64,000 bases of DNA from assembly GCA_963769245.1 (NCBI GenBank), contig CAVYKU010000002.1:165823-229822 (forward strand). Direction: 5' to 3'. Source of the DNA: an uncultured Phycisphaerales bacterium (lineage in GTDB: Bacteria; Planctomycetota; Phycisphaerae; Sedimentisphaerales; Anaerobacaceae). Under the pieces are notes generated by a model. The model did no database searches and was not told the origin of the DNA. It saw only the letters and a list, made by a program, of their open reading frames with translations. A program made the position numbers and the translations under genes. Positions 1-64,000 of this stretch are shown one piece after another. The first letter of the stretch is position 1. Every line of letters begins with the position of its first letter.

Positions 1-472
1 GAGAATACGCGAAACTATGGAACGTCGAGTCTCCGACGATGGGCGTATTATTCAGTATATTTGTCCACGCGTCCGTGTCATTGAGCCGGTAATCAATATC
101 GAATGAATTGGTCTTGGAGCTCCACGCCTTGTAATCGAACCGCAAGCTGATATCGGTCCAGCCGGTCGTATTGAGAGTAACAATCCATCTGGCGTTGTCG
201 CCGCTCACCTTTATTTCATCCCACGCCCCCGCCTGACCCGCTGCGTGAGAAACTCCCGCCGCATCCGTGTATGCCACGCCGTCCTTGCCGTCCGGGTCAA
301 GTGTTCCGCCCGAAAGTACCAGTGTGGGCATTGCAACCAGGTTTTCAGCCGTTGGATTTGTGGTATAACCGGCGGCATTGGGGCCAAAATCCCATATTGC
401 CATCTGTGTAGCGCTTGCTGAAGTGATTCCAATTACAGAAATGACCAATATTGCAGAAACTAACCTTTTCAT
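1..472 (-). CDS. secreted hypothetical protein (about 157 N-terminal codons; the 3' end runs off the left edge of the window)
   Basis: My translation of the minus strand from ATG at 472-470 gives MKRLVSAILVISVIGITSASATQMAIWDFGPNAAGYTTNPTAENLV... and stays open to position 1. The N-terminus looks like a signal peptide. It is missing from the ORF track only because no stop lies inside the window. Confidence 0.5.
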   Translation of the reverse strand, partial: MKRLVSAILVISVIGITSASATQMAIWDFGPNAAGYTTNPTAENLVAMPTLVLSGGTLDPDGKDGVAYTDAAGVSHAAGQAGAWDEIKVSGDNARWIVTLNTTGWTDISLRFDYKAWSSKTNSFDIDYRLNDTDAWTNILNNTPIVGDSTFHSFAYS

Positions 473-724
473 CTCTCTCGTCCTTCCCTATAAGTGCTTA
501 CTGGTGTGGTTCTCTCTTCTTCTGGACCTATAAAAACGAAGGTCCTACTATTGATTTCATTATACCACTGTATTTCGTATAAATCAAGTAAATTTTCAAA
601 AAGATGTTGACGCCATTCAAGAAAGCGGTTTATACTCCTGCGATTTTTTGACCTGCCCTTCGTCATGGTAGCGGGTTTGTAGCTTCTACCACGGAGGATA
701 TAGCCGAAATTTTTTGGAGGCAAT

Positions 725-2608
725 ATGGCTGGTGAAGTAAAAGATATTTTGAAAAACAGGGTTAACGGCAAACACTTTGACCGGTTAATTGCGGTTGACC
801 ACCCTAAGATGCACCATTTCATCGCAGATGCTATCGAGCTGACAAATCCGGCTTCTGTCTATGTCTGCACCGACTCGCCGGAGGACGTAGCGCATATCCG
901 CACCCTTGCCATAAAAAACGGCGAGGAAATCCCCCTCGACATCAAGGGCCACACCTGCCATTTCGACGGTATTAACGACCAGGGACGCGATACCTTCAGC
1001 ACAAGATACCTCCTGCCCGCCGGCTCATCGCTCGGCGAATCGCTCAAATCCGTTGAAAAACAGGCAGGCACCAAAGAAATCCGCGACCTCCTCAAAAACA
1101 TAATGGCCGGCAGGGAAATGATTATTTGCTTCTGGACGCTGGGACCAACCGGCTCCGATTTCACCATCCCCTGTCTTCAGATTACCGACTCGCCATACGT
1201 CGTTCACAGCGAATCGCTTCTCTATCGCCCCGGCTACGAGCAGTTCAAAAAACTCGGTGAAAACCATGGCTTTTTCAGATTTCTCCACTCCGAAGGCGAA
1301 CTCGAAAACGGCATCAGCAAAAACTATAATCTTCGCCGCGTTTATATCGACCTCGAAGACGAATTGGTTTACTCCGTAAACACCCAGTACGGCGGCAACA
1401 CAATGGGCCTCAAAAAACTCGCCCTGCGACTCGCCATCCAGAAGGCCTCGCGAGAGGGCTGGCTCGCGGAACACATGTTCGTTATGGGCGCACACGGACC
1501 GAAAGGGCGAGTTACTTATTTCACCGGCGCCTTCCCCTCCGCCTGCGGCAAGACCTCAACCTCGATGCTCCCTGGCCAAACAATCGTCGGCGATGATATT
1601 GCCTATTTCCGCAAAAAAGACGGCCAAATCCGTGCCGTAAACGTCGAAAAAGGCATCTTCGGCATCATCCAGGACGTCAGCGAAAATGACGACCCCGTCA
1701 TTTATAAAGTCCTCACAAGCCCGACAGAGGTCATTTTCTCCAACGTCCTGCTCGACGCGAATAAAAAACCCTACTGGCTCGGCATGGGTTGTGAAATACC
1801 GCCCGAAGGAACCAATTTCTCCGGCGCATGGTTCAACGGTAAATCCGATGACCAGGGCAATCCCATTCCGCCCGCTCACAAAAACGCCCGCTATACCCTC
1901 AGCATCCCCGACCTCGACAACTGCGACCCTGCCCTCAATGACCCCAACGGTGTCCCCATCGGCGGCATGGTTTACGGTGGACGCGACAGCGACACATGGA
2001 ATCCCGTTGAGCAGGCCTTCGACTGGAACGAAGGAATCATCCTGAAAGGCGCGGCTCTCGAATCGGAAACAACTGCAGCGACTCTTGGCAAGCAGGGTGT
2101 CAGAACATTCAACCTTATGTCGAATCTCGACTTCGTTTCGATACCGCTCGGCAAATATGTCCAAATCAATCTCGACTTCGCCAAAGGCGTCAAAAACCCG
2201 CCCCTCATATTCTCCGTCAATTACTTTCTCCGCGGAAAAGACGGCAAATACCTCAATACTATGGCAGACAAGCTCGTCTGGATTCTCTGGGCGGAGCTTC
2301 GTGTCAATGGCGATGTCGATGCAATCAAAACGCCGTCCGGCTTCATACCAATTTATGATGACTTAGCCCGGCTGTTCAGAGAGCATCTCAAAACCCAGTT
2401 CACAAAAGACGATTACGAAAAACAGTTCACGATTCGTGTCCCGGAAAACCTCGCCAAACTCGACCGCGTCGAGAATATTTATCGCCAGAAAGTTCCCGAT
2501 ACTCCCAAAATTCTGTTAGATACCTTCGCCGAAGCCAGAAAACGCTTCAAATCCGCCGCCGAACAGTATGGGGATTATATTTCCCCCTTCGAGCTGCTTG
2601 GTAGGTAG
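725..2608 (+). CDS. pckG: phosphoenolpyruvate carboxykinase (GTP)
   Basis: 627 aa. Carries the FPSACGKTS kinase-1a P-loop typical of GTP-PEPCK, and the length and overall pattern fit the family. Confidence 0.95.
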   Translation: MAGEVKDILKNRVNGKHFDRLIAVDHPKMHHFIADAIELTNPASVYVCTDSPEDVAHIRTLAIKNGEEIPLDIKGHTCHFDGINDQGRDTFSTRYLLPAGSSLGESLKSVEKQAGTKEIRDLLKNIMAGREMIICFWTLGPTGSDFTIPCLQITDSPYVVHSESLLYRPGYEQFKKLGENHGFFRFLHSEGELENGISKNYNLRRVYIDLEDELVYSVNTQYGGNTMGLKKLALRLAIQKASREGWLAEHMFVMGAHGPKGRVTYFTGAFPSACGKTSTSMLPGQTIVGDDIAYFRKKDGQIRAVNVEKGIFGIIQDVSENDDPVIYKVLTSPTEVIFSNVLLDANKKPYWLGMGCEIPPEGTNFSGAWFNGKSDDQGNPIPPAHKNARYTLSIPDLDNCDPALNDPNGVPIGGMVYGGRDSDTWNPVEQAFDWNEGIILKGAALESETTAATLGKQGVRTFNLMSNLDFVSIPLGKYVQINLDFAKGVKNPPLIFSVNYFLRGKDGKYLNTMADKLVWILWAELRVNGDVDAIKTPSGFIPIYDDLARLFREHLKTQFTKDDYEKQFTIRVPENLAKLDRVENIYRQKVPDTPKILLDTFAEARKRFKSAAEQYGDYISPFELLGR

Positions 2609-2877
2609 GGGGCTGATGGTTTTTGCTGCCTGATTACCGTGTTCATACGGACTTTGCAGCATTAAAAATTTGGCTTGAGCAAAATGGCATCGCTTAATTC
2701 TCTGTTTTGCTAACCACTTGAATAATCGCTGTCCCTTCAGTCGTAACCTCTTGCAGCAAAATAAGTTAGCTGCTTTTGGGGCTGTTTTTAGACCTCAACC
2801 TCCGATTTGCCTATTATGCCAATTTCGCTAATTTGGCCTTTAATCTGGGACAAAAAGCAAAAAGTCCTATAATTCAT

Positions 2878-2906
2878 TTGACTTTGTCTCTTAAGCAACG
2901 TAGAAT
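2878..2906 (+). promoter_or_regulatory. putative sigma-70 type promoter (TTGACT-17 nt-TAGAAT) upstream of the sigma-54 activator gene
   Basis: TTGACT at 2878-2883, a 17-nt spacer, then TAGAAT at 2901-2906. It lies about 125 nt upstream of the ORF start. Confidence 0.4.
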
Positions 2907-3033
2907 AAGATATTGAAGAAGAAATGGGAGAGATTGCCCTCATCTTCACGCAGGGCATTCTCACCAAAATCGTGTTTTCGCGGCGGTGCAAGGGTGAATG
3001 TGTCTGCACTGGAGATGGGGCGATAAGTAATGA

Positions 3034-4104
3034 GTGATAGTTCGCGCAAGGTGCCTTCTGGCGCAAAAAGAGTTGAGCTTTCAGAACGGAAACGGCAAGC
3101 ACGGACAGCAGGATTCTGCGTCTGCGCAGTCGTTTTATACTCGCACGCATAACCATTTTCTCGGCAATTCCGCTGCGTTCAACTCCGTAATGGAGATTAT
3201 CAGGGCTATTGCCGCTCGTGAATGTCCGGTTATTATTACCGGCGAAACAGGCGTCGGCAAGGAAATGGTCGCCCGCCAGATTCACGTCTCAGGCAGCCGC
3301 GCCGACCGCGTTTTTGTCCCCGTCGATTGTACCACCCTTACAGGCCAGTTATTCGAGAGCCAGTTATTCGGCCATGTCAAAGGCGCATTCACAAGCGCTG
3401 TTGACAGCACGCTCGGTTTCTTCAGGGCGGCAGACGGCGGCACGATTTTCCTCGATGAAATAAGCGAAATACCCCTCGAGCTTCAGGCAAAGCTCCTCCG
3501 CGTCCTCCAGGAACGCCGTGTAACGCCCCTCGGCTCCGCTATGTCGTATCCCGTTGATGTCCGCGTCCTGTGCGCGACCTGCAAGGATTTGTATGGTATG
3601 GTCAAAAAGGGCACATTCCGCTCAGACCTTTATTACCGCCTCGACGTTGTTCGCCTTGAGGTGCCTCCGCTTCGTCATCGCAGGGAAGACATCCTCGATT
3701 TGGCCGAATACTTCCTAAAAAACCAGTCGGCCTTCTACAATGAGCCGCCCAAGACATTCAGTGAATCCGTCAAACGCCTCCTGCTTAATTACGCCTGGCC
3801 CGGCAACGTCCGCGAGCTTGCCAACGCCATCGAGCGTGCTTACGTTCTCACCGAGGGCCCCGAAATTCAGCCCGCCGTAATGCCTTTCGAAATCATAATA
3901 GCTGATTCGCCTTCTTATCCCAAAGACCAGTTGCCGACCCTCGATGAAGTAAAACGCAGGGTCATTACCCAGACCATCGAATACACCAAAGGCCGAAAAA
4001 TCGCCGCCGCAAGAATTCTCGGCATCGATCGCCGCCAACTCAATCGCCTTATGGAAAAATTCGGCATCCCTGCTGCCGAAGCCGACGAAAACACAAAACA
4101 GTAA
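3034..4104 (+). CDS. sigma-54-dependent transcriptional activator (bEBP): AAA+ domain plus C-terminal Fis-type HTH, with no N-terminal sensory/receiver domain
   Basis: Walker A GETGVGKE, GAFTGA-type loop (GHVKGAFTSA) and ESQLFGH are present, and the C-terminal ...AAARILGIDRRQLNRLMEKFGI is an HTH. Only about 45 aa precede the AAA+ core. The start (GTG at 3034) is uncertain. Confidence 0.85.
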   Translation: MIVRARCLLAQKELSFQNGNGKHGQQDSASAQSFYTRTHNHFLGNSAAFNSVMEIIRAIAARECPVIITGETGVGKEMVARQIHVSGSRADRVFVPVDCTTLTGQLFESQLFGHVKGAFTSAVDSTLGFFRAADGGTIFLDEISEIPLELQAKLLRVLQERRVTPLGSAMSYPVDVRVLCATCKDLYGMVKKGTFRSDLYYRLDVVRLEVPPLRHRREDILDLAEYFLKNQSAFYNEPPKTFSESVKRLLLNYAWPGNVRELANAIERAYVLTEGPEIQPAVMPFEIIIADSPSYPKDQLPTLDEVKRRVITQTIEYTKGRKIAAARILGIDRRQLNRLMEKFGIPAAEADENTKQ

Positions 4105-4176
4105 CCCTGTCCTGTTCTTCCGAAAGCCGCATCACAAAATCATAAATCAGCAATTATAAATGACGATGTTCCATTC

Positions 4177-4273
4177 TGGTCACCTGTGACTAAAGTGGTC
4201 ATATCATCGAAGTCCCATTCTGACGCAAGGACTTACGACAATAATTATCGCTTATCTATGACCAATATGGTCA
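4177..4273. promoter_or_regulatory. candidate enhancer (UAS) region with TGGTCA/TGACCA half-sites
   Basis: TGGTCACCTGTGAC at 4177-4190 contains the inverted repeat GTCAC-CT-GTGAC. TGGTCA recurs at 4196-4201, and a perfect palindrome TGACCA-ATA-TGGTCA sits at 4259-4273. The region lies 100-195 bp upstream of the -24/-12 element, which is the usual position for bEBP sites. Confidence 0.3.
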
Positions 4274-4371
4274 GCAATATTTTTGTACCCGTTTATTGCT
4301 GTCGAAAAATCAATTAACGTAACCCCTTTGCTGTAAACGACTTAAAAAAATCTATTTTTCGCGGCACGGTC

Positions 4372-4387
4372 TGGCACGCCATTCGCT
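4372..4387 (+). promoter_or_regulatory. putative sigma-54 (-24/-12) promoter
   Basis: TGGCACGccatTCGCT compared with the consensus TGGCACG-N4-TTGCW. The GG and GC are correctly spaced. It lies about 70 nt upstream of the 4458 ORF and directly downstream of a bEBP gene. Confidence 0.55.
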
Positions 4388-4457
4388 CTATATGTATAGC
4401 GAAGAAAAAAATAAAGCATCCGTAGGCAAATAGGCCGCAGAGTATTTAGGAACGTAG

Positions 4458-4883
4458 ATGGTTGTTCTTGTTCAGGCGACAGTTTTAACAGTGGGTTTAA
4501 ACGGCAGAAATGAAGTGTTAAGAGAACTGCCGATAAGATTGATAAAAATGCAGTCGGGTCTTGAGGCTGCTCGTTCTTTGAAAAATGAAAAGGTGAACAG
4601 CGTAATCAGCAGATGGGATTTGGATGATATGCCCGATGGAAGATTTCTCAAATCTTTCAAAGCGGCTAAACCCTATATCCCCACGATTGCCCTGATAAAG
4701 TCAGGCAGCAAAGTTCAGGAAATCGCTGCCAGGTCTTTGGGCGTCTCCGCGGTCCTTGCTGAGGATGCAACCGACAATGTCTTAAGAGACACGGTTGTCA
4801 ATCTGCTCGGTATCCATGGTGATGTCGCCATCAAGGCAATATATTCTGCTGGTAATGTTGAGGAGCTAATGAGAGAAGGCTGA
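4458..4883 (+). CDS. stand-alone receiver-like (pseudo-receiver) domain protein
   Basis: 141 aa. Aligned by eye to CheY, VISRWDLDDMPDGRFLKSFK...IPTIALIKSG...GVSAVLAED resembles VISDWNMPNMDGLELLK...PVLMVTA...GASGYVVKP. The phospho-acceptor Asp position is Arg, the acidic pocket is LN, and the conserved Lys is Glu. An AGGAAC RBS-like sequence precedes the ATG. Confidence 0.55.
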   Translation: MVVLVQATVLTVGLNGRNEVLRELPIRLIKMQSGLEAARSLKNEKVNSVISRWDLDDMPDGRFLKSFKAAKPYIPTIALIKSGSKVQEIAARSLGVSAVLAEDATDNVLRDTVVNLLGIHGDVAIKAIYSAGNVEELMREG

Positions 4884-4969
4884 TTCCGATGGCTTATCCG
4901 GCTGCGGCTTGGCGGCTTCGCCGAGACCGGTCGGGATATCGAAAAGCCATCATCTTTCTGAGAGCACGC

Positions 4970-5725
4970 ACGGCCTGCGCCGTGATTAAATAGCTCATGA
5001 GGAGTTTTCTCCCCCCAAGCTGGGTTTGTTACCGTGAAAAGATTAAAAAAATCTAAAGCGAGGTCAATAAACCCGGCACGAATATCGACATCCTGTCCCG
5101 TATGGAACGGGGTGATTAAGATAACAAATTCTACACATATTCTCTCTCTCTCCCTTCTTCGCTGGATTTGATACTCTCTCTCTTCTCAAATCCAGCTCGC
5201 AACCATACGCGGTCAATCGGCCGCGACAAGGGTAATAAACTCATTCTCTCTCTCCCTTCTTCGCTGGGTTTCGACTCTCTTCGCAAACCCAGCTCAAATA
5301 CAACCGCGGCTTAGCCGTGATTAGTATAAAAGCTCATTCTCTCTCCCCTTCTTCGCTGGGTTTCGACTCTCTTCGCAAACCCAGCTCAAATACAACCGCG
5401 GCTTGGCCGCGATTAGTATAAAAGCTCATTCTCTCTCCCCTTCTTCGCTGGATTTGAAACTCTCTTCGCAAATCCAGCTCAAATACAACCGCGGCTTGGC
5501 CGCGATTAGTATAAAAGCTCATTCTCTCTCCCCTTCTTCGCTGGATTTGAAACTCTCTTCGCAAATCCAGCAGTTTAAAAGCGCCCCGTAGCATTGAGAA
5601 CGGCGGGACGATAGTAATACGGTAGCGGAGGCGGGTAAAGTAGTGGAGGCGGGTAAGTTAGTTCTCCCTTTTCTTCGCTGGGTTACAGCTTGTTTCCAAA
5701 AAACAGGCGAACCCAGCATGGCTGT
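4970..5725 (+). repeat. tandem array of 92-104 nt structured units (5 good units plus degenerate copies at each end); candidate ncRNA array
   Basis: Units lie at 5137-5240, 5241-5333, 5334-5425, 5426-5518 and 5519-~5571, with degenerate copies at ~4970-5040 and 5661-5717. Each unit has a CU-rich tract, hairpin A (GCTGGRTTT...AAAYCCAGC) and hairpin B (CGCGGC-TTG-GCCGCG). Strand assignment is tentative. Confidence 0.85.
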
Positions 5726-5775
5726 TCGCATAATCGTGTGTGCGATTGTGCTTTAAGATAACAGTGTGAAAGTCG

Positions 5776-5821
5776 CTGGGCCGGTCAGGTTAAAAAACCT
5801 GTTCGGCCCAGTAAGTTTTTA
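5776..5821 (+). terminator. intrinsic terminator
   Basis: CTGGGCCGGTCAGGTT-aaaa-AACCTGTTCGGCCCAG forms a near-perfect long hairpin followed by TAAGTTTTT. Confidence 0.7.
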
Positions 5822-5929
5822 CCGCGGAAATATCGGGCCTGGAATCAAGCCGGCTCGCGCAAGTAATGCCCGCGTCAGGAAAGACACGGGGAATATGTTT
5901 GGCAGTTTGTAGCAAAAAGGAGTGTTTGA

Positions 5930-6058
5930 ATGTCAAAGATTTATGTAGTATTCAAAGATGTGTTATTGTTCCCCCTGTTGCTGTCTATTGGCTTTTTGGC
6001 AGCCGTCATATTGATGAATTCACCGCTTGTTAGGGCACTGTGGATGGAAGGTATTTAA
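5930..6058 (+). CDS. small hydrophobic protein (42 aa), hypothetical
   Basis: AAGGAG lies 8 nt upstream of ATG at 5930. The product is MSKIYVVFKDVLLFPLLLSIGFLAAVILMNSPLVRALWMEGI, with one predicted TM helix. It is below the ORF-track size cutoff. Confidence 0.35.
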   Translation: MSKIYVVFKDVLLFPLLLSIGFLAAVILMNSPLVRALWMEGI

Positions 6059-6114
6059 CATTCGTCATTGCTGTTAATCCGCTATATCCTGCGTCCAATC
6101 TCCGAACCCCCAAA

Positions 6115-6134
6115 AGGGTGAAAGACGGGATTCG
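6115..6134 (-). repeat. 20-nt direct duplicate of the tRNA-His 3' end (att-like scar)
   Basis: AGGGTGAAAGACGGGATTCG at 6115-6134 is identical to 6266-6285, which covers the T-loop to the 3' end of tRNA-His plus 2 nt. Confidence 0.8.
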
Positions 6135-6214
6135 CTTCGCGGCTCCCCTAAGGGGTGTCGAATCCTGTTCTGCCGCTTCGCGTCAGGCGGGTTCTCATCC
6201 CTGGTTTGAACTCC

Positions 6215-6250
6215 AAAAAAATAGACCCCAGATAACGACGTTCTGGGGCC
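6215..6250 (-). terminator. intrinsic terminator downstream of tRNA-His
   Basis: The minus strand reads GGCCCCAGA-acgtcgtta-TCTGGGGTC followed by TATTTTTTTGG. Confidence 0.65.
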
Positions 6251-6267
6251 TTCGCGTTGCTACGGAG

Positions 6268-6342
6268 GGTGAAAGACGGGATTCGAACCCGCGACCCTCG
6301 GAACCACAATCCGATGCTCTATCCAACTGAGCTACTCTCACC
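6268..6342 (-). tRNA. tRNA-His (anticodon GTG), with G-1 encoded and no encoded CCA
   Basis: The minus strand reads GGTGAGAGTAGCTCAGTTGGATAGAGCATCGGATTGTGGTTCCGAGGGTCGCGGGTTCGAATCCCGTCTTTCACC. It folds by hand into a cloverleaf with anticodon loop TTGTGGT and an 8-bp acceptor stem including G-1:C73. Confidence 0.9.
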
Positions 6343-6355
6343 GCTACAGTTCGTT

Positions 6356-6384
6356 ATTTTACACTCATTGTCGATTATATGCAA
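6356..6384 (-). promoter_or_regulatory. putative sigma-70 promoter for tRNA-His (TTGCAT-17 nt-TAAAAT)
   Basis: On the minus strand TTGCAT lies at 6384-6379 and TAAAAT at 6361-6356, with a 17-nt spacer. This is about 14 nt upstream of the tRNA 5' end. Confidence 0.45.
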
Positions 6385-6448
6385 GTTCCGCAGTTTTTTA
6401 ACACTAAGGCACAAAGAAAAAACTTAGTGTCTTGGTGGCAAAAATATT

Positions 6449-6649
6449 TTACCGATGGCCGAGTAATCTCGCAGGCAAAAACAAAATGGCCTTAATCAGT
6501 GCAAGAAACGCCTCCGCGGCAATACCCACAACACGAAACGGAATCGACAAGAGCCACACAAACGGCCACAAAATAAGCGCTAACAACGCTATAGGCCAGC
6601 ACAGCACTAACAAAATCGCCCACAACAGTAATATGAGTAATACCTTCAC
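6449..6649 (-). CDS. small integral membrane protein, hypothetical
   Basis: 66 aa and almost entirely hydrophobic (MKVLLILLLWAILLVLCWPIALLALILWPFVWLL...), which suggests two TM helices. Confidence 0.4.
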   Translation of the reverse strand: MKVLLILLLWAILLVLCWPIALLALILWPFVWLLSIPFRVVGIAAEAFLALIKAILFLPARLLGHR

Positions 6650-6892
6650 CGTCTGTCTCCTTAAATTGACCTGCCCGGTATTATAGCGTGAGCCGATGAT
6701 GAAAACCAGCGGATTTGATTGGCCGCAAAAATGTACAAAAAGTTTAGACGCAGATTAACGCAGATTTACGCTGTTTTTTCTGTACGCTGAACGCTGTCCG
6801 CTGTCCAGCAACCCCTTTTATTTTATGGGGGCATCTTATACAATCACTGAAAATGATTTCATCAGTCCGTATTTTTCTTTTTGAGGTTATCT

Positions 6893-7243
6893 ATGACAAT
6901 TGCTTTTGGCAAACAGAGTAAAGATGGCTACAAAAAACCCCTTAAGGGTATCAGGCAAAAGACCCTTTGTTTTGGCGAGCGCACATTGATGACCGAATTT
7001 CTTCTCGATAAAAATAACATCCTGCCTGAACACAGCCATCCCTACGAGCAGACGGGCTACCTCGTAAAAGGCCATATACTGCTCAAAATAGGAGATACCC
7101 AGCACGATACCCGCCCCGGCGATTCGTGGTGCATACCCGCCGACGTCCGCCACGGCGCCCAAATCATCGAGGACTCCACCGCAATCGAGATTTTTTCGCC
7201 CGTCAGGGAAGATTATATACCGAAAGACGCGGAAAATGTTTAG
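6893..7243 (+). CDS. cupin domain protein
   Basis: Cupin motifs EHSHPYEQTGYLVKG and ...GDSWCIPADVRHG are present. GAGG lies 8 nt upstream of ATG 6893. The track ORF starts at TTG 6881. Confidence 0.8.
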   Translation: MTIAFGKQSKDGYKKPLKGIRQKTLCFGERTLMTEFLLDKNNILPEHSHPYEQTGYLVKGHILLKIGDTQHDTRPGDSWCIPADVRHGAQIIEDSTAIEIFSPVREDYIPKDAENV

Positions 7244-7323
7244 CCACAGATTGCACAGATGACACTGTTTATTTTAATTTTCAGGACGAAGGCGGCTGTT
7301 GCTTTTATTCTCCGGCGATAAAC

Positions 7324-7800
7324 TCACTGGCTGCGGGGCTTATCTGCGGTGCTATGCGGCTGGTTAGCATCAACTTTTGGCCAAATGACCTTTGAAGAAT
7401 GATTGTTGTAATTGGCGGTGAACTTGAAATTTCCATCGGTGGTTTTCTGCACCTGCAAATTAGTATGGTCCATCCCGCCGAGCCATACGTATTCAACGTA
7501 ATCAGAAGAAATATCAATTCTTAAAATTTCCAATTTTCTCAATTCAGGCGGGATGGGCTTTTTATCTGTCCCGTAGACACCAATAACCCCCGATTTTGGG
7601 TCATATTCCTGCAGGTATTTTTTGGTTCGTTCAATCCAGACGGGGATATCTTTGGCGGTGATAGAATCCATATATTTACAGCCGTATTCCTGGGCTACTT
7701 TCATACGCCAAAACAGGGGGACAGCAAGGCAAATCGGCCACACTATATAATAACCAACTGCGCCGAGAACAAGGATTATCAAAACATGTTTAAATTTCAT
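7324..7800 (-). CDS. membrane-anchored hypothetical protein
   Basis: 158 aa with an N-terminal TM/signal anchor (MKFKHVLIILVLGAVGYYIVWPICLAVPLFW). I recognised no family. Confidence 0.6.
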   Translation of the reverse strand: MKFKHVLIILVLGAVGYYIVWPICLAVPLFWRMKVAQEYGCKYMDSITAKDIPVWIERTKKYLQEYDPKSGVIGVYGTDKKPIPPELRKLEILRIDISSDYVEYVWLGGMDHTNLQVQKTTDGNFKFTANYNNHSSKVIWPKVDANQPHSTADKPRSQ

Positions 7801-7982
7801 TATATTTCTGTATACGTCTGGGTTCTAAGCACATTGATAATATCCACCACTCTTTGTCATCAATTTAATATGTTGGCCGGAAAGAGTCAAGGACGCTTCG
7901 CGAGAAAGATATTCGAGGTTTATTGTTCGTTGTTCGTGCTCCGAAGAGAGAAGGCCAAAAGGAGCGATTATCATTAAGATTA

Positions 7983-8435
7983 TCAAACAACCTTTTTAAG
8001 GTCAGTCAGCTTATTAATAAGTAATTTTGAAATTTTTCTAAGCTCGCCATTGTCCGCTAACGCATTCATAGCCTCTTCGTTTTGGTTGTTTATAGCCAAA
8101 CTCAAAATTCTGGCTGCCTCGGCATGAAATTTCGCGTGGAGGTCTTTAATTTCCTTGTACAAGACAGACCCTTTCTGCTGGGCCGAGAAACCCCCATATA
8201 GCCACTTGCCAAATTCACAATTATTGTCTGCCTTGACAATTTCGGGCTTAAATTCGCTTGTTCCCTTGTCAATGGCGACTATGAGACGAATAAGCCACTG
8301 TGAATGTGTATGAATCGCCACATCTATCTTGTTCGTCTGTTCCATAAATACCATCTTTTCTTGTTTTCCAGTTTGATAACTCTGTGTTAATTTGTGATTC
8401 CCGACTTTTTTGCCAAACCAACTATAAATCATCAT
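7983..8435 (-). CDS. CZB (chemoreceptor zinc-binding) domain protein
   Basis: The pattern H..W...L...C.FGKWLYG....LH..FH (HTHSQWLIRL...NNCEFGKWLYG...IKDLHAKFHAEAA) fits CZB. The start is uncertain, with an internal Met possible. Confidence 0.7.
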   Translation of the reverse strand: MMIYSWFGKKVGNHKLTQSYQTGKQEKMVFMEQTNKIDVAIHTHSQWLIRLIVAIDKGTSEFKPEIVKADNNCEFGKWLYGGFSAQQKGSVLYKEIKDLHAKFHAEAARILSLAINNQNEEAMNALADNGELRKISKLLINKLTDLKKVV

Positions 8436-8487
8436 CTACCCGGCGTCAAATTATTTATTTATCGTTGCCTTCGGTGGAATTTGTGAC

Positions 8488-8520
8488 AAAAAAAGGCGCG
8501 GCCAAAATTAAGCCGCGCCT
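8488..8520 (-). terminator. intrinsic terminator downstream of ppdK
   Basis: The minus strand reads AGGCGCGGC-ttaattttg-GCCGCGCCT followed by TTTTTTTT. Confidence 0.7.
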
Positions 8521-8550
8521 TTACTGTACGCTGTAACTGAACGCTGAACG

Positions 8551-11271
8551 CTACTTATTCACCACCGCCTGTGCCGCCGCCAATCTTGCGATTGGTACTC
8601 TGAACGGCGAGCAGGAAACGTAATTCATCTTGACCTTGTGGCAAAATTCCACGCTTGCCGGGTCTCCGCCGTGTTCGCCGCAGATACCGATTTCGAGGTC
8701 TTTGCGTGTCTTTCTGCCTCGCTCGATGGCAATCTTAATCAGTTCGCCGACGCCGATTTGGTCGATTGATTGGAACGGGTCTCCCGGCAGTATTCCCTGC
8801 TTGAGATAATCTGGCACGAATCCGCCGATGTCGTCGCGTGAGAAGCCGAACGTCATCTGCGTAAGGTCGTTTGTGCCGAATGAAAAGAATTCCGCTTCGG
8901 TGGCGATTTGGTTGGCGACCAAAGCCGCTCTCGGTATCTCAATCATCGTGCCGAGTTTGTGGCGAATCTTCTTGAGACCCGTCCTGGCGACGACCTGTTT
9001 ATAAACCGCTCTTGCCATATCGAGCTGGTTCTTCAATTCCTTCACGTCGCAGACAACGGGAATCATAATTTCCGGATACGGCTTTTTGCCTTCCTTAATC
9101 AATTCTGCCGCCGACTCGAAAACCGCCCGAATCTGCATTTCGCTGACTTCCGGATACGTGATGCCTAAGCGCACGCCGCGATGACCCATCATAGGGTTGG
9201 TTTCGTGAATCGCCTCGGCTCTCTTCGCGAGGTCCTCAAGCGATATGTTCAGGTCTTTTGCTAGCGCTTCCTGCTTGGCCCTGTCCTGCGGGACGAATTC
9301 GTGAAGAGGGGGGTCAAGCAGACGAATCACAACGGGCAGATTATCCATCGCCGCGAGTGTCCCCTTAATCGCTTTCTTAACATACGGGAACAGCTCATCG
9401 AGCGCCTTTTGTCTTTCTGCTTTGTTCTTGGAAACAATCATCTTACGCAAAATGAACAATGGCTCATCGGAGCCCTTGCCGTAAAACATATGCTCGGTCC
9501 TGAACAGCCCGATGCCTTCCGCGCCTAATTGTTTTGCCTTCTGAGCGTCTTCGGGCGTATCCGCGTTGGTGCGGACGCCGAGTTTCCTGATACTGTCGCA
9601 AATCTTGAGGAAGCTGTTGAGCAGGACGTTTTCCGCGGTGTCATCAAGCATAGGCAGTTTGCCTTCGTAAACCGCGCCTTTTGTGCCGTTAAGCGTGAGC
9701 CAGTCGCCTTCCTTAAGGACTTTGCCTGCGATGTGCAGTTCTTTCCTGCCGTAATCGACTTCGAGTGCGCCGCAGCCGACGACGCAGCATTTGCCCCAGC
9801 CGCGAGCGACCAATGCCGCGTGCGAGGTCATACCGCCGCGAGCGGTCAAGATGCCCTGTGCGGCTCTCATACCTTCGACGTCTTCCGGGTTTGTTTCTTC
9901 ACGGACTAAAAGAACGTCCTTGCCCGACTTTTTCCAGTCAACCGCTGTTTGAGCGGAGAACACAATCTGTCCGACCGCACCGCCCGGCCCCGCGGGTAAA
10001 CCCTTCGCCATTGGCTTGCTTGCCTTTTCCGCCTTGGGGTCAATAATCGGGTGCAGCAGCTCATCTAACTGGTCGGGCGTAACTCGCATTACCGCCTCTT
10101 CCTTCTTGATGAGCTTTTCTTTTACCATATCGACTGCCATACGCACCGCCGCCGGGCCGTTGCGTTTGCCCACTCGGCACTGAAGCATCCAGAACCGCTC
10201 GCTTTCGATTGTGAATTCGATATCGAGCATATCGCGGTAATGCTTTTCGAGTTTCTTCTGCGTGGCGTACAGTTCCTTGTAAAGTTTAGGCATTCCCTTT
10301 TCGAGGGATACCAAATCCTTGTTGTGGTCGCTCTTTGAATCCTCGTTGACCGGTGCAGGCGTCCTGGTGCCCGCGACGACGTCTTCACCCTGTGCGTTTA
10401 CTAAGTATTCGCCGTAGAAGTAGTTTTCGCCGTTGCCCGGGTTGCGTGTGAACGCTACGCCCGTGGCTGATTTATCGCCCATATTGCCAAACACCATTGT
10501 CTGGACGTTCACTGCTGTGCCCCATTCATCGGGTATGCCTTCGATTTTGCGGTAGCTGATGGCTCGTTTGCCGTTCCACGAAGCGAACACTGCTGTGATG
10601 CCGCCCCAGAGTTGTGCGTTCGGGTCATCCGGGAAATCCTTGCCCAATACTTCTCTTACCCTGCTCTTGAACAGTTCGCAGAGATTCTTGAGGTCGGTGG
10701 CGTTCATATCCGTATCGGTCTTGTAGCCCTTTTGCTCTTTGAGGTGGTCCATTATCTTTTCGAGCTGCTTGCGAATCCCCTCGTCATCTTTCGGCTCAAT
10801 TCCCGCCGCCTTTTCCATCACGACGTCCGAGTACATCATTATCAGCCGCCGATACGCGTCATACACAAACCGCTCATTGCCGCTCTTGGCAATCAATCCG
10901 GGGATTGTGGATGTAGTTAATCCGACGTTCAAAACAGTTTCCATCATTCCCGGCATGGATTTGCGTGCGCCGGAGCGAACGGACATAAGAAGCGGGTCGG
11001 ATGGGTCGCCGAATTTTTTGCCCATAATTTTTTCGATTCTGCGCATCGACTCATCGACTTTTTCCTTGAGGCCCTTCGGATAGGTCTTTTTATTCTGATA
11101 GTAATAAGTGCAGACCTCAGTAGTGATTGTGAAGCCCGGCGGGACGGGTACGCCGAGATTGGCCATTTCGGCAAGATTAGCTCCTTTGCCGCCGAGGAGG
11201 TTCTTCATTTTCGCATTTCCTTCGCCCTTGCCGCCGCCGAAGAAATACACCATTTTGTTCGCCATTATCAT
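8551..11271 (-). CDS. ppdK: pyruvate, phosphate dikinase
   Basis: 906 aa. The catalytic His loop GGMTSHAALVARGWGKCCVVG, the N-terminal ATP-grasp pattern and the C-terminal PEP-utilising domain are all present. The start is probably ATG at 11265 (MANKMVYFF), which has better RBS spacing. Confidence 0.95.
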   Translation of the reverse strand: MIMANKMVYFFGGGKGEGNAKMKNLLGGKGANLAEMANLGVPVPPGFTITTEVCTYYYQNKKTYPKGLKEKVDESMRRIEKIMGKKFGDPSDPLLMSVRSGARKSMPGMMETVLNVGLTTSTIPGLIAKSGNERFVYDAYRRLIMMYSDVVMEKAAGIEPKDDEGIRKQLEKIMDHLKEQKGYKTDTDMNATDLKNLCELFKSRVREVLGKDFPDDPNAQLWGGITAVFASWNGKRAISYRKIEGIPDEWGTAVNVQTMVFGNMGDKSATGVAFTRNPGNGENYFYGEYLVNAQGEDVVAGTRTPAPVNEDSKSDHNKDLVSLEKGMPKLYKELYATQKKLEKHYRDMLDIEFTIESERFWMLQCRVGKRNGPAAVRMAVDMVKEKLIKKEEAVMRVTPDQLDELLHPIIDPKAEKASKPMAKGLPAGPGGAVGQIVFSAQTAVDWKKSGKDVLLVREETNPEDVEGMRAAQGILTARGGMTSHAALVARGWGKCCVVGCGALEVDYGRKELHIAGKVLKEGDWLTLNGTKGAVYEGKLPMLDDTAENVLLNSFLKICDSIRKLGVRTNADTPEDAQKAKQLGAEGIGLFRTEHMFYGKGSDEPLFILRKMIVSKNKAERQKALDELFPYVKKAIKGTLAAMDNLPVVIRLLDPPLHEFVPQDRAKQEALAKDLNISLEDLAKRAEAIHETNPMMGHRGVRLGITYPEVSEMQIRAVFESAAELIKEGKKPYPEIMIPVVCDVKELKNQLDMARAVYKQVVARTGLKKIRHKLGTMIEIPRAALVANQIATEAEFFSFGTNDLTQMTFGFSRDDIGGFVPDYLKQGILPGDPFQSIDQIGVGELIKIAIERGRKTRKDLEIGICGEHGGDPASVEFCHKVKMNYVSCSPFRVPIARLAAAQAVVNK

Positions 11272-11574
11272 TTTCTCCTTTTAATAAATTCACCGCATAC
11301 CCGCATATAAGCGGAATTATGCCCTTTTACAGGGAAGTTTACGATTCAAAACAAAGTTTGGAATGATACCTTTTTCGGCCTTTGGCGTCAAGGGCGGAAA
11401 ATGGGCAATTTTGCCGAAATTGGCCGAAAGAAATTAATAAGACGCGGATTTTTATGACCCTCCTTCGTTCTGCGAGCTACAGAGGGTAAACCCCCAGGCA
11501 GGCCCGCCACACAAACGGCGGGTAAACCTGAGGGCTAAACGAGCCGATAGCGAAAATGCGAATTTTAGTCAGGT

Positions 11575-12357
11575 TCAGAATATTTCTTTGAAGAAATCTT
11601 TCATAGCCAGCCAGGAGCGCATATCGGCTTGTTTGTTATAGGCGGCGCCTTTGGAGGGGTCGCTGCCATTATCGGGGTTTGTAAAGCCGTGGACGGCGTT
11701 GGCGAAGATAATCAATTGCCAGTCAACTTTCGTATTACGCATCTGGCTCCAGAAGGCGGTAACCTGTTCCTGCTGGACATAAGGGTCGTCAGCGCCGTGG
11801 CAAACGAGCACTTTGGCCTTGATATTGTTCGCGTCGGCGGGGTTCGGCGTGTCGAGATTGCCGTGAAAACTGACTACGCCTTTCAAATCCGCTCCGCTGC
11901 GAGCCATTTCAAGGACAACGCCGCCGCCGAAACAATAGCCGATAGCGGCTATTTTGTCGGGGTCAACAAATTGGTATTTTTTGACCTGCTCAAGGCCTGC
12001 CAGCGCCCGTCGGCGCATCAGTTGCCTATCGGCGCGGTAAATAGCTGCCTGTTTTGCGGCTTCATATGTGTTGGCGGGGCGGACGCCTTTGCCGTAAATA
12101 TCGATGGCGAAGGCAACGTAGCCGAGGGCGGCCAACTGCTCGGCCCTGCTTTTAACATAGGGACCGACGCCTGTCCATTCGTGCACGATTAAAACGGCGG
12201 GCAGTTTTCCTTTGAGGGCGTCATCGTAGGCAAGGTAACCTTCGAGAACGGTATCGCCGTCTTTGTATTCGACGGTCTGGGTTTTGACGGCGGCACGGGC
12301 ATTATTTGGCCAGATTACCGCCAGCATCACTAACAGGATGTAAGGTAACGCTTTCAT
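11575..12357 (-). CDS. dienelactone hydrolase family protein (secreted)
   Basis: DLH-like pattern HEWTG...IGYCFGG...HG..D, with a signal peptide MKALPYILLVMLAVIWPNNARA. AGGAGG lies 9 nt upstream of ATG 12357. The track ORF starts at 12384. Confidence 0.85.
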   Translation of the reverse strand: MKALPYILLVMLAVIWPNNARAAVKTQTVEYKDGDTVLEGYLAYDDALKGKLPAVLIVHEWTGVGPYVKSRAEQLAALGYVAFAIDIYGKGVRPANTYEAAKQAAIYRADRQLMRRRALAGLEQVKKYQFVDPDKIAAIGYCFGGGVVLEMARSGADLKGVVSFHGNLDTPNPADANNIKAKVLVCHGADDPYVQQEQVTAFWSQMRNTKVDWQLIIFANAVHGFTNPDNGSDPSKGAAYNKQADMRSWLAMKDFFKEIF

Positions 12358-12572
12358 TTCGATAGACCTCCTAAAAACAGGCATTATTTCAATCTCGCTA
12401 TTTTGAGCCGCTTTCTTTGGGGAAGTATATCCCTGCCGGCAGGGCGAGACAAGGATTTTTCAGCCATCAAGACCACAGACGCCAGACCAAAGACGGAGGA
12501 CTGAATTGAATGTCCAATATCGAATATCCAATGCCCAATATCAAAGTAAAGCCTGCCACAGGCGGGAACCGC

Positions 12573-12600
12573 TTGAAAAGGGTGTTTAAAAGGGTATAAT
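12573..12600 (+). promoter_or_regulatory. putative sigma-70 promoter (TTGAAA-16 nt-TATAAT) for the rhomboid gene
   Basis: TTGAAA at 12573-12578 and TATAAT at 12595-12600. Confidence 0.45.
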
Positions 12601-12695
12601 AAAGTGAGCTTTGGCGGGGAGGGAACCCGGCTTTGCCTAAGGGCTACGCCGTGGCAAGCGATGGGGAGCATAATGGGTCATATTAAGACAGGCGG

Positions 12696-13898
12696 TTGTC
12701 GGGAGGCGACGGATTGATAATACCAGTGCGAGTTGATGTTCCGCAGGACCGGTATCCGGTTGTGAACTGGCTGATAATTGCAGGCGCAATCGCGGTATTT
12801 GTCTGGCAGACATTAAGTATCCACGAACGCAGGGAACAGATGCCCGGTATGATGAAAAAGTACGAGAATGTATCGGTCGAGGAGATGGCAAAAGAATTCG
12901 GAGTGAAGGAGAAGGATCTTAACGATATTGAAAAAACAGTAGAAAAAGCCCCCCTCGACGTCGTTGACATTGAAGATATAACCGGCCTTGTGAAGTACAA
13001 GCCGGAGCAATTAAAGGAGATACTCGTTAAGCGGGTAATATTAGAGCGGTATTATGTGTGGGGGAAGATAAGGCCGTATATTTTGAACGGATTTACATTA
13101 AAAGGATTATTCGGGCATATGTGGCTGCACGGGGGTGTTTTTCACATTTTGGGTAATATGCTTTTTTTGTGGATATTCGGTAATGCCATCTGCGCAAAAA
13201 TCGGCAATCTTCGTTATATACTTGCTTATACGGGCTTGGGCCTTCTTGCGGGCATTTCTCACCTGGTATTTGCGGGCGGCAGTGTGATTGGGGCCAGCGG
13301 TGCGATAAACGGTATCGTGGGGATGTTTCTGGTTTTCTTTCCACAAAACGAAATAACCTGTTATTTAATCATTTTTGTAAAACCCAGACAATTCAACTTG
13401 AGTAGCGCGTGGATGATATTATTCTGGCTGGCGTTCGATATCTGGGGGGCGATGAGCGGCGGGGGGCAGGTGGCGTATTTTGCGCACCTCGGAGGTTTCG
13501 CGGGCGGCGTTGTTCTGGCGAGTTTGATGCTGAAATTCAAGATGGTGACAATGGAACGATATGAGAAATCGCTTTTTCAGGTAATCGAAGAATACAGGCA
13601 TCCGTCGCCAATTGAGGAGCCCTCAGCGGGATATTCTAATTATCTAAACGCGACGGCAAATCAGCAAGAGGAGCTGCCGCTTGCTCCCATACCGCCGATT
13701 CCGTTTGAGCCTAAGACCATATCAATCGACCCTGTTGAGAAGCCGGAAACGATACCATTAGAGCCGCAAAAGCCCAAAGACGACTTTATACGGTTCGCCT
13801 GTTCGTGCGGCAAACGACTCAAGATGCCGGCAAAATACGCGGGCAAGACAGGTAAATGCCCGCAGTGCAACGCCCGATTGAAAATACCGGAGAAGTGA
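12696..13898 (+). CDS. rhomboid family intramembrane serine protease with a C-terminal zinc-ribbon-like tail
   Basis: Carries GASGAINGIVG (the GxSG catalytic Ser), HLGGFAGG (catalytic His) and HMWLHGG..H. The C-terminus CSCGKRLKMPAKYAGKTGKCPQCNARLKIP has four Cys. The start is uncertain: TTG at 12696, or TTG at 12714 with GGAGG 7 nt upstream. Confidence 0.85.
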   Translation: MSGGDGLIIPVRVDVPQDRYPVVNWLIIAGAIAVFVWQTLSIHERREQMPGMMKKYENVSVEEMAKEFGVKEKDLNDIEKTVEKAPLDVVDIEDITGLVKYKPEQLKEILVKRVILERYYVWGKIRPYILNGFTLKGLFGHMWLHGGVFHILGNMLFLWIFGNAICAKIGNLRYILAYTGLGLLAGISHLVFAGGSVIGASGAINGIVGMFLVFFPQNEITCYLIIFVKPRQFNLSSAWMILFWLAFDIWGAMSGGGQVAYFAHLGGFAGGVVLASLMLKFKMVTMERYEKSLFQVIEEYRHPSPIEEPSAGYSNYLNATANQQEELPLAPIPPIPFEPKTISIDPVEKPETIPLEPQKPKDDFIRFACSCGKRLKMPAKYAGKTGKCPQCNARLKIPEK

Positions 13899-14044
13899 AG
13901 TTCGATTGCGGATTGTAGATTGCGGCCCGCCTTCGTTAAAACTACGGCGGGTAAAATTGCGGATTCGTAAAAAACTTGCTTTTATTTTGCTGTTTTGTGT
14001 TATACATTAGCAAGTGGTTACGATACTAGAGAAAGGGCATATCT

Positions 14045-15646
14045 ATGTACATAAAGAGAATCAAAATAGAAGGATTTAAGACTTTTCGCAAGTTCAGATT
14101 AGATTTAAACAAGCATCTCAACATCATTGTGGGCGATAATGAAACGGGGAAAACCACCTTACTGGAAGCGATCAACCTTGTTCTTTCCTGTCAGCTCGAC
14201 GGTCGTAACATTCAATATGAACTCAATCCATATATTTTTAATATCGATATGATTAAGGACTATTTTAATGCACTCGGAAGTGGTGAACATCCATCTCCTC
14301 CGCAGATACTTATAGAAGCATATCTTGATGATGAAAGTAGCAATGAATTAGCTAAGTTGAGAGGTCAAAATAACTCTGACAGAGATAACTGTCCTGGGAT
14401 ATACTTGAAGATAGAGTTAGATGAGGACCACACTGACGATTTTAGGAAGTATATCAGTACATCTGAAAAATCAGACATTCTGCCGATAGAGTACTACAAA
14501 ATTACGTGGCTTTCTTTCGCAGATAATCCAGTGCCAAGAAACTCGCCATTTCGCGCGAAAATAATAGATACGAGTCTTGTTAGGGGGTATTTGGGTCCGA
14601 ACAAATATCTCTCAAGAATTATCAGCGATATCTTGGAAGATAAGGATCGGCATTTGCTTTCCATAGCATATAGGAAGCTAAAAAAAGCGTTCATAGAAGA
14701 GACCGGTATAAAAGCAATAAACGAACATCTTGAAAAAAAGAAAGGAGATGTTACTAACAAAAATCTCACTGTATCGATGGACATGTCTACACGTTCGACA
14801 TGGGAAAGTAGTATAACAGCACACTTGAATGACATTCCTTTCGATAATGTTGGGAAGGGAGAGCAATGCCGTGTTCAAATGAAACTCGCTATAGAAGCCG
14901 CTGGGGATTCAAACGTACTTCTGATCGAAGAACCTGAAAATCATCTGTCGCACTCAAACATGTCTAGATTAATAGGAGAAATAACACAAAAAAAAGATGA
15001 AAGACAAATTGTCATCGCAACACATAGCAATTTTGTTCTTAATAAGCTCGGTATAAACAATCTCAAACTTTTATCTTCAAATGCTAATCCTATGTCGTTG
15101 GCAGATTTGTTACCAGATACTAAAGATTACTTTATGAAGCTCCCCGGATATAATACCTTAAGATTAATCCTCTCATCCAAGACCATTCTTGTAGAGGGAC
15201 CATCCGACGAATTAATTGTTCAGAAAGCCTATAAGAAAAAATATGGTAAATTGCCGTTAGAAGATGGTGTTGATGTGATATCAGTCGGGATGTCTTTCAA
15301 AAGATTCCTCGAAATCGGGAAACTTTTGAAACTGAATATTCGAGTAGTTACAGACAATGATGGGGATGTTAAAGCACTTAAAAAGAAGTATGAGGATTAT
15401 CTGGATGGTAAGGTGGAAAACATAAAAATATTCTACGATGACGATCAAACATGCAAATCATTGGAGCCACAGTTATTAAAGGCAAATTCATTAGAAGTTC
15501 TGAACAAAGTGCTGGTTACAGCTTATACAAGCAAAGAAGACCTTCTTATCTATATGAGTGAAAACAAAACGGACTCTGCTCTTAAAGTGTTCGACTATAG
15601 GGAAAAGTTAAATTTCCCGGAATACATCAACAATGCAATCCAATAG
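14045..15646 (+). CDS. OLD-family ATP-dependent endonuclease (ABC-type ATPase plus Toprim), GajA-like
   Basis: The N-terminus MYIKRIKIEGFKTFRKF...IIVGDNETGKTTLLEAI holds the Walker A. Walker B is VLLIEEPENHLS and the H-loop is ATHS. Toprim residues are ILVEGPSDE and VVTDNDGD. The gene is AT-rich. Confidence 0.85.
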   Translation: MYIKRIKIEGFKTFRKFRLDLNKHLNIIVGDNETGKTTLLEAINLVLSCQLDGRNIQYELNPYIFNIDMIKDYFNALGSGEHPSPPQILIEAYLDDESSNELAKLRGQNNSDRDNCPGIYLKIELDEDHTDDFRKYISTSEKSDILPIEYYKITWLSFADNPVPRNSPFRAKIIDTSLVRGYLGPNKYLSRIISDILEDKDRHLLSIAYRKLKKAFIEETGIKAINEHLEKKKGDVTNKNLTVSMDMSTRSTWESSITAHLNDIPFDNVGKGEQCRVQMKLAIEAAGDSNVLLIEEPENHLSHSNMSRLIGEITQKKDERQIVIATHSNFVLNKLGINNLKLLSSNANPMSLADLLPDTKDYFMKLPGYNTLRLILSSKTILVEGPSDELIVQKAYKKKYGKLPLEDGVDVISVGMSFKRFLEIGKLLKLNIRVVTDNDGDVKALKKKYEDYLDGKVENIKIFYDDDQTCKSLEPQLLKANSLEVLNKVLVTAYTSKEDLLIYMSENKTDSALKVFDYREKLNFPEYINNAIQ

Positions 15647-16724
15647 AAACAGAATAGTCATAGCTTCTGCTGGTTCTGGCAAGACAACATTCTTAGTTGA
15701 TGAAGCATTGACTAAACCAGACAAAAAGATTGCAATCCTTACATATACCAATAATAACATTAACGAGATCAAGAAGAAGTTCTACGAAAAACATGGAGGA
15801 ATTCCCAAAGGCGTAGATGTTATGACATGGTTTTCCTTTCTGCTCCACGAGTGCGTCAGGCCGTATCAAAGTTCAGTGTATCCATCGCGAAGAGTGAAAA
15901 ATATTTTCTTTACTAACGAACGTTCAGCAAAAGGAGTGCCTTATTTAAAGACTGGATGTTACTATTTCCGGGATGGCGACGAGATATACTCAGATAAGAT
16001 TTCGCGTTTTATTATCGATTGCGAAACGAATTCTAATGGACTTGTGACAAATAGATTAGCCGATATATATGATGAGATTTTCATTGATGAATTCCAAGAC
16101 TTGTCTGGGTGGGATCTAGACCTATTGGAGGTTTTCCTGAAAGATAGGATTCATATTATAATATCTGGTGATCCTAGGCAATGTACTTATAGAACGAATA
16201 ACGCAGCAAAAAATAGCGGATACCACGGCATAAATATTCTTGATTTGTTTTGTCAGTGGGAAAAGAATAATCTTTGCCAAACTGAGAATCATGCGATAAG
16301 CCACAGATGCAACCAAAAGATATGTGATTTTGCCGATCTGCTGTGGCCTAATATGGAGAAAACTCAATCCCTCAACAATACAACAACAAAACATGATGGG
16401 ATTTTCGTGGTATCTAAAGATAATATTATAGAGTACGTTAAACGTTACAAGCCTACTCTTCTTAGATATAACATAAATACCAGAGAAACTTATGGTTGTC
16501 CTGTGTTGAATTTCGGAGATGCTAAAGGATTGGAATTTAATAGAGTTCTGATTATTCCACATGGCCCAATAAAAAATTATCTTAAAAGTGGTAATGTGAA
16601 TGATGTCAGGGGGTCTCTTGAAAAGTTTTATGTCGCTGTTACAAGGGCTAAACATAGTGTTGCTTTCCTGTATGATGGAAAATGCAGTATAGGTTGTATT
16701 GAGTGGAAACCTACGGCAGATTAA
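15633..16724 (+). CDS. compact UvrD/Rep-like SF1 helicase, GajB-like
   Basis: Motif I ASAGSGKTT, Ia TYTNNNINEI, II IDEFQD, III SGDPRQ, V-like GDAKGLEFNRV and VI VAVTRAKHS are all present. It overlaps the upstream gene by 14 nt. Confidence 0.8.
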   Translation: MQSNRNRIVIASAGSGKTTFLVDEALTKPDKKIAILTYTNNNINEIKKKFYEKHGGIPKGVDVMTWFSFLLHECVRPYQSSVYPSRRVKNIFFTNERSAKGVPYLKTGCYYFRDGDEIYSDKISRFIIDCETNSNGLVTNRLADIYDEIFIDEFQDLSGWDLDLLEVFLKDRIHIIISGDPRQCTYRTNNAAKNSGYHGINILDLFCQWEKNNLCQTENHAISHRCNQKICDFADLLWPNMEKTQSLNNTTTKHDGIFVVSKDNIIEYVKRYKPTLLRYNINTRETYGCPVLNFGDAKGLEFNRVLIIPHGPIKNYLKSGNVNDVRGSLEKFYVAVTRAKHSVAFLYDGKCSIGCIEWKPTAD

Positions 16725-17066
16725 TAATAAGTTCAATCGTTTTTCCCTGTCCCTCGCTTCGCGTTCACACGTAGCGTAGCGCAGGGCCTACTTCAGAAAT
16801 TAACTCCGGCCTTTTCCTCATCCCCAATCAGCAATCGACAATCATAAATGAATGTAATCTGTGTTATTTGCCCGGCTCGTTAGTGAAGGCCAAAAGCCTT
16901 CGCGAACAAGGCGAAAGGGTATCGCAGATGCTCGTATCGAGAATACCCTTAGCTGAAGTACGCCAAGCCGAGCAAATACAGTGTAAATCCGTGTCTAAAA
17001 AAAACTCTGTGTACCCTGTGCCCTCTGTGGCTGACAAAAATCCGTCTAATCCGTGTGAATCCGTGG

Positions 17067-17639
17067 TTATGGGAAGTTGAGTCGCGCAAACTCCCCATGA
17101 TATTTCCGTGCGGCCTCATCGTATGCCTTAGCGGCTTCAATTTCCGAGTCGAATCTGCCGAGCCATATGTGTTTGCCGTTGTGGACGATTTGTACCACCC
17201 ATACCTTACTGTTCTTATGAAAAGAAACGCCGATAAATTGTGAAGAAGTGTTCTTTCTCTTTCGCCTGTTTTGCATATTCTGGGCTGGTGTTGCTAATCG
17301 CAAATTCTCTCTTCGATTATCGAGTGTATCGCAATTGTGATGGTCAACGAGAAGGCCGGCAGGGGGTTTCATAATCTCCCTGTGCAGTCGCACAAGCTTT
17401 GTCTTCCCGTGTTTTGTTAAAATGTTTCTGACGGCGTAGAACTGTTCGCCTCTCCCGTTTATGCACCAGTGAAAATTATTGACCCAGTAGAAATCCTGTT
17501 GGTCAACAAGTGCATATTTACCTTCGCCTAACGGAATTTTGCGAAATGGATGGCCATATTTTAGCTTGCGATAAAGTAGCAGCGGCAAAACGCAGATTTT
17601 GTCTAACCAGTTCGGAACCTTGATTTGAATAGCAGTCAT
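17067..17639 (-). CDS. HNH endonuclease fused to an AP2/ERF-type DNA-binding domain
   Basis: HNH_3-like [22 protein letters not shown] is followed by the AP2 pattern [55 protein letters not shown]. The start is probably ATG 17639, preceded by GGAGAGG. The track ORF starts at 17672. Confidence 0.8.
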
Positions 17640-17962
17640 AATCCTCTCCCTTATCCCCGGGTATCTGCTCACTTGGCAGGTAGCAGGGGATCCAGTTTTT
17701 AATTGTTATTGTTCAGAATTCGATGTTGGGCGTTGGACGTTCACTTCTGTCTTCCGTCTTCTGTCGTCCGTCCTCTGTTTTGCCCGCTTGGGACTGCTGC
17801 CCCGAAATGCTTGCGCTTCTGCGCTACTACGCCGAGCTCCTGACTCAGCGGGTTAGAATTTTAACAAACAACGTATGTAAGTCAAGATAAATCTAACTAT
17901 TTTCGCAAAATTATTTTGGTTGTCCTAAGTTATTGTCTTTTAGGGAGTTAGCATTAGTTGCG

Positions 17963-19330
17963 CTACGATAATTTTGCGCCGGTGAGGATTTCGAGTTTTT
18001 CTGGTTTGAGGCGTTTGAGATTTACGAGCTGGTTTTGGCCCAATTGGGCTTTGATAATGACGTTGTTAGCGGTGTATTTTTCATCGAGGATGGTCGTGTA
18101 AGCGCGCATGAAGCTCTGGATTTTGCCGTTTGCCTGGCTTGTGGTAACTTTGACGGTGATGACGCCGCCGTGGAATTTATCGATGACTGCTTCAAGGAGG
18201 CGTTTGAGGCCGTAGCCGGTTTTGGCGGAGACGGCGATGGCGTCGGGGTAAAGTGTCTGGAGCGTTTCCATTGTATTGATGCCGCTGAGGACGTCGATTT
18301 TGTTGAGGACCAGGAGGATTTGTTTTTCGCCGCAGCCGATGTCGGCGAGGACTTTGTTAACTGATTCGATTTGTTTTCCGGCGTCGGGGTTTGAGACATC
18401 GACGACGTGCAGGAGGAGGTCTGCGGTGATTGCTTCTTCGAGGGTTGCTTTGAAGGCCTCGACAAGCTGATGCGGGAGGTTGCGAATGAAGCCAACGGTA
18501 TCGCTGAGCAGGACTTCGCAACCGCCTTCGAGCTGCCATTTTCTTGTGCGAGTATCGAGGGTCGCGAATAGGCGGTCTTCGACATAGGCGTCAGCGTCGG
18601 TCAGCGCGTTGAGGAGCGTGCTTTTGCCGACATTCGTGTAACCCACGAGGCAAATCTGGAATACACCTTTTCTGCTGTCGATTTCGCGGACGCGGCGTTT
18701 GTCAATATCTTCGAGTTCGCGTTTGAGGTCGGTGATGCGTTTGTTTACGAGTCTTCTGTCGGTTTCGAGCTGTTGTTCGCCAGGGCCGCGAGTGCCGATG
18801 CCGCCTACGGCCCCTGCGGTGGTAGCTCCGCCTGCGCCGGCAACGCTGTCTAAGTGCGACCACATACGGGCGAGACGCGGGTAGGTATATTCGAGCTGGG
18901 CGAGTTCGACCTGGAGTTTGGCCTGGGTGGTTTTTGCGCCGGTGGCGAAGATGTCGAGAATCAATTCGCTGCGGTCGATGACTTTGGCGGGAATAATCGC
19001 TTCAAGCTCCCTGATTTGGCGCGGGAGGAGATCATTATCGAATATGATGAGGTCTGCGTCGAATCGCTTGACGCGCTGGGCGAGCTGTTCGACCTTGCCT
19101 TTGCCGATGTAAAGTGCGGGATGGATTTTATGGATTTTCTGCTGAAATCGGTCAACGACGATAGCGCCAGCACTTTCTGCGAGCGCGGTAAGCTCTTTGA
19201 GGTCATCGTTGTCTCTCTGATGTTGCAGTATGGCCGCGACTAATATGGCCCGCTCTTTGCGAACCCCAATGGTCTCACGCATTTTGTCCATTTGTTGGTT
19301 ATCTCCAAAATAACCCGCCCAAGTTACCAT
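17963..19330 (-). CDS. hflX: GTPase HflX
   Basis: Carries G1 GYTNVGKSTLLNALT, DTVGFI and NKID, plus an HflX N-terminal domain pattern. The true start may be an internal Met (MDKM...). Confidence 0.9.
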   Translation of the reverse strand: MVTWAGYFGDNQQMDKMRETIGVRKERAILVAAILQHQRDNDDLKELTALAESAGAIVVDRFQQKIHKIHPALYIGKGKVEQLAQRVKRFDADLIIFDNDLLPRQIRELEAIIPAKVIDRSELILDIFATGAKTTQAKLQVELAQLEYTYPRLARMWSHLDSVAGAGGATTAGAVGGIGTRGPGEQQLETDRRLVNKRITDLKRELEDIDKRRVREIDSRKGVFQICLVGYTNVGKSTLLNALTDADAYVEDRLFATLDTRTRKWQLEGGCEVLLSDTVGFIRNLPHQLVEAFKATLEEAITADLLLHVVDVSNPDAGKQIESVNKVLADIGCGEKQILLVLNKIDVLSGINTMETLQTLYPDAIAVSAKTGYGLKRLLEAVIDKFHGGVITVKVTTSQANGKIQSFMRAYTTILDEKYTANNVIIKAQLGQNQLVNLKRLKPEKLEILTGAKLS

Positions 19331-19396
19331 ATCTGCTTTGTTTCTTCAATAAAAGAAGGGGTAGGCGGGAATGTGGTTTTTTCGGGATTTTTTCAC

Positions 19397-19425
19397 TTGC
19401 AAAGGGCGGGCAGGGGGGATATATT
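19397..19425 (+). promoter_or_regulatory. putative sigma-70 promoter (TTGCAA-17 nt-TATATT) for rpsU
   Basis: TTGCAA at 19397-19402 and TATATT at 19420-19425. Confidence 0.45.
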
Positions 19426-19501
19426 ATCAATCGAACAATTTGGTGAACTATAGTTTATTAAACCTTTCGAGTCAGGTTTGTGTAAGGGGTGTTTTTGTAT
19501 T

Positions 19502-19705
19502 ATGTTGAAAGTTAAATCAAGAACAGGCGAATCAGTCCAGCAAATGATGAGGCGGTTCAAGAAATTGTGTGAAAAAGAGGGGTTGATACGGGATATGAAG
19601 CGAAATGCGTATTATGAGAAGCCCTCTGAGCGTAACCGCCGACGGATTCGCAAGGCACAGCGGATATTGCTGCCCTTTACGCCCCGTCCCAGACCACAAG
19701 CTTAA
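19502..19705 (+). CDS. rpsU: 30S ribosomal protein S21
   Basis: MLKVKSRTGESVQQMMRRFKKLCEKEGLIRDMKRNAYYEKPSERNRRRIRKAQR is the S21 signature. ATG at 19502 lies inside the longer track ORF. Confidence 0.9.
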   Translation: MLKVKSRTGESVQQMMRRFKKLCEKEGLIRDMKRNAYYEKPSERNRRRIRKAQRILLPFTPRPRPQA

Positions 19706-19781
19706 TTTTAGCCACCATTCGACTTGCTATGCTTGCTTAGGGCAGGCATAGCACACAGATAAAAGAATTAGAAGTTCTGTA

Positions 19782-21431
19782 TCAGTTCTTTTCGACAGGC
19801 CAGAATACCCAGTCGCCCGTATCGGCAAACCTTTCGATTTTGCCTTTTTCATTGCGGGCAACCTGTCCATTATCATCTTTCAAATTCTCTCCCCAACTGT
19901 AAAGCAGGAAACCATCCGCGGTCTTTTTGTAGGTTAGCGGGCCGGGGCTGAATGGGTCTTGCGGCAATTTCGTCAGATAGCCGGCCGCAACCAGCTCTTC
20001 GAGATTATCGGGAAATTTCCCTTTTTCTTTTTGAAAACGCAGTGCGGCGAGGATTGTCAGGGTGGCTTCTCGATGCGTTTTCAGTCGCCATCCTACCACG
20101 GCAATTCTGTCAAAGGACGACCTAAGCAAGTTAAACATAAACGGCGCATGTGCTGAATCTGTTAGTTCTGTCGATGGTTTGCTAGTTTTTTGCCAAGGGG
20201 TGAGTTGAAGATTTTGTTGGCTTTCGGCGAACATTTTTTCGACCTGAGCGAGGGCCTGTTGTCTGTCAGGATAGCTGATAGTCAGAAAAGACCAAATCGC
20301 ATCTTTCCAGCCGCGGACAAAATAAGGCGCGCCGGCTCTTAGCATTTTTCCATTGCCTTTACCATCGTCGGTAAATCCCTGCTGGATATGCTCATACCAG
20401 AATGCTTTTTCTCCGTTGAGGTCGATGGGAAATTCGTTTTTTGCAGAAGAAACCGACAATTCATCCTGCAGGCGTTTTAATTGTGCGGTCGGGATATCAA
20501 CCCGCGACAGTATCATTGTCGTTCTATTGTACGCGAGGGCTTCTATCGCCACTGCCACAAGTTGTTCGACAAGAAGTTCTTGTCCTTCAAGATGAGACGA
20601 AAATCTGAAAAGTGTTATTAAGTCATTAACGGTCCCGTCGATATCGCCTGAATATGCCCGCCAGTTGATTCGAGCGGCCAGAATATAACCGATTTGTCTA
20701 TATTCCACGAGGGGCTGCATTATATTATTAATGAGCCCAGGATTGTGATTGTGGACAAGGACTGCATTGGCTTCGATAGTAATGGGGCCGGCTGCATTGT
20801 AATCCGTCCAAAAGTACGGTTTTTCCAACGCTTTGTTAAGCATATTGAGAGTTTCATCGCTGGCTTCCAGGAAATTTCTTGCCGCGGTTTTCTGCTCATC
20901 GTTCATATCACCGGGCCATATGCGGAGAATATCGTGGGCAGTCATCCAGTCATCGGTTTTGCGTGTAAGTTCGGCGGCTTTTTTGATTTCGGGCATTGCG
21001 TTGAGGGATTCGTCTCTGCCCTGCCTTTGTTGGTCAGTCAGCCATTGGGCGTAGTTTATCCTGATAGTAGGACTGCCGCGAAGCCAGGAAGCGCAGATTA
21101 GCAGATATACAAAGATTATCAGTGCAGAGGCAAAACCTCTTACGAGAATTTTCTGCCAGAGGGGCCGGCAGCGTTTTTTTGCGCGGCGCATAAGAACAGC
21201 TAATAGTTTCGGGTCGCCGAATCCTGATATTAATTGTTGTGCTTTTTGTTCTTTTTCCTCATTAGTTGTGCAATCCTTCAGATGTTCTTCAAAGTGGTCA
21301 ATCAGTTCTTCGCGGACTTCATCGCGTGCTTTTTTGCGGTATCGCATCTTTTTGATGACGAGGTTGATATATTCGACGGCGCAGGTCGGCAGTTCACCAA
21401 ATCCATCCGGTTTTATTTTTGATTCTGCCAT
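19782..21431 (-). CDS. PadR-associated membrane protein, paralog 2 (cytoplasmic N-domain, TM, large extracytoplasmic domain, pseudopilin-G-like C-terminus)
   Basis: 549 aa. The N-terminal ~95 aa and C-terminal ~90 aa are highly similar to the upstream paralog. The C-terminal DPFSPGPLTYKKTADGFLLYSWGENLKDDNGQ resembles GspG-type C-termini. Confidence 0.7.
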   Translation of the reverse strand: MAESKIKPDGFGELPTCAVEYINLVIKKMRYRKKARDEVREELIDHFEEHLKDCTTNEEKEQKAQQLISGFGDPKLLAVLMRRAKKRCRPLWQKILVRGFASALIIFVYLLICASWLRGSPTIRINYAQWLTDQQRQGRDESLNAMPEIKKAAELTRKTDDWMTAHDILRIWPGDMNDEQKTAARNFLEASDETLNMLNKALEKPYFWTDYNAAGPITIEANAVLVHNHNPGLINNIMQPLVEYRQIGYILAARINWRAYSGDIDGTVNDLITLFRFSSHLEGQELLVEQLVAVAIEALAYNRTTMILSRVDIPTAQLKRLQDELSVSSAKNEFPIDLNGEKAFWYEHIQQGFTDDGKGNGKMLRAGAPYFVRGWKDAIWSFLTISYPDRQQALAQVEKMFAESQQNLQLTPWQKTSKPSTELTDSAHAPFMFNLLRSSFDRIAVVGWRLKTHREATLTILAALRFQKEKGKFPDNLEELVAAGYLTKLPQDPFSPGPLTYKKTADGFLLYSWGENLKDDNGQVARNEKGKIERFADTGDWVFWPVEKN

Positions 21432-21443
21432 AAGAGCTATCCG

Positions 21444-23114
21444 TTACTTTTTCTTATCGTATTGACCATCGACCACGGGCCAAAATACCCAGTCGCCGGT
21501 ATCGGCGAACATTTTAGGTTTTCCTTTTTCATCACGGGCAATTTGTCCATCATCATCTTTTAGATTGTCGCCCCAACTGTAAAGGAGAAAACTGTTATCC
21601 GTTTTGCGATAGGCAATCGGTCTATCGCTGAAGGGGTCAACAGGAACCTGTTTAATATATCCTCGTTCAACCAGCTTATCGAGGGATTCGGGGAAGGCGC
21701 CTATATCCTGTTTGTATCTGACAATGGCGATTATAAGAGTTGTGCTTTCGGCGTAGATTTTGCTTCGAAATCCGATTATATTGACCCTGGCCAGCGAGGG
21801 CGAAAGAAATTTAAGGAAGATGTTATTGTTCGCGATACGGTTCATTTGGAAATCGAGGTCAATTCCTTCGGCCTTTAACCGGGCGGGGGGTTTGGAAAAA
21901 TTTTCATTAAAGAGTTCAACGAGGGCATCGATGGAAGCAATCGTTTCGGTCTTAGTGGGCGAGAAGAGGATGTTCGGAGAAAATGTTAAGGTCAAAATCA
22001 GGTCAACCATCGGATCATGTTTAGGGTTTGCGTTACGTGCCCCTGTGAATTCCAGGAATTCCATCACGCGTTTTGGATAAAGATGAGATGGGCCGAATCG
22101 GCTATCGGTGAAGCAACGCTGGATTTCATCGTATGCACAGAGCTTCTCTAAACTGAAATCCGGCTTGAAATTATCGCTGTCGATGAGGGTTTGAAGACGC
22201 TGCTGGAAGCCGGCGAGGGCGCTTGATTCAATTTTACAAGAGTCTAGGATTTGCAGAGAAGTTCGCAGGGCAATGGCTTCGATGGCCATAGCAACGAGCT
22301 GCTCAACGAGTATTTTTTCGCCTTTATAATGCCTGCCGAAGCGGTAACAAGTTTCGATATCCTGGAAGGCCGAATTAAAGTCGTTGGATTGTGCGTTTAA
22401 CCATGCCCGCCAGCGGAGTGCATAGGCAATTTGACGGAAAGGATAGAGGTCCGGCAGGAGAACCGACAGCATGGTTTGTTCGGGGTCCTTTGACTGATAT
22501 TGTTGCCAGCAGTAAGGTAATTTTGAACCTTTTGTAACAAGGGCAAGGGGCTCCTCATTTTTGGCAAGCCATTGGCTGATAAGTTTTTTTTGCTCGTCAT
22601 TGGCATCATAAAAATTGATGCGTAAGAGTTCTTTGACATCGTTTGCGTCCACGAGGGCTTTGACGGCCTTGTTATAAAGAGGGTAGGCGTTCGTGGAGTC
22701 GTCGGCGGATGGGCGGACGATTTTGTTGAGTTCCGCGATGTAGTTGGTTGTGATAATGGGTTTGCCTGAGAAGAACCATGCGATGTAAAGAATGAGGAGT
22801 ATTATCATCGCGGCGAGGGCCTGGAATGTTCTTGCAACGATGGTTCGCCAGAGGGGCCGGCAGCGTTTTTTTGCACGGCGCATAAGGATGGCTAAGAGTT
22901 TTGCGTCGCCGAATTCGGATATCAATTGTTGTGCTTTTTGTTCTTTTTCCTCATTAGTGGCGCAATCTTTCAAATAAACTTCGAAATGGTCAATAAGCTC
23001 TTCGCGAACCTCATCGCGTGCTTTTTTGCGGTATCGCATATTTTTGATGACGAGATTGATATATTCGACGGCGCTGGGGGGCAGGTTTTCGAATTGTTTC
23101 TCATCTTTAGCCAT
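21444..23114 (-). CDS. PadR-associated membrane protein, paralog 1
   Basis: 556 aa with the same architecture as paralog 2. It lies 45 nt downstream of padR, and a 12-nt gap separates it from paralog 2. Confidence 0.7.
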   Translation of the reverse strand: MAKDEKQFENLPPSAVEYINLVIKNMRYRKKARDEVREELIDHFEVYLKDCATNEEKEQKAQQLISEFGDAKLLAILMRRAKKRCRPLWRTIVARTFQALAAMIILLILYIAWFFSGKPIITTNYIAELNKIVRPSADDSTNAYPLYNKAVKALVDANDVKELLRINFYDANDEQKKLISQWLAKNEEPLALVTKGSKLPYCWQQYQSKDPEQTMLSVLLPDLYPFRQIAYALRWRAWLNAQSNDFNSAFQDIETCYRFGRHYKGEKILVEQLVAMAIEAIALRTSLQILDSCKIESSALAGFQQRLQTLIDSDNFKPDFSLEKLCAYDEIQRCFTDSRFGPSHLYPKRVMEFLEFTGARNANPKHDPMVDLILTLTFSPNILFSPTKTETIASIDALVELFNENFSKPPARLKAEGIDLDFQMNRIANNNIFLKFLSPSLARVNIIGFRSKIYAESTTLIIAIVRYKQDIGAFPESLDKLVERGYIKQVPVDPFSDRPIAYRKTDNSFLLYSWGDNLKDDDGQIARDEKGKPKMFADTGDWVFWPVVDGQYDKKK

Positions 23115-23159
23115 AACGTTGCTCCTAAGTTATTGATGCTCGGTTAACGGCTTATTCAG

Positions 23160-23501
23160 TTACGCTGGTTTAATCGCTGCGCCGAAGACGAAATCGAGGC
23201 CTGAACGCAGCTTTCGCAACTGTTCGGTCTGACTTGAGAGATATTCTTTGCCTTTGCCGGTAATCGAGTAGTAGCGTCTTTTACGGCCTGATTTGGCGGT
23301 TTCCACGCGGGCTTTGACGAGGCGTTTAGCTTCGAGGTTGTAGAGCAGAGGGTAGAGGGTGCCTTTGCCCAGCGTGAGGATTTCGTCGCTGCGGTTTTCG
23401 ATTGCCCGTGTCAATTCGTAGCCATACATTTCGCCGCGAGAGAGAATCTGAAGCACAACTACGGGGGCGATACCCTTGAGTAACTGACTTTCAAATTTCA
23501 T
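23160..23501 (-). CDS. PadR family transcriptional regulator
   Basis: Winged-HTH pattern GEMYGYELTRAIE...GTLYPLLYNLEAKRLV...RRYYSITGKGKE. Confidence 0.9.
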   Translation of the reverse strand: MKFESQLLKGIAPVVVLQILSRGEMYGYELTRAIENRSDEILTLGKGTLYPLLYNLEAKRLVKARVETAKSGRKRRYYSITGKGKEYLSSQTEQLRKLRSGLDFVFGAAIKPA

Positions 23502-23556
23502 ACCAATCTCCTTTTTAAGAAAACATCGTATTTAGTCATACTGTATTGTTATGCTT

Positions 23557-23585
23557 ATTATGTATTGCATACTATGTTATGTCAA
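23557..23585 (-). promoter_or_regulatory. putative sigma-70 promoter (TTGACA-17 nt-CATAAT) for the padR operon
   Basis: On the minus strand TTGACA lies at 23585-23580 and CATAAT at 23562-23557. The AT-rich region carries repeated TGTATTG/CATAC words that could be operators. Confidence 0.45.
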
Positions 23586-23698
23586 GTAAAAAATTAAAAT
23601 AATTTTTTACACGGACGAACACTGACTAGAACACGGACCGGCACGGACGGGAGAAGCGAGATACAAAATACGACTGCTGATTTGTTTTTTGCGGTTGA

Positions 23699-24298
23699 TT
23701 ATGCGGGTATTTGGGTGGTTCGGCGGGTGGCGGAAAAGCCGGAGATGATTGTGGCCGTGAGCATAGCCAGGAATGTAATGGCGACAAACCAGTTAGCCCA
23801 GGCCGCGGCTGGGGCGTGGGCGGATTTGATAAGGACGATTCCAACGGCCAGGGACTGGAGGAACATTTTTATTTTGCCTGAGGCGACGGCGCGGAAGTCA
23901 ATACCTTTGGCTTCGGCGGTGTGGCGAAGAATGGTTACATAGCCCTCTCTGCCAATCAGGATTGCGGCGATGCCCCAGCGGATAACGTTCATATAAGTTT
24001 CGGGAATGGCGAAGAGGGAGGGTTCGCGGATGACGGCGAAGCAGATGAATGCACCGCAGACGAGGATTTTGTCGGCGAGCGGGTCAAGCATACGGCCTAA
24101 TTTGCTGGCGACATTGAGTTTTCGGGCGATGGGGCCGTCGATGATGTCGGTGAGGGCGGCGATAATGAAGACTGTGAGGGCGTTGTCGAAAACGAAGGTT
24201 TTGTCTTTGGCCTGGGGTATATAGAGAAGCATACCAAGAAAGAGTATGGTCAGGACGAGCCGGCCAAAGGTCAATATGTTAGGAACCAGTTTTAGCAT
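23699..24298 (-). CDS. pgsA: CDP-alcohol phosphatidyltransferase (CDP-diacylglycerol--glycerol-3-phosphate 3-phosphatidyltransferase-like)
   Basis: The motif D(x2)DG(x2)AR(x8)G(x3)D(x3)D appears as DIIDGPIARKLNVASKLGRMLDPLADKIL. The protein has multiple TM segments. Confidence 0.85.
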   Translation of the reverse strand: MLKLVPNILTFGRLVLTILFLGMLLYIPQAKDKTFVFDNALTVFIIAALTDIIDGPIARKLNVASKLGRMLDPLADKILVCGAFICFAVIREPSLFAIPETYMNVIRWGIAAILIGREGYVTILRHTAEAKGIDFRAVASGKIKMFLQSLAVGIVLIKSAHAPAAAWANWFVAITFLAMLTATIISGFSATRRTTQIPA

Positions 24299-24334
24299 AG
24301 GCAGAGTTTACATATTGATTTGGGTAATTCAAGA

Positions 24335-25669
24335 TTAAATTTTTTTACAGAGGAGGTCGTAGTTTTTGAAGGAGGTTACTTTGGCGTTAATAAGGGAGCC
24401 GGGGGAGGTATGGCAATTGCGGATTATGCAGATGGGGTCGATATCGGGTGCCTGGCCGAAGAAGCGGGCTTTGGCGGTGTGATTTTTGTCGATGGTGTCA
24501 ACGAGGCAGGTTAGTGTGGCGCCTATTCGGGATTTGTTTTTATCGAAGACGATTTTCTGCTGGGCGAGCATAAGTTTTTCGATGCGAAGTTTTTTAACGT
24601 TATCGGGAACCTGGTGCGGGAGGTTGGCGGCGGTGGTTCCCTGTTCGGGGTAGAAGGGGAAGCAGCCGAGGTTGTCGAATCGTGCCCATTTGAGAAAAGC
24701 GAGAAGTTCGTTGAAGTGAGCATCTGTTTCGCCGGGGAAGCCGACGATGAAGGTGGTGCGGAGGACGCAGCCGGGGATTTTGGTTCGGAGGGTTTCGATT
24801 AGCCGGCGGATTTTGTCTTTGGAATGTGGGCGGCGCATTGCTTTTAGGATTTGGGGGTTGATGTGCTGGAGAGGGACATCGAAATACGGGAGGATTTTAT
24901 CGCAGGCTCCGACGGTTTCGATGAGGCGTTCGGTAATTCCCGTGGGGTAGAGATAAAGAAGTCGAATCCAGCGAAGTCGCGGGATTTTGGCGAGGTCGGT
25001 AAGCAGTTTCGGCAGGGCGTTTTGGATATCGAGGTCGCGGCCATAGGCGGTGATGTCCTGAGCGATGATATTGAGTTCGACTGCGCCTGAGGCGACGAGC
25101 TCTTTAGCTTCTGTGAGGATGAGCTGTTTAGGTTTGCTGCGTGCTTTACCTCTGATAGCCGGGATGGTGCAGAAGGAGCATTTTTTGTTGCAGCCCTCAC
25201 TGATGCGGAGGTATGCCCAGTGCGGTGGGGTGATACGGAGCCGGGTTCGGTCGTCGTATGGGATTTTGAGGGGGGCGGTTACGGCGGATATGGGTTTATC
25301 AGATGTGAAGGTCGATTGAATTATTTTGACGATGTTGTCTCGCGATTCGAGGCCGAGGACGGCGTCTATACCAGCGGTTTCATTGAGGATATTTTTGCCC
25401 ATTCGCTGGGCAAGGCAGCCGGCGACGATGACTTTCCGGATATGGCCCTTTTGTTTTCGTTTGAGGGCGTGATTGATGGCGTCGAGGGCTTCTGCTTTGG
25501 CGGGTGCGATGAAGCCGCAGGTATTGATGATGACGACGGCGGCGTTGTCGGGGTCATGGGTGATGCAGAAGCCGGCCTGGGCGATTTGTGCGAGCATACG
25601 TTCGCTATCGACCATATTTTTGGGACAGCCGAGGGATATAAAGCCAACGGTAATTTTCTTAGTATTCAT
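24335..25669 (-). CDS. rimO: ribosomal protein S12 methylthiotransferase RimO
   Basis: Carries the UPF0004 N-domain (GFISLGCPKNMVDSE), the radical-SAM CxxxCxxC (EGCNKKCSFCTIP) and a C-terminal TRAM-like domain. 444 aa. Confidence 0.9.
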   Translation of the reverse strand: MNTKKITVGFISLGCPKNMVDSERMLAQIAQAGFCITHDPDNAAVVIINTCGFIAPAKAEALDAINHALKRKQKGHIRKVIVAGCLAQRMGKNILNETAGIDAVLGLESRDNIVKIIQSTFTSDKPISAVTAPLKIPYDDRTRLRITPPHWAYLRISEGCNKKCSFCTIPAIRGKARSKPKQLILTEAKELVASGAVELNIIAQDITAYGRDLDIQNALPKLLTDLAKIPRLRWIRLLYLYPTGITERLIETVGACDKILPYFDVPLQHINPQILKAMRRPHSKDKIRRLIETLRTKIPGCVLRTTFIVGFPGETDAHFNELLAFLKWARFDNLGCFPFYPEQGTTAANLPHQVPDNVKKLRIEKLMLAQQKIVFDKNKSRIGATLTCLVDTIDKNHTAKARFFGQAPDIDPICIIRNCHTSPGSLINAKVTSFKNYDLLCKKI

Positions 25670-25780
25670 TTGCTGATATAATAAAGTGTTTGACGGTTAT
25701 CACAAGGTTGTTATACTAAATAACGGCTTAAAATGTTTTTTGAAATATGAGGAATCCATAATTTTCTGGAGGGCAGTATA

Positions 25781-26158
25781 ATGGATGAGTTTCAAGCAGG
25801 CAAGCCGGGCGGACAGAACACAGAGAAGCCGATACCGTTTGATGACGGGTTGTCGGTGTCACATTCGCCATTAGACCTCGGAGGGGGCACATCGAGCAGC
25901 GCAAGCGAAGCATCGGAAGATATGCCTATGCCCGTTATAAAGGACACAGGCAAGAAGGTGAGCTGGCCCGACCGGATTACGGGCATCAAGAATTTCTATA
26001 CGAAGCTGCATCCCGGGGCGATTGAGTTTCTGGATGAGCAGATTTGCAAATGGCTGATGGATAACCCGGGAGTTACCGTAAAGCATACGAATACGGTTAC
26101 GGGCGATATCGTAGCCAAGAAGACAGAGCCGAATATTATAATTACGGTTTGGTATTGA
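25781..26158 (+). CDS. hypothetical protein
   Basis: 125 aa. GGAGGG lies upstream of the ATG. The N-terminal half is low complexity, and I recognised no family. Confidence 0.5.
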   Translation: MDEFQAGKPGGQNTEKPIPFDDGLSVSHSPLDLGGGTSSSASEASEDMPMPVIKDTGKKVSWPDRITGIKNFYTKLHPGAIEFLDEQICKWLMDNPGVTVKHTNTVTGDIVAKKTEPNIIITVWY

Positions 26159-26194
26159 TTGTTGCCACTAAGTCACGAAGGCACGAAGTTAATT

Positions 26195-26223
26195 TTGAGT
26201 TTTAAGTGTTTAGTTTTTAAATG
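26195..26223 (+). promoter_or_regulatory. putative promoter (TTGAGT-17 nt-TAAATG) for the thiC leader
   Basis: The hexamers are spaced 17 nt apart and end about 8 nt before the riboswitch P1 stem. Confidence 0.35.
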
Positions 26224-26230
26224 CAGTTGT

Positions 26231-26321
26231 TCACTAGGGGTGGCCTGTTGGATGGCCTGAGAGCAAACCCTTTGAACCTGACAGGACAGCCGAAAGAGGC
26301 GAGGCCTGCGTAGGGAAGTGA
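26231..26321 (+). promoter_or_regulatory. TPP (THI-box) riboswitch aptamer
   Basis: GGGGTGGCC...GGCCTGAGAGCAAACCCTTTGAACCTGACAGG...GCCTGCGTAGGGAAG matches the conserved CUGAGA, ACCCUUUGAACCUGA and GCGUAGGGAA cores. P1 pairs TCACT with AGTGA. It lies upstream of thiC. Confidence 0.85.
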
Positions 26322-26354
26322 TAGAAGACAGTCGAAGATGTTGATATGAGATTG

Positions 26355-26389
26355 AAATCGCTTCCTTATGAAAGCGATTTTTTTGTTTT
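26355..26389 (+). terminator. riboswitch expression-platform terminator
   Basis: AAATCGCTT-ccttatg-AAGCGATTT followed by TTTTTTGTTTT, about 15 nt before the thiC ATG. Confidence 0.65.
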
Positions 26390-26403
26390 AAGGTGATAAA
26401 TAA

Positions 26404-27720
26404 ATGGCGACACAATTGGAAATAGCGAAGGCCGGACGAATAAGTCCGGAGGTTGAATACGTAGCGAAGGCCGAAGGGGTTGAAGCGGGTTTAGTGCGTG
26501 ATGAGACGGCGGCGGGTCGGTTAGTGATACCCGCAAATGTGATTCATCTGAGGCGGAATTTGAAACCCCGCGGGATAGGTCGTGTGCTTACGACTAAGGT
26601 CAACGCGAATATCGGCGTGAGCAGCGTCAGGAGCACTGTTGCGGAAGAAATTGAGAAGATGCGGGTTGCGATAGAAGTGGGGGCGGACGCGATAATGGAT
26701 TTGAGCACCGGGGGGGATTTGGACGTGATAAGGGAAGAATTGCTTGCCCAGTGCCCTGTGCCTTTTGGGACGGTGCCGATTTACCAGATGGTTTCGGACA
26801 GGACGGTTGAAGAAGTTGATGAGAAGATAATTCTTAAAGTGATTGAGAGGCAGGCAAAACAGGGGGTGGATTTTTTTACGATTCACGCTGGGGTGCTTAG
26901 GGAATATTTACCTTTAACGGGCAGGCGTGTGATGGGGATAGTGAGCAGGGGCGGGGCGTTATTGGCGGAGTGGATGCTTTATCACGGCAGGCAAAATCCG
27001 CTGTACGAGATGTTCGATGAATTGTGCGCGCTGATGCGTGAGTATGATGTTTGTTTTTCGCTGGGGGATGGATTGCGGCCCGGAAGTTTGGCGGATGCGA
27101 CGGATGAGGCGCAAATTGCGGAACTGCGGACTCTTGGTGAATTAACGCAGCGTGCTGTTGAGGCGGGATGCCAGGTTATGGTTGAGGGGCCGGGGCACGT
27201 GCCGTTTAATCAGATAGAACATAATATGAAGATTCAGCAGGAGATTTGCCATAATGCGCCATTTTATGTTCTGGGGCCTGTTGTAACGGATATTGCGCCG
27301 GGGTATGACCATATAACGTCGGCGATAGGTGGAACGGCGGCGGCGTATTACGGGGCGTCGTTTTTGTGTTATGTTACGCCGAGGGAACATTTGGGTTTAC
27401 CGAATGCCGAGGACGTGCGGACGGGCGTGATTGCGGCGAGGATTGCGGCGCACGCGGGCGACGTGGCGAGGGGACTTGCCGGCGCGGCGAACAGGGACAG
27501 AGGATTGAGTATTGCCAGGGCGAACCTTGACTGGGACAGCCATCTGTCGCAGTCGCTGGACCCGGAAACAGCAGTGAGGATGCACGAGGAGGTGTGCAGT
27601 GAAATAGAGGAAAAAGGCAAGAGTGACGCGGATTACTGCTCGATGTGCGGCAAACAGTGGTGCAGCGCGAGGATAAACAAGGAAATCCGCGAAAAATTAA
27701 AGTCAGGTCTGGTTTCCTGA
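26404..27720 (+). CDS. thiC: phosphomethylpyrimidine synthase ThiC
   Basis: 438 aa. The ThiC pattern is present (GPGHVP, ...TPREHLGLP..., and the C-terminal CSMCGKQWCS Fe-S motif), and a TPP riboswitch lies upstream. Confidence 0.95.
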   Translation: MATQLEIAKAGRISPEVEYVAKAEGVEAGLVRDETAAGRLVIPANVIHLRRNLKPRGIGRVLTTKVNANIGVSSVRSTVAEEIEKMRVAIEVGADAIMDLSTGGDLDVIREELLAQCPVPFGTVPIYQMVSDRTVEEVDEKIILKVIERQAKQGVDFFTIHAGVLREYLPLTGRRVMGIVSRGGALLAEWMLYHGRQNPLYEMFDELCALMREYDVCFSLGDGLRPGSLADATDEAQIAELRTLGELTQRAVEAGCQVMVEGPGHVPFNQIEHNMKIQQEICHNAPFYVLGPVVTDIAPGYDHITSAIGGTAAAYYGASFLCYVTPREHLGLPNAEDVRTGVIAARIAAHAGDVARGLAGAANRDRGLSIARANLDWDSHLSQSLDPETAVRMHEEVCSEIEEKGKSDADYCSMCGKQWCSARINKEIREKLKSGLVS

Positions 27721-27721
27721 A

Positions 27722-28852
27722 TCAGGTTTTCATTGAGTCGATTTCAAGAAAGGCGATTGGAGCAAAGATAAAGACAGGCATCCACGCCCATAGTTCGGGG
27801 ACGATCATGCCAAATACGTCCTCAGTGGCGAGTATCCTGCAGACAAAGCTGATGATGAGCGAGGCGGCGGTGATGGCGAAGCTGATTGCGATGGCGGATT
27901 TCATTGATTTGGGGTCGCGACAAACGAGGACGGGCAGGCAGACGAGGAGCATAACGAGATTCATAATGGGGTCGGTGATTCTGAAATGTTTCTGGCTGTA
28001 GAGATTCGCGAGGTCTTTGAGCTGTGTTCCCTGCGAGGCCAGTTGAGATAATTGCAGGGAGCTGAGGAGAGATTTTTGCTCGGCTTTTCGCCTGATGGGG
28101 ATGTCGTTTGGCGTTAAGTCGGTGCGGTAGGTCAAGAGAGGGGTTCGTGATGCGGCGGCATTTTGTCTGCCGGGCTGGTGCGAGCCGAGTTTCGGGATGG
28201 GGGTGAAAAAGCCGTCGGTGAGGAGCCATGTTTGCTTTTTGAAATCATAGGTTGCCTTGAGTGCTTCGATAATACCTGTTGGTTCCCAAAGGAGGGCATC
28301 GGGTTTTTTGGAGCGAGTTACGACGATGAGGTCATCAAAAGTCGAGGAAGCCACGTCGAATTTTTTTGCTGATATAAGCGAGCCGCTGGCATCGGTTATG
28401 AACCATACTTTGTAAGATTCTTTACCGGGTATGGCGTCTGAGCTTCGGACGAGTTTGGGGCCGAGAGCGGGGATAATCAGCTCCTGGTCGATTATGAGAA
28501 GACCGGAGAACACGACGGCGAGGATGACAATGGGGGTGATGACTCTTTTTAAACTGACGCCCGAAGCCATCATAGCTATCAGCTCGTTGTATCGCACCAT
28601 TTTGCCGAGGGAGAATGCGGCGGCGACGACGGTAATCATTCCTGCGAAGTCGCGGAAATACAAAGTGCTCTGGAGCGAATAATAAGTGATGATGTTTGTA
28701 ATTACGTCCATGGTATTCAGGTCGACATGCTCGATGAATTCGTCGATATTTGCGAAGAGGTCGATGGTTATGCGCATGCCGATGAGGACGCCAAAGGCAA
28801 TGACGTAGCCGATGAGGAAGTTTTTCGCAACGTATTTGTCTAATATTTTCAT
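27722..28852 (-). CDS. lptG: LptF/LptG family LPS export permease (LptG-like)
   Basis: YjgP/YjgQ pattern: N-terminus MKILDKYVAKNFLIGYVIAF, six TM segments, and a periplasmic insert. The F versus G assignment is tentative. Confidence 0.8.
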   Translation of the reverse strand: MKILDKYVAKNFLIGYVIAFGVLIGMRITIDLFANIDEFIEHVDLNTMDVITNIITYYSLQSTLYFRDFAGMITVVAAAFSLGKMVRYNELIAMMASGVSLKRVITPIVILAVVFSGLLIIDQELIIPALGPKLVRSSDAIPGKESYKVWFITDASGSLISAKKFDVASSTFDDLIVVTRSKKPDALLWEPTGIIEALKATYDFKKQTWLLTDGFFTPIPKLGSHQPGRQNAAASRTPLLTYRTDLTPNDIPIRRKAEQKSLLSSLQLSQLASQGTQLKDLANLYSQKHFRITDPIMNLVMLLVCLPVLVCRDPKSMKSAIAISFAITAASLIISFVCRILATEDVFGMIVPELWAWMPVFIFAPIAFLEIDSMKT

Positions 28853-28893
28853 TTTTTAGCCACTAAGACACCAAGGCACGAAGATATTCTAAG

Positions 28894-29286
28894 TTATAAA
28901 ATGACTCTTTTGATACCATTTTTTATTAATGGCACGTTGAAATTAATCAGGAAACCCAGACGTTTGCCGGTTAATCGCAGATAACTCAGAATCTGTGCCA
29001 TATACACAGGATTCATTTCATCTACGGCTTTTAATTCACATATAACACTGTTTTCCACTAAGATGTCCAGTCGAAGGCCTTCATTGAATTCAATATCATC
29101 GTACTTTATAGGAATATCCACTTGTTTCTGATACGAGAGGCCGGATTTTGTTAATTCATGGCAGAAACAGAATTCATAAACTTTTTCCAGAAGTCCGGGG
29201 CCTAATGCTTTATGAACCTTATAGGCGGCATCGACTATTTTTTCCGCAATCGATTCTTCTTCATCAGTCATTTTTTTGTAATTCAC
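28894..29286 (-). CDS. GxxExxY family protein (PD-(D/E)XK nuclease-like fold)
   Basis: LGPGLLEKVYEFCFCHEL carries the GxxExxY motif, followed by ...LDILVENSVICELKAV...QILSYLRLTGKRLGFLINF. A GTG start is preceded by AAGGAA. GC is lower than in the flanks. Confidence 0.85.
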   Translation of the reverse strand: MNYKKMTDEEESIAEKIVDAAYKVHKALGPGLLEKVYEFCFCHELTKSGLSYQKQVDIPIKYDDIEFNEGLRLDILVENSVICELKAVDEMNPVYMAQILSYLRLTGKRLGFLINFNVPLIKNGIKRVIL

Positions 29287-29333
29287 TTTTTATTCCTTTG
29301 TGTCTTAGGGACTTTGTGGCAAAAGTTTCAGGC

Positions 29334-30955
29334 TTAATGGCGAAGTAAGCGTCGATATAATTCGAGTCCAAGCAGTGAAAGAATAATCAATCCTGCCCAC
29401 ATCATCGGGATGCCGAATATGACTCTGGAAGACGGGTTTTCGGCGATGTTTTTGCCCATAATAATACAGGAGATGAAAACGAGAGCCGGCGCTGCGCTTG
29501 CCGCAAAGGCGGTAAGGAGGTGGCCGCCTTTGAGGACGATTCCGAGGCCGATACCGATCATAATAAGTGTTACGCATCCGACGCCGAAGACGAGGCGTGA
29601 GTTCATTTCGGCACTTATAGCTATAAGTGTCCTGCGGATTCTTTTTTGAAGCTGGTCCTGTATAGAGAGCAGCCGTTTATCGGGGCCGTCGTGGAGGGCG
29701 GCAGATATTGCTTTTGGGCTTATTTCGCTAAGTATGTCGTCGGTTTTGAAATTGTCAGTAACGGCAGCGGGCATAACAAGTCCCCTGATGATTTGTCTTG
29801 CGAGGATATTTTCCTCTGTCTGCGGGTTTTGCGGGTCGGGGGATGTCCATTTGGCGTTTTGAATATCGAGAGTAAGCGTGGGGGCCATTTCATCGCCTTC
29901 GATATTGATAAAGGCCTTTTGGCACCGCATGGTTCGGGGCGGGGTGTTGCCGCTGACCGGCCGTTCGGTGATGGTTACGTCATCGGCGAGAATGAGACAT
30001 TCTTCATCCCTGATTGAACAGGATTTTGCGGAAAATTCGACAACTTGACGGTCACTGAAGAGCTTGAAGGGTGTTTTTGCGGGGGATGAGAAGGCGTCGT
30101 TAATCTGCTGGGCGAGAAGCTCGGCGGTGAACATGGCATAGAGTTGGCGTGCAAGTCGAGCGACGGGTTCGAAGAGCATAGGGTTTCGGCGGATTTGTTT
30201 CATTTGGTCGATTTTTTTGAACTGGATGTTGTCGCCGAGCAGTGCGCCAAATTCAGCGGTTAGGGAAAGGTGTTCAGCAAAGAAGGCGGTGTCTTCGCCT
30301 GGGGCTATCTGGCAGGCGTTGTGGGCGTTAACGTGGACATCGTTGATATTTTGATGAGGGTCGAAGACAACTTTCGCAGTTTCTGCGGTAATGATTCTTT
30401 TTATTGAGCCGTTGGGGGCCATATCGACGGCGACAACTCCTGAGAGCACATTATTTTGCATGTCGGCGTTGTCGGCGTAAATCCTGCAGCGGCCGTCGGG
30501 GGGCAGAGAATAGTAACCCTTTCGCTGGATATTTCTGAAAAGGATTTGTCTGGCGTCGTTTTTGAGGGAATTTTCGGCCTGGTGTACAAAGGCGGGCATA
30601 ACATAGAAACTGAGGAGCAGATTTGCGGTGGCGACAATGACGGCGAGAATAAAGCCGGGGTAAACCAGCGTGAGGATGGAAATACCGCTTGCCCTGCAGG
30701 CGTCAAGCTCGTTGTCGTTGGCGAGCCGGCCGTAAACGAGGGTGGTGGCGAAAAGCGCGGCCATAGGCAGAACAAAGGTGAGGGTAACAGGGAGGAAATA
30801 AATCATAAGGCGGAGGACCTGCCCCGGACCGACGCCGAATTCCTGGACCGGCGCAGAATACTGCCCAAGCTCATCATCAGCGTCAGAGCCACGGTGGCGA
30901 GGATAAAAACCTTTATGACCTCGCGAAAAATATATCTGTGAAGCGTGAAAACCAT
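29334..30955 (-). pseudogene. lptF: LptF/LptG family LPS export permease (LptF-like), with an apparent frameshift near 30849-30852 (possibly a sequencing artefact)
   Basis: The track ORF 29334..30806 lacks the family N-terminus. My translation from ATG 30955 gives MVFTLHRYIFREVIKVFILATVALTLMMSLGSIL in another frame. The two frames join as ...GSILRPVQEFGVGPGQVLRLMIYF... if one C is added in CGCCGG. Confidence 0.65.
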
Positions 30956-31109
30956 TTTAGATTTCAGATTTTTGAATTATGATTTGATATTGTCAGCCAA
31001 AAGACGAAAATTTGCAACAGAAATCGCTCCCAGGGCGGTTTATGCTTGAAAAGACGTGGGTTATGGCGTAAAACAAGGAAAGGATTTATCGTTGATTGGC
31101 GGGTAATTT

Positions 31110-32093
31110 ATGAGATATTACAGGACAATCATGTTGGGTGTTGTGTTTGCCGGTTTATTTGCGGGATTTGCGCGGGCGGACGTCGTTCTGCTGAAGGGGG
31201 GGCAAAAGCTCGTTGGTGATATTGTGGCGGAGAGGCACGAGCAGATTTACGTGGATGTCGGCGTTACGGTAATAGCTGTTCCCAAGGAGGATGTTCTCGA
31301 ATATCACTATGACAAAGCCGGGGATATGAATGCTGTGTCGATGCAGCCGGCGACGGAAGCGAATGAGGTAAAAGCGGAGCCGGCGATAGGTCGGCTGTAT
31401 TACACGGGTAAATTCCAGAAGCGAACAATTGAGCAGTGCGTGGCGGAAGTCGGGGAGGCGGTGGTAAAGGTGAGCAGCCCGGCGGGAATGGGGTCGGGAT
31501 TTTTTATAAATGAGCAGGGGTATCTTATAACGAATTATCACGTCGTCGAGAAAGAAACAAAAATTGAGGTAACGGTATTTAAGAAGGCAAAAGACGGCTT
31601 CGACAAGAAAGTTTTCAAGGGCGTGCGGATTGAGGCGATAAATCCATTCGTTGACCTCGCGCTTTTGAAGGTCGAGGATTTGGGCGATATGCAGGTGAAG
31701 TTTGTTTATCTGGGCGATATCGGTGAGATAAGGGCGGGCGAGCAGGTGTTCGCGATTGGTAATCCGCTGGGTCTTGAGCGGACTGTGACCAACGGGGTTA
31801 TAAGCACGACGAACAGGGCATTTGAGGGGCTGATTTATTTGCAGACCGATGCGGCGATTAACCCAGGCAATTCAGGCGGGCCTTTGTTTAACCTGTCGGG
31901 CGAGGTTATCGGGGTTACGAATATGGGTTACGTATTCCTCGGGGGGCTGGGGTTTGCGATACCTGTGGATTACGTGAAGCATTTTATAGATAACCGCGAC
32001 GCGTTTGCGTATGACAAGAACAATCCGAATACGGGGTACAGGTATATTCAGCCGGACGGCAGACGCAATAAGGGCAAGCCGAAGATTGATTGA
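31110..32093 (+). CDS. trypsin-like serine protease (S1C/HtrA-like, no PDZ domain), secreted
   Basis: The catalytic triad context is NYHVV, ...DLALLKV and GNSGGPLFN. A signal peptide is present. Confidence 0.85.
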   Translation: MRYYRTIMLGVVFAGLFAGFARADVVLLKGGQKLVGDIVAERHEQIYVDVGVTVIAVPKEDVLEYHYDKAGDMNAVSMQPATEANEVKAEPAIGRLYYTGKFQKRTIEQCVAEVGEAVVKVSSPAGMGSGFFINEQGYLITNYHVVEKETKIEVTVFKKAKDGFDKKVFKGVRIEAINPFVDLALLKVEDLGDMQVKFVYLGDIGEIRAGEQVFAIGNPLGLERTVTNGVISTTNRAFEGLIYLQTDAAINPGNSGGPLFNLSGEVIGVTNMGYVFLGGLGFAIPVDYVKHFIDNRDAFAYDKNNPNTGYRYIQPDGRRNKGKPKID

Positions 32094-32105
32094 TGAAAGG
32101 CGCAG

Positions 32106-33956
32106 ATGAAGATTAGAGCAGTATTTTCGATTTGTATTATTTGTGCAGCAGTGATGGTTGACAACGCTAAGGGGGCAGGGCTGCCGAAGACGGCGGAACT
32201 TGTCGGGGCGGACACCGTGCTGCTTGTTGATATAAGCGACTTTAATCAGTTCAGGACTAAACTCGAAAAGACCAGTATTTATAAGTTATATAATGACCCG
32301 TCGATGTCTGCGTTTGTGAAGAACTTCACCGGCAAGGTTCGTGAAAAGATGGAGGGCGACAAGGACTCATTTGTTAAAGGCATACTCGACGCGAATCTTA
32401 TGCCCGAAGGCCGACTGACGTTTGTAATGACGGCTGGGCAGCAGGAAATGTCGATGATGCTGATAAGTCAGTGGGGTCGCAATATCGGCAGGGTGAGAGA
32501 TGTTATCGAGAAGATGACGGCCAGGTCCGTTGAAAAAGGTGCGCACAGGGGGATTGAGAGCTATCGTGACGTAAATATCATAACGCTGACGACGGCGGCG
32601 GAGAAACCGGCGGTTAAAGACAGCAATGATAATATGGCGGCAGGGCCGACGTCGGAAAAAGACGTTTATTGTTTTGTCGGTGATTGCCTGATAATGGCAA
32701 GTGATGCGGAGGCGGTAAAGTTTGTTGTTTCGCAGATTAAGGGCGCAGGGGCTTCATCGCTGGCGGGTGATTCGGATTACACAGCGACGATGGGAGCGGT
32801 GGGACCGTATCATGACGCTGATGTATATGTTAATTTCAAACGACTGATAAAACAGATGACTGATGGTGACACGACGGGCGAATCGCAGAAGGATATTGCC
32901 AATCTCGGGCTTGATGGAGTTGGGGGGCTTGGGTTTTCTGCCGGTATTGCGCCGGACGCGGAGAGTACGGTTCGCGGGAAGATTTTTTTGAGGACGACCG
33001 GGGTGAGGAAGGGCATTTTGAAAATGCTGGAGATGCGTTCCGACCCGGTGCGTGCCCCGCGATTTGTGCCTGCGTCGGCGTGTTCGGTGAGTTTTTTGAA
33101 CCTGGATATCAAGCGGGCGTATGACGAGCTTTGCAGCATAATTTACGGATTTGACCCGGCGACTGCGCTGCTGCTTGGGCAGCCGATTCCTGGGACGGGG
33201 TCGGACAGTGAGCCGGGGATATCAATCAGGCCCGACATAATAGAATATCTTGGCACGGAGATTGTGATTGCTCAGAGCGTAAACAAGCCGTTTTCGAAGG
33301 ATAAAGAGCCGACGGATATTTATATAGCCGTGAGTGTGAATAATCGGGCGTCGCTGGAGAAGTCACTGTCGCTTATTCACAAACGGCTGATTGCGCCGAA
33401 CAATCCTGAGCCGACGCGTGAATTACTTGGATATACGCTTTATCTTATTGGGTCGGAGGGAGTGCCTGTTCTGGGCGGGTCTGTGCCGATGGTGGAGGCA
33501 GGGCCGCAGCGTGCGACGCCGAAGGGGGAGCGGCTGGCTTTTACGATTACCGATACGCATTTAATTTTCGGCCAGGAGCCGGCGGTTGAGCGGGCGATAC
33601 GGACTTTGGGCGGGGCGGGAAACGAGCCGGTGAGTACGGCGAAGTGGTTTAATATCGCCAAAGCTGCGGTGCCTTCGGTTGTTGGGTCTGCGGGTTTTGA
33701 GGACAATTCGGAGTCGGGGGAATTGTTGTGGTGGATGCTGAAGGACAGCGCCAAATCACGGCGGGCTTCAATGGAAATGGGGCCGGCTGCGGCTGTCTTG
33801 GCGGGACCTGACGCGTGGGATTTCGCGGACTTTAGTTTGCTGCCCGAGTTTAGCGTAGTGAAAAAGTATTTCGGCCTGTCGGCGGGCTATGGAATCAGCA
33901 GGCCCGACGGGTTTTTCTTCGAGTTCAAATACCTTAATCCCCAGGGCAAGAACTGA
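32106..33956 (+). CDS. secreted hypothetical protein
   Basis: 616 aa with an N-terminal signal peptide (MKIRAVFSICIICAAVMVDNAKGA). It is probably co-transcribed with the protease (12-nt gap). I cannot confidently assign a family. Confidence 0.6.
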   Translation: MKIRAVFSICIICAAVMVDNAKGAGLPKTAELVGADTVLLVDISDFNQFRTKLEKTSIYKLYNDPSMSAFVKNFTGKVREKMEGDKDSFVKGILDANLMPEGRLTFVMTAGQQEMSMMLISQWGRNIGRVRDVIEKMTARSVEKGAHRGIESYRDVNIITLTTAAEKPAVKDSNDNMAAGPTSEKDVYCFVGDCLIMASDAEAVKFVVSQIKGAGASSLAGDSDYTATMGAVGPYHDADVYVNFKRLIKQMTDGDTTGESQKDIANLGLDGVGGLGFSAGIAPDAESTVRGKIFLRTTGVRKGILKMLEMRSDPVRAPRFVPASACSVSFLNLDIKRAYDELCSIIYGFDPATALLLGQPIPGTGSDSEPGISIRPDIIEYLGTEIVIAQSVNKPFSKDKEPTDIYIAVSVNNRASLEKSLSLIHKRLIAPNNPEPTRELLGYTLYLIGSEGVPVLGGSVPMVEAGPQRATPKGERLAFTITDTHLIFGQEPAVERAIRTLGGAGNEPVSTAKWFNIAKAAVPSVVGSAGFEDNSESGELLWWMLKDSAKSRRASMEMGPAAAVLAGPDAWDFADFSLLPEFSVVKKYFGLSAGYGISRPDGFFFEFKYLNPQGKN

Positions 33957-34074
33957 TAACCGGTAATTGATTATCGATGATTTGCCGTGATTGCACTTGA
34001 CCGGGAAGCGGTCTTTACGCTAAAATAGGCCATTTATTGATTATTGAAGAAAATAGCTTGTATAGGAGAACATT

Positions 34075-34636
34075 GTGAAGGCAAGTGAAATGCGACCCGG
34101 AATGGCCATTACGATGAATGGCCAGTTGTATATCTGTACCAAGTTTGCTCATGTGACGCCAGGCAACCTGCGGGCGTTCGTGCAGGCCAAACTCAAGAGG
34201 ATTTCCGACGGCACCATTGTCGAGAATCGTTTACGCGCCACGGAGGAAGTTGAGCAGGCGTATCTTGATAAGCGAGAGATGGAATATCTTTACTCGGACA
34301 GCAACGGGCACGTCCTGATGGATACAAAGACGTTTGACCAGATAACGGTCCCGAACGAGATAATCGGCGACCTGATAAAGTTTTTCAAGCCCAATACGAT
34401 GCTGACGGCAATGCTTGAATAACGGCAACGTGGTAAGTATTGAAATCCCCAAGACGGTGGAACTGACTGTTACAGAAACGACGCCCCAGCCCAAAGGCGC
34501 GACGGTAACTAACCAGATGAAAGACGCCGACCTGGAGACGGGCTTGAGGATTCGGGTGCCGCCTTTTATCGAAGTCGGCGAGGTGGTTCGCATCAACACC
34601 GAAGACGGCTCATACCTCGGCAGGGCAACGAAGTAG
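34075..34636 (+). pseudogene. efp: elongation factor P family protein, reading frame split at about 34417 (ORFs 34075..34422 and 34415..34636)
   Basis: The N-terminal ORF matches EF-P domains I-II (GMAITMNGQLYICTKFAHVTPGNLRAFVQAKLKR). The second ORF matches domain III (NGNVVSIEIPKTVELTVTETTPQPKGAT...GLRIRVPPFIEVGEVVRINTEDGSYLGRA). The two are offset by +1. Confidence 0.65.
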
Positions 34637-34689
34637 CGTTTAGCGTATGGCGTTAGCGGATAGAAAAACTAAATGCTATATGCTATTCG

Positions 34690-35566
34690 CTAATGAATGA
34701 CCTTATTCAGGGGGTAGGTGATAATTCCAGAAGCGCCAGCGCGTTTAAGGGCAGGGACAAGGGAGCGTTCGATTTTGGCGTCGATAATCACTTCAATGGC
34801 GATGTAATTGGGGTCCGCCAGCGACGAGATAGTGGGGCTTTTTTCCGAGGGCAGGACTTTCAATATTTTGTCGAGATTGGTCTTTTCGATATTCATTTTG
34901 AGGCCGACCATATTGCGGGCGTCGATGGCGGCGTTGAGCAGGATGGCGATGTTTTCGATTTTTTCCTTTTTGAATTTGTTCTGCCATGCCTGTTTGTTGG
35001 CGATAAATCGTGTTGTGGAAGTAATAACGGTGTCGATTATCCGCAGGTTATTGGCGACGAGAGAGTTTCCGGTTTCGGTAAGCTCGACAATAGCATCGAC
35101 GAGGCGGGCTTTGACTTCTGTTGCGCCCCAGCTAAATTCGATTTTGACGTCGATATTTTTGTCGGCGAAGAATTTTTTGGTTACGTTGACCAGTTCGGTG
35201 GCGATGATACCGCCTTTCAGGTCCTGTGCCTTCTGGATTTTCGATTCTTCGGGAACAGCCAGTACCCATCTTGTTGGTTTGCTTGTTGCCTTGCTGTAAC
35301 CAAGCTGGCAGACCTCGATTACGTCGGAGTTGTTTTCCATTATCCAGTCGTGGCCTGTGATTCCCGCGTCGAGGACGCCGTCGGCGACATACCGGCTCAT
35401 TTCCTGTGCGCGAAGCATTGTCGGCCTTATCTGGTCGTCGTCGATGGCGGGCAGATAGCTTCTGTCGGATTCGGTGATGTTGAAGCCGGCCTTGGCGAAA
35501 AGTTTCGATGGTTGCTTTTTGCAAGCTTCCGGCTGGGATACCTAATTTTAAAGCTTCCTGTGACAT
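34690..35566 (-). pseudogene. hisG: ATP phosphoribosyltransferase (long form HisG), with an apparent frameshift in the A-run at 35498-35501
   Basis: ORF 35132..35566 begins MSQEALKLGIPAGSLQKATIETF and then goes out of frame. The 34690..35418 frame extends upstream as FAKAGFNITESDRSYLPAIDDDQIRPTMLRAQEMSRYV. Removing one T from ACTTTTCGCC restores a HisG of about 292 aa. Confidence 0.65.
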
Positions 35567-35590
35567 TTTATGTTCTTTCGAAAAGTTGTA

Positions 35591-36244
35591 TTATTTACGT
35601 TTTTTTTGCGTTTTCTTTTTTGCTTTTGGCGACTGTTTTTTGGACGATTCGCTTTCTCGCCTGAGGAGCGAGTAAAATTCATAGGCGTTTTTGATTGAAA
35701 TCAGCCGGCAGAGAAAACCTTCGATTTCCTCGTAAGTAGCGTCGGAGTGGATGAACTGACCGGTTTTGAGAAACTCAATCATTTTCGGGGTCAGCGGTAT
35801 GGCGTGGCCCTGCATTGAGGTGAGCATACAGTAATCAACGGCGAAGGGGGTTGCGCCGTTGAGCTTTTCGAGCAGTATTTTTGTGGGCCTTTTGCCTAAT
35901 TTACGGAGCGACTGCAGGCCGAGCATATTGTGTTTATTGAATACGGCATTAAGCACGCTGACGAGCGTGGCTGCGATGCTGCGTGCCGGCTCGACATCCG
36001 GGCCGAGGACTTCGACTATTTCCTCGATGGTTGCCACCCGTAAATCATTCCAGTCAACAAAGTAGTCCTTGAGCTTTTTAATCGCGGCCTGCGTGTGCGA
36101 TTCCGTGAGGTTTTCGCTTACGATGGCGAAGACGAGGGCGTCAACGGGCTCATCGTACTCAACAGGGTGATGCCTGCCCGGTTTTTGCTTCAATGAGCGA
36201 TATAGTTTTTGAATTTTTTTTGAGTATTCTTTACTGTCTTTCAT
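35591..36244 (-). CDS. endonuclease III-like helix-hairpin-helix domain protein with a Lys-rich tail (hypothetical)
   Basis: By eye the layout resembles HhH-GPD proteins (DALVFAIVSENLTES...LRVATIEEIVEVL...LRKLGKRPTKILLEKL...AVDYCML). The C-terminus is KKQSPKAKKKTQKKRK. I place the start at ATG 36244 because the longer track ORF overlaps rbfA. Confidence 0.5.
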   Translation of the reverse strand: MKDSKEYSKKIQKLYRSLKQKPGRHHPVEYDEPVDALVFAIVSENLTESHTQAAIKKLKDYFVDWNDLRVATIEEIVEVLGPDVEPARSIAATLVSVLNAVFNKHNMLGLQSLRKLGKRPTKILLEKLNGATPFAVDYCMLTSMQGHAIPLTPKMIEFLKTGQFIHSDATYEEIEGFLCRLISIKNAYEFYSLLRRESESSKKQSPKAKKKTQKKRK

Positions 36245-36311
36245 AAGTATCCTGCGGCACCCCTTAGGGGTGAAAACGCGGCCGGAATTGCCATGCCGGC
36301 AAATATAACAA

Positions 36312-36698
36312 TCAACCGTGCTCCTGGTCAATGGAATCTTTGTCTTTGAACTCACCGGCCAGGTCGTCAATGAGCCTCATAGTTTCGATGGTTTTCTTGA
36401 AATTTTCGTCCTTGTGGAGATTTATAACGGGACAAAACCTGCTTTTAATCTGTTCTGCAAGGAGCATCTGGATTCGTCTTCTGGCGTGGAGAATCGCGAT
36501 GAAGGTTTTGTTCTGAGCGGTTTCGGTGCCGCCGAACATGCTGAGATAGACGTTGGCGATGCGCATATCCGCGGAGATATCAACCTTTGTTACGCTGACC
36601 AATGATTCTATTCGCGGGTCGCTGAGGTGATTGGCTATGGCGTCGCTAACCGCCTCCCTTACGACACGTGCGATTTTCTCCTGTCTTCTCGTGGGCAT
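36312..36698 (-). CDS. rbfA: ribosome-binding factor A
   Basis: The pattern RVVREAVSDAIANHLSDPRIESLVSVTKVDISADMRIANVYLS fits RbfA, and the gene lies downstream of infB. Confidence 0.9.
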   Translation of the reverse strand: MPTRRQEKIARVVREAVSDAIANHLSDPRIESLVSVTKVDISADMRIANVYLSMFGGTETAQNKTFIAILHARRRIQMLLAEQIKSRFCPVINLHKDENFKKTIETMRLIDDLAGEFKDKDSIDQEHG

Positions 36699-36718
36699 AA
36701 TAGTATAAAGAGCGATAC

Positions 36719-39325
36719 CTACTGGAGGGTTCTCGCCACCTTCTGGATTTCGTAAAGTTCAAATACGTCGTCGGTTTTCACGTCGTCGAAGCGGGCGATT
36801 TTGATGCCGCATTCGAGACCGGCTTTTACTTCGCTGGCGTCGTTTTTGAAGTGCTTGAGCGACTCGATGGTCATATTGTCGCGTATGACGATGTTGTCGC
36901 GGATGAGACGAATTTTCGCGTTCTTTTTGACGACGCCGTCGTTGACAAAGCAACCGGCGATTGTTCCGACCTTTGAGACCTTGAAAGTTGTTCTGACGAC
37001 GGCTCTGCCGATGGTTTTTTCCCGCTCTTCGGGTTCGAGCAGGCCGACCATCGATTTCTGGATGTCTTCAGTAATGCGATAGATGATGTTGTAGAATCTT
37101 ATATCGACGCCTTTTTTCTCAGCCATTTTGGCGACGAGTTCGTCTGCTACAACGTTGAAGCCGATGATGATAGCGTTTGACGCTTCTGCGAGGATGACGT
37201 CGCCCTCGGTGATGCCGCCGGTGCCGGTATGCAGAATCTTGAGTTTGACTTCGGCGGTGCTCATTTCGGAGATATATTTAGTCAGGACATCCACCGAACC
37301 CTGGACGTCGGCGCGTATGATAAGATTAAGCTCTTTGACGGTTCCGGCTTTAATATGGGTGAATAGGTTATCGAGGGTGATCTGAGTTCTTTTGGCGAGA
37401 GCGCCTTCCCTATGGAGCATCTGGTTTTCGTCGGAGGCGGCCTTGGCTCTGTTAATGTCATTGAGTATGTAGAATCTGTCGCCGGCATTGGGGACAAACT
37501 GAAGACCGCTAACCTCGACGGGAGTTGAGCTTGTCACGAATTTGACGCTTTTGCCGAAGCCGTCTTTGAGGGTTTTGACCCTGCCGTAGGCGCAGCCGGC
37601 GAGGATTATGTCGCCCTTGGTCATAACGCCTTCTTTGATAAGCACAGTGGCGACGGGGCCCCTGGTTTGCGAGAGATGCGCTTCGACGACCCAGCCGGTG
37701 GCGGGTATGGTGTCGTCGGCTTTAAGGTCGAGCAGTTCTGCGACGTAATCAAGGTGTTCGAGCAGGTCGGCGATACCCTGGCCTGTGGTTGCGCTTGTTT
37801 TGACTATTTCTGTTGTTCCGCTCCATTCCACGGGAATCAGCTCGTGTTCTGCCAGTTGTGAGTAAACGCGATTGATATCGCTTCCGGGCAGATCGATTTT
37901 GTTTAGGGCGACGATGACAGGGACGTTGGCCGCTTTTGCGTGGTGAATTGCTTCGATTGTCTGGGGCATAACGCCATCACCAGCGGCGACGACGAGCACG
38001 ACGACGTCAGTCATAGTCGCGCCTCTTGCCCGCATAGCCGTAAACGCCTCGTGGCCCGGCGTGTCAAGGAATGTTACTTTGCCCTTTCCAACATTGACCT
38101 GATAAGCGCCGATATGCTGTGTGATTCCGCCTGCTTCGCCTGCGGTGACATTTGTGGAACGAATTTTATCCAGCAAACTTGTTTTGCCGTGGTCAACATG
38201 GCCCAGCATAGTAGCGATAACGGGGCGTCGTTTTAGATTGGGCCTGGGTCTGTTTTCAAATTCTGTTTTTATCTGGTCTTCGAGGGAGGCCTTGTGTTCG
38301 ACGTGCAATTCAGTGCCTAATTCCAAGGCGACAAGTTCCGCGACCTCAGAGCTGATGCTCTGATTTGCTGTGGCAATGACGTTCTGTTTCAACAGTTTAG
38401 TGATAACGTCCTGGACTCTTACGGCCAGCGCAGCGGCGAGGCTTTTGACAGTAATTGGTTCGATAATTGAGGCGGATGTGGGTTTAACTACGGGCTGTGC
38501 GACTTCAGGGTGGGTTTTTGAGGTGATTTTCCGCAGCGGCCTGAGTCGTAAACCTTCGCTTCCTGCGGCATCGAGCCGGGCTCGCCTTTCTTCTAAATCT
38601 TTCTCTCGCCTCTGGGTAATCAGCTTGGTTTTCTTGACGGTTTCGGTGTCATATTCAGACCGTCTTCGGCCGCCTGTTCGATCTTTTGGTTTTCTTGTGG
38701 CGGTCTGTCCGCTCCTGACTGGTACGATGGTATCTTCATCTTTGTCTGAGGCCATCAAAGGCGAGGTTACGGGCATATCATACCTGGGTTTTGGTCTCGG
38801 TCGTCGCACTACTGGCGCAGGTTCCGGTGCCTCGATGCGCACGACCTGAGGGCCTGTAAGTTTGGCCGGCTCGGGTTTTTCGAGCATAGGGCCGGCGGGT
38901 ATGATTGGTTCCGGCTTTGGCGGCTCGACCCTTGCGGCGGCACGTCTCGGCTGAGGCGGGGCGGGTTGCTCGATAACAGGCGCCGGCTCGGCCGGTGTTT
39001 CCAAAGCCGGTGGTACTTCCTGAATCTCGGTAACAGCGGGTGTTTCCTGTGGTATTTCGGCAGTGGCTGGCTTCGCTTCGGCGGTTTTTTTACTTCTTGA
39101 TTTTCTAACGCGGACTTTTTCGAGGTCAACTTTCTGAGCAGTTTCGATGGCGGTGGTGTGGTCTCCCTCACTGAACCATTCTTTTATAGTGGCCGCTTGC
39201 CCGGCGGTGAGAGTGGCCATGTGGTTTTTGATGGGAGGAAGCCCTTCGTCCTGCCACTTTTTCATGATAGCGGTGCTTGAAACACCAAGTTCGCGAGCCA
39301 ACAAATATACTCTTGTTATGGCCAC
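36719..39325 (-). CDS. infB: translation initiation factor IF-2
   Basis: 868 aa. The G-domain has [20 protein letters not shown] and NKID. The N-terminal region is Pro/Ala-rich. Confidence 0.95.
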
Positions 39326-39345
39326 TTCTGAGACACTCCCAAAAA

Positions 39346-40581
39346 TCAGGTTTTGTTAGGGCTGTCGGCCGGGGATTGCTGCTGCGCTTGTTCCTGCAGC
39401 AGTTCTTCGGCTTGTTTTTGTTTGCCATCAGCCGCAAGTTTTTTTGCTTCTTCGACAGCCACGGCAATGAGCTGCCTGGCAAGTTCCGGTTTTATGTTAA
39501 GCTCCGTTACCAGTGGTTCGGCTCCGACATCATCCAGGTCGAGAATGGATATTATGCCAAGCGCAATAAGTTTATCAACAAGGTTGTCATCTGTGCCCTC
39601 GATACTTTTGACGCATTTAGTGAGTCGTTCAATGCCTTGGTTGTATTCATCGGGTGTTAGGATATCGATGTCCCAGCCGGTGAGACGGGCTGCGAGGCGG
39701 ACGTTCTGGCCGTGCTTGCCTATCGCCAAACTAAGCTGGTCCTCATCGACGACAACGGTAGCCCTGCCAAGCTCAAAGCAGAGGGCTATTTCGCTTACCT
39801 TTGCGGGCATAAGGCCGTTGGTAATGAAGACCTGTGATGAATCGCTCCATCGGACGATGTCAATTTTTTCACCGCCAAGTTCATCGACGATATTTTTTAT
39901 TCTGCTGCCGCGGACGCCCACGCAGGCGCCGACGGGGTCAACCTTTTCATCGAGTGAGGCGACGGCTACCTTTGTTCGGTAGCCGGCTTCGCGGGCAAGC
40001 GCCCTTATTTCGATAATTTCCTCGGCTATTTCGGGGACTTCCTGCTCAAAGAGCCGGCGAATGAAGTCCGGGTGGGTTCGGGACAGGATGATTTTAACCT
40101 GGTTTGAAACCTCTTTGACTTCGAGAATGAGGCACCTGATTCTTTCGCCCGGCCTGTGGGTTTGGCCGACTATCTGCTCGCCCTTCGGCATAAACGCCTC
40201 AGTGCGGTGGTCCAGGCCGATGACGAGGGAGCCGCCTTCGTATCGGACTACGGAACCGCTGATGATTTCGCCTTTTCTCTGTGCAAACTCGGTGTAAATA
40301 CTGTTTCTTTCGTCGGCCTTGATTTTCTGCACCATAACCTGCCTGGCGGTCTGGGCGGATATTCGGCCAAGCTGATTGATATTGATTGGCTGCTTATCCT
40401 TGAAAGCGCTTACCTGCCCGTTGGTACGGTCAATCTGGACGACGATTTCGCTTTCGGGTGTTCCGAAATGCTTCCTTATAGCGGAAACCATTGCCTCCTC
40501 AAGGTCGGCAAAGATGGATTCCTTGTCGATGTTCTTGTCTCTGGCTACGTTTTCGACTATTCTAAGTAATTCCTGGTTCAT
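39346..40581 (-). CDS. nusA: transcription termination/antitermination factor NusA
   Basis: MNQELLRIVENVARDKNIDKESIFADLEEAM..., followed by S1 and KH domains. ATG 40581 is preceded by GGAAGGAAG. The longer track ORF (to 40725) runs through a terminator hairpin. Confidence 0.95.
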   Translation of the reverse strand: MNQELLRIVENVARDKNIDKESIFADLEEAMVSAIRKHFGTPESEIVVQIDRTNGQVSAFKDKQPININQLGRISAQTARQVMVQKIKADERNSIYTEFAQRKGEIISGSVVRYEGGSLVIGLDHRTEAFMPKGEQIVGQTHRPGERIRCLILEVKEVSNQVKIILSRTHPDFIRRLFEQEVPEIAEEIIEIRALAREAGYRTKVAVASLDEKVDPVGACVGVRGSRIKNIVDELGGEKIDIVRWSDSSQVFITNGLMPAKVSEIALCFELGRATVVVDEDQLSLAIGKHGQNVRLAARLTGWDIDILTPDEYNQGIERLTKCVKSIEGTDDNLVDKLIALGIISILDLDDVGAEPLVTELNIKPELARQLIAVAVEEAKKLAADGKQKQAEELLQEQAQQQSPADSPNKT

Positions 40582-40605
40582 TTGTTTATGCTTCCTTCCA
40601 ACAAT

Positions 40606-40633
40606 AAAAAAAAAGGAAACCATACCGGTTTCC
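40606..40633 (-). terminator. intrinsic terminator/attenuator in the nusA leader
   Basis: The minus strand reads GGAAACC-ggtat-GGTTTCC followed by TTTTTTTTT, ending about 8 nt before the nusA RBS. Confidence 0.6.
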
Positions 40634-40814
40634 ACTTCCACGCTGCAAGCCCAATAAATCAAGGTTGTCGTTGGTTTGACGCTACATTTTATACCTCCGT
40701 AGCTCAACCTGACGTTGTATAACAACCCGATTCATAGGCCGTCGCTGGAGCAAAAACCCTTGCATACCGGCCACAATCGGCGCGAAACCTTCGCCGAACC
40801 GAGCAATTGTTCGG

Positions 40815-40843
40815 CTAATACGCACTGTAAGCAGATCCTGCAA
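40815..40843 (-). promoter_or_regulatory. putative sigma-70 promoter (TTGCAG-17 nt-TATTAG) for the nusA-infB-rbfA leader
   Basis: On the minus strand TTGCAG lies at 40843-40838 and TATTAG at 40820-40815. This implies a leader of about 225 nt. Confidence 0.4.
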
Positions 40844-41078
40844 AAATCATCGAATACACCTAACTACATTTCCCCGAGAACACGGGGCAGCCGTAAATTT
40901 TCGCACACGAAAACATATAGTAATCGTCAAAGCGGGTAATAACAATCATTTTTTTTGCAATTTGGCGGATTTTTTGGCCTGGTTTAGGGTAATGGTTATA
41001 GGGTGTTTTTTAATAGAAGGTTAGGGGGATTAGGGCGTTTTTTTGGGGTTTTAGCGGGTGTTTTTATATCGGTCAGGT

Positions 41079-43175
41079 TTAGGCGGGCTGGGGGGATTTT
41101 GAGACGGCGGTCATTTGCTTTGGGATGGTGAAGAAGAAGGTGGAGCCGACGCCGACTTTGGAGGTGAGCCAGATTTTGCCGTCATAGAGTTCGACGATTT
41201 TTTTGGTCAGGGTCAGGCCAACGCCTTCGCTTTCGACGTCGTCGTGGTTGTTGAGCGTCTGGAAGAGCTGGAATATTTTATCGAAATACTGCGGTTCGAT
41301 GCCGGGGCCGTTGTCGGCGACGCTGAATTTCCAGAAATATTTTTCGTCTTCGACGTCGATTACTATACTTCCCTGTGATTTATCGGAAAATTTTACGGCG
41401 TTGGAGATAAGGTTTAGAAATACCTGCCAGAGGTGTTCTTCTTCACATATCAGGACGGGAAGGGTTTTGTTTATAGTTATTTTGATGTTTTCGGGCGGTC
41501 TAATTCTGTTGATAACTTCCTTAGTTAATACATTCAGGTCAACCTTGCATTCTTTTGTTTTGTTTTTGGTTATTGTTGAGTATTGCAGGATGGCGTTGAT
41601 GATATTGTCCATTCGCTTGACTCTTTTGACGAGCAGGTTGATTTGTCGGCGTCCGTTGTCGTCGAACTTATCATAATAATCGGTGTATAACCATTGCGCC
41701 AGCGTGCCTATGCCCCGCAGGGGGGTTTTGAGGTCGTGCGCGGTCAGATGGGCAAAATCAGCAAGCTGTTTATTAGTTCGGCTTAACTGGGTGACGGTAG
41801 ATTCGAGGTTGGCGTTGAGTATTTCAAGCGATTTTTCTGCCCTTGTGCGTTGTGCTACTTCCTGTTGGAGGTGCCTGTTGGTTTGTTCCAGTTGTTCGAG
41901 TATTTCGGTCTGGTGTCGTTCCGCCTTCTTGCGTTCGGTGATGTCGCGGAATGACCACACCCGACCCACGATATCATCACCGATTTTTTGAGGCTGGGAG
42001 TAGCGATCGAAAACTCGCCCGTCCAGAAACTCGATCTGGTCGATACTCGATTCCTCCGGCTGTTCGTACAATTTTTTTACTTTGGCTACAAACTGCTCCG
42101 GGGCAGCAAGCTGCGCAAGGACATAGTTTATTGCTTTTTCATCATCATGGCTGGAGATAACTTCTTCCGGTATTTTCCACATATCGACGAATTTCTGATT
42201 CCATCGTGCAATACTTCCTTTCCTGTCTACAATCAGGATGCCATCGGCAGTGGATTCCAGGGAGGCACTGAGCAAGGACAGAGAAGATTTCAGTTCTTCC
42301 TCCGACTGCCTGCGTTTAGCATCCAGCCTGTTCATATAAACAGAGAGAATGTACACGGATAAACTGACTATAAACAGATTACTGACTGCTACAAACGATA
42401 CCCCGAATTCGTTGCTAAACAATCCTGTTTTTTCTCCGTGAATTTTGAACCAGCCTAAGACCAGCGGAATAACAATAATAATCGGCAGGATTCGCCGTAT
42501 CATTATGCTGCCGAAGTTGTCGCCAGTAATATCCTTCATTAACCCCTGCTCCGGCCTGACAAAGATACACCCTATACAGGACATCATAAACAATACGCTG
42601 GTATGCAGCGCCATAGCGGTACTGAATTTAGGGCCTATATGGAGTGGGTTTACGCCATACAAATATCCCACGAATGCTAAAAGAGCAACAATGCCCGCCG
42701 GAATAACCAATAACTGGGCCAGCCAGGGGAAAAGTGCGGCTTCGAATCCGCACAGGAATAACGCGATACCTATCATTACAAAAATAATCGAACTATTGAA
42801 TGCCATCCTTCCCGGATAACTTGTCAAGACAGCCGCGGCCGATTTTTTAAATAAAAGCTGGTCAATGCCAAAATCCTTTCCGAGCATGTACTCCCAGAAA
42901 GTCAGAAACCCTGTCAGAAAAACGATGAAAGCACAAAGACGGGCAATTCTGCGGACTGTCCGATTACCATGTCGTTTTGTCTGTGACAGCCATAGCGATA
43001 AGCCGATAAAAACAAAACAGACCGCTGTATTTGCTTTCATTGTAACAAAGTCAGGCGAAATGTTTTTCAGAACAGGTATATCGAGAATCCAGCCGATTAA
43101 AACAGTCGAGCCGCCAAGGAATATGCAGATACTCAATATTTCTGAAACGCTTTTAAATAATAGAGTTTTTTTCAT
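41079..43175 (-). CDS. membrane sensor histidine kinase (polytopic N-terminal domain, PAS, HisKA, HATPase_c)
   Basis: About 8 TM segments, then PAS (ADGILIVDRKGSIARWN), the H-box FAHLTAHDLKTPLRGI and the G-boxes DNGPGI and GVGLTL. Confidence 0.85.
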   Translation of the reverse strand: MKKTLLFKSVSEILSICIFLGGSTVLIGWILDIPVLKNISPDFVTMKANTAVCFVFIGLSLWLSQTKRHGNRTVRRIARLCAFIVFLTGFLTFWEYMLGKDFGIDQLLFKKSAAAVLTSYPGRMAFNSSIIFVMIGIALFLCGFEAALFPWLAQLLVIPAGIVALLAFVGYLYGVNPLHIGPKFSTAMALHTSVLFMMSCIGCIFVRPEQGLMKDITGDNFGSIMIRRILPIIIVIPLVLGWFKIHGEKTGLFSNEFGVSFVAVSNLFIVSLSVYILSVYMNRLDAKRRQSEEELKSSLSLLSASLESTADGILIVDRKGSIARWNQKFVDMWKIPEEVISSHDDEKAINYVLAQLAAPEQFVAKVKKLYEQPEESSIDQIEFLDGRVFDRYSQPQKIGDDIVGRVWSFRDITERKKAERHQTEILEQLEQTNRHLQQEVAQRTRAEKSLEILNANLESTVTQLSRTNKQLADFAHLTAHDLKTPLRGIGTLAQWLYTDYYDKFDDNGRRQINLLVKRVKRMDNIINAILQYSTITKNKTKECKVDLNVLTKEVINRIRPPENIKITINKTLPVLICEEEHLWQVFLNLISNAVKFSDKSQGSIVIDVEDEKYFWKFSVADNGPGIEPQYFDKIFQLFQTLNNHDDVESEGVGLTLTKKIVELYDGKIWLTSKVGVGSTFFFTIPKQMTAVSKSPQPA

Positions 43176-44548
43176 GCCTTAATCTCATTGGGGATGTGTG
43201 TATATGCGGCAGGATGCTTTGACGATTCTGCGAGGTTTTTTTCGGCGGCCCTGCGTGCATTGACATCAGTGATTTCACGAACATACTCTATTACACCCTT
43301 TAGTTTGCCTGTCGCAGCATCAATCAGGGGGAAACTGTAGAGGTCAATCCAGCCCGTAACTTTCCCGCCCGGCCCTATTTTGGGGACCACATCGTAATCA
43401 GCTTTGCCGGTTTCAAGAGTTCGACAGGTTGGGCAGATGTCGCAGCGTATTTTGCGTCCATGGTAAGCTTCGTAACATTTCTTTCCTGTCAAAGGCATAG
43501 CATGCGCATACCATTTTTCCATCGCCGCATTGGTCCTGACAATGTTGAGGTTGGTGTCAAGCACGCTGATGCCATCCTGGATGCTGGCAAATACTTCGGA
43601 AAGGAAGCGTTCGCTTTCTTTTATAGATTCCTGCATTTGCACTTTTTCGGTGGTGTCTGAAATAAATCCTTCGATGGCGAGCAGTTCGCCTTTGGGGTTG
43701 AATATGCCCTGTCCCTGCTCCCATACCCATTTTTGTTCACCGTCAGCGGTTTTGATTCTGTAGGTTAGCTGGAATGGTTTGTGTTCTTTCAGTGCGGCCT
43801 GAACAGTATCCCATACCTTTTCGCACTCATCCGGATGAATCAACTGGTTGTATGCTATTTTACTGTTGTTGATAAGCTCTGCGGGCTGATAGCCGGTGAG
43901 ATTGACGCTTCCTTCGCTGACAAATTCCATAGTCCAGTCGCGGTCATTCCGGCAGCGATATGCCATTCCCGGCAGGTTGGTCATCAGCGTTTGAAGCGTT
44001 CGCCGGCTCTCAAGCAGGCTGTCTTCTGCGAGCTTTCTTTCTGTTATATCGCGGACAATCACTATAAGCTGTTCATCGCTCAGCCAGACCACTCGCGCTT
44101 CACGGAATTGTTCCGTCTGGTTATGGACCGAATACTCCGCGATTTCGACGGCTTTGTTTTTTACAGCTCTTCTGACAGCCCATTCGAGTCGTCGTGCGGC
44201 CAGGGGGCCAAAACATATATAAATGCTTTTTCCGATGATTTCATTGGGGTGGATATGGCTGAAAGCTTTATTTGCCGGTATTCTGCATTCAAGGATTTTG
44301 CCTTCGGCGTCTATTCTGAGGAACATATCCGGTATGGCCTGAAAGATGGAGCGCATCTGGGAGTTGGCCTCGACCAATTCATGTGAGCTGATTTCGATGG
44401 AGCGTTCAAGCAGGAGCCGGTCGGCATCGAAATTGAAGTATGCCTCGTTAATGACGCCGATTATTTCCTGAAAATCTTTGGGGATGTTATCGGCGGAGCC
44501 GAAGATTTTTTTAATCTGGCGTCTAAGTAAGCTGTGCATTTTGTCCAT
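43172..44548 (-). CDS. multi-PAS domain signalling protein with a Cys-rich PAS (no output domain)
   Basis: Three PAS-like segments are present. The last carries C-x10-C-x2-C-x2-C (CYEAYHGRKIRCDICPTC). A 4-nt overlap links it to the downstream kinase gene. Confidence 0.8.
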   Translation of the reverse strand: MDKMHSLLRRQIKKIFGSADNIPKDFQEIIGVINEAYFNFDADRLLLERSIEISSHELVEANSQMRSIFQAIPDMFLRIDAEGKILECRIPANKAFSHIHPNEIIGKSIYICFGPLAARRLEWAVRRAVKNKAVEIAEYSVHNQTEQFREARVVWLSDEQLIVIVRDITERKLAEDSLLESRRTLQTLMTNLPGMAYRCRNDRDWTMEFVSEGSVNLTGYQPAELINNSKIAYNQLIHPDECEKVWDTVQAALKEHKPFQLTYRIKTADGEQKWVWEQGQGIFNPKGELLAIEGFISDTTEKVQMQESIKESERFLSEVFASIQDGISVLDTNLNIVRTNAAMEKWYAHAMPLTGKKCYEAYHGRKIRCDICPTCRTLETGKADYDVVPKIGPGGKVTGWIDLYSFPLIDAATGKLKGVIEYVREITDVNARRAAEKNLAESSKHPAAYTHIPNEIKA

Positions 44549-44550
44549 TG

Positions 44551-45690
44551 TCAGACCTCAGAAAACGCGGTTATTGTCATTGTTTCATTATGAAGGGCGC
44601 ATTTTGTGCTGCCCGCGACCGGCGCAATTTCTCCGTATGAGTAGAAACCGGTAAGCATTGTGTCATTGCCGAAGATTTCGCGGACTGCTTCAATTTCCTC
44701 TTCAACCCGCTGTTTAAGAATCCATTTTCTTCCGCAACAACTAACGATAATCGCCAGCTCGGCTTTAGGGCAATCAATTGTGTCGAGGCAGTTTTTCGCG
44801 GCTTTAGCGGCAGCGTCAATCATTCGTTCATAATTTACCTTCATCAGTCGGGCGTGGTAACCCTCGGGGACGTCGCCTGCAAATGTTATACTCTGTTCTT
44901 TGTCATTTGTGGCCAGGATGGTACGGACCAAACTGGTAGTTACCTCATTATCTCGGATACCGAGGGGGAAAAACAAGCCGGTGGCGGGCAGGCCTTTCGC
45001 GTGTTCGCCGAGATACTGCTTGTAGAGTTCCAGTGCGTTTTTCCCGTCAAGCTCATAGAGGACGTTACCTTTTGAGCGTGTGATAATTCTTTCGGGGCCG
45101 AAAGGGTCCCATCCCCCGATGGAGCCGTAGCCGACTTTTAGTTTGTGACCGTAGCATGCAATTGCCGATACGACGTTATTTTTTGGGATACCTTCGGAGA
45201 ATGTTAATGTTTCCTGAAACTTCGGGCCGTCTCCCGCCAGACCTCCGGTTATAATAACGTTCTCAGGCAGGTTTTTTTCAAGCCCTTTGACGAGTTCACT
45301 TCCGTTGATATTAACGCCTTTTGAAAGGACAAAGAGATGGCTCAGGTTAGCCGGATTAACAAGTGCGGCGAGGCGTTCACCGGCCAGGAAACTATCCTCA
45401 GCGGAATTGACTTCCACTTCATGGGTTCTGATGGTGGTTTTCTCGAAATATACCGCCATGGTTGTAAGGGAGTCGTCATATACTGTCGTTCCGCAAATTT
45501 CTCCTGCCGTGGAGCATCCGACAAGACACGCGTTTGGGTAAACGCCGTCAAGCTCTTTAAGAAGGGGGGATTGCTTCAGCAGGTCGTTCGAACCAAAGAC
45601 CAGTACCAGTTGTGCGGATTTTCCCAGCACTCCGGGAGCTGACGGCTGCCAGCCGGTTTTTTGCGTCCATGTATTTTGTTCGAGTTTCAT
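44551..45690 (-). CDS. FIST domain sensor protein (FIST_N plus FIST_C)
   Basis: 379 aa. The pattern (AQLVLVFGS..., GCSTAGEI, ...FYSYGEI...) is typical of FIST N/C domains. Confidence 0.8.
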   Translation of the reverse strand: MKLEQNTWTQKTGWQPSAPGVLGKSAQLVLVFGSNDLLKQSPLLKELDGVYPNACLVGCSTAGEICGTTVYDDSLTTMAVYFEKTTIRTHEVEVNSAEDSFLAGERLAALVNPANLSHLFVLSKGVNINGSELVKGLEKNLPENVIITGGLAGDGPKFQETLTFSEGIPKNNVVSAIACYGHKLKVGYGSIGGWDPFGPERIITRSKGNVLYELDGKNALELYKQYLGEHAKGLPATGLFFPLGIRDNEVTTSLVRTILATNDKEQSITFAGDVPEGYHARLMKVNYERMIDAAAKAAKNCLDTIDCPKAELAIIVSCCGRKWILKQRVEEEIEAVREIFGNDTMLTGFYSYGEIAPVAGSTKCALHNETMTITAFSEV

Positions 45691-45705
45691 ATAGTTGTCC
45701 CCTGT

Positions 45706-46470
45706 TTAATCGGTTTTTATTTGGTCGTCTGTTTTTGGCAGTGTGAAAAAGAACGTTGAACCCTGGCCGACGGTGGAGGTTAGCCATATTTTGCCACCGT
45801 ATAATTCGACGATTTTTTTTGCGAGTGTCAGACCTGCACCTGTGCTTTCGAACTGGTCTTTGGCCTGAAGGGTCTGGAAGAGCCGGAAGATTTTTTCGAA
45901 GTGCTGTTCGGGGATGCCTGGGCCGTTGTCCGCGACGCTGAATTTCCAGAAGCCGTTTTCCTCGGCGCAGGCGACTTTGATGAAACCTTCGGTTTTATCC
46001 ATAAATCTTACGGCGTTGCTGAGCAGATGCTGAAAGACCTGCTGTATGCGGGTTGGTTCGGAGGTGATAACGGGCAGCCGGCCTTCGATGGTTATATGTA
46101 TATTAGCCGGTACGCCAAGCAGCTTTATGATTTCCTGCAAAAGCTGATTGAGGTCGATTGGAGCCGGGTCTTCTTTAATACGTCCGATTCTTGAGTATTG
46201 CAGGACGCCGTCGAGGAGGTTTTGCATCCTGTTTACGCGGGTGGTAAGCATCTTGAGCTGTTCTTTGCCGTCGTCGTCAAACTTGTCGGCGTAATCTGTG
46301 GCAATCCAGTCGGACAGCGCATTTATAGCGCGCAGCGGCGCCTTCAGGTCATGTGAAATGATGTACACGAAGTCCTGGAATTCCTTGTTTATGCTTTCAA
46401 TCTGTTTGAGCAGTTTTTCACGTTCGTCAGCACTCATGACGCCCGGTTTTTCGGTCAATAAAGTGCTCAT
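45706..46470 (-). CDS. soluble histidine kinase core (HisKA plus HATPase_c only)
   Basis: H-box FVYIISHDLKAPLRAI, DNGPGI, GAGLTL. It is paralogous to the kinase core of 41079..43175. I place the start at ATG 46470. Confidence 0.85.
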   Translation of the reverse strand: MSTLLTEKPGVMSADEREKLLKQIESINKEFQDFVYIISHDLKAPLRAINALSDWIATDYADKFDDDGKEQLKMLTTRVNRMQNLLDGVLQYSRIGRIKEDPAPIDLNQLLQEIIKLLGVPANIHITIEGRLPVITSEPTRIQQVFQHLLSNAVRFMDKTEGFIKVACAEENGFWKFSVADNGPGIPEQHFEKIFRLFQTLQAKDQFESTGAGLTLAKKIVELYGGKIWLTSTVGQGSTFFFTLPKTDDQIKTD

Positions 46471-46666
46471 ACATCGTCCCCAGTTAACAGAAAAAACCCC
46501 AATCATTGAAACCTGAATTATGCTCTTTATATCGTTGTTAAATTACGACGGATTGAGCATTTAGACGGCTTTTTAGGGCGTAGCGAGGTAATTCCGCCAC
46601 AAAATAGGGAAATCGCGGACTTTATTACGAGCGGTTTTGCTATGGTCCGATAATGCGACTGGATAT

Positions 46667-47416
46667 TCAATGATGTTTTGTTTTAGAAGCAGGGCGCGGG
46701 TCGTCGGGAAGAGGAAGCAAAAGTGCGGTTATTTTCTTTTTTTCGAGCTTGATTTTGCAGATGCGCAGAGATTTGTCGCCTACTTTGAAGACCGGGTCGA
46801 ACGGCTCATCGTTGAGCAGCGACCTGCATACCCGTGCGACGATATTATTCGGCTCTGTGCCCGTGAGCGCAAGCCAGTCAGTAAAGGCCTTGTTGCCAAT
46901 CGATTTTGTGAGTGTTGTGATGCCGGCCGCGCCGAGAGATACGCCGTCAACATGGATATTTAACTGGCTGAATGAATTTATCGCGGGAGTTATGCGGACA
47001 GTCAGAATGGGATTGGCAAAACGCGTTCTGGCCGTCGCCATAAGTATAATTTGGCTTTGCGTGAAAATTGTCTGCGGGTCAGTGAAGGTGATGTTATTGA
47101 ATTTTACCGGCTGGTGCCAGCGTGCGATTATATCATTCAGGCCTTCCTCTGTGATTACGACCTCGAAGGGGTCATCAAGCTGGGAGTTGTTGTAAACTGT
47201 CGGCATCAAATAGTTACTCAGATAGACGCTGATTTGGCTCTGGTCGGCGATTCGAAGCGGGGCGTAATATTTTGGTCTGTGCGTTACCAGGACAAACGCC
47301 AGTAACACGAGCACAAGAGGCAGTGCAAGCCAGAAGTACGCTTTGAATTTCCTGTTCTTCATTTTCTCTGAATCTTTTTTTGTCTTAATTGCCACTGAAA
47401 GCTTGTTAGAAAACAA
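46667..47416 (-). CDS. membrane-anchored hypothetical protein
   Basis: 249 aa with a single N-terminal TM segment (AYFWLALPLVLVLLAFVLV). I recognised no family. Confidence 0.55.
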   Translation of the reverse strand: MFSNKLSVAIKTKKDSEKMKNRKFKAYFWLALPLVLVLLAFVLVTHRPKYYAPLRIADQSQISVYLSNYLMPTVYNNSQLDDPFEVVITEEGLNDIIARWHQPVKFNNITFTDPQTIFTQSQIILMATARTRFANPILTVRITPAINSFSQLNIHVDGVSLGAAGITTLTKSIGNKAFTDWLALTGTEPNNIVARVCRSLLNDEPFDPVFKVGDKSLRICKIKLEKKKITALLLPLPDDPRPASKTKHH

Positions 47417-47494
47417 TCGAGCGGTTATAGTAAAGCAAAATACGAGCAGCTTAAAGCGAAAAACGAAAATCTAATAAGAAAGGATTTATAGTAT

Positions 47495-48446
47495 ATGGCT
47501 AATCATTTTGGCGACCGGCTGGTTGAAGCGATAAAGAGCAAGCGAACACCATTGATTGTTGGTTTGGACCCGGTTTACAGCCGGCTTCCCGCGGTGATAA
47601 CGAACAGAAGCGATATGAATGACGAGTTCGACGTGGACTCGGCGGTCGATGCGATATTCGATTATTGCACGCAGGTGCTGCAGGATTGTCGCGCCGATGG
47701 TGCCGGCGGTGAAAATCAACATAGCGTTTTTTGAAAAATATCTCTGGCAGGGAATCGAAAGCTATTATTCACTTATTTCCGAGGCGAACGAACTTGGCGT
47801 TGAGGTAATCGGGGACGTCAAGCGAGGCGATATAGGTCACACGGCAGAGGCATACGCAACGGCGCATCTGGAAAATCCCGAAATGGCGGGACTTGAGGAC
47901 ACGCTTGCCCCCGACGCGATAACGGTCAACGGTTTCGCGGGCGCAGAGGCAATCGAGCCATTCGCGGATGTTGCCACAAAGCAGGGTAAGGGTGTATTTG
48001 TATGGGTTCGCGCAAGCAACCCCGGCGCGGCTGTGATACAGGATTTTGCTTCCGGCGACGGGCAAAAGATGTATGAAAAACTTGCGGCGGTCGTGGGCGA
48101 GATAGCAAATAAACCCGGCAGAATCGGCAAGGCCGGCTACAGCAATGTCGGTATGGTTATCGGCGGGACAAGTCCAGAGGAGACGACGGCTCTGCGGAAA
48201 AAATATGACAATATGTGGTTCCTCGTTCCCGGCTACGGCTCACAAGGGGCGTCGGCCGCGGATTGTGTCCGGTTCTGCAAGCACGACGGCAACGGCGCAC
48301 TGATTAACGCGTCGCGTTCGATTATCTACGCTTATGAAAATCCTAAATACAAGGAGCAGTACGGCGACAACTGGAAGAAGTGTATCGAGCAGGCAGTGAT
48401 TGACGCCAAGCTGGACATCGCAAAGGCCGTTCAGGACGCGCTGTAA
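47495..48446 (+). pseudogene. pyrF: orotidine 5'-phosphate decarboxylase (type 2 PyrF), with an apparent frameshift near 47685-47688
   Basis: ORF 47495..47734 gives MANHFGDRLVEAIKSKRTPLIVGLDP...DAIFDYCTQVLQD. ORF 47619..48446 continues in the +1 frame as ...VAPMVPAVKINIAFFE...IGDVKRGDIGHTAEAY. Skipping one T of GATTGTC joins the two frames. Confidence 0.65.
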
Positions 48447-48489
48447 CTTAGCGTTATACTCGCAAAAAATCGTATCGGCTCATAGAGAT

Positions 48490-49854
48490 ATGGGTGAAGG
48501 TCTTTTCAGAGATAAAAAGATTTTAGTGATGGGCCTCGGGAGGTTCGGGGGCGGGGTGGATGTTGTGAAGTTCGCCTGCTCGGCAGGAGCAAAGGTAATC
48601 GTTACCGATTTAGCAAAACAGGATGCGCTCGCGGAATCAATCTCTCAACTCAAAGGTCTCGATATAGCATATCATCTTGGTTCGCACGAGGGAGGCGATT
48701 TTGAGCAGGCGGATATGGTGGTGGCTAATCCCGCTGTGCCTCTGGATAACAAGTTTTTACAGATTGCCCGCAAGGCAGGGAGAAGAGTTACATCGCAAAT
48801 CGAATTATTCTTCGAACTTTGCCCGGCTAAGATAATCGGCATAACCGGTGCCAATGGTAAAAGCACCACGACATCACTGACGGTGCATCTTCTTCGGAGT
48901 CGATTAGGCAATAAGGTCTGGTTAGGCGGCAATATAGGCAATGAGCCGATGCTGACGATTGCGGGTAAAATAAAACCCGATGACGTGGTTGTTTTGGAGC
49001 TGTCGAGTTTTCAGATTGAGCAGTTGGCCCAGAGCGACAAGGCCCCTCAGGTCGCATTGCTGACGAATCTTACGCCGAATCATCTGGACCGCTATAAGAC
49101 ATTCGAGAATTACTGCAAGGCCAAGGAGCTTATTTTTCAGCATCAGAAGCCGGACGCGAATCAACCGGCGATTTCAATTTTCAACGGCGACGATGAGGTG
49201 AGCAGCAAGTGGTTTGCGAAATATCAGAAGGATGCGGGGCGAGTTTGCGTGAAATTTTCTGCCGATAGTGTGCCCGCGAAAATTCGCAGCGCATATGGGT
49301 TGCCGGGCAGGGCGTATCTTGCCAATTTGGCCGGTGCGATTGCCGCGGCAAAGCGTTTTGAGGTAACTGATGAGCAGATAATCGGATGCTTGCCCGCATT
49401 TAAGGCGTTGCCTCACAGGTTGCAGCTTGTGGGTGAGGCGAGGGGGGTTCGCTGGTATAACGATTCTAAGGCGACCACGCCCGACAGCTCGATTGTCGCC
49501 CTTGAGGCGTTCGATAGTCCCATTATCATAGCGGGCGGGTATGATAAGCATATACCGTTCGATAAATTTGGTGCGAAAATCGCCCAAAAGGCCAAGGCGG
49601 CAATTCTCATAGGCCAGACAGCGAAATCTATTGCTAAAGCAATAGAAGTGCATAAAAGCACAAGAACACAAGAGCATAAGTTAAAAGTTGAATTTGCTGA
49701 TTCGCTGAAAAAGGCCGTCGAACTGGCCAGTGGACTGGTCAAAAGCGGGGATGCTGTTTTACTTAGTCCTGCCTGCGCCAGCTATGATATGTTCGAGAAT
49801 TACGAGCAGCGGGGGGAGCAATTTACCGAACTGGTAAATAAGGTCATTCGCTGA
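48490..49854 (+). CDS. murD: UDP-N-acetylmuramoylalanine--D-glutamate ligase
   Basis: Carries KKILVMGLGRFGGG, the GITGANGKSTT P-loop and Mur ligase middle and C-terminal domains. I place the start at ATG 48490. Confidence 0.9.
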   Translation: MGEGLFRDKKILVMGLGRFGGGVDVVKFACSAGAKVIVTDLAKQDALAESISQLKGLDIAYHLGSHEGGDFEQADMVVANPAVPLDNKFLQIARKAGRRVTSQIELFFELCPAKIIGITGANGKSTTTSLTVHLLRSRLGNKVWLGGNIGNEPMLTIAGKIKPDDVVVLELSSFQIEQLAQSDKAPQVALLTNLTPNHLDRYKTFENYCKAKELIFQHQKPDANQPAISIFNGDDEVSSKWFAKYQKDAGRVCVKFSADSVPAKIRSAYGLPGRAYLANLAGAIAAAKRFEVTDEQIIGCLPAFKALPHRLQLVGEARGVRWYNDSKATTPDSSIVALEAFDSPIIIAGGYDKHIPFDKFGAKIAQKAKAAILIGQTAKSIAKAIEVHKSTRTQEHKLKVEFADSLKKAVELASGLVKSGDAVLLSPACASYDMFENYEQRGEQFTELVNKVIR

Positions 49855-50033
49855 TTATCGGAACATTCGGCTTTGCCCCAACTTTTTTTATCGCTTGATT
49901 ATTGATTATTTAGAGCGGAACCGGGCTTTAGATAATCAATCATCAATCACAGTTATCAATCTCTTAAGCCGTCCTCATAAAAAGACGATTCGCAGGGAGC
50001 AAACACATTAAAGTCTTTTTTGAGGAACCGGCA

Positions 50034-50423
50034 ATGCAGGACACGTCCGAGCGGAGAAGAGAGCCAAGATTAAGATACCACTGGCCTGTGTGGTTTGCAG
50101 AAAATTTTGCCGGTTTACTTTCACAAGGACAAATGGTCGATGTTTCCAGCGGAGGAGCGGCCTTTACCTGTTATGCGGACAAGGGCTGCCCTTATCCGGG
50201 CCAGAACATAACAACCCGTTTCAGCGTGCCGTATTATCACGAGGATGACCGTTTCGATATCAGTGATTTTGTTCGCGCGGGCCAGGTTTGCCGGATTGAC
50301 CAAATTGGCAATGGTCTCAGTCGCGTGGCGATAAAATTTTATGAACCACTTCCGTTCAAGCCGTGTAAATTAGCGAATTCACAGTCAAGCGATGAAGAGA
50401 TTCTTGAACCCGCGATGGTTTAA
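50034..50423 (+). CDS. PilZ domain protein (putative c-di-GMP binding)
   Basis: The RREPRLRY (RxxxR) and DVSSGGAAF (D/NxSxxG) motifs are present. Confidence 0.75.
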
Positions 50424-50460
50424 CAGTCCTCCGTTCTCCGTTATCTGTCTTCTGCAAAAA

Positions 50461-50533
50461 TGGGAGTGCTGGGATTCGAACCCAGGACCTACGCATTAAA
50501 AGTGCGGTGCTCTACCTACTGAGCTACGCTCCC
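50461..50533 (-). tRNA. tRNA-Lys (anticodon TTT), no encoded CCA
   Basis: The minus strand reads GGGAGCGTAGCTCAGTAGGTAGAGCACCGCACTTTTAATGCGTAGGTCCTGGGTTCGAATCCCAGCACTCCCA. It folds by hand into a cloverleaf with anticodon loop CTTTTAA and one acceptor-stem mismatch. Confidence 0.9.
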
Positions 50534-50591
50534 GGTAATTTAACAGGCGGACAGAATAACAGTTTTGATACCCCTTTGTCAATGGTCGTTA

Positions 50592-50620
50592 TTGACATCA
50601 GCCCTCTTGAGCGATACTAT
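50592..50620 (+). promoter_or_regulatory. putative sigma-70 promoter (TTGACA-17 nt-TACTAT) for icd
   Basis: TTGACA at 50592-50597 and TACTAT at 50615-50620. The -35 hexamer is part of the inverted repeat TGTCAAT-N8-ATTGACA (50576-50597). Confidence 0.5.
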
Positions 50621-50653
50621 CACCTGCCTGTTTTTATTCTGGAGCTTAAGGTT

Positions 50654-51736
50654 ATGACTAATGTTACGCTGATAACTGGTGATGGTATTGGGCCTGAGAT
50701 AGCCCAGGCAGCACAAAGATGCATCGACGCCACGGGCGTGAAAATAAAATGGGAAATCCGCGAGGCGGGAATTGATGTAATGGCCAAAGCGGGGACGCCT
50801 TTGCCGGATTCTACCGTGGAATCGATAAAAAAGAACGCTCTTGCCCTGAAGGCGCCGATAACGACACCCGTGGGCACGGGGTTCCGCAGCATAAACGTTC
50901 ACCTTCGGCAGATGTTCGACCTGTACGCCTGCTTGAGACCATGCAAGAGTTATAAGGGTGTTCGCAGCAAATACTCGAATATCGACCTTGTTCTCGTCCG
51001 TGAGAATACCGAGGACCTTTACGCGGGCATCGAATTCGAGAAGGGCAGAGACGATACGGTTGAGCTTATAAACTGGCTCAATAAGCACAGCAAAAAACAA
51101 ATCAGGTCAGATTCCGGGATAAGCATTAAGCCCATTTCCGTCGCGGGCACGGAGCGAATAGTGCAGTATGCTTTTGATTATGCCCGCAAAATGGGGCGTA
51201 AAAAGGTTACGAGCGTTCACAAGGCCAATATCATGAAGTTCACGGACGGGCTTTGGCTGGAGGTTAGCAGGCAGATAGCGGCGAAGAACAGCGATATCGA
51301 ATTCGAGGACCGCATCGTTGACAATATGTGTATGCAGTTGGTGCAGAAGCCGGAGTTGTATGATGTCCTGGTATTGCCCAATTTATACGGGGATATCCTC
51401 AGTGATTTGTGTGCGGGATTAGTAGGGGGACTGGGTGTTGCGCCGGGGGCAAATATAGGCGCCAAGGCCGCGATATTCGAGGCGACTCACGGCAGCGCAC
51501 CGAAATACAAAGGGCTTAACAAGGTCAATCCTGTGGCGTTGATACTCAGCGGCGTGTTGCTTTTGCGGCACATTGGCAATACCGCGGAGGCAAACAAGCT
51601 TGAGAACGCCGTCGCGGAAGTAATAGCCGAGGGTAAAGACGTTACTTACGATATGAAGGCAGACCGCAACGACCCGACGGCGGTCGGCACGCAGGAAATG
51701 GCTGACGCGATAATAAGGAAAATCAGAAATTCATAG
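50654..51736 (+). CDS. icd: isocitrate dehydrogenase (isocitrate/isopropylmalate dehydrogenase family)
   Basis: Carries [30 protein letters not shown] (IDH-type) and [11 protein letters not shown] place the start at ATG 50654, because the longer track ORF overlaps tRNA-Lys. Confidence 0.85.
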
Positions 51737-51761
51737 TTTAACGGATACCCGGACTATCGTT

Positions 51762-52874
51762 ATGAACCAGGAGCGGTTTAAGAAACTTGTTTCCGGGCAA
51801 AGCACAGGCGTTATCGCGTCGGCGTTGCGCCTGGTGTTAAATGTCGCAGCGGTGTTTTATGGTTTGGGCATCTCGCTGCGGAACTGGCTGTATGACGGGG
51901 GACAGGCAAAATCGTACGCGGTAACGGCTGCCGGCCTTGTAACTTCGGACAGAACACAGGCAACGGTCCCGGTAATAAGCATTGGCAATATAACCGTCGG
52001 TGGGACGGGCAAGACGCCTTTGGTAATCTGGTTATGCAATCTGTTTCGGGAGCAGGATGTCAATTGCGCGATACTGACCCGCGGATATAAGGCGGCGAAG
52101 GGCGAGAGTGATGAGCCGGGAATGTTAGCTAAAAATTGTCCCGGTACGGCGGTAGTGGTAAATCCCGACCGGCTGGCGGGGGCAATTGAGGCGGTAAAAA
52201 AATGCAGGGCACAGGTCCTGATTATGGACGATGGTTTTCAGCACCGTCGGCTGCACAGGGATATCGATATTGTAACTATCGACGCGATGCAGCCATTTGG
52301 GTATGGCAGATTGTTGCCTGCGGGCTTGCTGCGTGAACCGGTTTCGGCGTTGGAAAGAGCAAAGGCGGTAATACTTACCAGGTGCGACCTGGTTTCAAAA
52401 AATAATCTGACGGGATTGACGGCGGCTATCAACAGGATAAACCCCAATGTGATAATAGCGCAGACGATTCACCGCCCTGTTTTCGCGGTTTCCGGCGAGA
52501 AGCAAATTCCGCTCGAAGAATTGAAAGGCAAAAAAATATATGTTTTTTGCGGGATAGCGAACCCGGAGGCGTTTTTGGCGACTGTGGGGCTGGTTGGGGC
52601 GAATATCGTCGGGTCCAAGATTTACGATGACCACTATAATTATACAGTCAATGACGTGAACGATATTTATCGTGACGCAGCGAAGTCGGGCGCACAGATG
52701 ATGCTTACTACGGAGAAGGATTATAACAAAGTATCGCAGCCGGCATCGGAGGAGGGAGATTTGGTTTTGGCATATCTGGCGGTCAGGTTGCAGTTTGTGG
52801 ATGGGGCCGACCGTATAATGGAGTTGATTGAACGGTCGCTTGCGGGTAAAATACCACGGAAAAGAACTGTTTAA
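51762..52874 (+). CDS. lpxK: tetraacyldisaccharide 4'-kinase
   Basis: GNITVGGTGKTP P-loop. 370 aa. Confidence 0.9.
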   Translation: MNQERFKKLVSGQSTGVIASALRLVLNVAAVFYGLGISLRNWLYDGGQAKSYAVTAAGLVTSDRTQATVPVISIGNITVGGTGKTPLVIWLCNLFREQDVNCAILTRGYKAAKGESDEPGMLAKNCPGTAVVVNPDRLAGAIEAVKKCRAQVLIMDDGFQHRRLHRDIDIVTIDAMQPFGYGRLLPAGLLREPVSALERAKAVILTRCDLVSKNNLTGLTAAINRINPNVIIAQTIHRPVFAVSGEKQIPLEELKGKKIYVFCGIANPEAFLATVGLVGANIVGSKIYDDHYNYTVNDVNDIYRDAAKSGAQMMLTTEKDYNKVSQPASEEGDLVLAYLAVRLQFVDGADRIMELIERSLAGKIPRKRTV

Positions 52875-52889
52875 TCACAGAAAACCGCT

Positions 52890-54386
52890 ATGTATGAAAA
52901 TCTTCTAAATGCCGTAACAAAGCTCGGCATGCCGAAAGTGCTGTTGGTGGGCGATTTTATGCTCGACGTGTATGTGTATGGCGACGCCGAGCGGATTAGC
53001 CCCGAAGCGCCTGTGCCCGTGCTGAAGGTAACCAGGACCGATTACAACTGCGGGGGGGCGGGGCTGGTGGCGGCGAATTTGTGCGCACTGGGGGCGATTC
53101 CCTTATGCGTAGGTGTTATAGGTGATGACGCAAACGGGAAGAAACTCAAAGACCTGCTGGCGAAAATGGGTGCAGAAGTATCGGGTCTGATGACTGTTAC
53201 AGACAGGCCGACGACGACCAAGCAGCGATTGATAGGTCTGGCGCAGCACCGGCACCAGCAGCAGTTGTTCAGGATGGATAATGAGTCGGCTGAGCCGTTG
53301 ACGGAGGGGCAATATGGCCGGCTGGCGAAGATTTTTGAGACCAAACTGAAACAGGCGGATAACATTTGTTTGCAGGATTATAACAAGGGTGTCCTCGCGG
53401 ATTTGTTCTGCAAAAAGGTAATCAAGCTTGCTGCCAAGGCACACAAAAGAGTTTTGATTGACCCGTCGCCTATTAGTGATTATTCGAAATATACAGGGGC
53501 ATCGGTCATTACGCCTAATCGGTATGAAACGCGTATGGGCGTAGGGTTCGAAATAAAAACCATCGCTGACGCGGCCCATGCGGCCAGGGAATTTGTGCGA
53601 AAGCTAAAACTTGAAGCGATACTCATCACGCTGGATAAGGAAGGGGCGTATCTCAGGAGCCCTGGTTTCGATGAGCATATACCAACGAGGCCTCGCGTTG
53701 TGTATGATGTAACAGGGGCAGGGGACACGGTATTGGCGACTTTGGCGTTGACGCTCGCGGGGGGCTGCGATTTCAAGACAGCAGTTCAGTTGTCGAATAT
53801 CGCGGGCGGAATCGAGGTGGAGAAATTCGGCGGCGCTACGGTCAGCAGGGACGAGATAATAACTGAAATCGTTTATCTTAACCGCGGCGGCGAGGGCAAG
53901 GTTCGGTCGGTTGATTCGCTTTTGGCGGAGCTGGCCTGGCGTCGCAAGAGAAACGGAAAAATAGTTTTTACCAACGGCTGCTTCGACGTCATACACAGGG
54001 GACATATCGAATACCTGAAATTCTGCAAAGAACGTGGCGATGTCGTGGTCGTCGGGTTAAACAGCGACAGTTCCGTGCGAGCAATTAAAGGTCCTGACAG
54101 GCCTATTCATAACCAGGTTGACAGGGCGGCGGTACTGGCGGCGCTGGAGTCGGTGGATTATATTACGATATTCGAGGAATCGACACCGATTAATCTTATC
54201 AAAAAGGTCAGGCCTGATATTCTGGTCAAGGGGCAGGACTGGGAGAAAAAAGGCGTCGTCGGCGCGGAGTTTGTAGAATCATACGGCGGCAGGGTAGTGC
54301 TGGCGCCTCTTGTGAAGAGCAAAAGCTCGACGCTTATAATCGAGAAAATGAAATCGCAGGCAGCAAAAACGAAATCAGGGAAGTGA
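52890..54386 (+). CDS. hldE: bifunctional D-beta-D-heptose 7-phosphate kinase / D-beta-D-heptose 1-phosphate adenylyltransferase
   Basis: An N-terminal ribokinase-like domain (DVTGAGDT) is joined to a C-terminal cytidylyltransferase domain (FTNGCFDVIHRGHIEYL). Confidence 0.9.
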   Translation: MYENLLNAVTKLGMPKVLLVGDFMLDVYVYGDAERISPEAPVPVLKVTRTDYNCGGAGLVAANLCALGAIPLCVGVIGDDANGKKLKDLLAKMGAEVSGLMTVTDRPTTTKQRLIGLAQHRHQQQLFRMDNESAEPLTEGQYGRLAKIFETKLKQADNICLQDYNKGVLADLFCKKVIKLAAKAHKRVLIDPSPISDYSKYTGASVITPNRYETRMGVGFEIKTIADAAHAAREFVRKLKLEAILITLDKEGAYLRSPGFDEHIPTRPRVVYDVTGAGDTVLATLALTLAGGCDFKTAVQLSNIAGGIEVEKFGGATVSRDEIITEIVYLNRGGEGKVRSVDSLLAELAWRRKRNGKIVFTNGCFDVIHRGHIEYLKFCKERGDVVVVGLNSDSSVRAIKGPDRPIHNQVDRAAVLAALESVDYITIFEESTPINLIKKVRPDILVKGQDWEKKGVVGAEFVESYGGRVVLAPLVKSKSSTLIIEKMKSQAAKTKSGK

Positions 54387-54964
54387 TGAGCAAAAATTTT
54401 AAAAAGCAGGTATTCGAAATAGTCCGGACTCACAGGAAAATGGTTACTGAGCTTGAAGAGTCGGGGCTGGAGACGATTGCCGATATTGCCGGCGTGATAA
54501 CAAAGGCGATTAAAAAAGGCGCGACGGTTTATATCTGCGGCAACGGCGGTTCGGCGGCTGATGCTCAGCATATCGCGGCGGAATTGGTGAACAGGTTCGA
54601 GTCCAGCCGCAGGGCGCTGCCTGCTGTTGCTCTGACGACCGACAGTTCGGTAATGACCTCGATTGCCAACGACGATTGCTATGAGAATATATTTGCAAGG
54701 CAGGCCGAGGCGCTTGTGAGAAAAGGCGATATATTCTGGACGATATCGACGAGCGGCTCGTCGGCTAATATCCTGGCGGCCGTGAAGGTCGCCAGAAAAA
54801 AGGGTGCTGTCGTTATAGCTTTTACCGGCAGAAAAAACAGCAGGATGGAACGGCTGGCGGATAAATGTTTTTGCGCGGATAGCGTTTCCGCGGCGAGAAG
54901 CCAGGAAATCCACCTGCTTGCGTATCACATAATCTGTAAACTCGTTGAGCAAAGTTTTGCATAG
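54383..54964 (+). CDS. gmhA: D-sedoheptulose 7-phosphate isomerase (SIS domain)
   Basis: The pattern CGNGGSAADAQHIAAEL fits. 193 aa, with a 4-nt overlap with hldE. Confidence 0.9.
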   Translation: MMSKNFKKQVFEIVRTHRKMVTELEESGLETIADIAGVITKAIKKGATVYICGNGGSAADAQHIAAELVNRFESSRRALPAVALTTDSSVMTSIANDDCYENIFARQAEALVRKGDIFWTISTSGSSANILAAVKVARKKGAVVIAFTGRKNSRMERLADKCFCADSVSAARSQEIHLLAYHIICKLVEQSFA

Positions 54965-54976
54965 GCGAAAGGGATT

Positions 54977-55945
54977 ATGGCCAACAAAGCGATATTCCTG
55001 GACCGTGACAATACGATAATAGAGGACCCGGGGTACATAAATAACCCGGACCAGGTTAAGCTGCTCGAGGGTGCCCCAGAGGTGTTGTCTTCGCTCAAGG
55101 CACTTGGGTATAAGCTTGTAGTTGTGTCGAACCAGTCCGGTGTGGCCAGAGGAATTGTAACCGAAGAGACGCTCGGTCAGATTCACAAGCGGCTCGAACA
55201 GCTTCTTGCGGAAAATGGCGTGTCGCTGGACCGGATATACTATTGTCCTTATCATATAGACGGGGTGATTCCGAAATACCGCAAAGACAGCGACTGGCGC
55301 AAGCCCAACCCGGGGATGCTTCTTGCGGCGAGCAGGGATATGGATATCGACCTCAAAGAATCCTGGATGGTCGGCGATACTCCCGGTGACATAGAAGCGG
55401 GAGCGAGGGTCGGCTGCAGGACGATAATGCTTGCGGGACGCACGCACGAGCAAAAGCTCCAGCCGGGAGCGCCGGCTCCTGATTATAAGGCCGTAAATCT
55501 CAAAGAAGTCGTGAACATTATCAAGATGAAAGCGCGGTCGGCGCAGAAACCTGCCAATGTGTTGCCTGCTGAGCAGCCGGCACAGGTGATTGAGGAAAAG
55601 CCGCAGGAACATGCGTCTCAACAGCAAGCCGCGTCGCCGCAACAAGCTGAACCGGAGCAGCCTGCACCGCCCCAGCCGGCTGAACAGCCGACAACGGAAC
55701 GCCTCCTGAGCAATATCCTTGACCAGATTAAAATGATGCAGCGACATAATATGTTCGGAGAATTTTCCGTAACCCGGCTTATCGCCGGTATCGCGCAGGG
55801 GCTGGTATTTTTGTGTTTGCTTGCGAGTATATGGTTTTTGATGAGTCCAACGAAACAGTTTAACCAGGTTCTTATCTCCATCGGGTTCGCTATACTTCTG
55901 CAGTTAATGTCGCTGACGTTTTACGTTATGCGCGGGCCGAGATAG
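54977..55945 (+). CDS. gmhB: D,D-heptose 1,7-bisphosphate phosphatase (HAD) fused to a Q/P/E-rich linker and a C-terminal two-TM segment
   Basis: HAD motifs FLDRDNTI, VVSNQSGVARG, RKPNPGM and GDTPGD occupy the first ~180 aa. They are followed by ...[24 protein letters not shown]... and the hydrophobic helices LIAGIAQGLVFLCLLASIWFLM and LISIGFAILLQLMSLTFYVM. Confidence 0.8.
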   Translation: MANKAIFLDRDNTIIEDPGYINNPDQVKLLEGAPEVLSSLKALGYKLVVVSNQSGVARGIVTEETLGQIHKRLEQLLAENGVSLDRIYYCPYHIDGVIPKYRKDSDWRKPNPGMLLAASRDMDIDLKESWMVGDTPGDIEAGARVGCRTIMLAGRTHEQKLQPGAPAPDYKAVNLKEVVNIIKMKARSAQKPANVLPAEQPAQVIEEKPQEHASQQQAASPQQAEPEQPAPPQPAEQPTTERLLSNILDQIKMMQRHNMFGEFSVTRLIAGIAQGLVFLCLLASIWFLMSPTKQFNQVLISIGFAILLQLMSLTFYVMRGPR

Positions 55946-55981
55946 TGGGATTGCCCAGGAATCACCTCTGTTTACTTAAAA

Positions 55982-57040
55982 ATGGCTGATACCAAGGACA
56001 ATATTCTGGTCTGGCTTCCTTCTCCGATGGGGGACGCGATTTTATGCACGCCGGCTCTGCGGGCGATTCGCGGGCGGTTCAATTCATCAAGGATAGCGTT
56101 TTTCGCAAGCAGTGTTGTGCGTCAGGTTTTTTCGCCCTGCGGTTTCGCGGACGCGTGGCTCGAACAAAGTAAGGACGGCGTGTTCGCCACTGCCCGGATG
56201 CTAAAGAAGCATAATTTTACGCACGCGATTATATTCAAAAATTCCTTTGGCTCCGCTTTGACTTGCCTGCTGGCGGGCATACCCGCTCGTATCGGCTACG
56301 CGAGGGACGGGCGGGGGATTCTCTTGACCGAAAAGTTGTATCCGCCCAGATTGCCGTCAGGGGAATTTGAGCCGATATCGATAGTTGATTATTATCTGGC
56401 TGTCGCGGCAAAGTTAGGCGCAAATGTCCGGGACAGGCGCATCGAGTTGTCGGTTGAGCCGAAAGATACGGAGAAATTGAAGGCGAAACTGCCGACGGTT
56501 TTTAATGCGAAGGGGCCTGTAGTGATTCTTGTCCCCGGCGCCGCGGCGGGACCAGGCAAACGCTGGCCTGCGGACAGGTTTGCCCAGATCGCCGACCGAT
56601 TGGCCGAAAAATATAACGCGACTGTTGTGTTGTCGGTTGCGCCCAATGCTGACGAAAAACATATTGCAGAGCATATTGTTGATGCCGCGAAACGCAAGCC
56701 GATAAACCTGGGCGATACGCCCGTCGGGCTTGGGGAGCTAAAGGCGCTCATCGCTGTTGCGGATTTGGTTATTTGTAATGACACGGGGCCGAGACATATT
56801 GCAATCGGGTTAAAGCGGAAAGTCATTACGCTGGTAGGCCCGAATGACCCGGCGTGGACGGACCCCGGCTACGCTGACGAGGTATTTATTAAAGGCGATG
56901 CCCCCTGTGCACCCTGCGATAAGCCGGTTTGCAGAGAAACGTCGCATTTTTGTATGGAAGCTATAACCGTCGAAATGGTCTGCAAAGCGGCGGCAAAAGT
57001 TCTGGATGCGGGCAGTTTCGGAAAGCGGGGCGGGATATGA
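55982..57040 (+). CDS. glycosyltransferase family 9 (LPS heptosyltransferase)
   Basis: LPSPMGDAILCTPALRAIR is an N-terminal GT9 pattern and NDTGPRHIA is also present. The gene sits in the heptose biosynthesis cluster. Confidence 0.85.
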   Translation: MADTKDNILVWLPSPMGDAILCTPALRAIRGRFNSSRIAFFASSVVRQVFSPCGFADAWLEQSKDGVFATARMLKKHNFTHAIIFKNSFGSALTCLLAGIPARIGYARDGRGILLTEKLYPPRLPSGEFEPISIVDYYLAVAAKLGANVRDRRIELSVEPKDTEKLKAKLPTVFNAKGPVVILVPGAAAGPGKRWPADRFAQIADRLAEKYNATVVLSVAPNADEKHIAEHIVDAAKRKPINLGDTPVGLGELKALIAVADLVICNDTGPRHIAIGLKRKVITLVGPNDPAWTDPGYADEVFIKGDAPCAPCDKPVCRETSHFCMEAITVEMVCKAAAKVLDAGSFGKRGGI

Positions 57041-57864
57041 CGGAGTTTTTTATCGACCCCGCATACAAAACCGGCTTTGAACGGCTTGGTCTTACGTCAA
57101 TCGAGGCGGTGTTCGCGTTTAGGGCGGGTAAAAATCTTACAAAGGAAAATCTCGCTTCACATCGAAGCAGGATTGAGTTTCGGATTGAGTCGCCTGCCGC
57201 TACGGTTTTTCTTAAACGATATGACTATCCGCCGGTAATGACGCAGTTAAAAAACTGGTTGTCTGCGAAAAAACGCGTTACTTGTGCCCTGGCGGAGGTC
57301 AAGGCGGCGCAAAAACTGGCGGCGATGGGAATAAATACGCCGAGAATGATTGCGTGGGGACAGGTTTGGGGCGGTTTTTTCGAGAAGCGCAGTTTTGCTG
57401 CTATCGAGGAAATACGGGAAGGACAGTCGCTTGAGCGAAGTTTGCCCGGGTTTTTTAATGGGCCTGCGACAAGTGAAACCATAGTTTTACGCCGGCAGTT
57501 TCTAAAACAATTGGCGTTATTTATAAAAAAGTTTCACGAAACCGGCTGCCGTCATCGCGATTTGTACTTGTGTCACATATTCAGGGTTCCGGATGGTCGA
57601 TTTTATCTGATAGATTTGGCAAGGGTGTTTAGGCCGGTGTTATTCAGTGAATTATACCGTGTTAAGGACGTTGCCCAGTTGCATTATTCGGCTCCCGCCA
57701 AATACTTTTCAAAAACCGACCGGCTGCGATTTATTCGGGTATATCTTGGTCGCGAAAAACTTAACGCTGGTGACAAGATATTTGTCAGGCGCATCGCCGG
57801 CAAGGCCAGGAGTATGGCAAGACACGACGCCAAGCACGGCAGGGCAGTTCCTTTCGAAACTTAA
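57037..57864 (+). CDS. lipopolysaccharide kinase (Kdo/WaaP/InaA) family protein
   Basis: Carries the RHRDLYLCHIF catalytic loop and IDLARV. The start ATG at 57037 overlaps the upstream stop (ATGA). Confidence 0.8.
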   Translation: MTEFFIDPAYKTGFERLGLTSIEAVFAFRAGKNLTKENLASHRSRIEFRIESPAATVFLKRYDYPPVMTQLKNWLSAKKRVTCALAEVKAAQKLAAMGINTPRMIAWGQVWGGFFEKRSFAAIEEIREGQSLERSLPGFFNGPATSETIVLRRQFLKQLALFIKKFHETGCRHRDLYLCHIFRVPDGRFYLIDLARVFRPVLFSELYRVKDVAQLHYSAPAKYFSKTDRLRFIRVYLGREKLNAGDKIFVRRIAGKARSMARHDAKHGRAVPFET

Positions 57865-57884
57865 GCGGGCTATAATACCGACGG

Positions 57885-59072
57885 ATGAAACCAAAGATAG
57901 CAATCATAATTGAGCGTGCGGATGTCGCGCTTGGCGGAGCTGAGCGTTCGGTCAGTGAATTGGCCGAAGCCATCGGTGCAATCGGCTATGAGACACATAT
58001 TATTGCCGCCAAAGGTCAGGCAACAGCCCCAAATGTGCATATTTTGTGTGCGGATATGCCCGGCAAAAGGACGGGCTATAAGGTTTTTGCGAATGCTCTG
58101 AAAAAACACATCGAACAGACCCATTATGATATTCTTCACAGCGTTCTGCCTTTTGACTTCTCTGATATTTATCAGCCGAGGAGCGGAACTTTTGCTGAAT
58201 CAATAATCCGCAAGGCCGCGACATACCGCTGTCCTGTTTTTCAGGCGTTGAAAAAAAAGACCGCATTTTTGAATTTTCGCAGGACCGCGTGGTTTGGTGC
58301 GGAACGTCGGCTCGCAGAAGGACAAACCGGGCCGCTGGTTGTCGCGATTTCCAATTACGTGGCGGAGCAGTTCAGGACTCACTATCATATTCCTGAAAAA
58401 CGAATGGTGGTCATACCAAACGGCATTAAGCTGGCAGAACAGACAGATAAGTCCCGTGTCGATTCATTGCGGGCCAAGTTGTTGGCTCAACTGGGTTCAA
58501 AAGAAACAAGCAATATGGTTTTGTTTCTTTTTGTCGGCCATGATTTTAAGCGTAAAGGTCTCGATTGTCTGGTGGAGGCGATTGGTCAGCTTCAAAAAAC
58601 TGATAATAATACGCCAGCGAGATTGGTTATTGCCGGTCGGGCAAGTTCGACGGCATATCGCCGGCTGGCCGCAAAACTGGGAATCGAAGAAAAAATCGTA
58701 TTTCTCGGAGACGTCGGCAACGTGCAGGAATTGATTGCGGCGACCGATGTGGCTGTTTTGCCCACTTTCGATGACCCCTGTTCGCGGTTCATTCTTGAGG
58801 CCCTTGCCGCGGGCAAACCGGTCATAACCACGAGATTCAACGGGGCAATCGACTTGTTTACGGATAATCGGCACGGCAGGGCAATCGATGACCCTCGCGA
58901 TGCTGCCGCGCTAAGTGAGGCAATCGGATACTTCACTAATCGTGATAATCTTAATCGGGCTGCTCATGCGATTATCAGTGACAATCTTCGCCGGGATGTT
59001 TCGGTCGCCAGGGTGGCGCAGCAGCTTAAAGCCGTTTACGATGAAATACTGGAAAAGAAAGGGCATAGATGA
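57885..59072 (+). CDS. glycosyltransferase family 4 (GT-B, group 1)
   Basis: Carries GGAERSV near the N-terminus and the C-terminal E(x7)E-type region PCSRFILEALAAGKPVITT. Confidence 0.85.
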   Translation: MKPKIAIIIERADVALGGAERSVSELAEAIGAIGYETHIIAAKGQATAPNVHILCADMPGKRTGYKVFANALKKHIEQTHYDILHSVLPFDFSDIYQPRSGTFAESIIRKAATYRCPVFQALKKKTAFLNFRRTAWFGAERRLAEGQTGPLVVAISNYVAEQFRTHYHIPEKRMVVIPNGIKLAEQTDKSRVDSLRAKLLAQLGSKETSNMVLFLFVGHDFKRKGLDCLVEAIGQLQKTDNNTPARLVIAGRASSTAYRRLAAKLGIEEKIVFLGDVGNVQELIAATDVAVLPTFDDPCSRFILEALAAGKPVITTRFNGAIDLFTDNRHGRAIDDPRDAAALSEAIGYFTNRDNLNRAAHAIISDNLRRDVSVARVAQQLKAVYDEILEKKGHR

Positions 59073-59722
59073 GATTGGCCGCATTTTTAATCGGGGCGTA
59101 TCTGCTCGGCTCGGTATCGTTCGGGATACTCATAGCCGCCGCTCACGGAATTGACCTGCGCAAGGTCGGCTCAGGAAATATAGGTTCGACAAATCTGTCC
59201 CGTGCTTTGGGCAGGCGATGGGCGTATGTTTGTTTTATCCTGGATTTGGCCAAGGGATTGTTGCCGACACTGGCTGCAGGATTGTGGCTTGGTGAGAAGG
59301 GGACAACTGGAGTATTGGTTGCCCAGCTTGCCGTTGGATGTGCGGCTATACTTGGGCACGTATTTCCCGTTTATCTTGGTTTCAAAGGCGGCAAAGGCGT
59401 TGCGACAAGTTTCGGTGTGGCGATTGGTTTGTGGCCTTATTATACGATTTGCGCGGCGATTACGCTGGTGGTCTGGGTTGTCTTTGCGCTGATTTGGCGG
59501 TATGTGTCACTTGCTTCGCTTGCCGCGGCGCTTGCCTTTCCTGTTGTTTTTGTGGCTGCCATAGCGATAATTCCCGGCTGGCGATTTGCGGATTTGTGGC
59601 CCTTGCTGATAGTCGGGATGGTTATCCCTGTTATGGTTTTTATCCTTCACAGGGACAATATCGTCCGGCTGCTTGCCGGCACCGAGAGCAAAATTCTTCA
59701 GAAAAACTCAGGGCAGAAGTAA
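59069..59722 (+). CDS. plsY: glycerol-3-phosphate acyltransferase PlsY
   Basis: The pattern GSGNIGSTNLSRALG and HVFPVYLGFKGGKGVAT fits PlsY. Confidence 0.9.
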   Translation: MRLAAFLIGAYLLGSVSFGILIAAAHGIDLRKVGSGNIGSTNLSRALGRRWAYVCFILDLAKGLLPTLAAGLWLGEKGTTGVLVAQLAVGCAAILGHVFPVYLGFKGGKGVATSFGVAIGLWPYYTICAAITLVVWVVFALIWRYVSLASLAAALAFPVVFVAAIAIIPGWRFADLWPLLIVGMVIPVMVFILHRDNIVRLLAGTESKILQKNSGQK

Positions 59723-59755
59723 TTACATCGATGATTGGTTTTTATTGCGCAGAAA

Positions 59756-59792
59756 GCCGCTTTGCCTGTTTATTGGCAAGCGGCTAGTTTTT
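59756..59792 (+). terminator. intrinsic terminator after plsY
   Basis: GCCGCTTTGCC-tgtttatt-GGCAAGCGGC (one bulge) followed by TAGTTTTT. Confidence 0.6.
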
Positions 59793-59997
59793 AAGGAGTG
59801 CTGTCCTCGGCGAAGCAGGTACCGGTTTTTACTAACAACTGCTATTACTATCGGGCGAACAGCGGTAAAGGACGAATAGGCAATTCCTGAAAAGCCGCTT
59901 CGTAAAACCGTAGTGTTAAAATAGGGGTAAACATCAGACCAGTGTCAGAAATTGACACTTTTTACGCTGAGGCGAGGCGGCAGCATTACAAGCCAGC

Positions 59998-60651
59998 TTA
60001 TGTTTCCAGCGGCGTTATTCCCTCGCGGATGGCATACTTTGTGAGTTCCGCCACGCTGTTGATTTTGAGCTTTTCCATTATATTGCGCCGGTTCGACTCA
60101 ATGGTTTTGGTGCTGACATGGATTTGGAGAGCGATTTGTTTGGTGCTTTTGCCTTCGGCCAAAAGCTGAAGAACTTCCCGCTCACGGTTGCTAAGTGTTG
60201 GTCCGTTGGGCTGACCTTGCTTCGATAGACGCTGGACATAGTCGTCTATCACGACGCCGGTTATCCTGGGGCTTAGATAAATTTCGCCTCTAAGGACGGT
60301 TTTTATTGCCTCCATAAGCTCATCAAAAAGGCAATCCTTGAGTATGTAACCAGAAGCTCCCGCCTTGAGCATTTCGGCAACGAACCGCCTGCTGGAGTGT
60401 ATGGATAGCGCGATAATCTTCACGCCGCTGCTTTCCTCAGCTATTTTGCGCGTGGCGTCGATACCGTTGAGATTAGGCATACTGATATCCATAATCACAA
60501 GGTCCGGCGCAAGCTTGCGGACGGTATCCACCGCCTGTCGTCCGTCCTCGACACCTCCGACCACCTCGATATCCGGCTGTTTTTCCAGGAGCGAGGATAA
60601 CCCCTGGCGAATAATCGCGTGGTCATCAACCAATAAAACTTTAGTGGGCAT
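59998..60651 (-). CDS. NarL/LuxR family response regulator (REC plus HTH_LuxR)
   Basis: Carries VLLVDDHAIIRQGL, DLVIMDISMP, and LSNREREVLQLLAEGKSTKQIA. Confidence 0.9.
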   Translation of the reverse strand: MPTKVLLVDDHAIIRQGLSSLLEKQPDIEVVGGVEDGRQAVDTVRKLAPDLVIMDISMPNLNGIDATRKIAEESSGVKIIALSIHSSRRFVAEMLKAGASGYILKDCLFDELMEAIKTVLRGEIYLSPRITGVVIDDYVQRLSKQGQPNGPTLSNREREVLQLLAEGKSTKQIALQIHVSTKTIESNRRNIMEKLKINSVAELTKYAIREGITPLET

Positions 60652-60697
60652 GATTAGGCCTCCTTTTTATCCTTTTGGCTTTTCAGCGGCGCCGTCA

Positions 60698-63600
60698 TTA
60701 TGGCTTTGCAGCCGGCACTAGTTTTGATTCAATTTCAAAACGTCCGCCAGTATTTTCCATATTTTCACGGACACTGAACAGTCCGAATGTGACTTTTTTG
60801 CCCGTTGTAGTCCTGGCTTGTGCGGGGTCAAAGCCGACGCCGTTATCTTCAACGGCAACCTGTATTGAGTCATCGATTCTGCGAAGACCGACCATTATCT
60901 TGCCGGCCTTGGCGTGTTTAATACAATTGGTGAGCAGTTCGCGGATGTTTCTGAAAAGCATCACTTTTAAATCGTCATCGAGCGGTTTGGGCAGTCCATC
61001 ATCATGAAATTCAGTAGCTATACCATGTTTTCCCTGGACATTTTCATCCAGCCATTCCGCGACCGCGGCCTCAAAGCCCAGCTCATAAAGTATGGGGTTG
61101 CTTAGCTCGAAGGTTAATGTCCTTGTTTCCTGAATCACTTTCTTTATATAAGAGTTTATTTCCTCAATTGCGGGTGTCGATGTTTCGGATGGCGGCGAAT
61201 TTTGCAGGGTATCGAGTTTGATTTTTGCCATAGCGAGTGTCTGGCTTATCTCATCATGAATTTCACCTGCTATGCGTCTGCGTTCCTGTTCCGAAACAAG
61301 TGTTAATTGTGCCGCCAGTTGCTTGAGGTGTTTCTGATACTCAAGGAGAGTTTGTTCTGCCTGGCATCTCCTTGTTTGTTCGTCGATACTCCTGAGGCCT
61401 GTCGATATGTCGTTGGCAAGACCATCAAGCAGTTGGACTTCCTCCTGCCCGAAGGCGTCTGCTGTGTCAGCGTACACATTTAGAACGCCGACAACCTTGT
61501 TTTCGCTGAAAATAGGTATTGCAGTTGATGAGCGATATCCGCGTTTTACCGCTTCTGTGCGCCACGGTTCGAATCGCGGGTCGGTTGCGATAAACCGCAT
61601 AACGTTGGGTTTGGCTGTTTTTACCGCCATTCCGCTCGGCCCCATTCCGTATTCAGTGTCGTCAAAGGTTACTTTTATCGACTCAAGGTAACCTTCTTCA
61701 AAACCGGCCTGCGCCTGCGGGATAATCTTTTTGCTGTTCTCATCGCAGAACCCTATCCACGCCATTCTATAAGCGTTATCGATAATGGCCTCGCATATTT
61801 TTTTCAGAAGCAGGTCTTTATCCTGTATTAGTAATATGTGCTGACTTATGTCGGCAATCATTGTCAATATCTTGTTAAGTCGAAGTATGGTTTCCTCGGC
61901 TTTTTTACGTTCGGTGATGTCCCGGTGAATTCCTACAAGCCCTGTAATATTGCCGGCGCTGTCCAGCAGGGGGACTTTGGTAACAAGAAGGAAGTTTGGG
62001 TTGCCTGAATTATCTGTGCACGCTGCTTCCTTGTTAATAATCGGCTGGCCGGTTTGCATTATTTTCCGCTCTTCGTCAAAATAATTTTGTGCCACTTCCG
62101 GCTTAAAAAGGTCGAAATCCGTTTTGCCAATAACGTCATCCCTGCCTCTTGTCTCCCAGGATTCAGCCAGCGATTTATTGTAGCCAAGGATTCGGCCTTC
62201 TTTGTCTTTGATATAAACCCCATCCGGCATATGGTCAATAAGCGTCCGCAGGAGATTTCTTTCATTTTGCAGTTTTTCTTCAGCCTGCTTGCGCTCGGTT
62301 ATGTCGCGTATGATCGCGATTGAATAGGTTTCACCATTTAACTCATAGGTAGAAACGTTGATTTCCTCATCGAACTCAGTGCCATCTTTTTTCATACCCC
62401 GTGTCTCGTAAAAGGTGGGGGCCGATTCTCCGGCGGCTCTGCGATGTATATTTTGAATGATTTGTTGACGATAGCTCGGCGCAATGTGATCGATTACAGA
62501 AGTGCTGGCGATTTCCTCGTTGCTCCCGTAACCATACAATTTGAGGAATGCTGGATTGGAAAAAACCTGCACTCCTTTTTTTGAAACATTGATAGCATCC
62601 CTGGAGTTTTCGAACATTGCGCGAAACTTGATTTCGCTTTCGCGCAGAGATTCTTCTGTTTTTCGCTGGGCGAGTCCTATGGCGAGGTTGTCCGCCAGCC
62701 GTTCAAGCAGCGATATTTTCTTTGGATTGAACTGGTTTTTCTGCTTGCTGTTGAACTGCAGCAGCCCGAAAGTTTCCCTGCCTGTTCGCAACGGGACAAT
62801 CGCTACGGATTCATAGCCGGCCGTATTGCAGCGATTGCGTGTTTTTACCATACGGTCGGCATTGGTTGTGCTGGCAAGAAGAGCGGTTGTGCTGTTTGTC
62901 CAGAAGCTGCCGTGTTCGGTGAAAAACGGCTTTGAATGGTCGAATCGGCCGCTGATTATATTACCGCACATACATTCCAGATATACCCTGCCCCGGCTGT
63001 CTCTTATCGGCTCTCCAAGCTCGTTCAGCGAGCAAAGTTTGCTTTCTGCCCGAACGAATTCGTCAGAAAATCCGTTTGTTTCGAAATAAGGAAAGTCCTC
63101 GCCATCCCGAAGACGTATCCCGACGGCCTCGCAGCCGGACCAGTCCCTCAGAAGCCCTGTGACTAATTTCATCAGGTCATGTATCTGGTTTTTGGAATTG
63201 ATAAGGGAAAGCAGCTTTATTGTTATCTCCCGCTCCTCATGGGCGATTCTTTGCTCGGTTATGTCCATGCCGTAAAAATTTACATCGTTGCTTCCGGTAA
63301 TCGGCACTACCAGAAATTCGAAAACACGCTCATTGAGAGTGGTTTCATCTTTCAGCACCTGCCCCGATGAAAGAGCGTTTTTCGCCAGATGTTGCCATTC
63401 GGGAGGTGCAGGCAAACTAACGGCGGTTTCTTTTGCCTTCAAAAACGGTTCGCTTGCCTTGTTGGCATAAAGAATTGTCCCGTCCTGGTGGATACGAAGG
63501 ACTGGGTAAGGATTTTCCGAAGGAAACTTGGCTAAGTTGTTATAGTTTCTATCGGTGATTTCGACCTGCGGGTGAAGATATTCGACTTTTGTCTGTTTTC

Positions 63601-63811
63601 TATTGCCCTGGGGTGCCCGTTCTGTGCGCTCATTGTTTTTTTCCGGCCTGGGCATCGTATCTTCTCCGTCTATAACTTGCGCAAAGAAAAAATAATTAGT
63701 TTGGCCGGTATTTCTTAAAACAAACTTTCCCCTATGCCCACCCTCATTTATCGCACGCCAGATAGGCGTGCTGAGTTTGTACATGTTCCCTACCATACAT
63801 TCTCTCTGCAT
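60698..63811 (-). CDS. multi-PAS/GAF sensor histidine kinase (HisKA_3 plus HATPase_c, NarX-type)
   Basis: Several PAS and GAF segments are followed by the H-box RRRIAGEIHDEISQTL and then DNGVGF. It lies upstream of a NarL-type regulator. The true start may be ATG 63655 (MPRPEKNN...). Confidence 0.85.
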   Translation of the reverse strand: MQRECMVGNMYKLSTPIWRAINEGGHRGKFVLRNTGQTNYFFFAQVIDGEDTMPRPEKNNERTERAPQGNRKQTKVEYLHPQVEITDRNYNNLAKFPSENPYPVLRIHQDGTILYANKASEPFLKAKETAVSLPAPPEWQHLAKNALSSGQVLKDETTLNERVFEFLVVPITGSNDVNFYGMDITEQRIAHEEREITIKLLSLINSKNQIHDLMKLVTGLLRDWSGCEAVGIRLRDGEDFPYFETNGFSDEFVRAESKLCSLNELGEPIRDSRGRVYLECMCGNIISGRFDHSKPFFTEHGSFWTNSTTALLASTTNADRMVKTRNRCNTAGYESVAIVPLRTGRETFGLLQFNSKQKNQFNPKKISLLERLADNLAIGLAQRKTEESLRESEIKFRAMFENSRDAINVSKKGVQVFSNPAFLKLYGYGSNEEIASTSVIDHIAPSYRQQIIQNIHRRAAGESAPTFYETRGMKKDGTEFDEEINVSTYELNGETYSIAIIRDITERKQAEEKLQNERNLLRTLIDHMPDGVYIKDKEGRILGYNKSLAESWETRGRDDVIGKTDFDLFKPEVAQNYFDEERKIMQTGQPIINKEAACTDNSGNPNFLLVTKVPLLDSAGNITGLVGIHRDITERKKAEETILRLNKILTMIADISQHILLIQDKDLLLKKICEAIIDNAYRMAWIGFCDENSKKIIPQAQAGFEEGYLESIKVTFDDTEYGMGPSGMAVKTAKPNVMRFIATDPRFEPWRTEAVKRGYRSSTAIPIFSENKVVGVLNVYADTADAFGQEEVQLLDGLANDISTGLRSIDEQTRRCQAEQTLLEYQKHLKQLAAQLTLVSEQERRRIAGEIHDEISQTLAMAKIKLDTLQNSPPSETSTPAIEEINSYIKKVIQETRTLTFELSNPILYELGFEAAVAEWLDENVQGKHGIATEFHDDGLPKPLDDDLKVMLFRNIRELLTNCIKHAKAGKIMVGLRRIDDSIQVAVEDNGVGFDPAQARTTTGKKVTFGLFSVRENMENTGGRFEIESKLVPAAKP

Positions 63812-64000
63812 CTAACAGGATTTTAGCCCCGGGAAAGAGAATGTCCAGTAAAATCTCGATAAAATGCATAAGAAAACGACGCTTTTTGTTAATTACCTGT
63901 GCTGCAGTAGGAAATAAAATTCAGGCGAGCTTTTTATCAAGAATTTCCGCTGCCGCTACTGAAAGCCAACTTATCCTGCTTCCGCCGCGGTCTCATACAT

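Follow-up and report, generated by a model that had tools for sequence, protein, structure and literature searches.

What is a tandem array of short structured units doing behind a sigma-54 promoter in an uncultured planctomycete? The array in question occupies positions 5000-5821 of a 64,000-nt stretch of DNA (hereafter the window) from an uncultured Phycisphaerales bacterium, and a first-pass annotation of the same DNA had proposed that it is either an array of sibling sRNAs or an RNA sponge. It consists of five to seven structured units, apparently transcribed from the sigma-54 promoter, in an uncultured peat planctomycete, and appears to be previously undescribed. Nothing in the literature searched links Sedimentisphaerales or Phycisphaerae with sRNAs, sigma-54 or PEP-CTERM, and within that literature the array is the first candidate regulatory RNA for these groups. 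Phycisphaerae and Sedimentisphaerales are abundant in peat and sediments and almost entirely uncultured.

The repeat array and its units

Tandem Repeats Finder, applied to the window, reported a repeat array at 5143-5571 with a period of 93, 4.5 copies, 89% matches and a score of 586, and a separate repeat search returned the identical register. The core TTCGCTGGRTTT occurs eight times in the window at no more than one mismatch; six of these occurrences lie in the array, all on the plus strand, and the other two are far off, at 24964 and 30521. By chance about 1.1 matches are expected, and eight were reached in none of 100 shuffles. The array is a real tandem repeat. Our own covariance model places seven units within 5000-5761, all on the plus strand, in agreement with the unit boundaries and the two 'degenerate copies' of the first-pass annotation. 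The units abut head to tail, with none of the unique spacers of a CRISPR. Weak antisense matches to the core at 50048-50386 lie inside a coding gene with two mismatches in 12 and were put down to chance.

The first unit, unit 0 (5000-5131, plus strand; covariance-model match 29.7 bits), is degenerate. It is made up of a conserved GAGGAG-UUUU-CUCCCC mini-hairpin and then a long hairpin A, a hairpin-B-like stem stands ahead of it at 4970-4986, and its motif recurs once in locus L030 and twice in L083. Unit 1 (5135-5237, plus strand; 79.4 bits; fold z-score -6.7) contains the seed AUUCUCUCUCUCUCCCUUCUUCG (5139-5161), a hairpin A of the GGAUUU/AAAUCC type and the hairpin B CGCGGUC/GGCCGCG. A seed is likewise followed by hairpins A and B in unit 2 (5239-5331, plus strand; 95.6 bits), unit 3 (5332-5423, plus strand; 101 bits; z-score -5.6) and unit 4 (5424-5516, plus strand; 97.5 bits; fold computed). 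The seed of unit 3, AUUCUCUCUCCCCUUCUUCG, is unpaired in the MFE fold. Hairpin A is GGGUUU/AAACCC in units 2 and 3 and GGAUUU/AAAUCC in unit 4, and hairpin B of unit 2 carries a G·U pair (CGCGGC/GCCGUG). Unit 5 (5517-5627, plus strand; 70 bits) has the seed, hairpin A, a variant hairpin B (GCGCCCCGU...ACGGCGGGAC) that also ends the tandem part in relatives, and the linker GAUAGUAAUACGG. The paired change in hairpin A (GGGTTT/AAACCC in units 2 and 3, GGATTT/AAATCC in units 1, 4 and 5) and hairpin B as CGCGGC-TTG-GCCGCG, with the GCCGTG variant in unit 2, were found as they had originally been described.

Next come two 18-nt purine repeats, GUAG(C/U)GGAGGCGGGUAA (5622-5657, plus strand; Tandem Repeats Finder, period 18, 1.9 copies), which are present in 1-4 copies in relatives and are replaced in L030 by another purine repeat, CGGAGAAAACUUUAGGGU, in 3-6 copies. 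These GGAGG repeats do not form a small ORF, given periods of 18, 20 and 21 nt and stop codons in relatives. The divergent final unit (5657-5821, plus strand; covariance-model match 5657-5761; fold computed) carries the variant seed GUUCUCCCUUUUCUUCG, a long hairpin A, a hairpin C (GCAUAAUCG/CGAUUGUGC) that covaries in L013, and, at 5776-5811, a GC hairpin D that resembles a terminator and is followed by a U-run (5816-5820). This is the plus-strand terminator that had been noted before; a simple terminator scan left it uncalled because four bases lie between the stem and the T-run. Such a terminator-like end occurs only in the final unit. In both unit 0 and the final unit, adjacent GGAG motifs could mask the unit's own seed.

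Structure, strand and conservation

When folded singly, the units leave the CU tract unpaired and form both hairpins, at z-scores between -4.9 and -6.7 relative to shuffles. In the alignment, pairing is intact in 96.1% of the cells of hairpins A and B; shuffles give 87.2%, and sliding the partners gives 25-47%. Changes on both sides are found in 80 cells, against 19.9 in shuffles (reached in 0 of 500). Compensatory changes are seen at 7/7 pairs of hairpin B. The loops are CU-rich in hairpin A, where their length ranges among loci from about 8 to more than 40 nt, and variable in hairpin B, and A/U-rich linkers (GAUAA..UAUAAAA) are conserved. Summed over the stems there are roughly 48 G·U against 5 A·C pairs, and the plus strand is therefore the RNA strand; a minus-strand RNA was rejected on these counts, although the minus strand folds well too.

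Open reading frames cross the repeats on both strands. However, a protein-coding repeat would need a period that is a multiple of three and a frame that is kept, and is excluded by the array periods over the species, which extend from 86 to 136 nt and are mostly not multiples of three (e.g. 86, 89, 91, 92, 97, 100, 106 and 115). The covariation, the plus-strand G·U bias and these periods bear out the original description of the units as a structured, non-coding RNA. They had also not been recognised as any known RNA family. Rfam release 15 at gathering scores gave only two tRNAs and one TPP riboswitch in the window, and scanning 4200-6400 at a permissive threshold (E up to 10) gave no match over the array. 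Region 5000-5821 is a new non-coding RNA family on the plus strand, presumably transcribed as such.

The array is conserved in some 100 Sedimentisphaerales/Phycisphaerae loci, where it stands downstream of a 141-aa pseudo-receiver gene and of a sigma-54 promoter that is conserved as well, at 59-99% identity of the neighbouring proteins; its copy number is 1-6 and varies between strains. In about 670 kb from 102 loci, all significant covariance-model matches are on the plus strand, either beside the pseudo-receiver gene or, in L030, between adjacent PEP-CTERM genes. Two units stand between the sigma-54 promoter and the pseudo-receiver gene in L033, and a clade of 63-69% identity has units on both sides of that gene. 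This search of relatives had been suggested at the outset as a check, and it found both hairpins conserved and covarying.

A non-functional or selfish tandem repeat (REP/BIME-like, or a minisatellite) or a repeat-encoded protein would also produce copy numbers that differ between strains and ORFs through the repeats on both strands, and the array is where 15 of 65 metagenome contigs break off, as a repeat of that kind might cause. This explanation is already contradicted by the comparative data, namely the strict synteny on one strand over those loci, the covarying stems and the variable periods. The window holds no further copies, and neither there nor in the related 670 kb was a dispersed copy found outside the operon, so that the scattering in both orientations that had been named as evidence for a REP/BIME element is absent from the DNA covered. 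We give this explanation almost no credence. As a practical matter, the array disrupts many metagenome assemblies.

The sigma-54 promoter and neighbouring genes

The sigma-54 promoter TGGCACGccatTCGC (-24 GG, -12 GC; 4372-4386, plus strand) was found where the first-pass annotation had placed it; its sequence is conserved and its activity predicted. Among 33 related loci examined, 31 have it 58-127 nt ahead of the pseudo-receiver gene, and it stands at -186 in L016 and at -450 in L033. Every locus retains TGGCAC-N5-TTCGC upstream, and the gene of a putative activator (EBP) is adjacent; a -24 GG/-12 GC promoter with an EBP gene nearby is consistent with a sigma-54-dependent regulatory RNA. The earlier suggestion that the array is part of the sigma-54 unit fits well with a promoter that is kept in every locus and with units that stand between promoter and gene in some relatives. 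About 113 nt upstream of the promoter there is a perfect palindrome, TGACCAATATGGTCA (4259-4273), a candidate EBP enhancer (UAS), and similar GACC..GGTC palindromes are found upstream of the promoter in L083.

Ahead of the individual units, neither a sigma-70 nor a sigma-54 consensus was found, and the region in which a -35 box would be expected covaries as a stem. Hairpin B is followed by AUUAGUAUAAAAG, with no U-run. The units thus differ from sibling genes of the LhrC, Qrr or OmrAB type, in which a promoter and an intrinsic terminator belong to every copy, and release of individual sRNAs would therefore need processing. As for a 3'UTR-derived sRNA, the units are downstream of an ORF on the same strand; some relatives also carry units 5' of the ORF.

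The EBP gene (3030-4104, plus strand) encodes an AAA+ domain and a Fis-type HTH with no receiver domain (Pfam Sigma54_activat, 5.9e-62; HTH_8), and against NCBIfam it has sub-cutoff matches only. Comparison of the N-terminus with L001 and other relatives places the conserved start at ATG 3030. Within the run 3065-3069 the window has one A too many, which shifts the frame, and the listed ORF begins at GTG 3034; if this 1-nt insertion is real, the feedback loop proposed below may be broken in this strain. An activator tied to PEP-CTERM genes with long non-coding upstream regions has been described in the PrsK/PrsR and sigma-54 system (Haft et al. 2006, PMC1569441). PrsR has a receiver domain and acts via a DNA motif found only in Proteobacteria, and the regulatory description in that paper comprises DNA motifs and proteins only, with no RNA component (PMC1569441). 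Unlike PrsR, the EBP of the window lacks a receiver, and with 285 bits against the TIGR02915 cutoff of 502.6 it falls outside the PrsR/PrsK group.

The 141-aa pseudo-receiver protein (4458-4883, plus strand) resembles the receiver domain of response regulators only weakly (Pfam Response_reg, E=0.0065, below cutoff), and by our reading of its sequence the N-terminal acidic pocket residues appear to be replaced. Its 752 homologues are all from Sedimentisphaerales-type MAGs, and the version in locus L001 (contig JBEKHA010000002.1, 98205-106627) has 99% identity to that of the window; the AlphaFold model (pLDDT 51.5) was too poor for a fold search. Directly after the array, a conserved 42-aa hydrophobic small ORF (MSKIYVVFKDVLLFPLLL...MNSPLVRALWMEGI; 5930-6058, plus strand) is preceded by an AAGGAG ribosome-binding site. 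A family search with it gave no match, and a homologue, or coding sequence for its C-terminal part, is present in L003, L006, L009 and L014.

Complementarity between the seed and the EBP leader

Outside the array, the top-ranked duplex of the seed in the window is formed with positions 2915-2933 (plus strand), the predicted 5' end of the EBP mRNA, which are complementary to the CU seed of every unit (-22.9 kcal/mol; fraction of windows as good, 9.5e-5). The next best chance site, at -22.1 kcal/mol, is only slightly behind; the case for pairing rests on conservation and co-variation. The target is laid out as GAAGAAG (2915-2921), a bulge AAAU (2922-2925) and GGGAGAGA (2926-2933). A sigma-70-type promoter, TTGACT-17-TAGAAT (2878-2906, plus strand; promoter scan, 10/12 matches), would put the start of EBP transcription at about 2912-2915, and related loci have a -10-like hexamer (TAGAAT, TAAAAT or TAAACT) 8-12 nt upstream of the purine tract.

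All 36 loci having the EBP upstream region keep the target in the same position, and it changes together with the seed. The window type combines the target GAAGAAG/GGGAGAGAG with the seed CUCUCUCCC/CUUCUUC, a second clade combines GGAGAAG/GGAGAGA with UCUCUCC-U-CUUCUCC, and the L030 pair is GGAGAAGG-U-AAGAGAGAU with AUCUCUCUU/CCUUCUCU. Seeds bind their own targets better than those of other clades by 3-10 kcal/mol. A search of 530 kb of sense strand gave 36 strong seed sites, of which 30 are the EBP leader, even with the EBP gene 4.8-5.6 kb away. Tandem-unit seeds match the target only over the 4-nt bulge, whereas final-unit seeds match it with no bulge, as a contiguous perfect complement of 14-15 nt in L010, L012, L014, L080, L089 and L101. 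An unpaired, conserved seed with compensatory seed-target changes points to a trans-acting base-pairing sRNA, and the seed appears to have a single specific partner that co-evolves with it, namely the 5' end of the EBP mRNA, encoded about 2.2 kb upstream.

The same observations might be seen as the mark of a DNA site, at which a protein such as the EBP would bind both at its own promoter and at a distal enhancer cluster, the co-variation being drifting specificity. A shared protein site would likewise give the same sequence in opposite orientation at both places and parallel change between clades, and the target overlaps the predicted +1 of the EBP promoter, a typical operator position. However, the motif is not palindromic, and the good palindrome at 4259-4273 is the one that stands at canonical enhancer distance; moreover, a 4-nt bulge in the tandem-unit matches that is missing from the final units is tolerable for RNA, not for a DNA site. 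The 67 distinct seed-target pairs contain 70 wobble (G·U-type) pairs against 6 C/A mismatches, a count inflated by the promiscuous pairing of purine-rich with pyrimidine-rich strands and by RNAduplex picking its own register. The wide range of hairpin A loop lengths also speaks against a DNA site, and the motif is fused to covarying hairpins with a strand-specific G·U bias, so the units are RNA in any case. Binding of a protein to the DNA is in our judgement highly improbable as the source of the co-variation.

In the EBP leader, RNAalifold on 23 leaders predicts a first hairpin (2926-2965, plus strand) of 12 pairs, 5 of them changed on both sides, in which the 5' arm GGGAGAGAUUGCCC coincides with the target's second half and the 3' arm is GGGCAUUCUCACC. 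Some 100 nt separate the target from the EBP start codon downstream, and the mechanism is therefore not a simple block of the ribosome-binding site. When the target is blocked, the predicted accessibility of the EBP ribosome-binding region falls from 0.48 to 0.42 over 29 phylogenetically related leaders, a small effect, which its p-value overstates because of that relatedness, and a weak hint that the regulation may be repression. Pairing of the hairpin's 3' arm with the EBP ribosome-binding region was considered and, on inspection, is not conserved. An ATG lies inside the target at 2924; a uORF there is unlikely to be the cause of target conservation, its AUG being GUG, GUA or AAG in distant relatives, with 2-nt indels after it.

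Alternative roles of the units

The CU tract had originally been read as a generic anti-Shine-Dalgarno sequence. This reading did not stand, as its pairing energy with start regions does not tell PEP-CTERM genes from others (p=0.34). The top seed matches among start regions of the window look arbitrary, and PEP-CTERM genes have stronger SDs than other genes (p=1e-7).

A related view is that the units act in cis, as leader or intergenic elements within the sigma-54 operon, and would control PEP-CTERM read-through, stability or translation by Rho loading on the C-rich, G-poor tracts or by anti-SD/SD-like pairing with the GGAGG repeats, the complementarity to the EBP leader being secondary. In 14 of 37 genome loci the array is indeed followed by PEP-CTERM genes, and the final unit leads straight into such a gene in L013 and L015. 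In L030, single units, each with GGAG repeats ahead of it, stand directly before three PEP-CTERM genes, and seed-complementary purine-rich repeats precede PEP-CTERM genes in L011, L014, L049 and L060; the seed-masking GGAG motifs beside unit 0 and the final unit would suit a cis element as well. However, the array is intact and has its highest copy numbers in the window, L001 and L002, where no PEP-CTERM gene follows it, and the seed energies just mentioned do not separate PEP-CTERM start regions. A cis function also fails to account for the co-variation of 20 near-invariant nucleotides with a site 1.4-5.6 kb upstream, and we consider it unlikely that the units are such elements with a merely secondary match to the leader. 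A cis role and a trans role are compatible with each other.

CrcZ and CrcY, which depend on CbrB and sigma-54, are sigma-54-driven non-coding RNAs of repeated motifs. A protein sponge of the CrcZ or CsrB/RsmZ type, titrating a CU binder of the KH, RRM or S1 type, or Hfq on the A-rich linkers, would fit a conserved single-stranded motif repeated between stable hairpins, the variable copy number, the conserved A/U-rich linkers and the sigma-54 dependence. The motifs of CrcZ/CrcY and CsrB/RsmZ (A-rich, or GGA in loops) bind Hfq/Crc or CsrA, whereas the motif of the array has a co-varying RNA partner, and compensatory changes in that partner explain its conservation with no protein needed. The loops carry neither GGA nor other motifs of known sponges, GGA being confined to the two GGAGG repeats where a CsrA sponge would have many in loops; no known sponge family was matched, and profile searches of the neighbourhood found no candidate for a conserved RNA-binding protein gene. 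We therefore regard a protein sponge as very unlikely. Of the two functions first proposed, the sponge is thus disfavoured, and 'sibling sRNA array' is a fair description of a structured plus-strand array in a sigma-54 unit that has no Rfam match and is not dispersed.

A proposed feedback loop

We think it probable that the EBP drives a multi-seed sRNA array that pairs with the leader of the EBP's own mRNA. The array is most likely the 3' part of a sigma-54 transcript from 4372, with the pseudo-receiver ORF first, and in each unit a pyrimidine seed of about 20 nt, unpaired and almost invariant (AUUCUCUCUCCCCUUCUUCG in unit 3), would precede two stable hairpins. The seed would pair with the first ~20 nt of the EBP mRNA, in which GAAGAAG would be a free toehold and GGGAGAGA(G) the 5' arm of the leader's first hairpin. 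By switching on an RNA that binds its own message, the EBP would close a feedback loop of the Qrr/LuxO or NfeR1/NtrBC type, and dosage would come from the several seeds, acting as processed sibling sRNAs or together in a single multivalent RNA. The module probably tunes a cell-surface or matrix programme, because genes of PEP-CTERM secreted proteins accompany it in many relatives.

A bolder version, which we find rather doubtful, is that the whole array is one multivalent RNA, not separate sRNAs, and captures several EBP mRNAs by their 5' ends. Its up to seven seeds would form two classes, the tandem seeds with a bulged match and the final seed with a perfect match gated by GGAGG decoys. If so, stoichiometric, ultrasensitive feedback would set the on/off threshold of the PEP-CTERM programme in Phycisphaerae, and the module would double as a cis leader of individual PEP-CTERM genes in relatives.

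The Qrr sRNAs reportedly pair with the mRNA of their own activator, which results in negative feedback and dosage control. Qrr1-5/LuxO of Vibrio quorum sensing is like the array in having several near-identical base-pairing sRNAs under a sigma-54 activator. Qrr genes, however, are dispersed, each with its own sigma-54 promoter and terminator, whereas the array has up to seven head-to-tail seeds behind one promoter and ORF; its target is the extreme 5' end of a leader, unlike the ribosome-binding site for Qrr; there is no sequence or structure similarity (no Rfam match); and the host is a planctomycete. The proposed loop would extend the Qrr/LuxO design, a sigma-54 activator controlled by sRNAs that it induces, to a distant phylum, in a different architecture with many seeds per transcript and the target at the 5' end of the leader.

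In siblings of the LhrC type, every copy is transcribed separately, from its own promoter to a Rho-independent terminator. The array shares tandem copies, CU-rich single-stranded seeds, redundancy and dosage with LhrC1-5 of Listeria, OmrA/B, PrrF1/2, AbcR1/2 and the Neisseria siblings (PMC5362039). It differs from them in having neither a U-tail after hairpin B nor a conserved promoter for each unit, and the units would therefore have to act within one transcript or be cut out of it. In rhizobia, the sRNA NfeR1 (alpha-r14 family) is reported to form a double-negative feedback with NtrBC, a sigma-54-type two-component activator, and to repeat a pyrimidine-rich, anti-SD-like seed within the RNA, as the array does (PMC10746234). 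Unlike the array, NfeR1 is a single gene with three motifs in loops and acts at ribosome-binding sites, and the two are unrelated in sequence.

The array thus stands as a candidate obtained from sequence alone, complete with a predicted promoter, activator, target and logic. It also gives an idea of what may lie in the long non-coding regions that surround PEP-CTERM genes outside Proteobacteria, a point that Haft et al. 2006 (PMC1569441) left open. The natural seed and target variants of the different clades are ready-made compensatory mutants.

Genomic setting of the array

On the plus strand of the window, a PEP carboxykinase gene (725-2608) is followed by the gene for a sigma-54 activator (enhancer-binding protein, EBP; 3030/3034-4104), which has AAA+ and HTH domains and lacks a receiver domain. 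A sigma-54-type promoter (4372, +), the gene for a 141-aa protein with weak receiver-domain similarity (pseudo-receiver; 4458-4883, +), the array and, 3' of it, a terminator-like hairpin (5776-5811, +) come next. The 141-aa protein has 752 homologues and assigns the source to a Sedimentisphaerales MAG (Phycisphaerae, Planctomycetota); the quality of its AlphaFold model was too low for further use. Just past the array, a small ORF with an AAGGAG ribosome-binding site (5930-6058, +) encodes a hydrophobic 42-aa peptide for which a family search gave no match; this ORF or its C-terminal coding sequence is present in the related loci L003, L006, L009 and L014. The next gene, for tRNA-His, is on the opposite strand.

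The window EBP gene has five A at 3065-3069, and the near-identical locus L001 has four. Because of the extra A, the conserved start ATG 3030 (MSDSSRKVPSGAKELSF...) and the remaining protein are in different frames; in more distant relatives the sequence differs at the A-run and the N-terminus stays in frame. The extra A is either an artefact of homopolymer assembly or a genuine frameshift that would disable the activator in this strain.

Of the 33 loci examined, 31 have the sigma-54 element, TGGCAC-N5-T(T/C)(C/T)GC, 58-127 nt 5' of the 141-aa gene; L016 has it at -186 and L033 at -450, with two units filling the gap. In a clade at 63-69% identity, units flank the gene on both sides. Thus, the units accompany the transcription unit, and their side relative to the ORF varies. 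A perfect palindrome, TGACCAATATGGTCA (4259-4273), 113 nt 5' of the sigma-54 promoter, is a plausible candidate for the enhancer at which the EBP acts. Beyond it, at 4272-4302, is another inverted repeat, CAGCAATA...TATTGCTG.

A conserved array of structured RNA units

The tandem array proposed in the first-pass annotation was recovered by Tandem Repeats Finder (5143-5571; period 93, 4.5 copies, 89% matches, score 586) and, in identical register, by a second repeat search. The core TTCGCTGGRTTT occurs eight times in the window at one mismatch or fewer (1.1 expected; 0 of 100 shuffles reached eight); six copies are in the array, all on the plus strand, and the other two are far from it. Each tandem unit has a seed (AUUCUCUCUCCCCUUCUUCG) followed by hairpins A and B, which are joined by the linker CGAAUACAA; a second linker, GAUAA..UAUAAAA, comes after hairpin B. 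Folded singly, the units leave the first ~23 nt unpaired and form both hairpins, with z-scores of -4.9 to -6.7. The stem variants of hairpin A described earlier (GGGTTT/AAACCC in units 2 and 3, GGATTT/AAATCC in units 1, 4 and 5) are present, as is, in unit 2, the hairpin B stem with a G·U pair. As the annotation had supposed, no known RNA family was recognisable: Rfam, searched at E up to 10, gave no match to the array.

Species-representative genomes were scanned with the 141-aa protein, yielding 37 loci (59-99% identity over the best matched segment), and a 23-nt seed pattern, run against metagenomes, yielded 65 further loci. The array is present in about 30 of the 37 genome loci and in all metagenome loci with enough flank, always on the same strand and 230-300 nt 3' of the 141-aa gene. 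In 62 complete arrays the copy number ranges from 1 to 6, counting core-containing units. The layout of a degenerate first unit (unit 0), tandem units, purine repeats and a divergent final unit is conserved among relatives. In the final unit the seed is a variant (CCCUUUUCUUCG or CCCAUUUCUUCG), hairpin A is longer, and two more hairpins are present: C, which covaries, and D. A strong GC hairpin ends only this last unit, and the U-run 3' of hairpin D is not kept in relatives; in individual units neither a conserved promoter nor a U-tailed terminator was found.

In an alignment of 49 units, hairpins A (9 bp) and B (7 bp) are 96.1% paired, against 87.2% in column shuffles and 25-47% with slid partners. 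Changes on both sides of a pair occupy 80 cells (19.9 expected; 0 of 500 shuffles had as many), with a compensatory change at every pair of hairpin B, which bears out the earlier claim that the stem arms change together. Summed over the stems, there are roughly 48 G·U and 5 A·C pairs, indicating that the plus strand is the functional RNA.

A covariance model built from the 49 units gave 174 and 268 matches in these loci. All significant matches are on the plus strand. They fall within arrays, or between neighbouring PEP-CTERM genes in the case of L030, and 5000-5761 is the only part of the 64-kb window that is matched. Therefore, the element is not a dispersed REP-like repeat in the window or the related loci, the scatter that the annotation had suggested looking for. 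Unit length varies from 86 to 136 nt across loci, which excludes coding and upholds the non-coding reading proposed before. A selfish or coding repeat is excluded by the comparative data.

Unit 0 carries a strongly conserved motif, GCUCA(U/C)GAGGAGUUUUCUCCCCCCAAGCUGGG, with a GAGGAG-UUUU-CUCCCC mini-hairpin (window 4994-5030); the motif recurs at L030 4551-4590 and at L083 6780-6815 and 7733-7768. Its GGAG can pair with CUCC over the UUUU loop, so that the pyrimidine motif is self-sequestered. One to four copies of GGAGG-type purine-rich short tandem repeats follow the tandem units, invariably 5' of the final unit (window 5622-5657), and in L030 GGAG repeats precede each unit fronting a PEP-CTERM gene (4912-5028, 7177-7225, 8034-8098). 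A coding origin for them was rejected; they might serve in seed masking, as decoys or in 30S subunit binding.

Assemblies of these MAGs break systematically at the repeat: of the 65 metagenome contigs, 15 have a start or end inside the array (L038, L041, L042, L046, L051, L058, L062, L064, L075, L077, L079, L085, L090, L092 and L096).

A predicted pairing of the seed with the activator leader

The seed had been proposed to act as a generic anti-Shine-Dalgarno sequence. This was not borne out in 240 start regions from the window and related loci, where PEP-CTERM starts, despite unusually strong Shine-Dalgarno sequences (p=1e-7), are predicted to pair with it no better than those of other genes (p=0.34). 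Its best partner in the window outside the array, on either strand, is UUGAAGAAGAAAUGGGAGAGAUU at 2915-2933 (-22.9 kcal/mol); the fraction of windows pairing as well is 9.5e-5. This target is located ~100 nt 5' of the EBP start codon, immediately 3' of a predicted sigma-70-type promoter (TTGACT-17-TAGAAT, 2878-2906), and therefore marks where the EBP mRNA is predicted to begin. The duplex comprises CUUCUUC:GAAGAAG (7 bp) and CUCUCUCCC:GGGAGAGAG (8-9 bp), with four target bases (AAAU) bulged, and takes up the entire near-invariant CU tract. A protein sponge is not needed to explain the conservation of the motif.

The target is found at an unchanged position in all 36 loci covering the EBP upstream region, always 8-12 nt 3' of a -10-like hexamer. 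Sites at -22.5 kcal/mol or better number 36 in 530 kb of sense strand (80 loci), and 30 of them are EBP leaders, found even where the EBP gene is 4.8-5.6 kb from the array. The target changes in step wherever the seed changes: the window-type pair is GAAGAAG/GGGAGAGAG with seed CUCUCUCCC/CUUCUUC, a second clade (L029, L043, L055, L081, L093) has GGAGAAG/GGAGAGA with UCUCUCC-U-CUUCUCC, and L030 has GGAGAAGG-U-AAGAGAGAU with AUCUCUCUU/CCUUCUCU. In an all-against-all duplex matrix, own pairs are stronger than cross-clade pairs (e.g., -27.5 to -30.7 versus -20.1, and -25.6 versus -20.4 to -23.4 kcal/mol). In L010, L012, L014, L080, L089 and L101, complementarity between the final-unit seed and GAAGAAAUGGGAGAG is perfect and unbroken over 14-15 nt.

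Parallel change would also be expected if the motif were a DNA site shared by both places. This explanation is disfavoured by the coexistence of bulged and unbulged matches, by the absence of dyad symmetry, by the physical linkage of the motif to RNA hairpins that covary and by the wobble bias of the mismatches. The 67 distinct seed-target pairs contain 70 wobble pairs and 6 C/A mismatches, a count biased because the duplex program picks its own register; the excess favours RNA pairing.

RNAalifold, applied to 23 leaders, gave a conserved first hairpin in which the second half of the target (GGGAGAG.GUGCCC), as the 5' arm, pairs with GGGUA.UUCUCGCC. GAAGAAG stays single-stranded, providing a toehold, and the leader hairpin must consequently open for the seed to bind. 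With the target forced unpaired, the EBP ribosome-binding region was predicted to be less accessible (0.42, down from 0.48; mean of 29 leaders, which are related sequences), a small modelled effect that hints at a negative feedback loop. A uORF of 37 codons (2924-3037) has its AUG within the target and its stop TGA (3035-3037) overlapping the EBP start region; AUG and frame are lost in distant relatives, so that a conserved peptide is improbable.

A proposed feedback loop and related systems

We propose that the EBP would activate the sigma-54 promoter, via the putative palindromic enhancer, giving a transcript with the pseudo-receiver ORF first and the multi-seed RNA after it. By pairing with the EBP mRNA at its 5' end, the seeds would then exert feedback on synthesis of the activator, and the pseudo-receiver may affect the receiver-less EBP at the protein level. 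We infer the promoters, the EBP mRNA start site, the processing and the sign of regulation.

Qrr/LuxO reportedly involves feedback between sRNAs and a sigma-54 activator. Qrr/LuxO and NfeR1/NtrBC (PMC10746234) are the functionally closest systems, and LhrC-type tandem siblings are architecturally closest. The array differs in four respects: a single sigma-54 transcript carries many seeds, placed behind an ORF; the seeds are of two classes; the target is at the extreme 5' end of a leader; and the host belongs to a different phylum. A literature search found nothing on the array, and curated RNA families gave no match.

Elsewhere in the window, a TPP riboswitch (26226-26333, +) scores 54.4 bits, barely over the gathering score of 54.3.

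Linkage to PEP-CTERM genes

Of the 37 genome loci, 14 have PEP-CTERM genes (domain match above the cutoff score) 3' of the array; in relatives, such genes come after the module or are interleaved with it. For Proteobacteria, sigma-54/PrsR control of PEP-CTERM genes has been described, and unexplained long upstream regions were noted outside that phylum (Haft et al., PMC1569441). An identification of the window EBP as PrsR was rejected.

Upstream of PEP-CTERM genes, 45-nt purine-rich repeats (e.g., GAGCGAAGAAGGA) and GAAGAAGG-AUG start regions were observed (L011 6723-6861; L014 7025-7114, 7240-7270); in L049 and L060 such stretches lie ~2.7 kb past the pseudo-receiver gene. Both show complementarity to the seed, in stretches of up to 11 consecutive nt, and possibly constitute a second target class. 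Together with the linkage to the module, this makes PEP-CTERM genes likely outputs and possibly further targets.

The arrangements in L030, L013 and L015 also fit units acting purely in cis, as leaders or attenuators. Such a role leaves unexplained both the intact high-copy arrays without a downstream PEP-CTERM gene, as in the window, and the co-variation with a distant site, but it may coexist with action in trans on the EBP leader.

In L004, L006, L008 and L009, a conserved element, CAGGAGGAGGACUAAUU-GGCAC..GUGCC hairpin-..UUUUGAGAGGAG, between consecutive PEP-CTERM genes may be a further PEP-CTERM leader RNA motif. In L014, a NarL/LuxR-type response regulator gene (6162-6746) lies amid two PEP-CTERM genes, 3' of the array.
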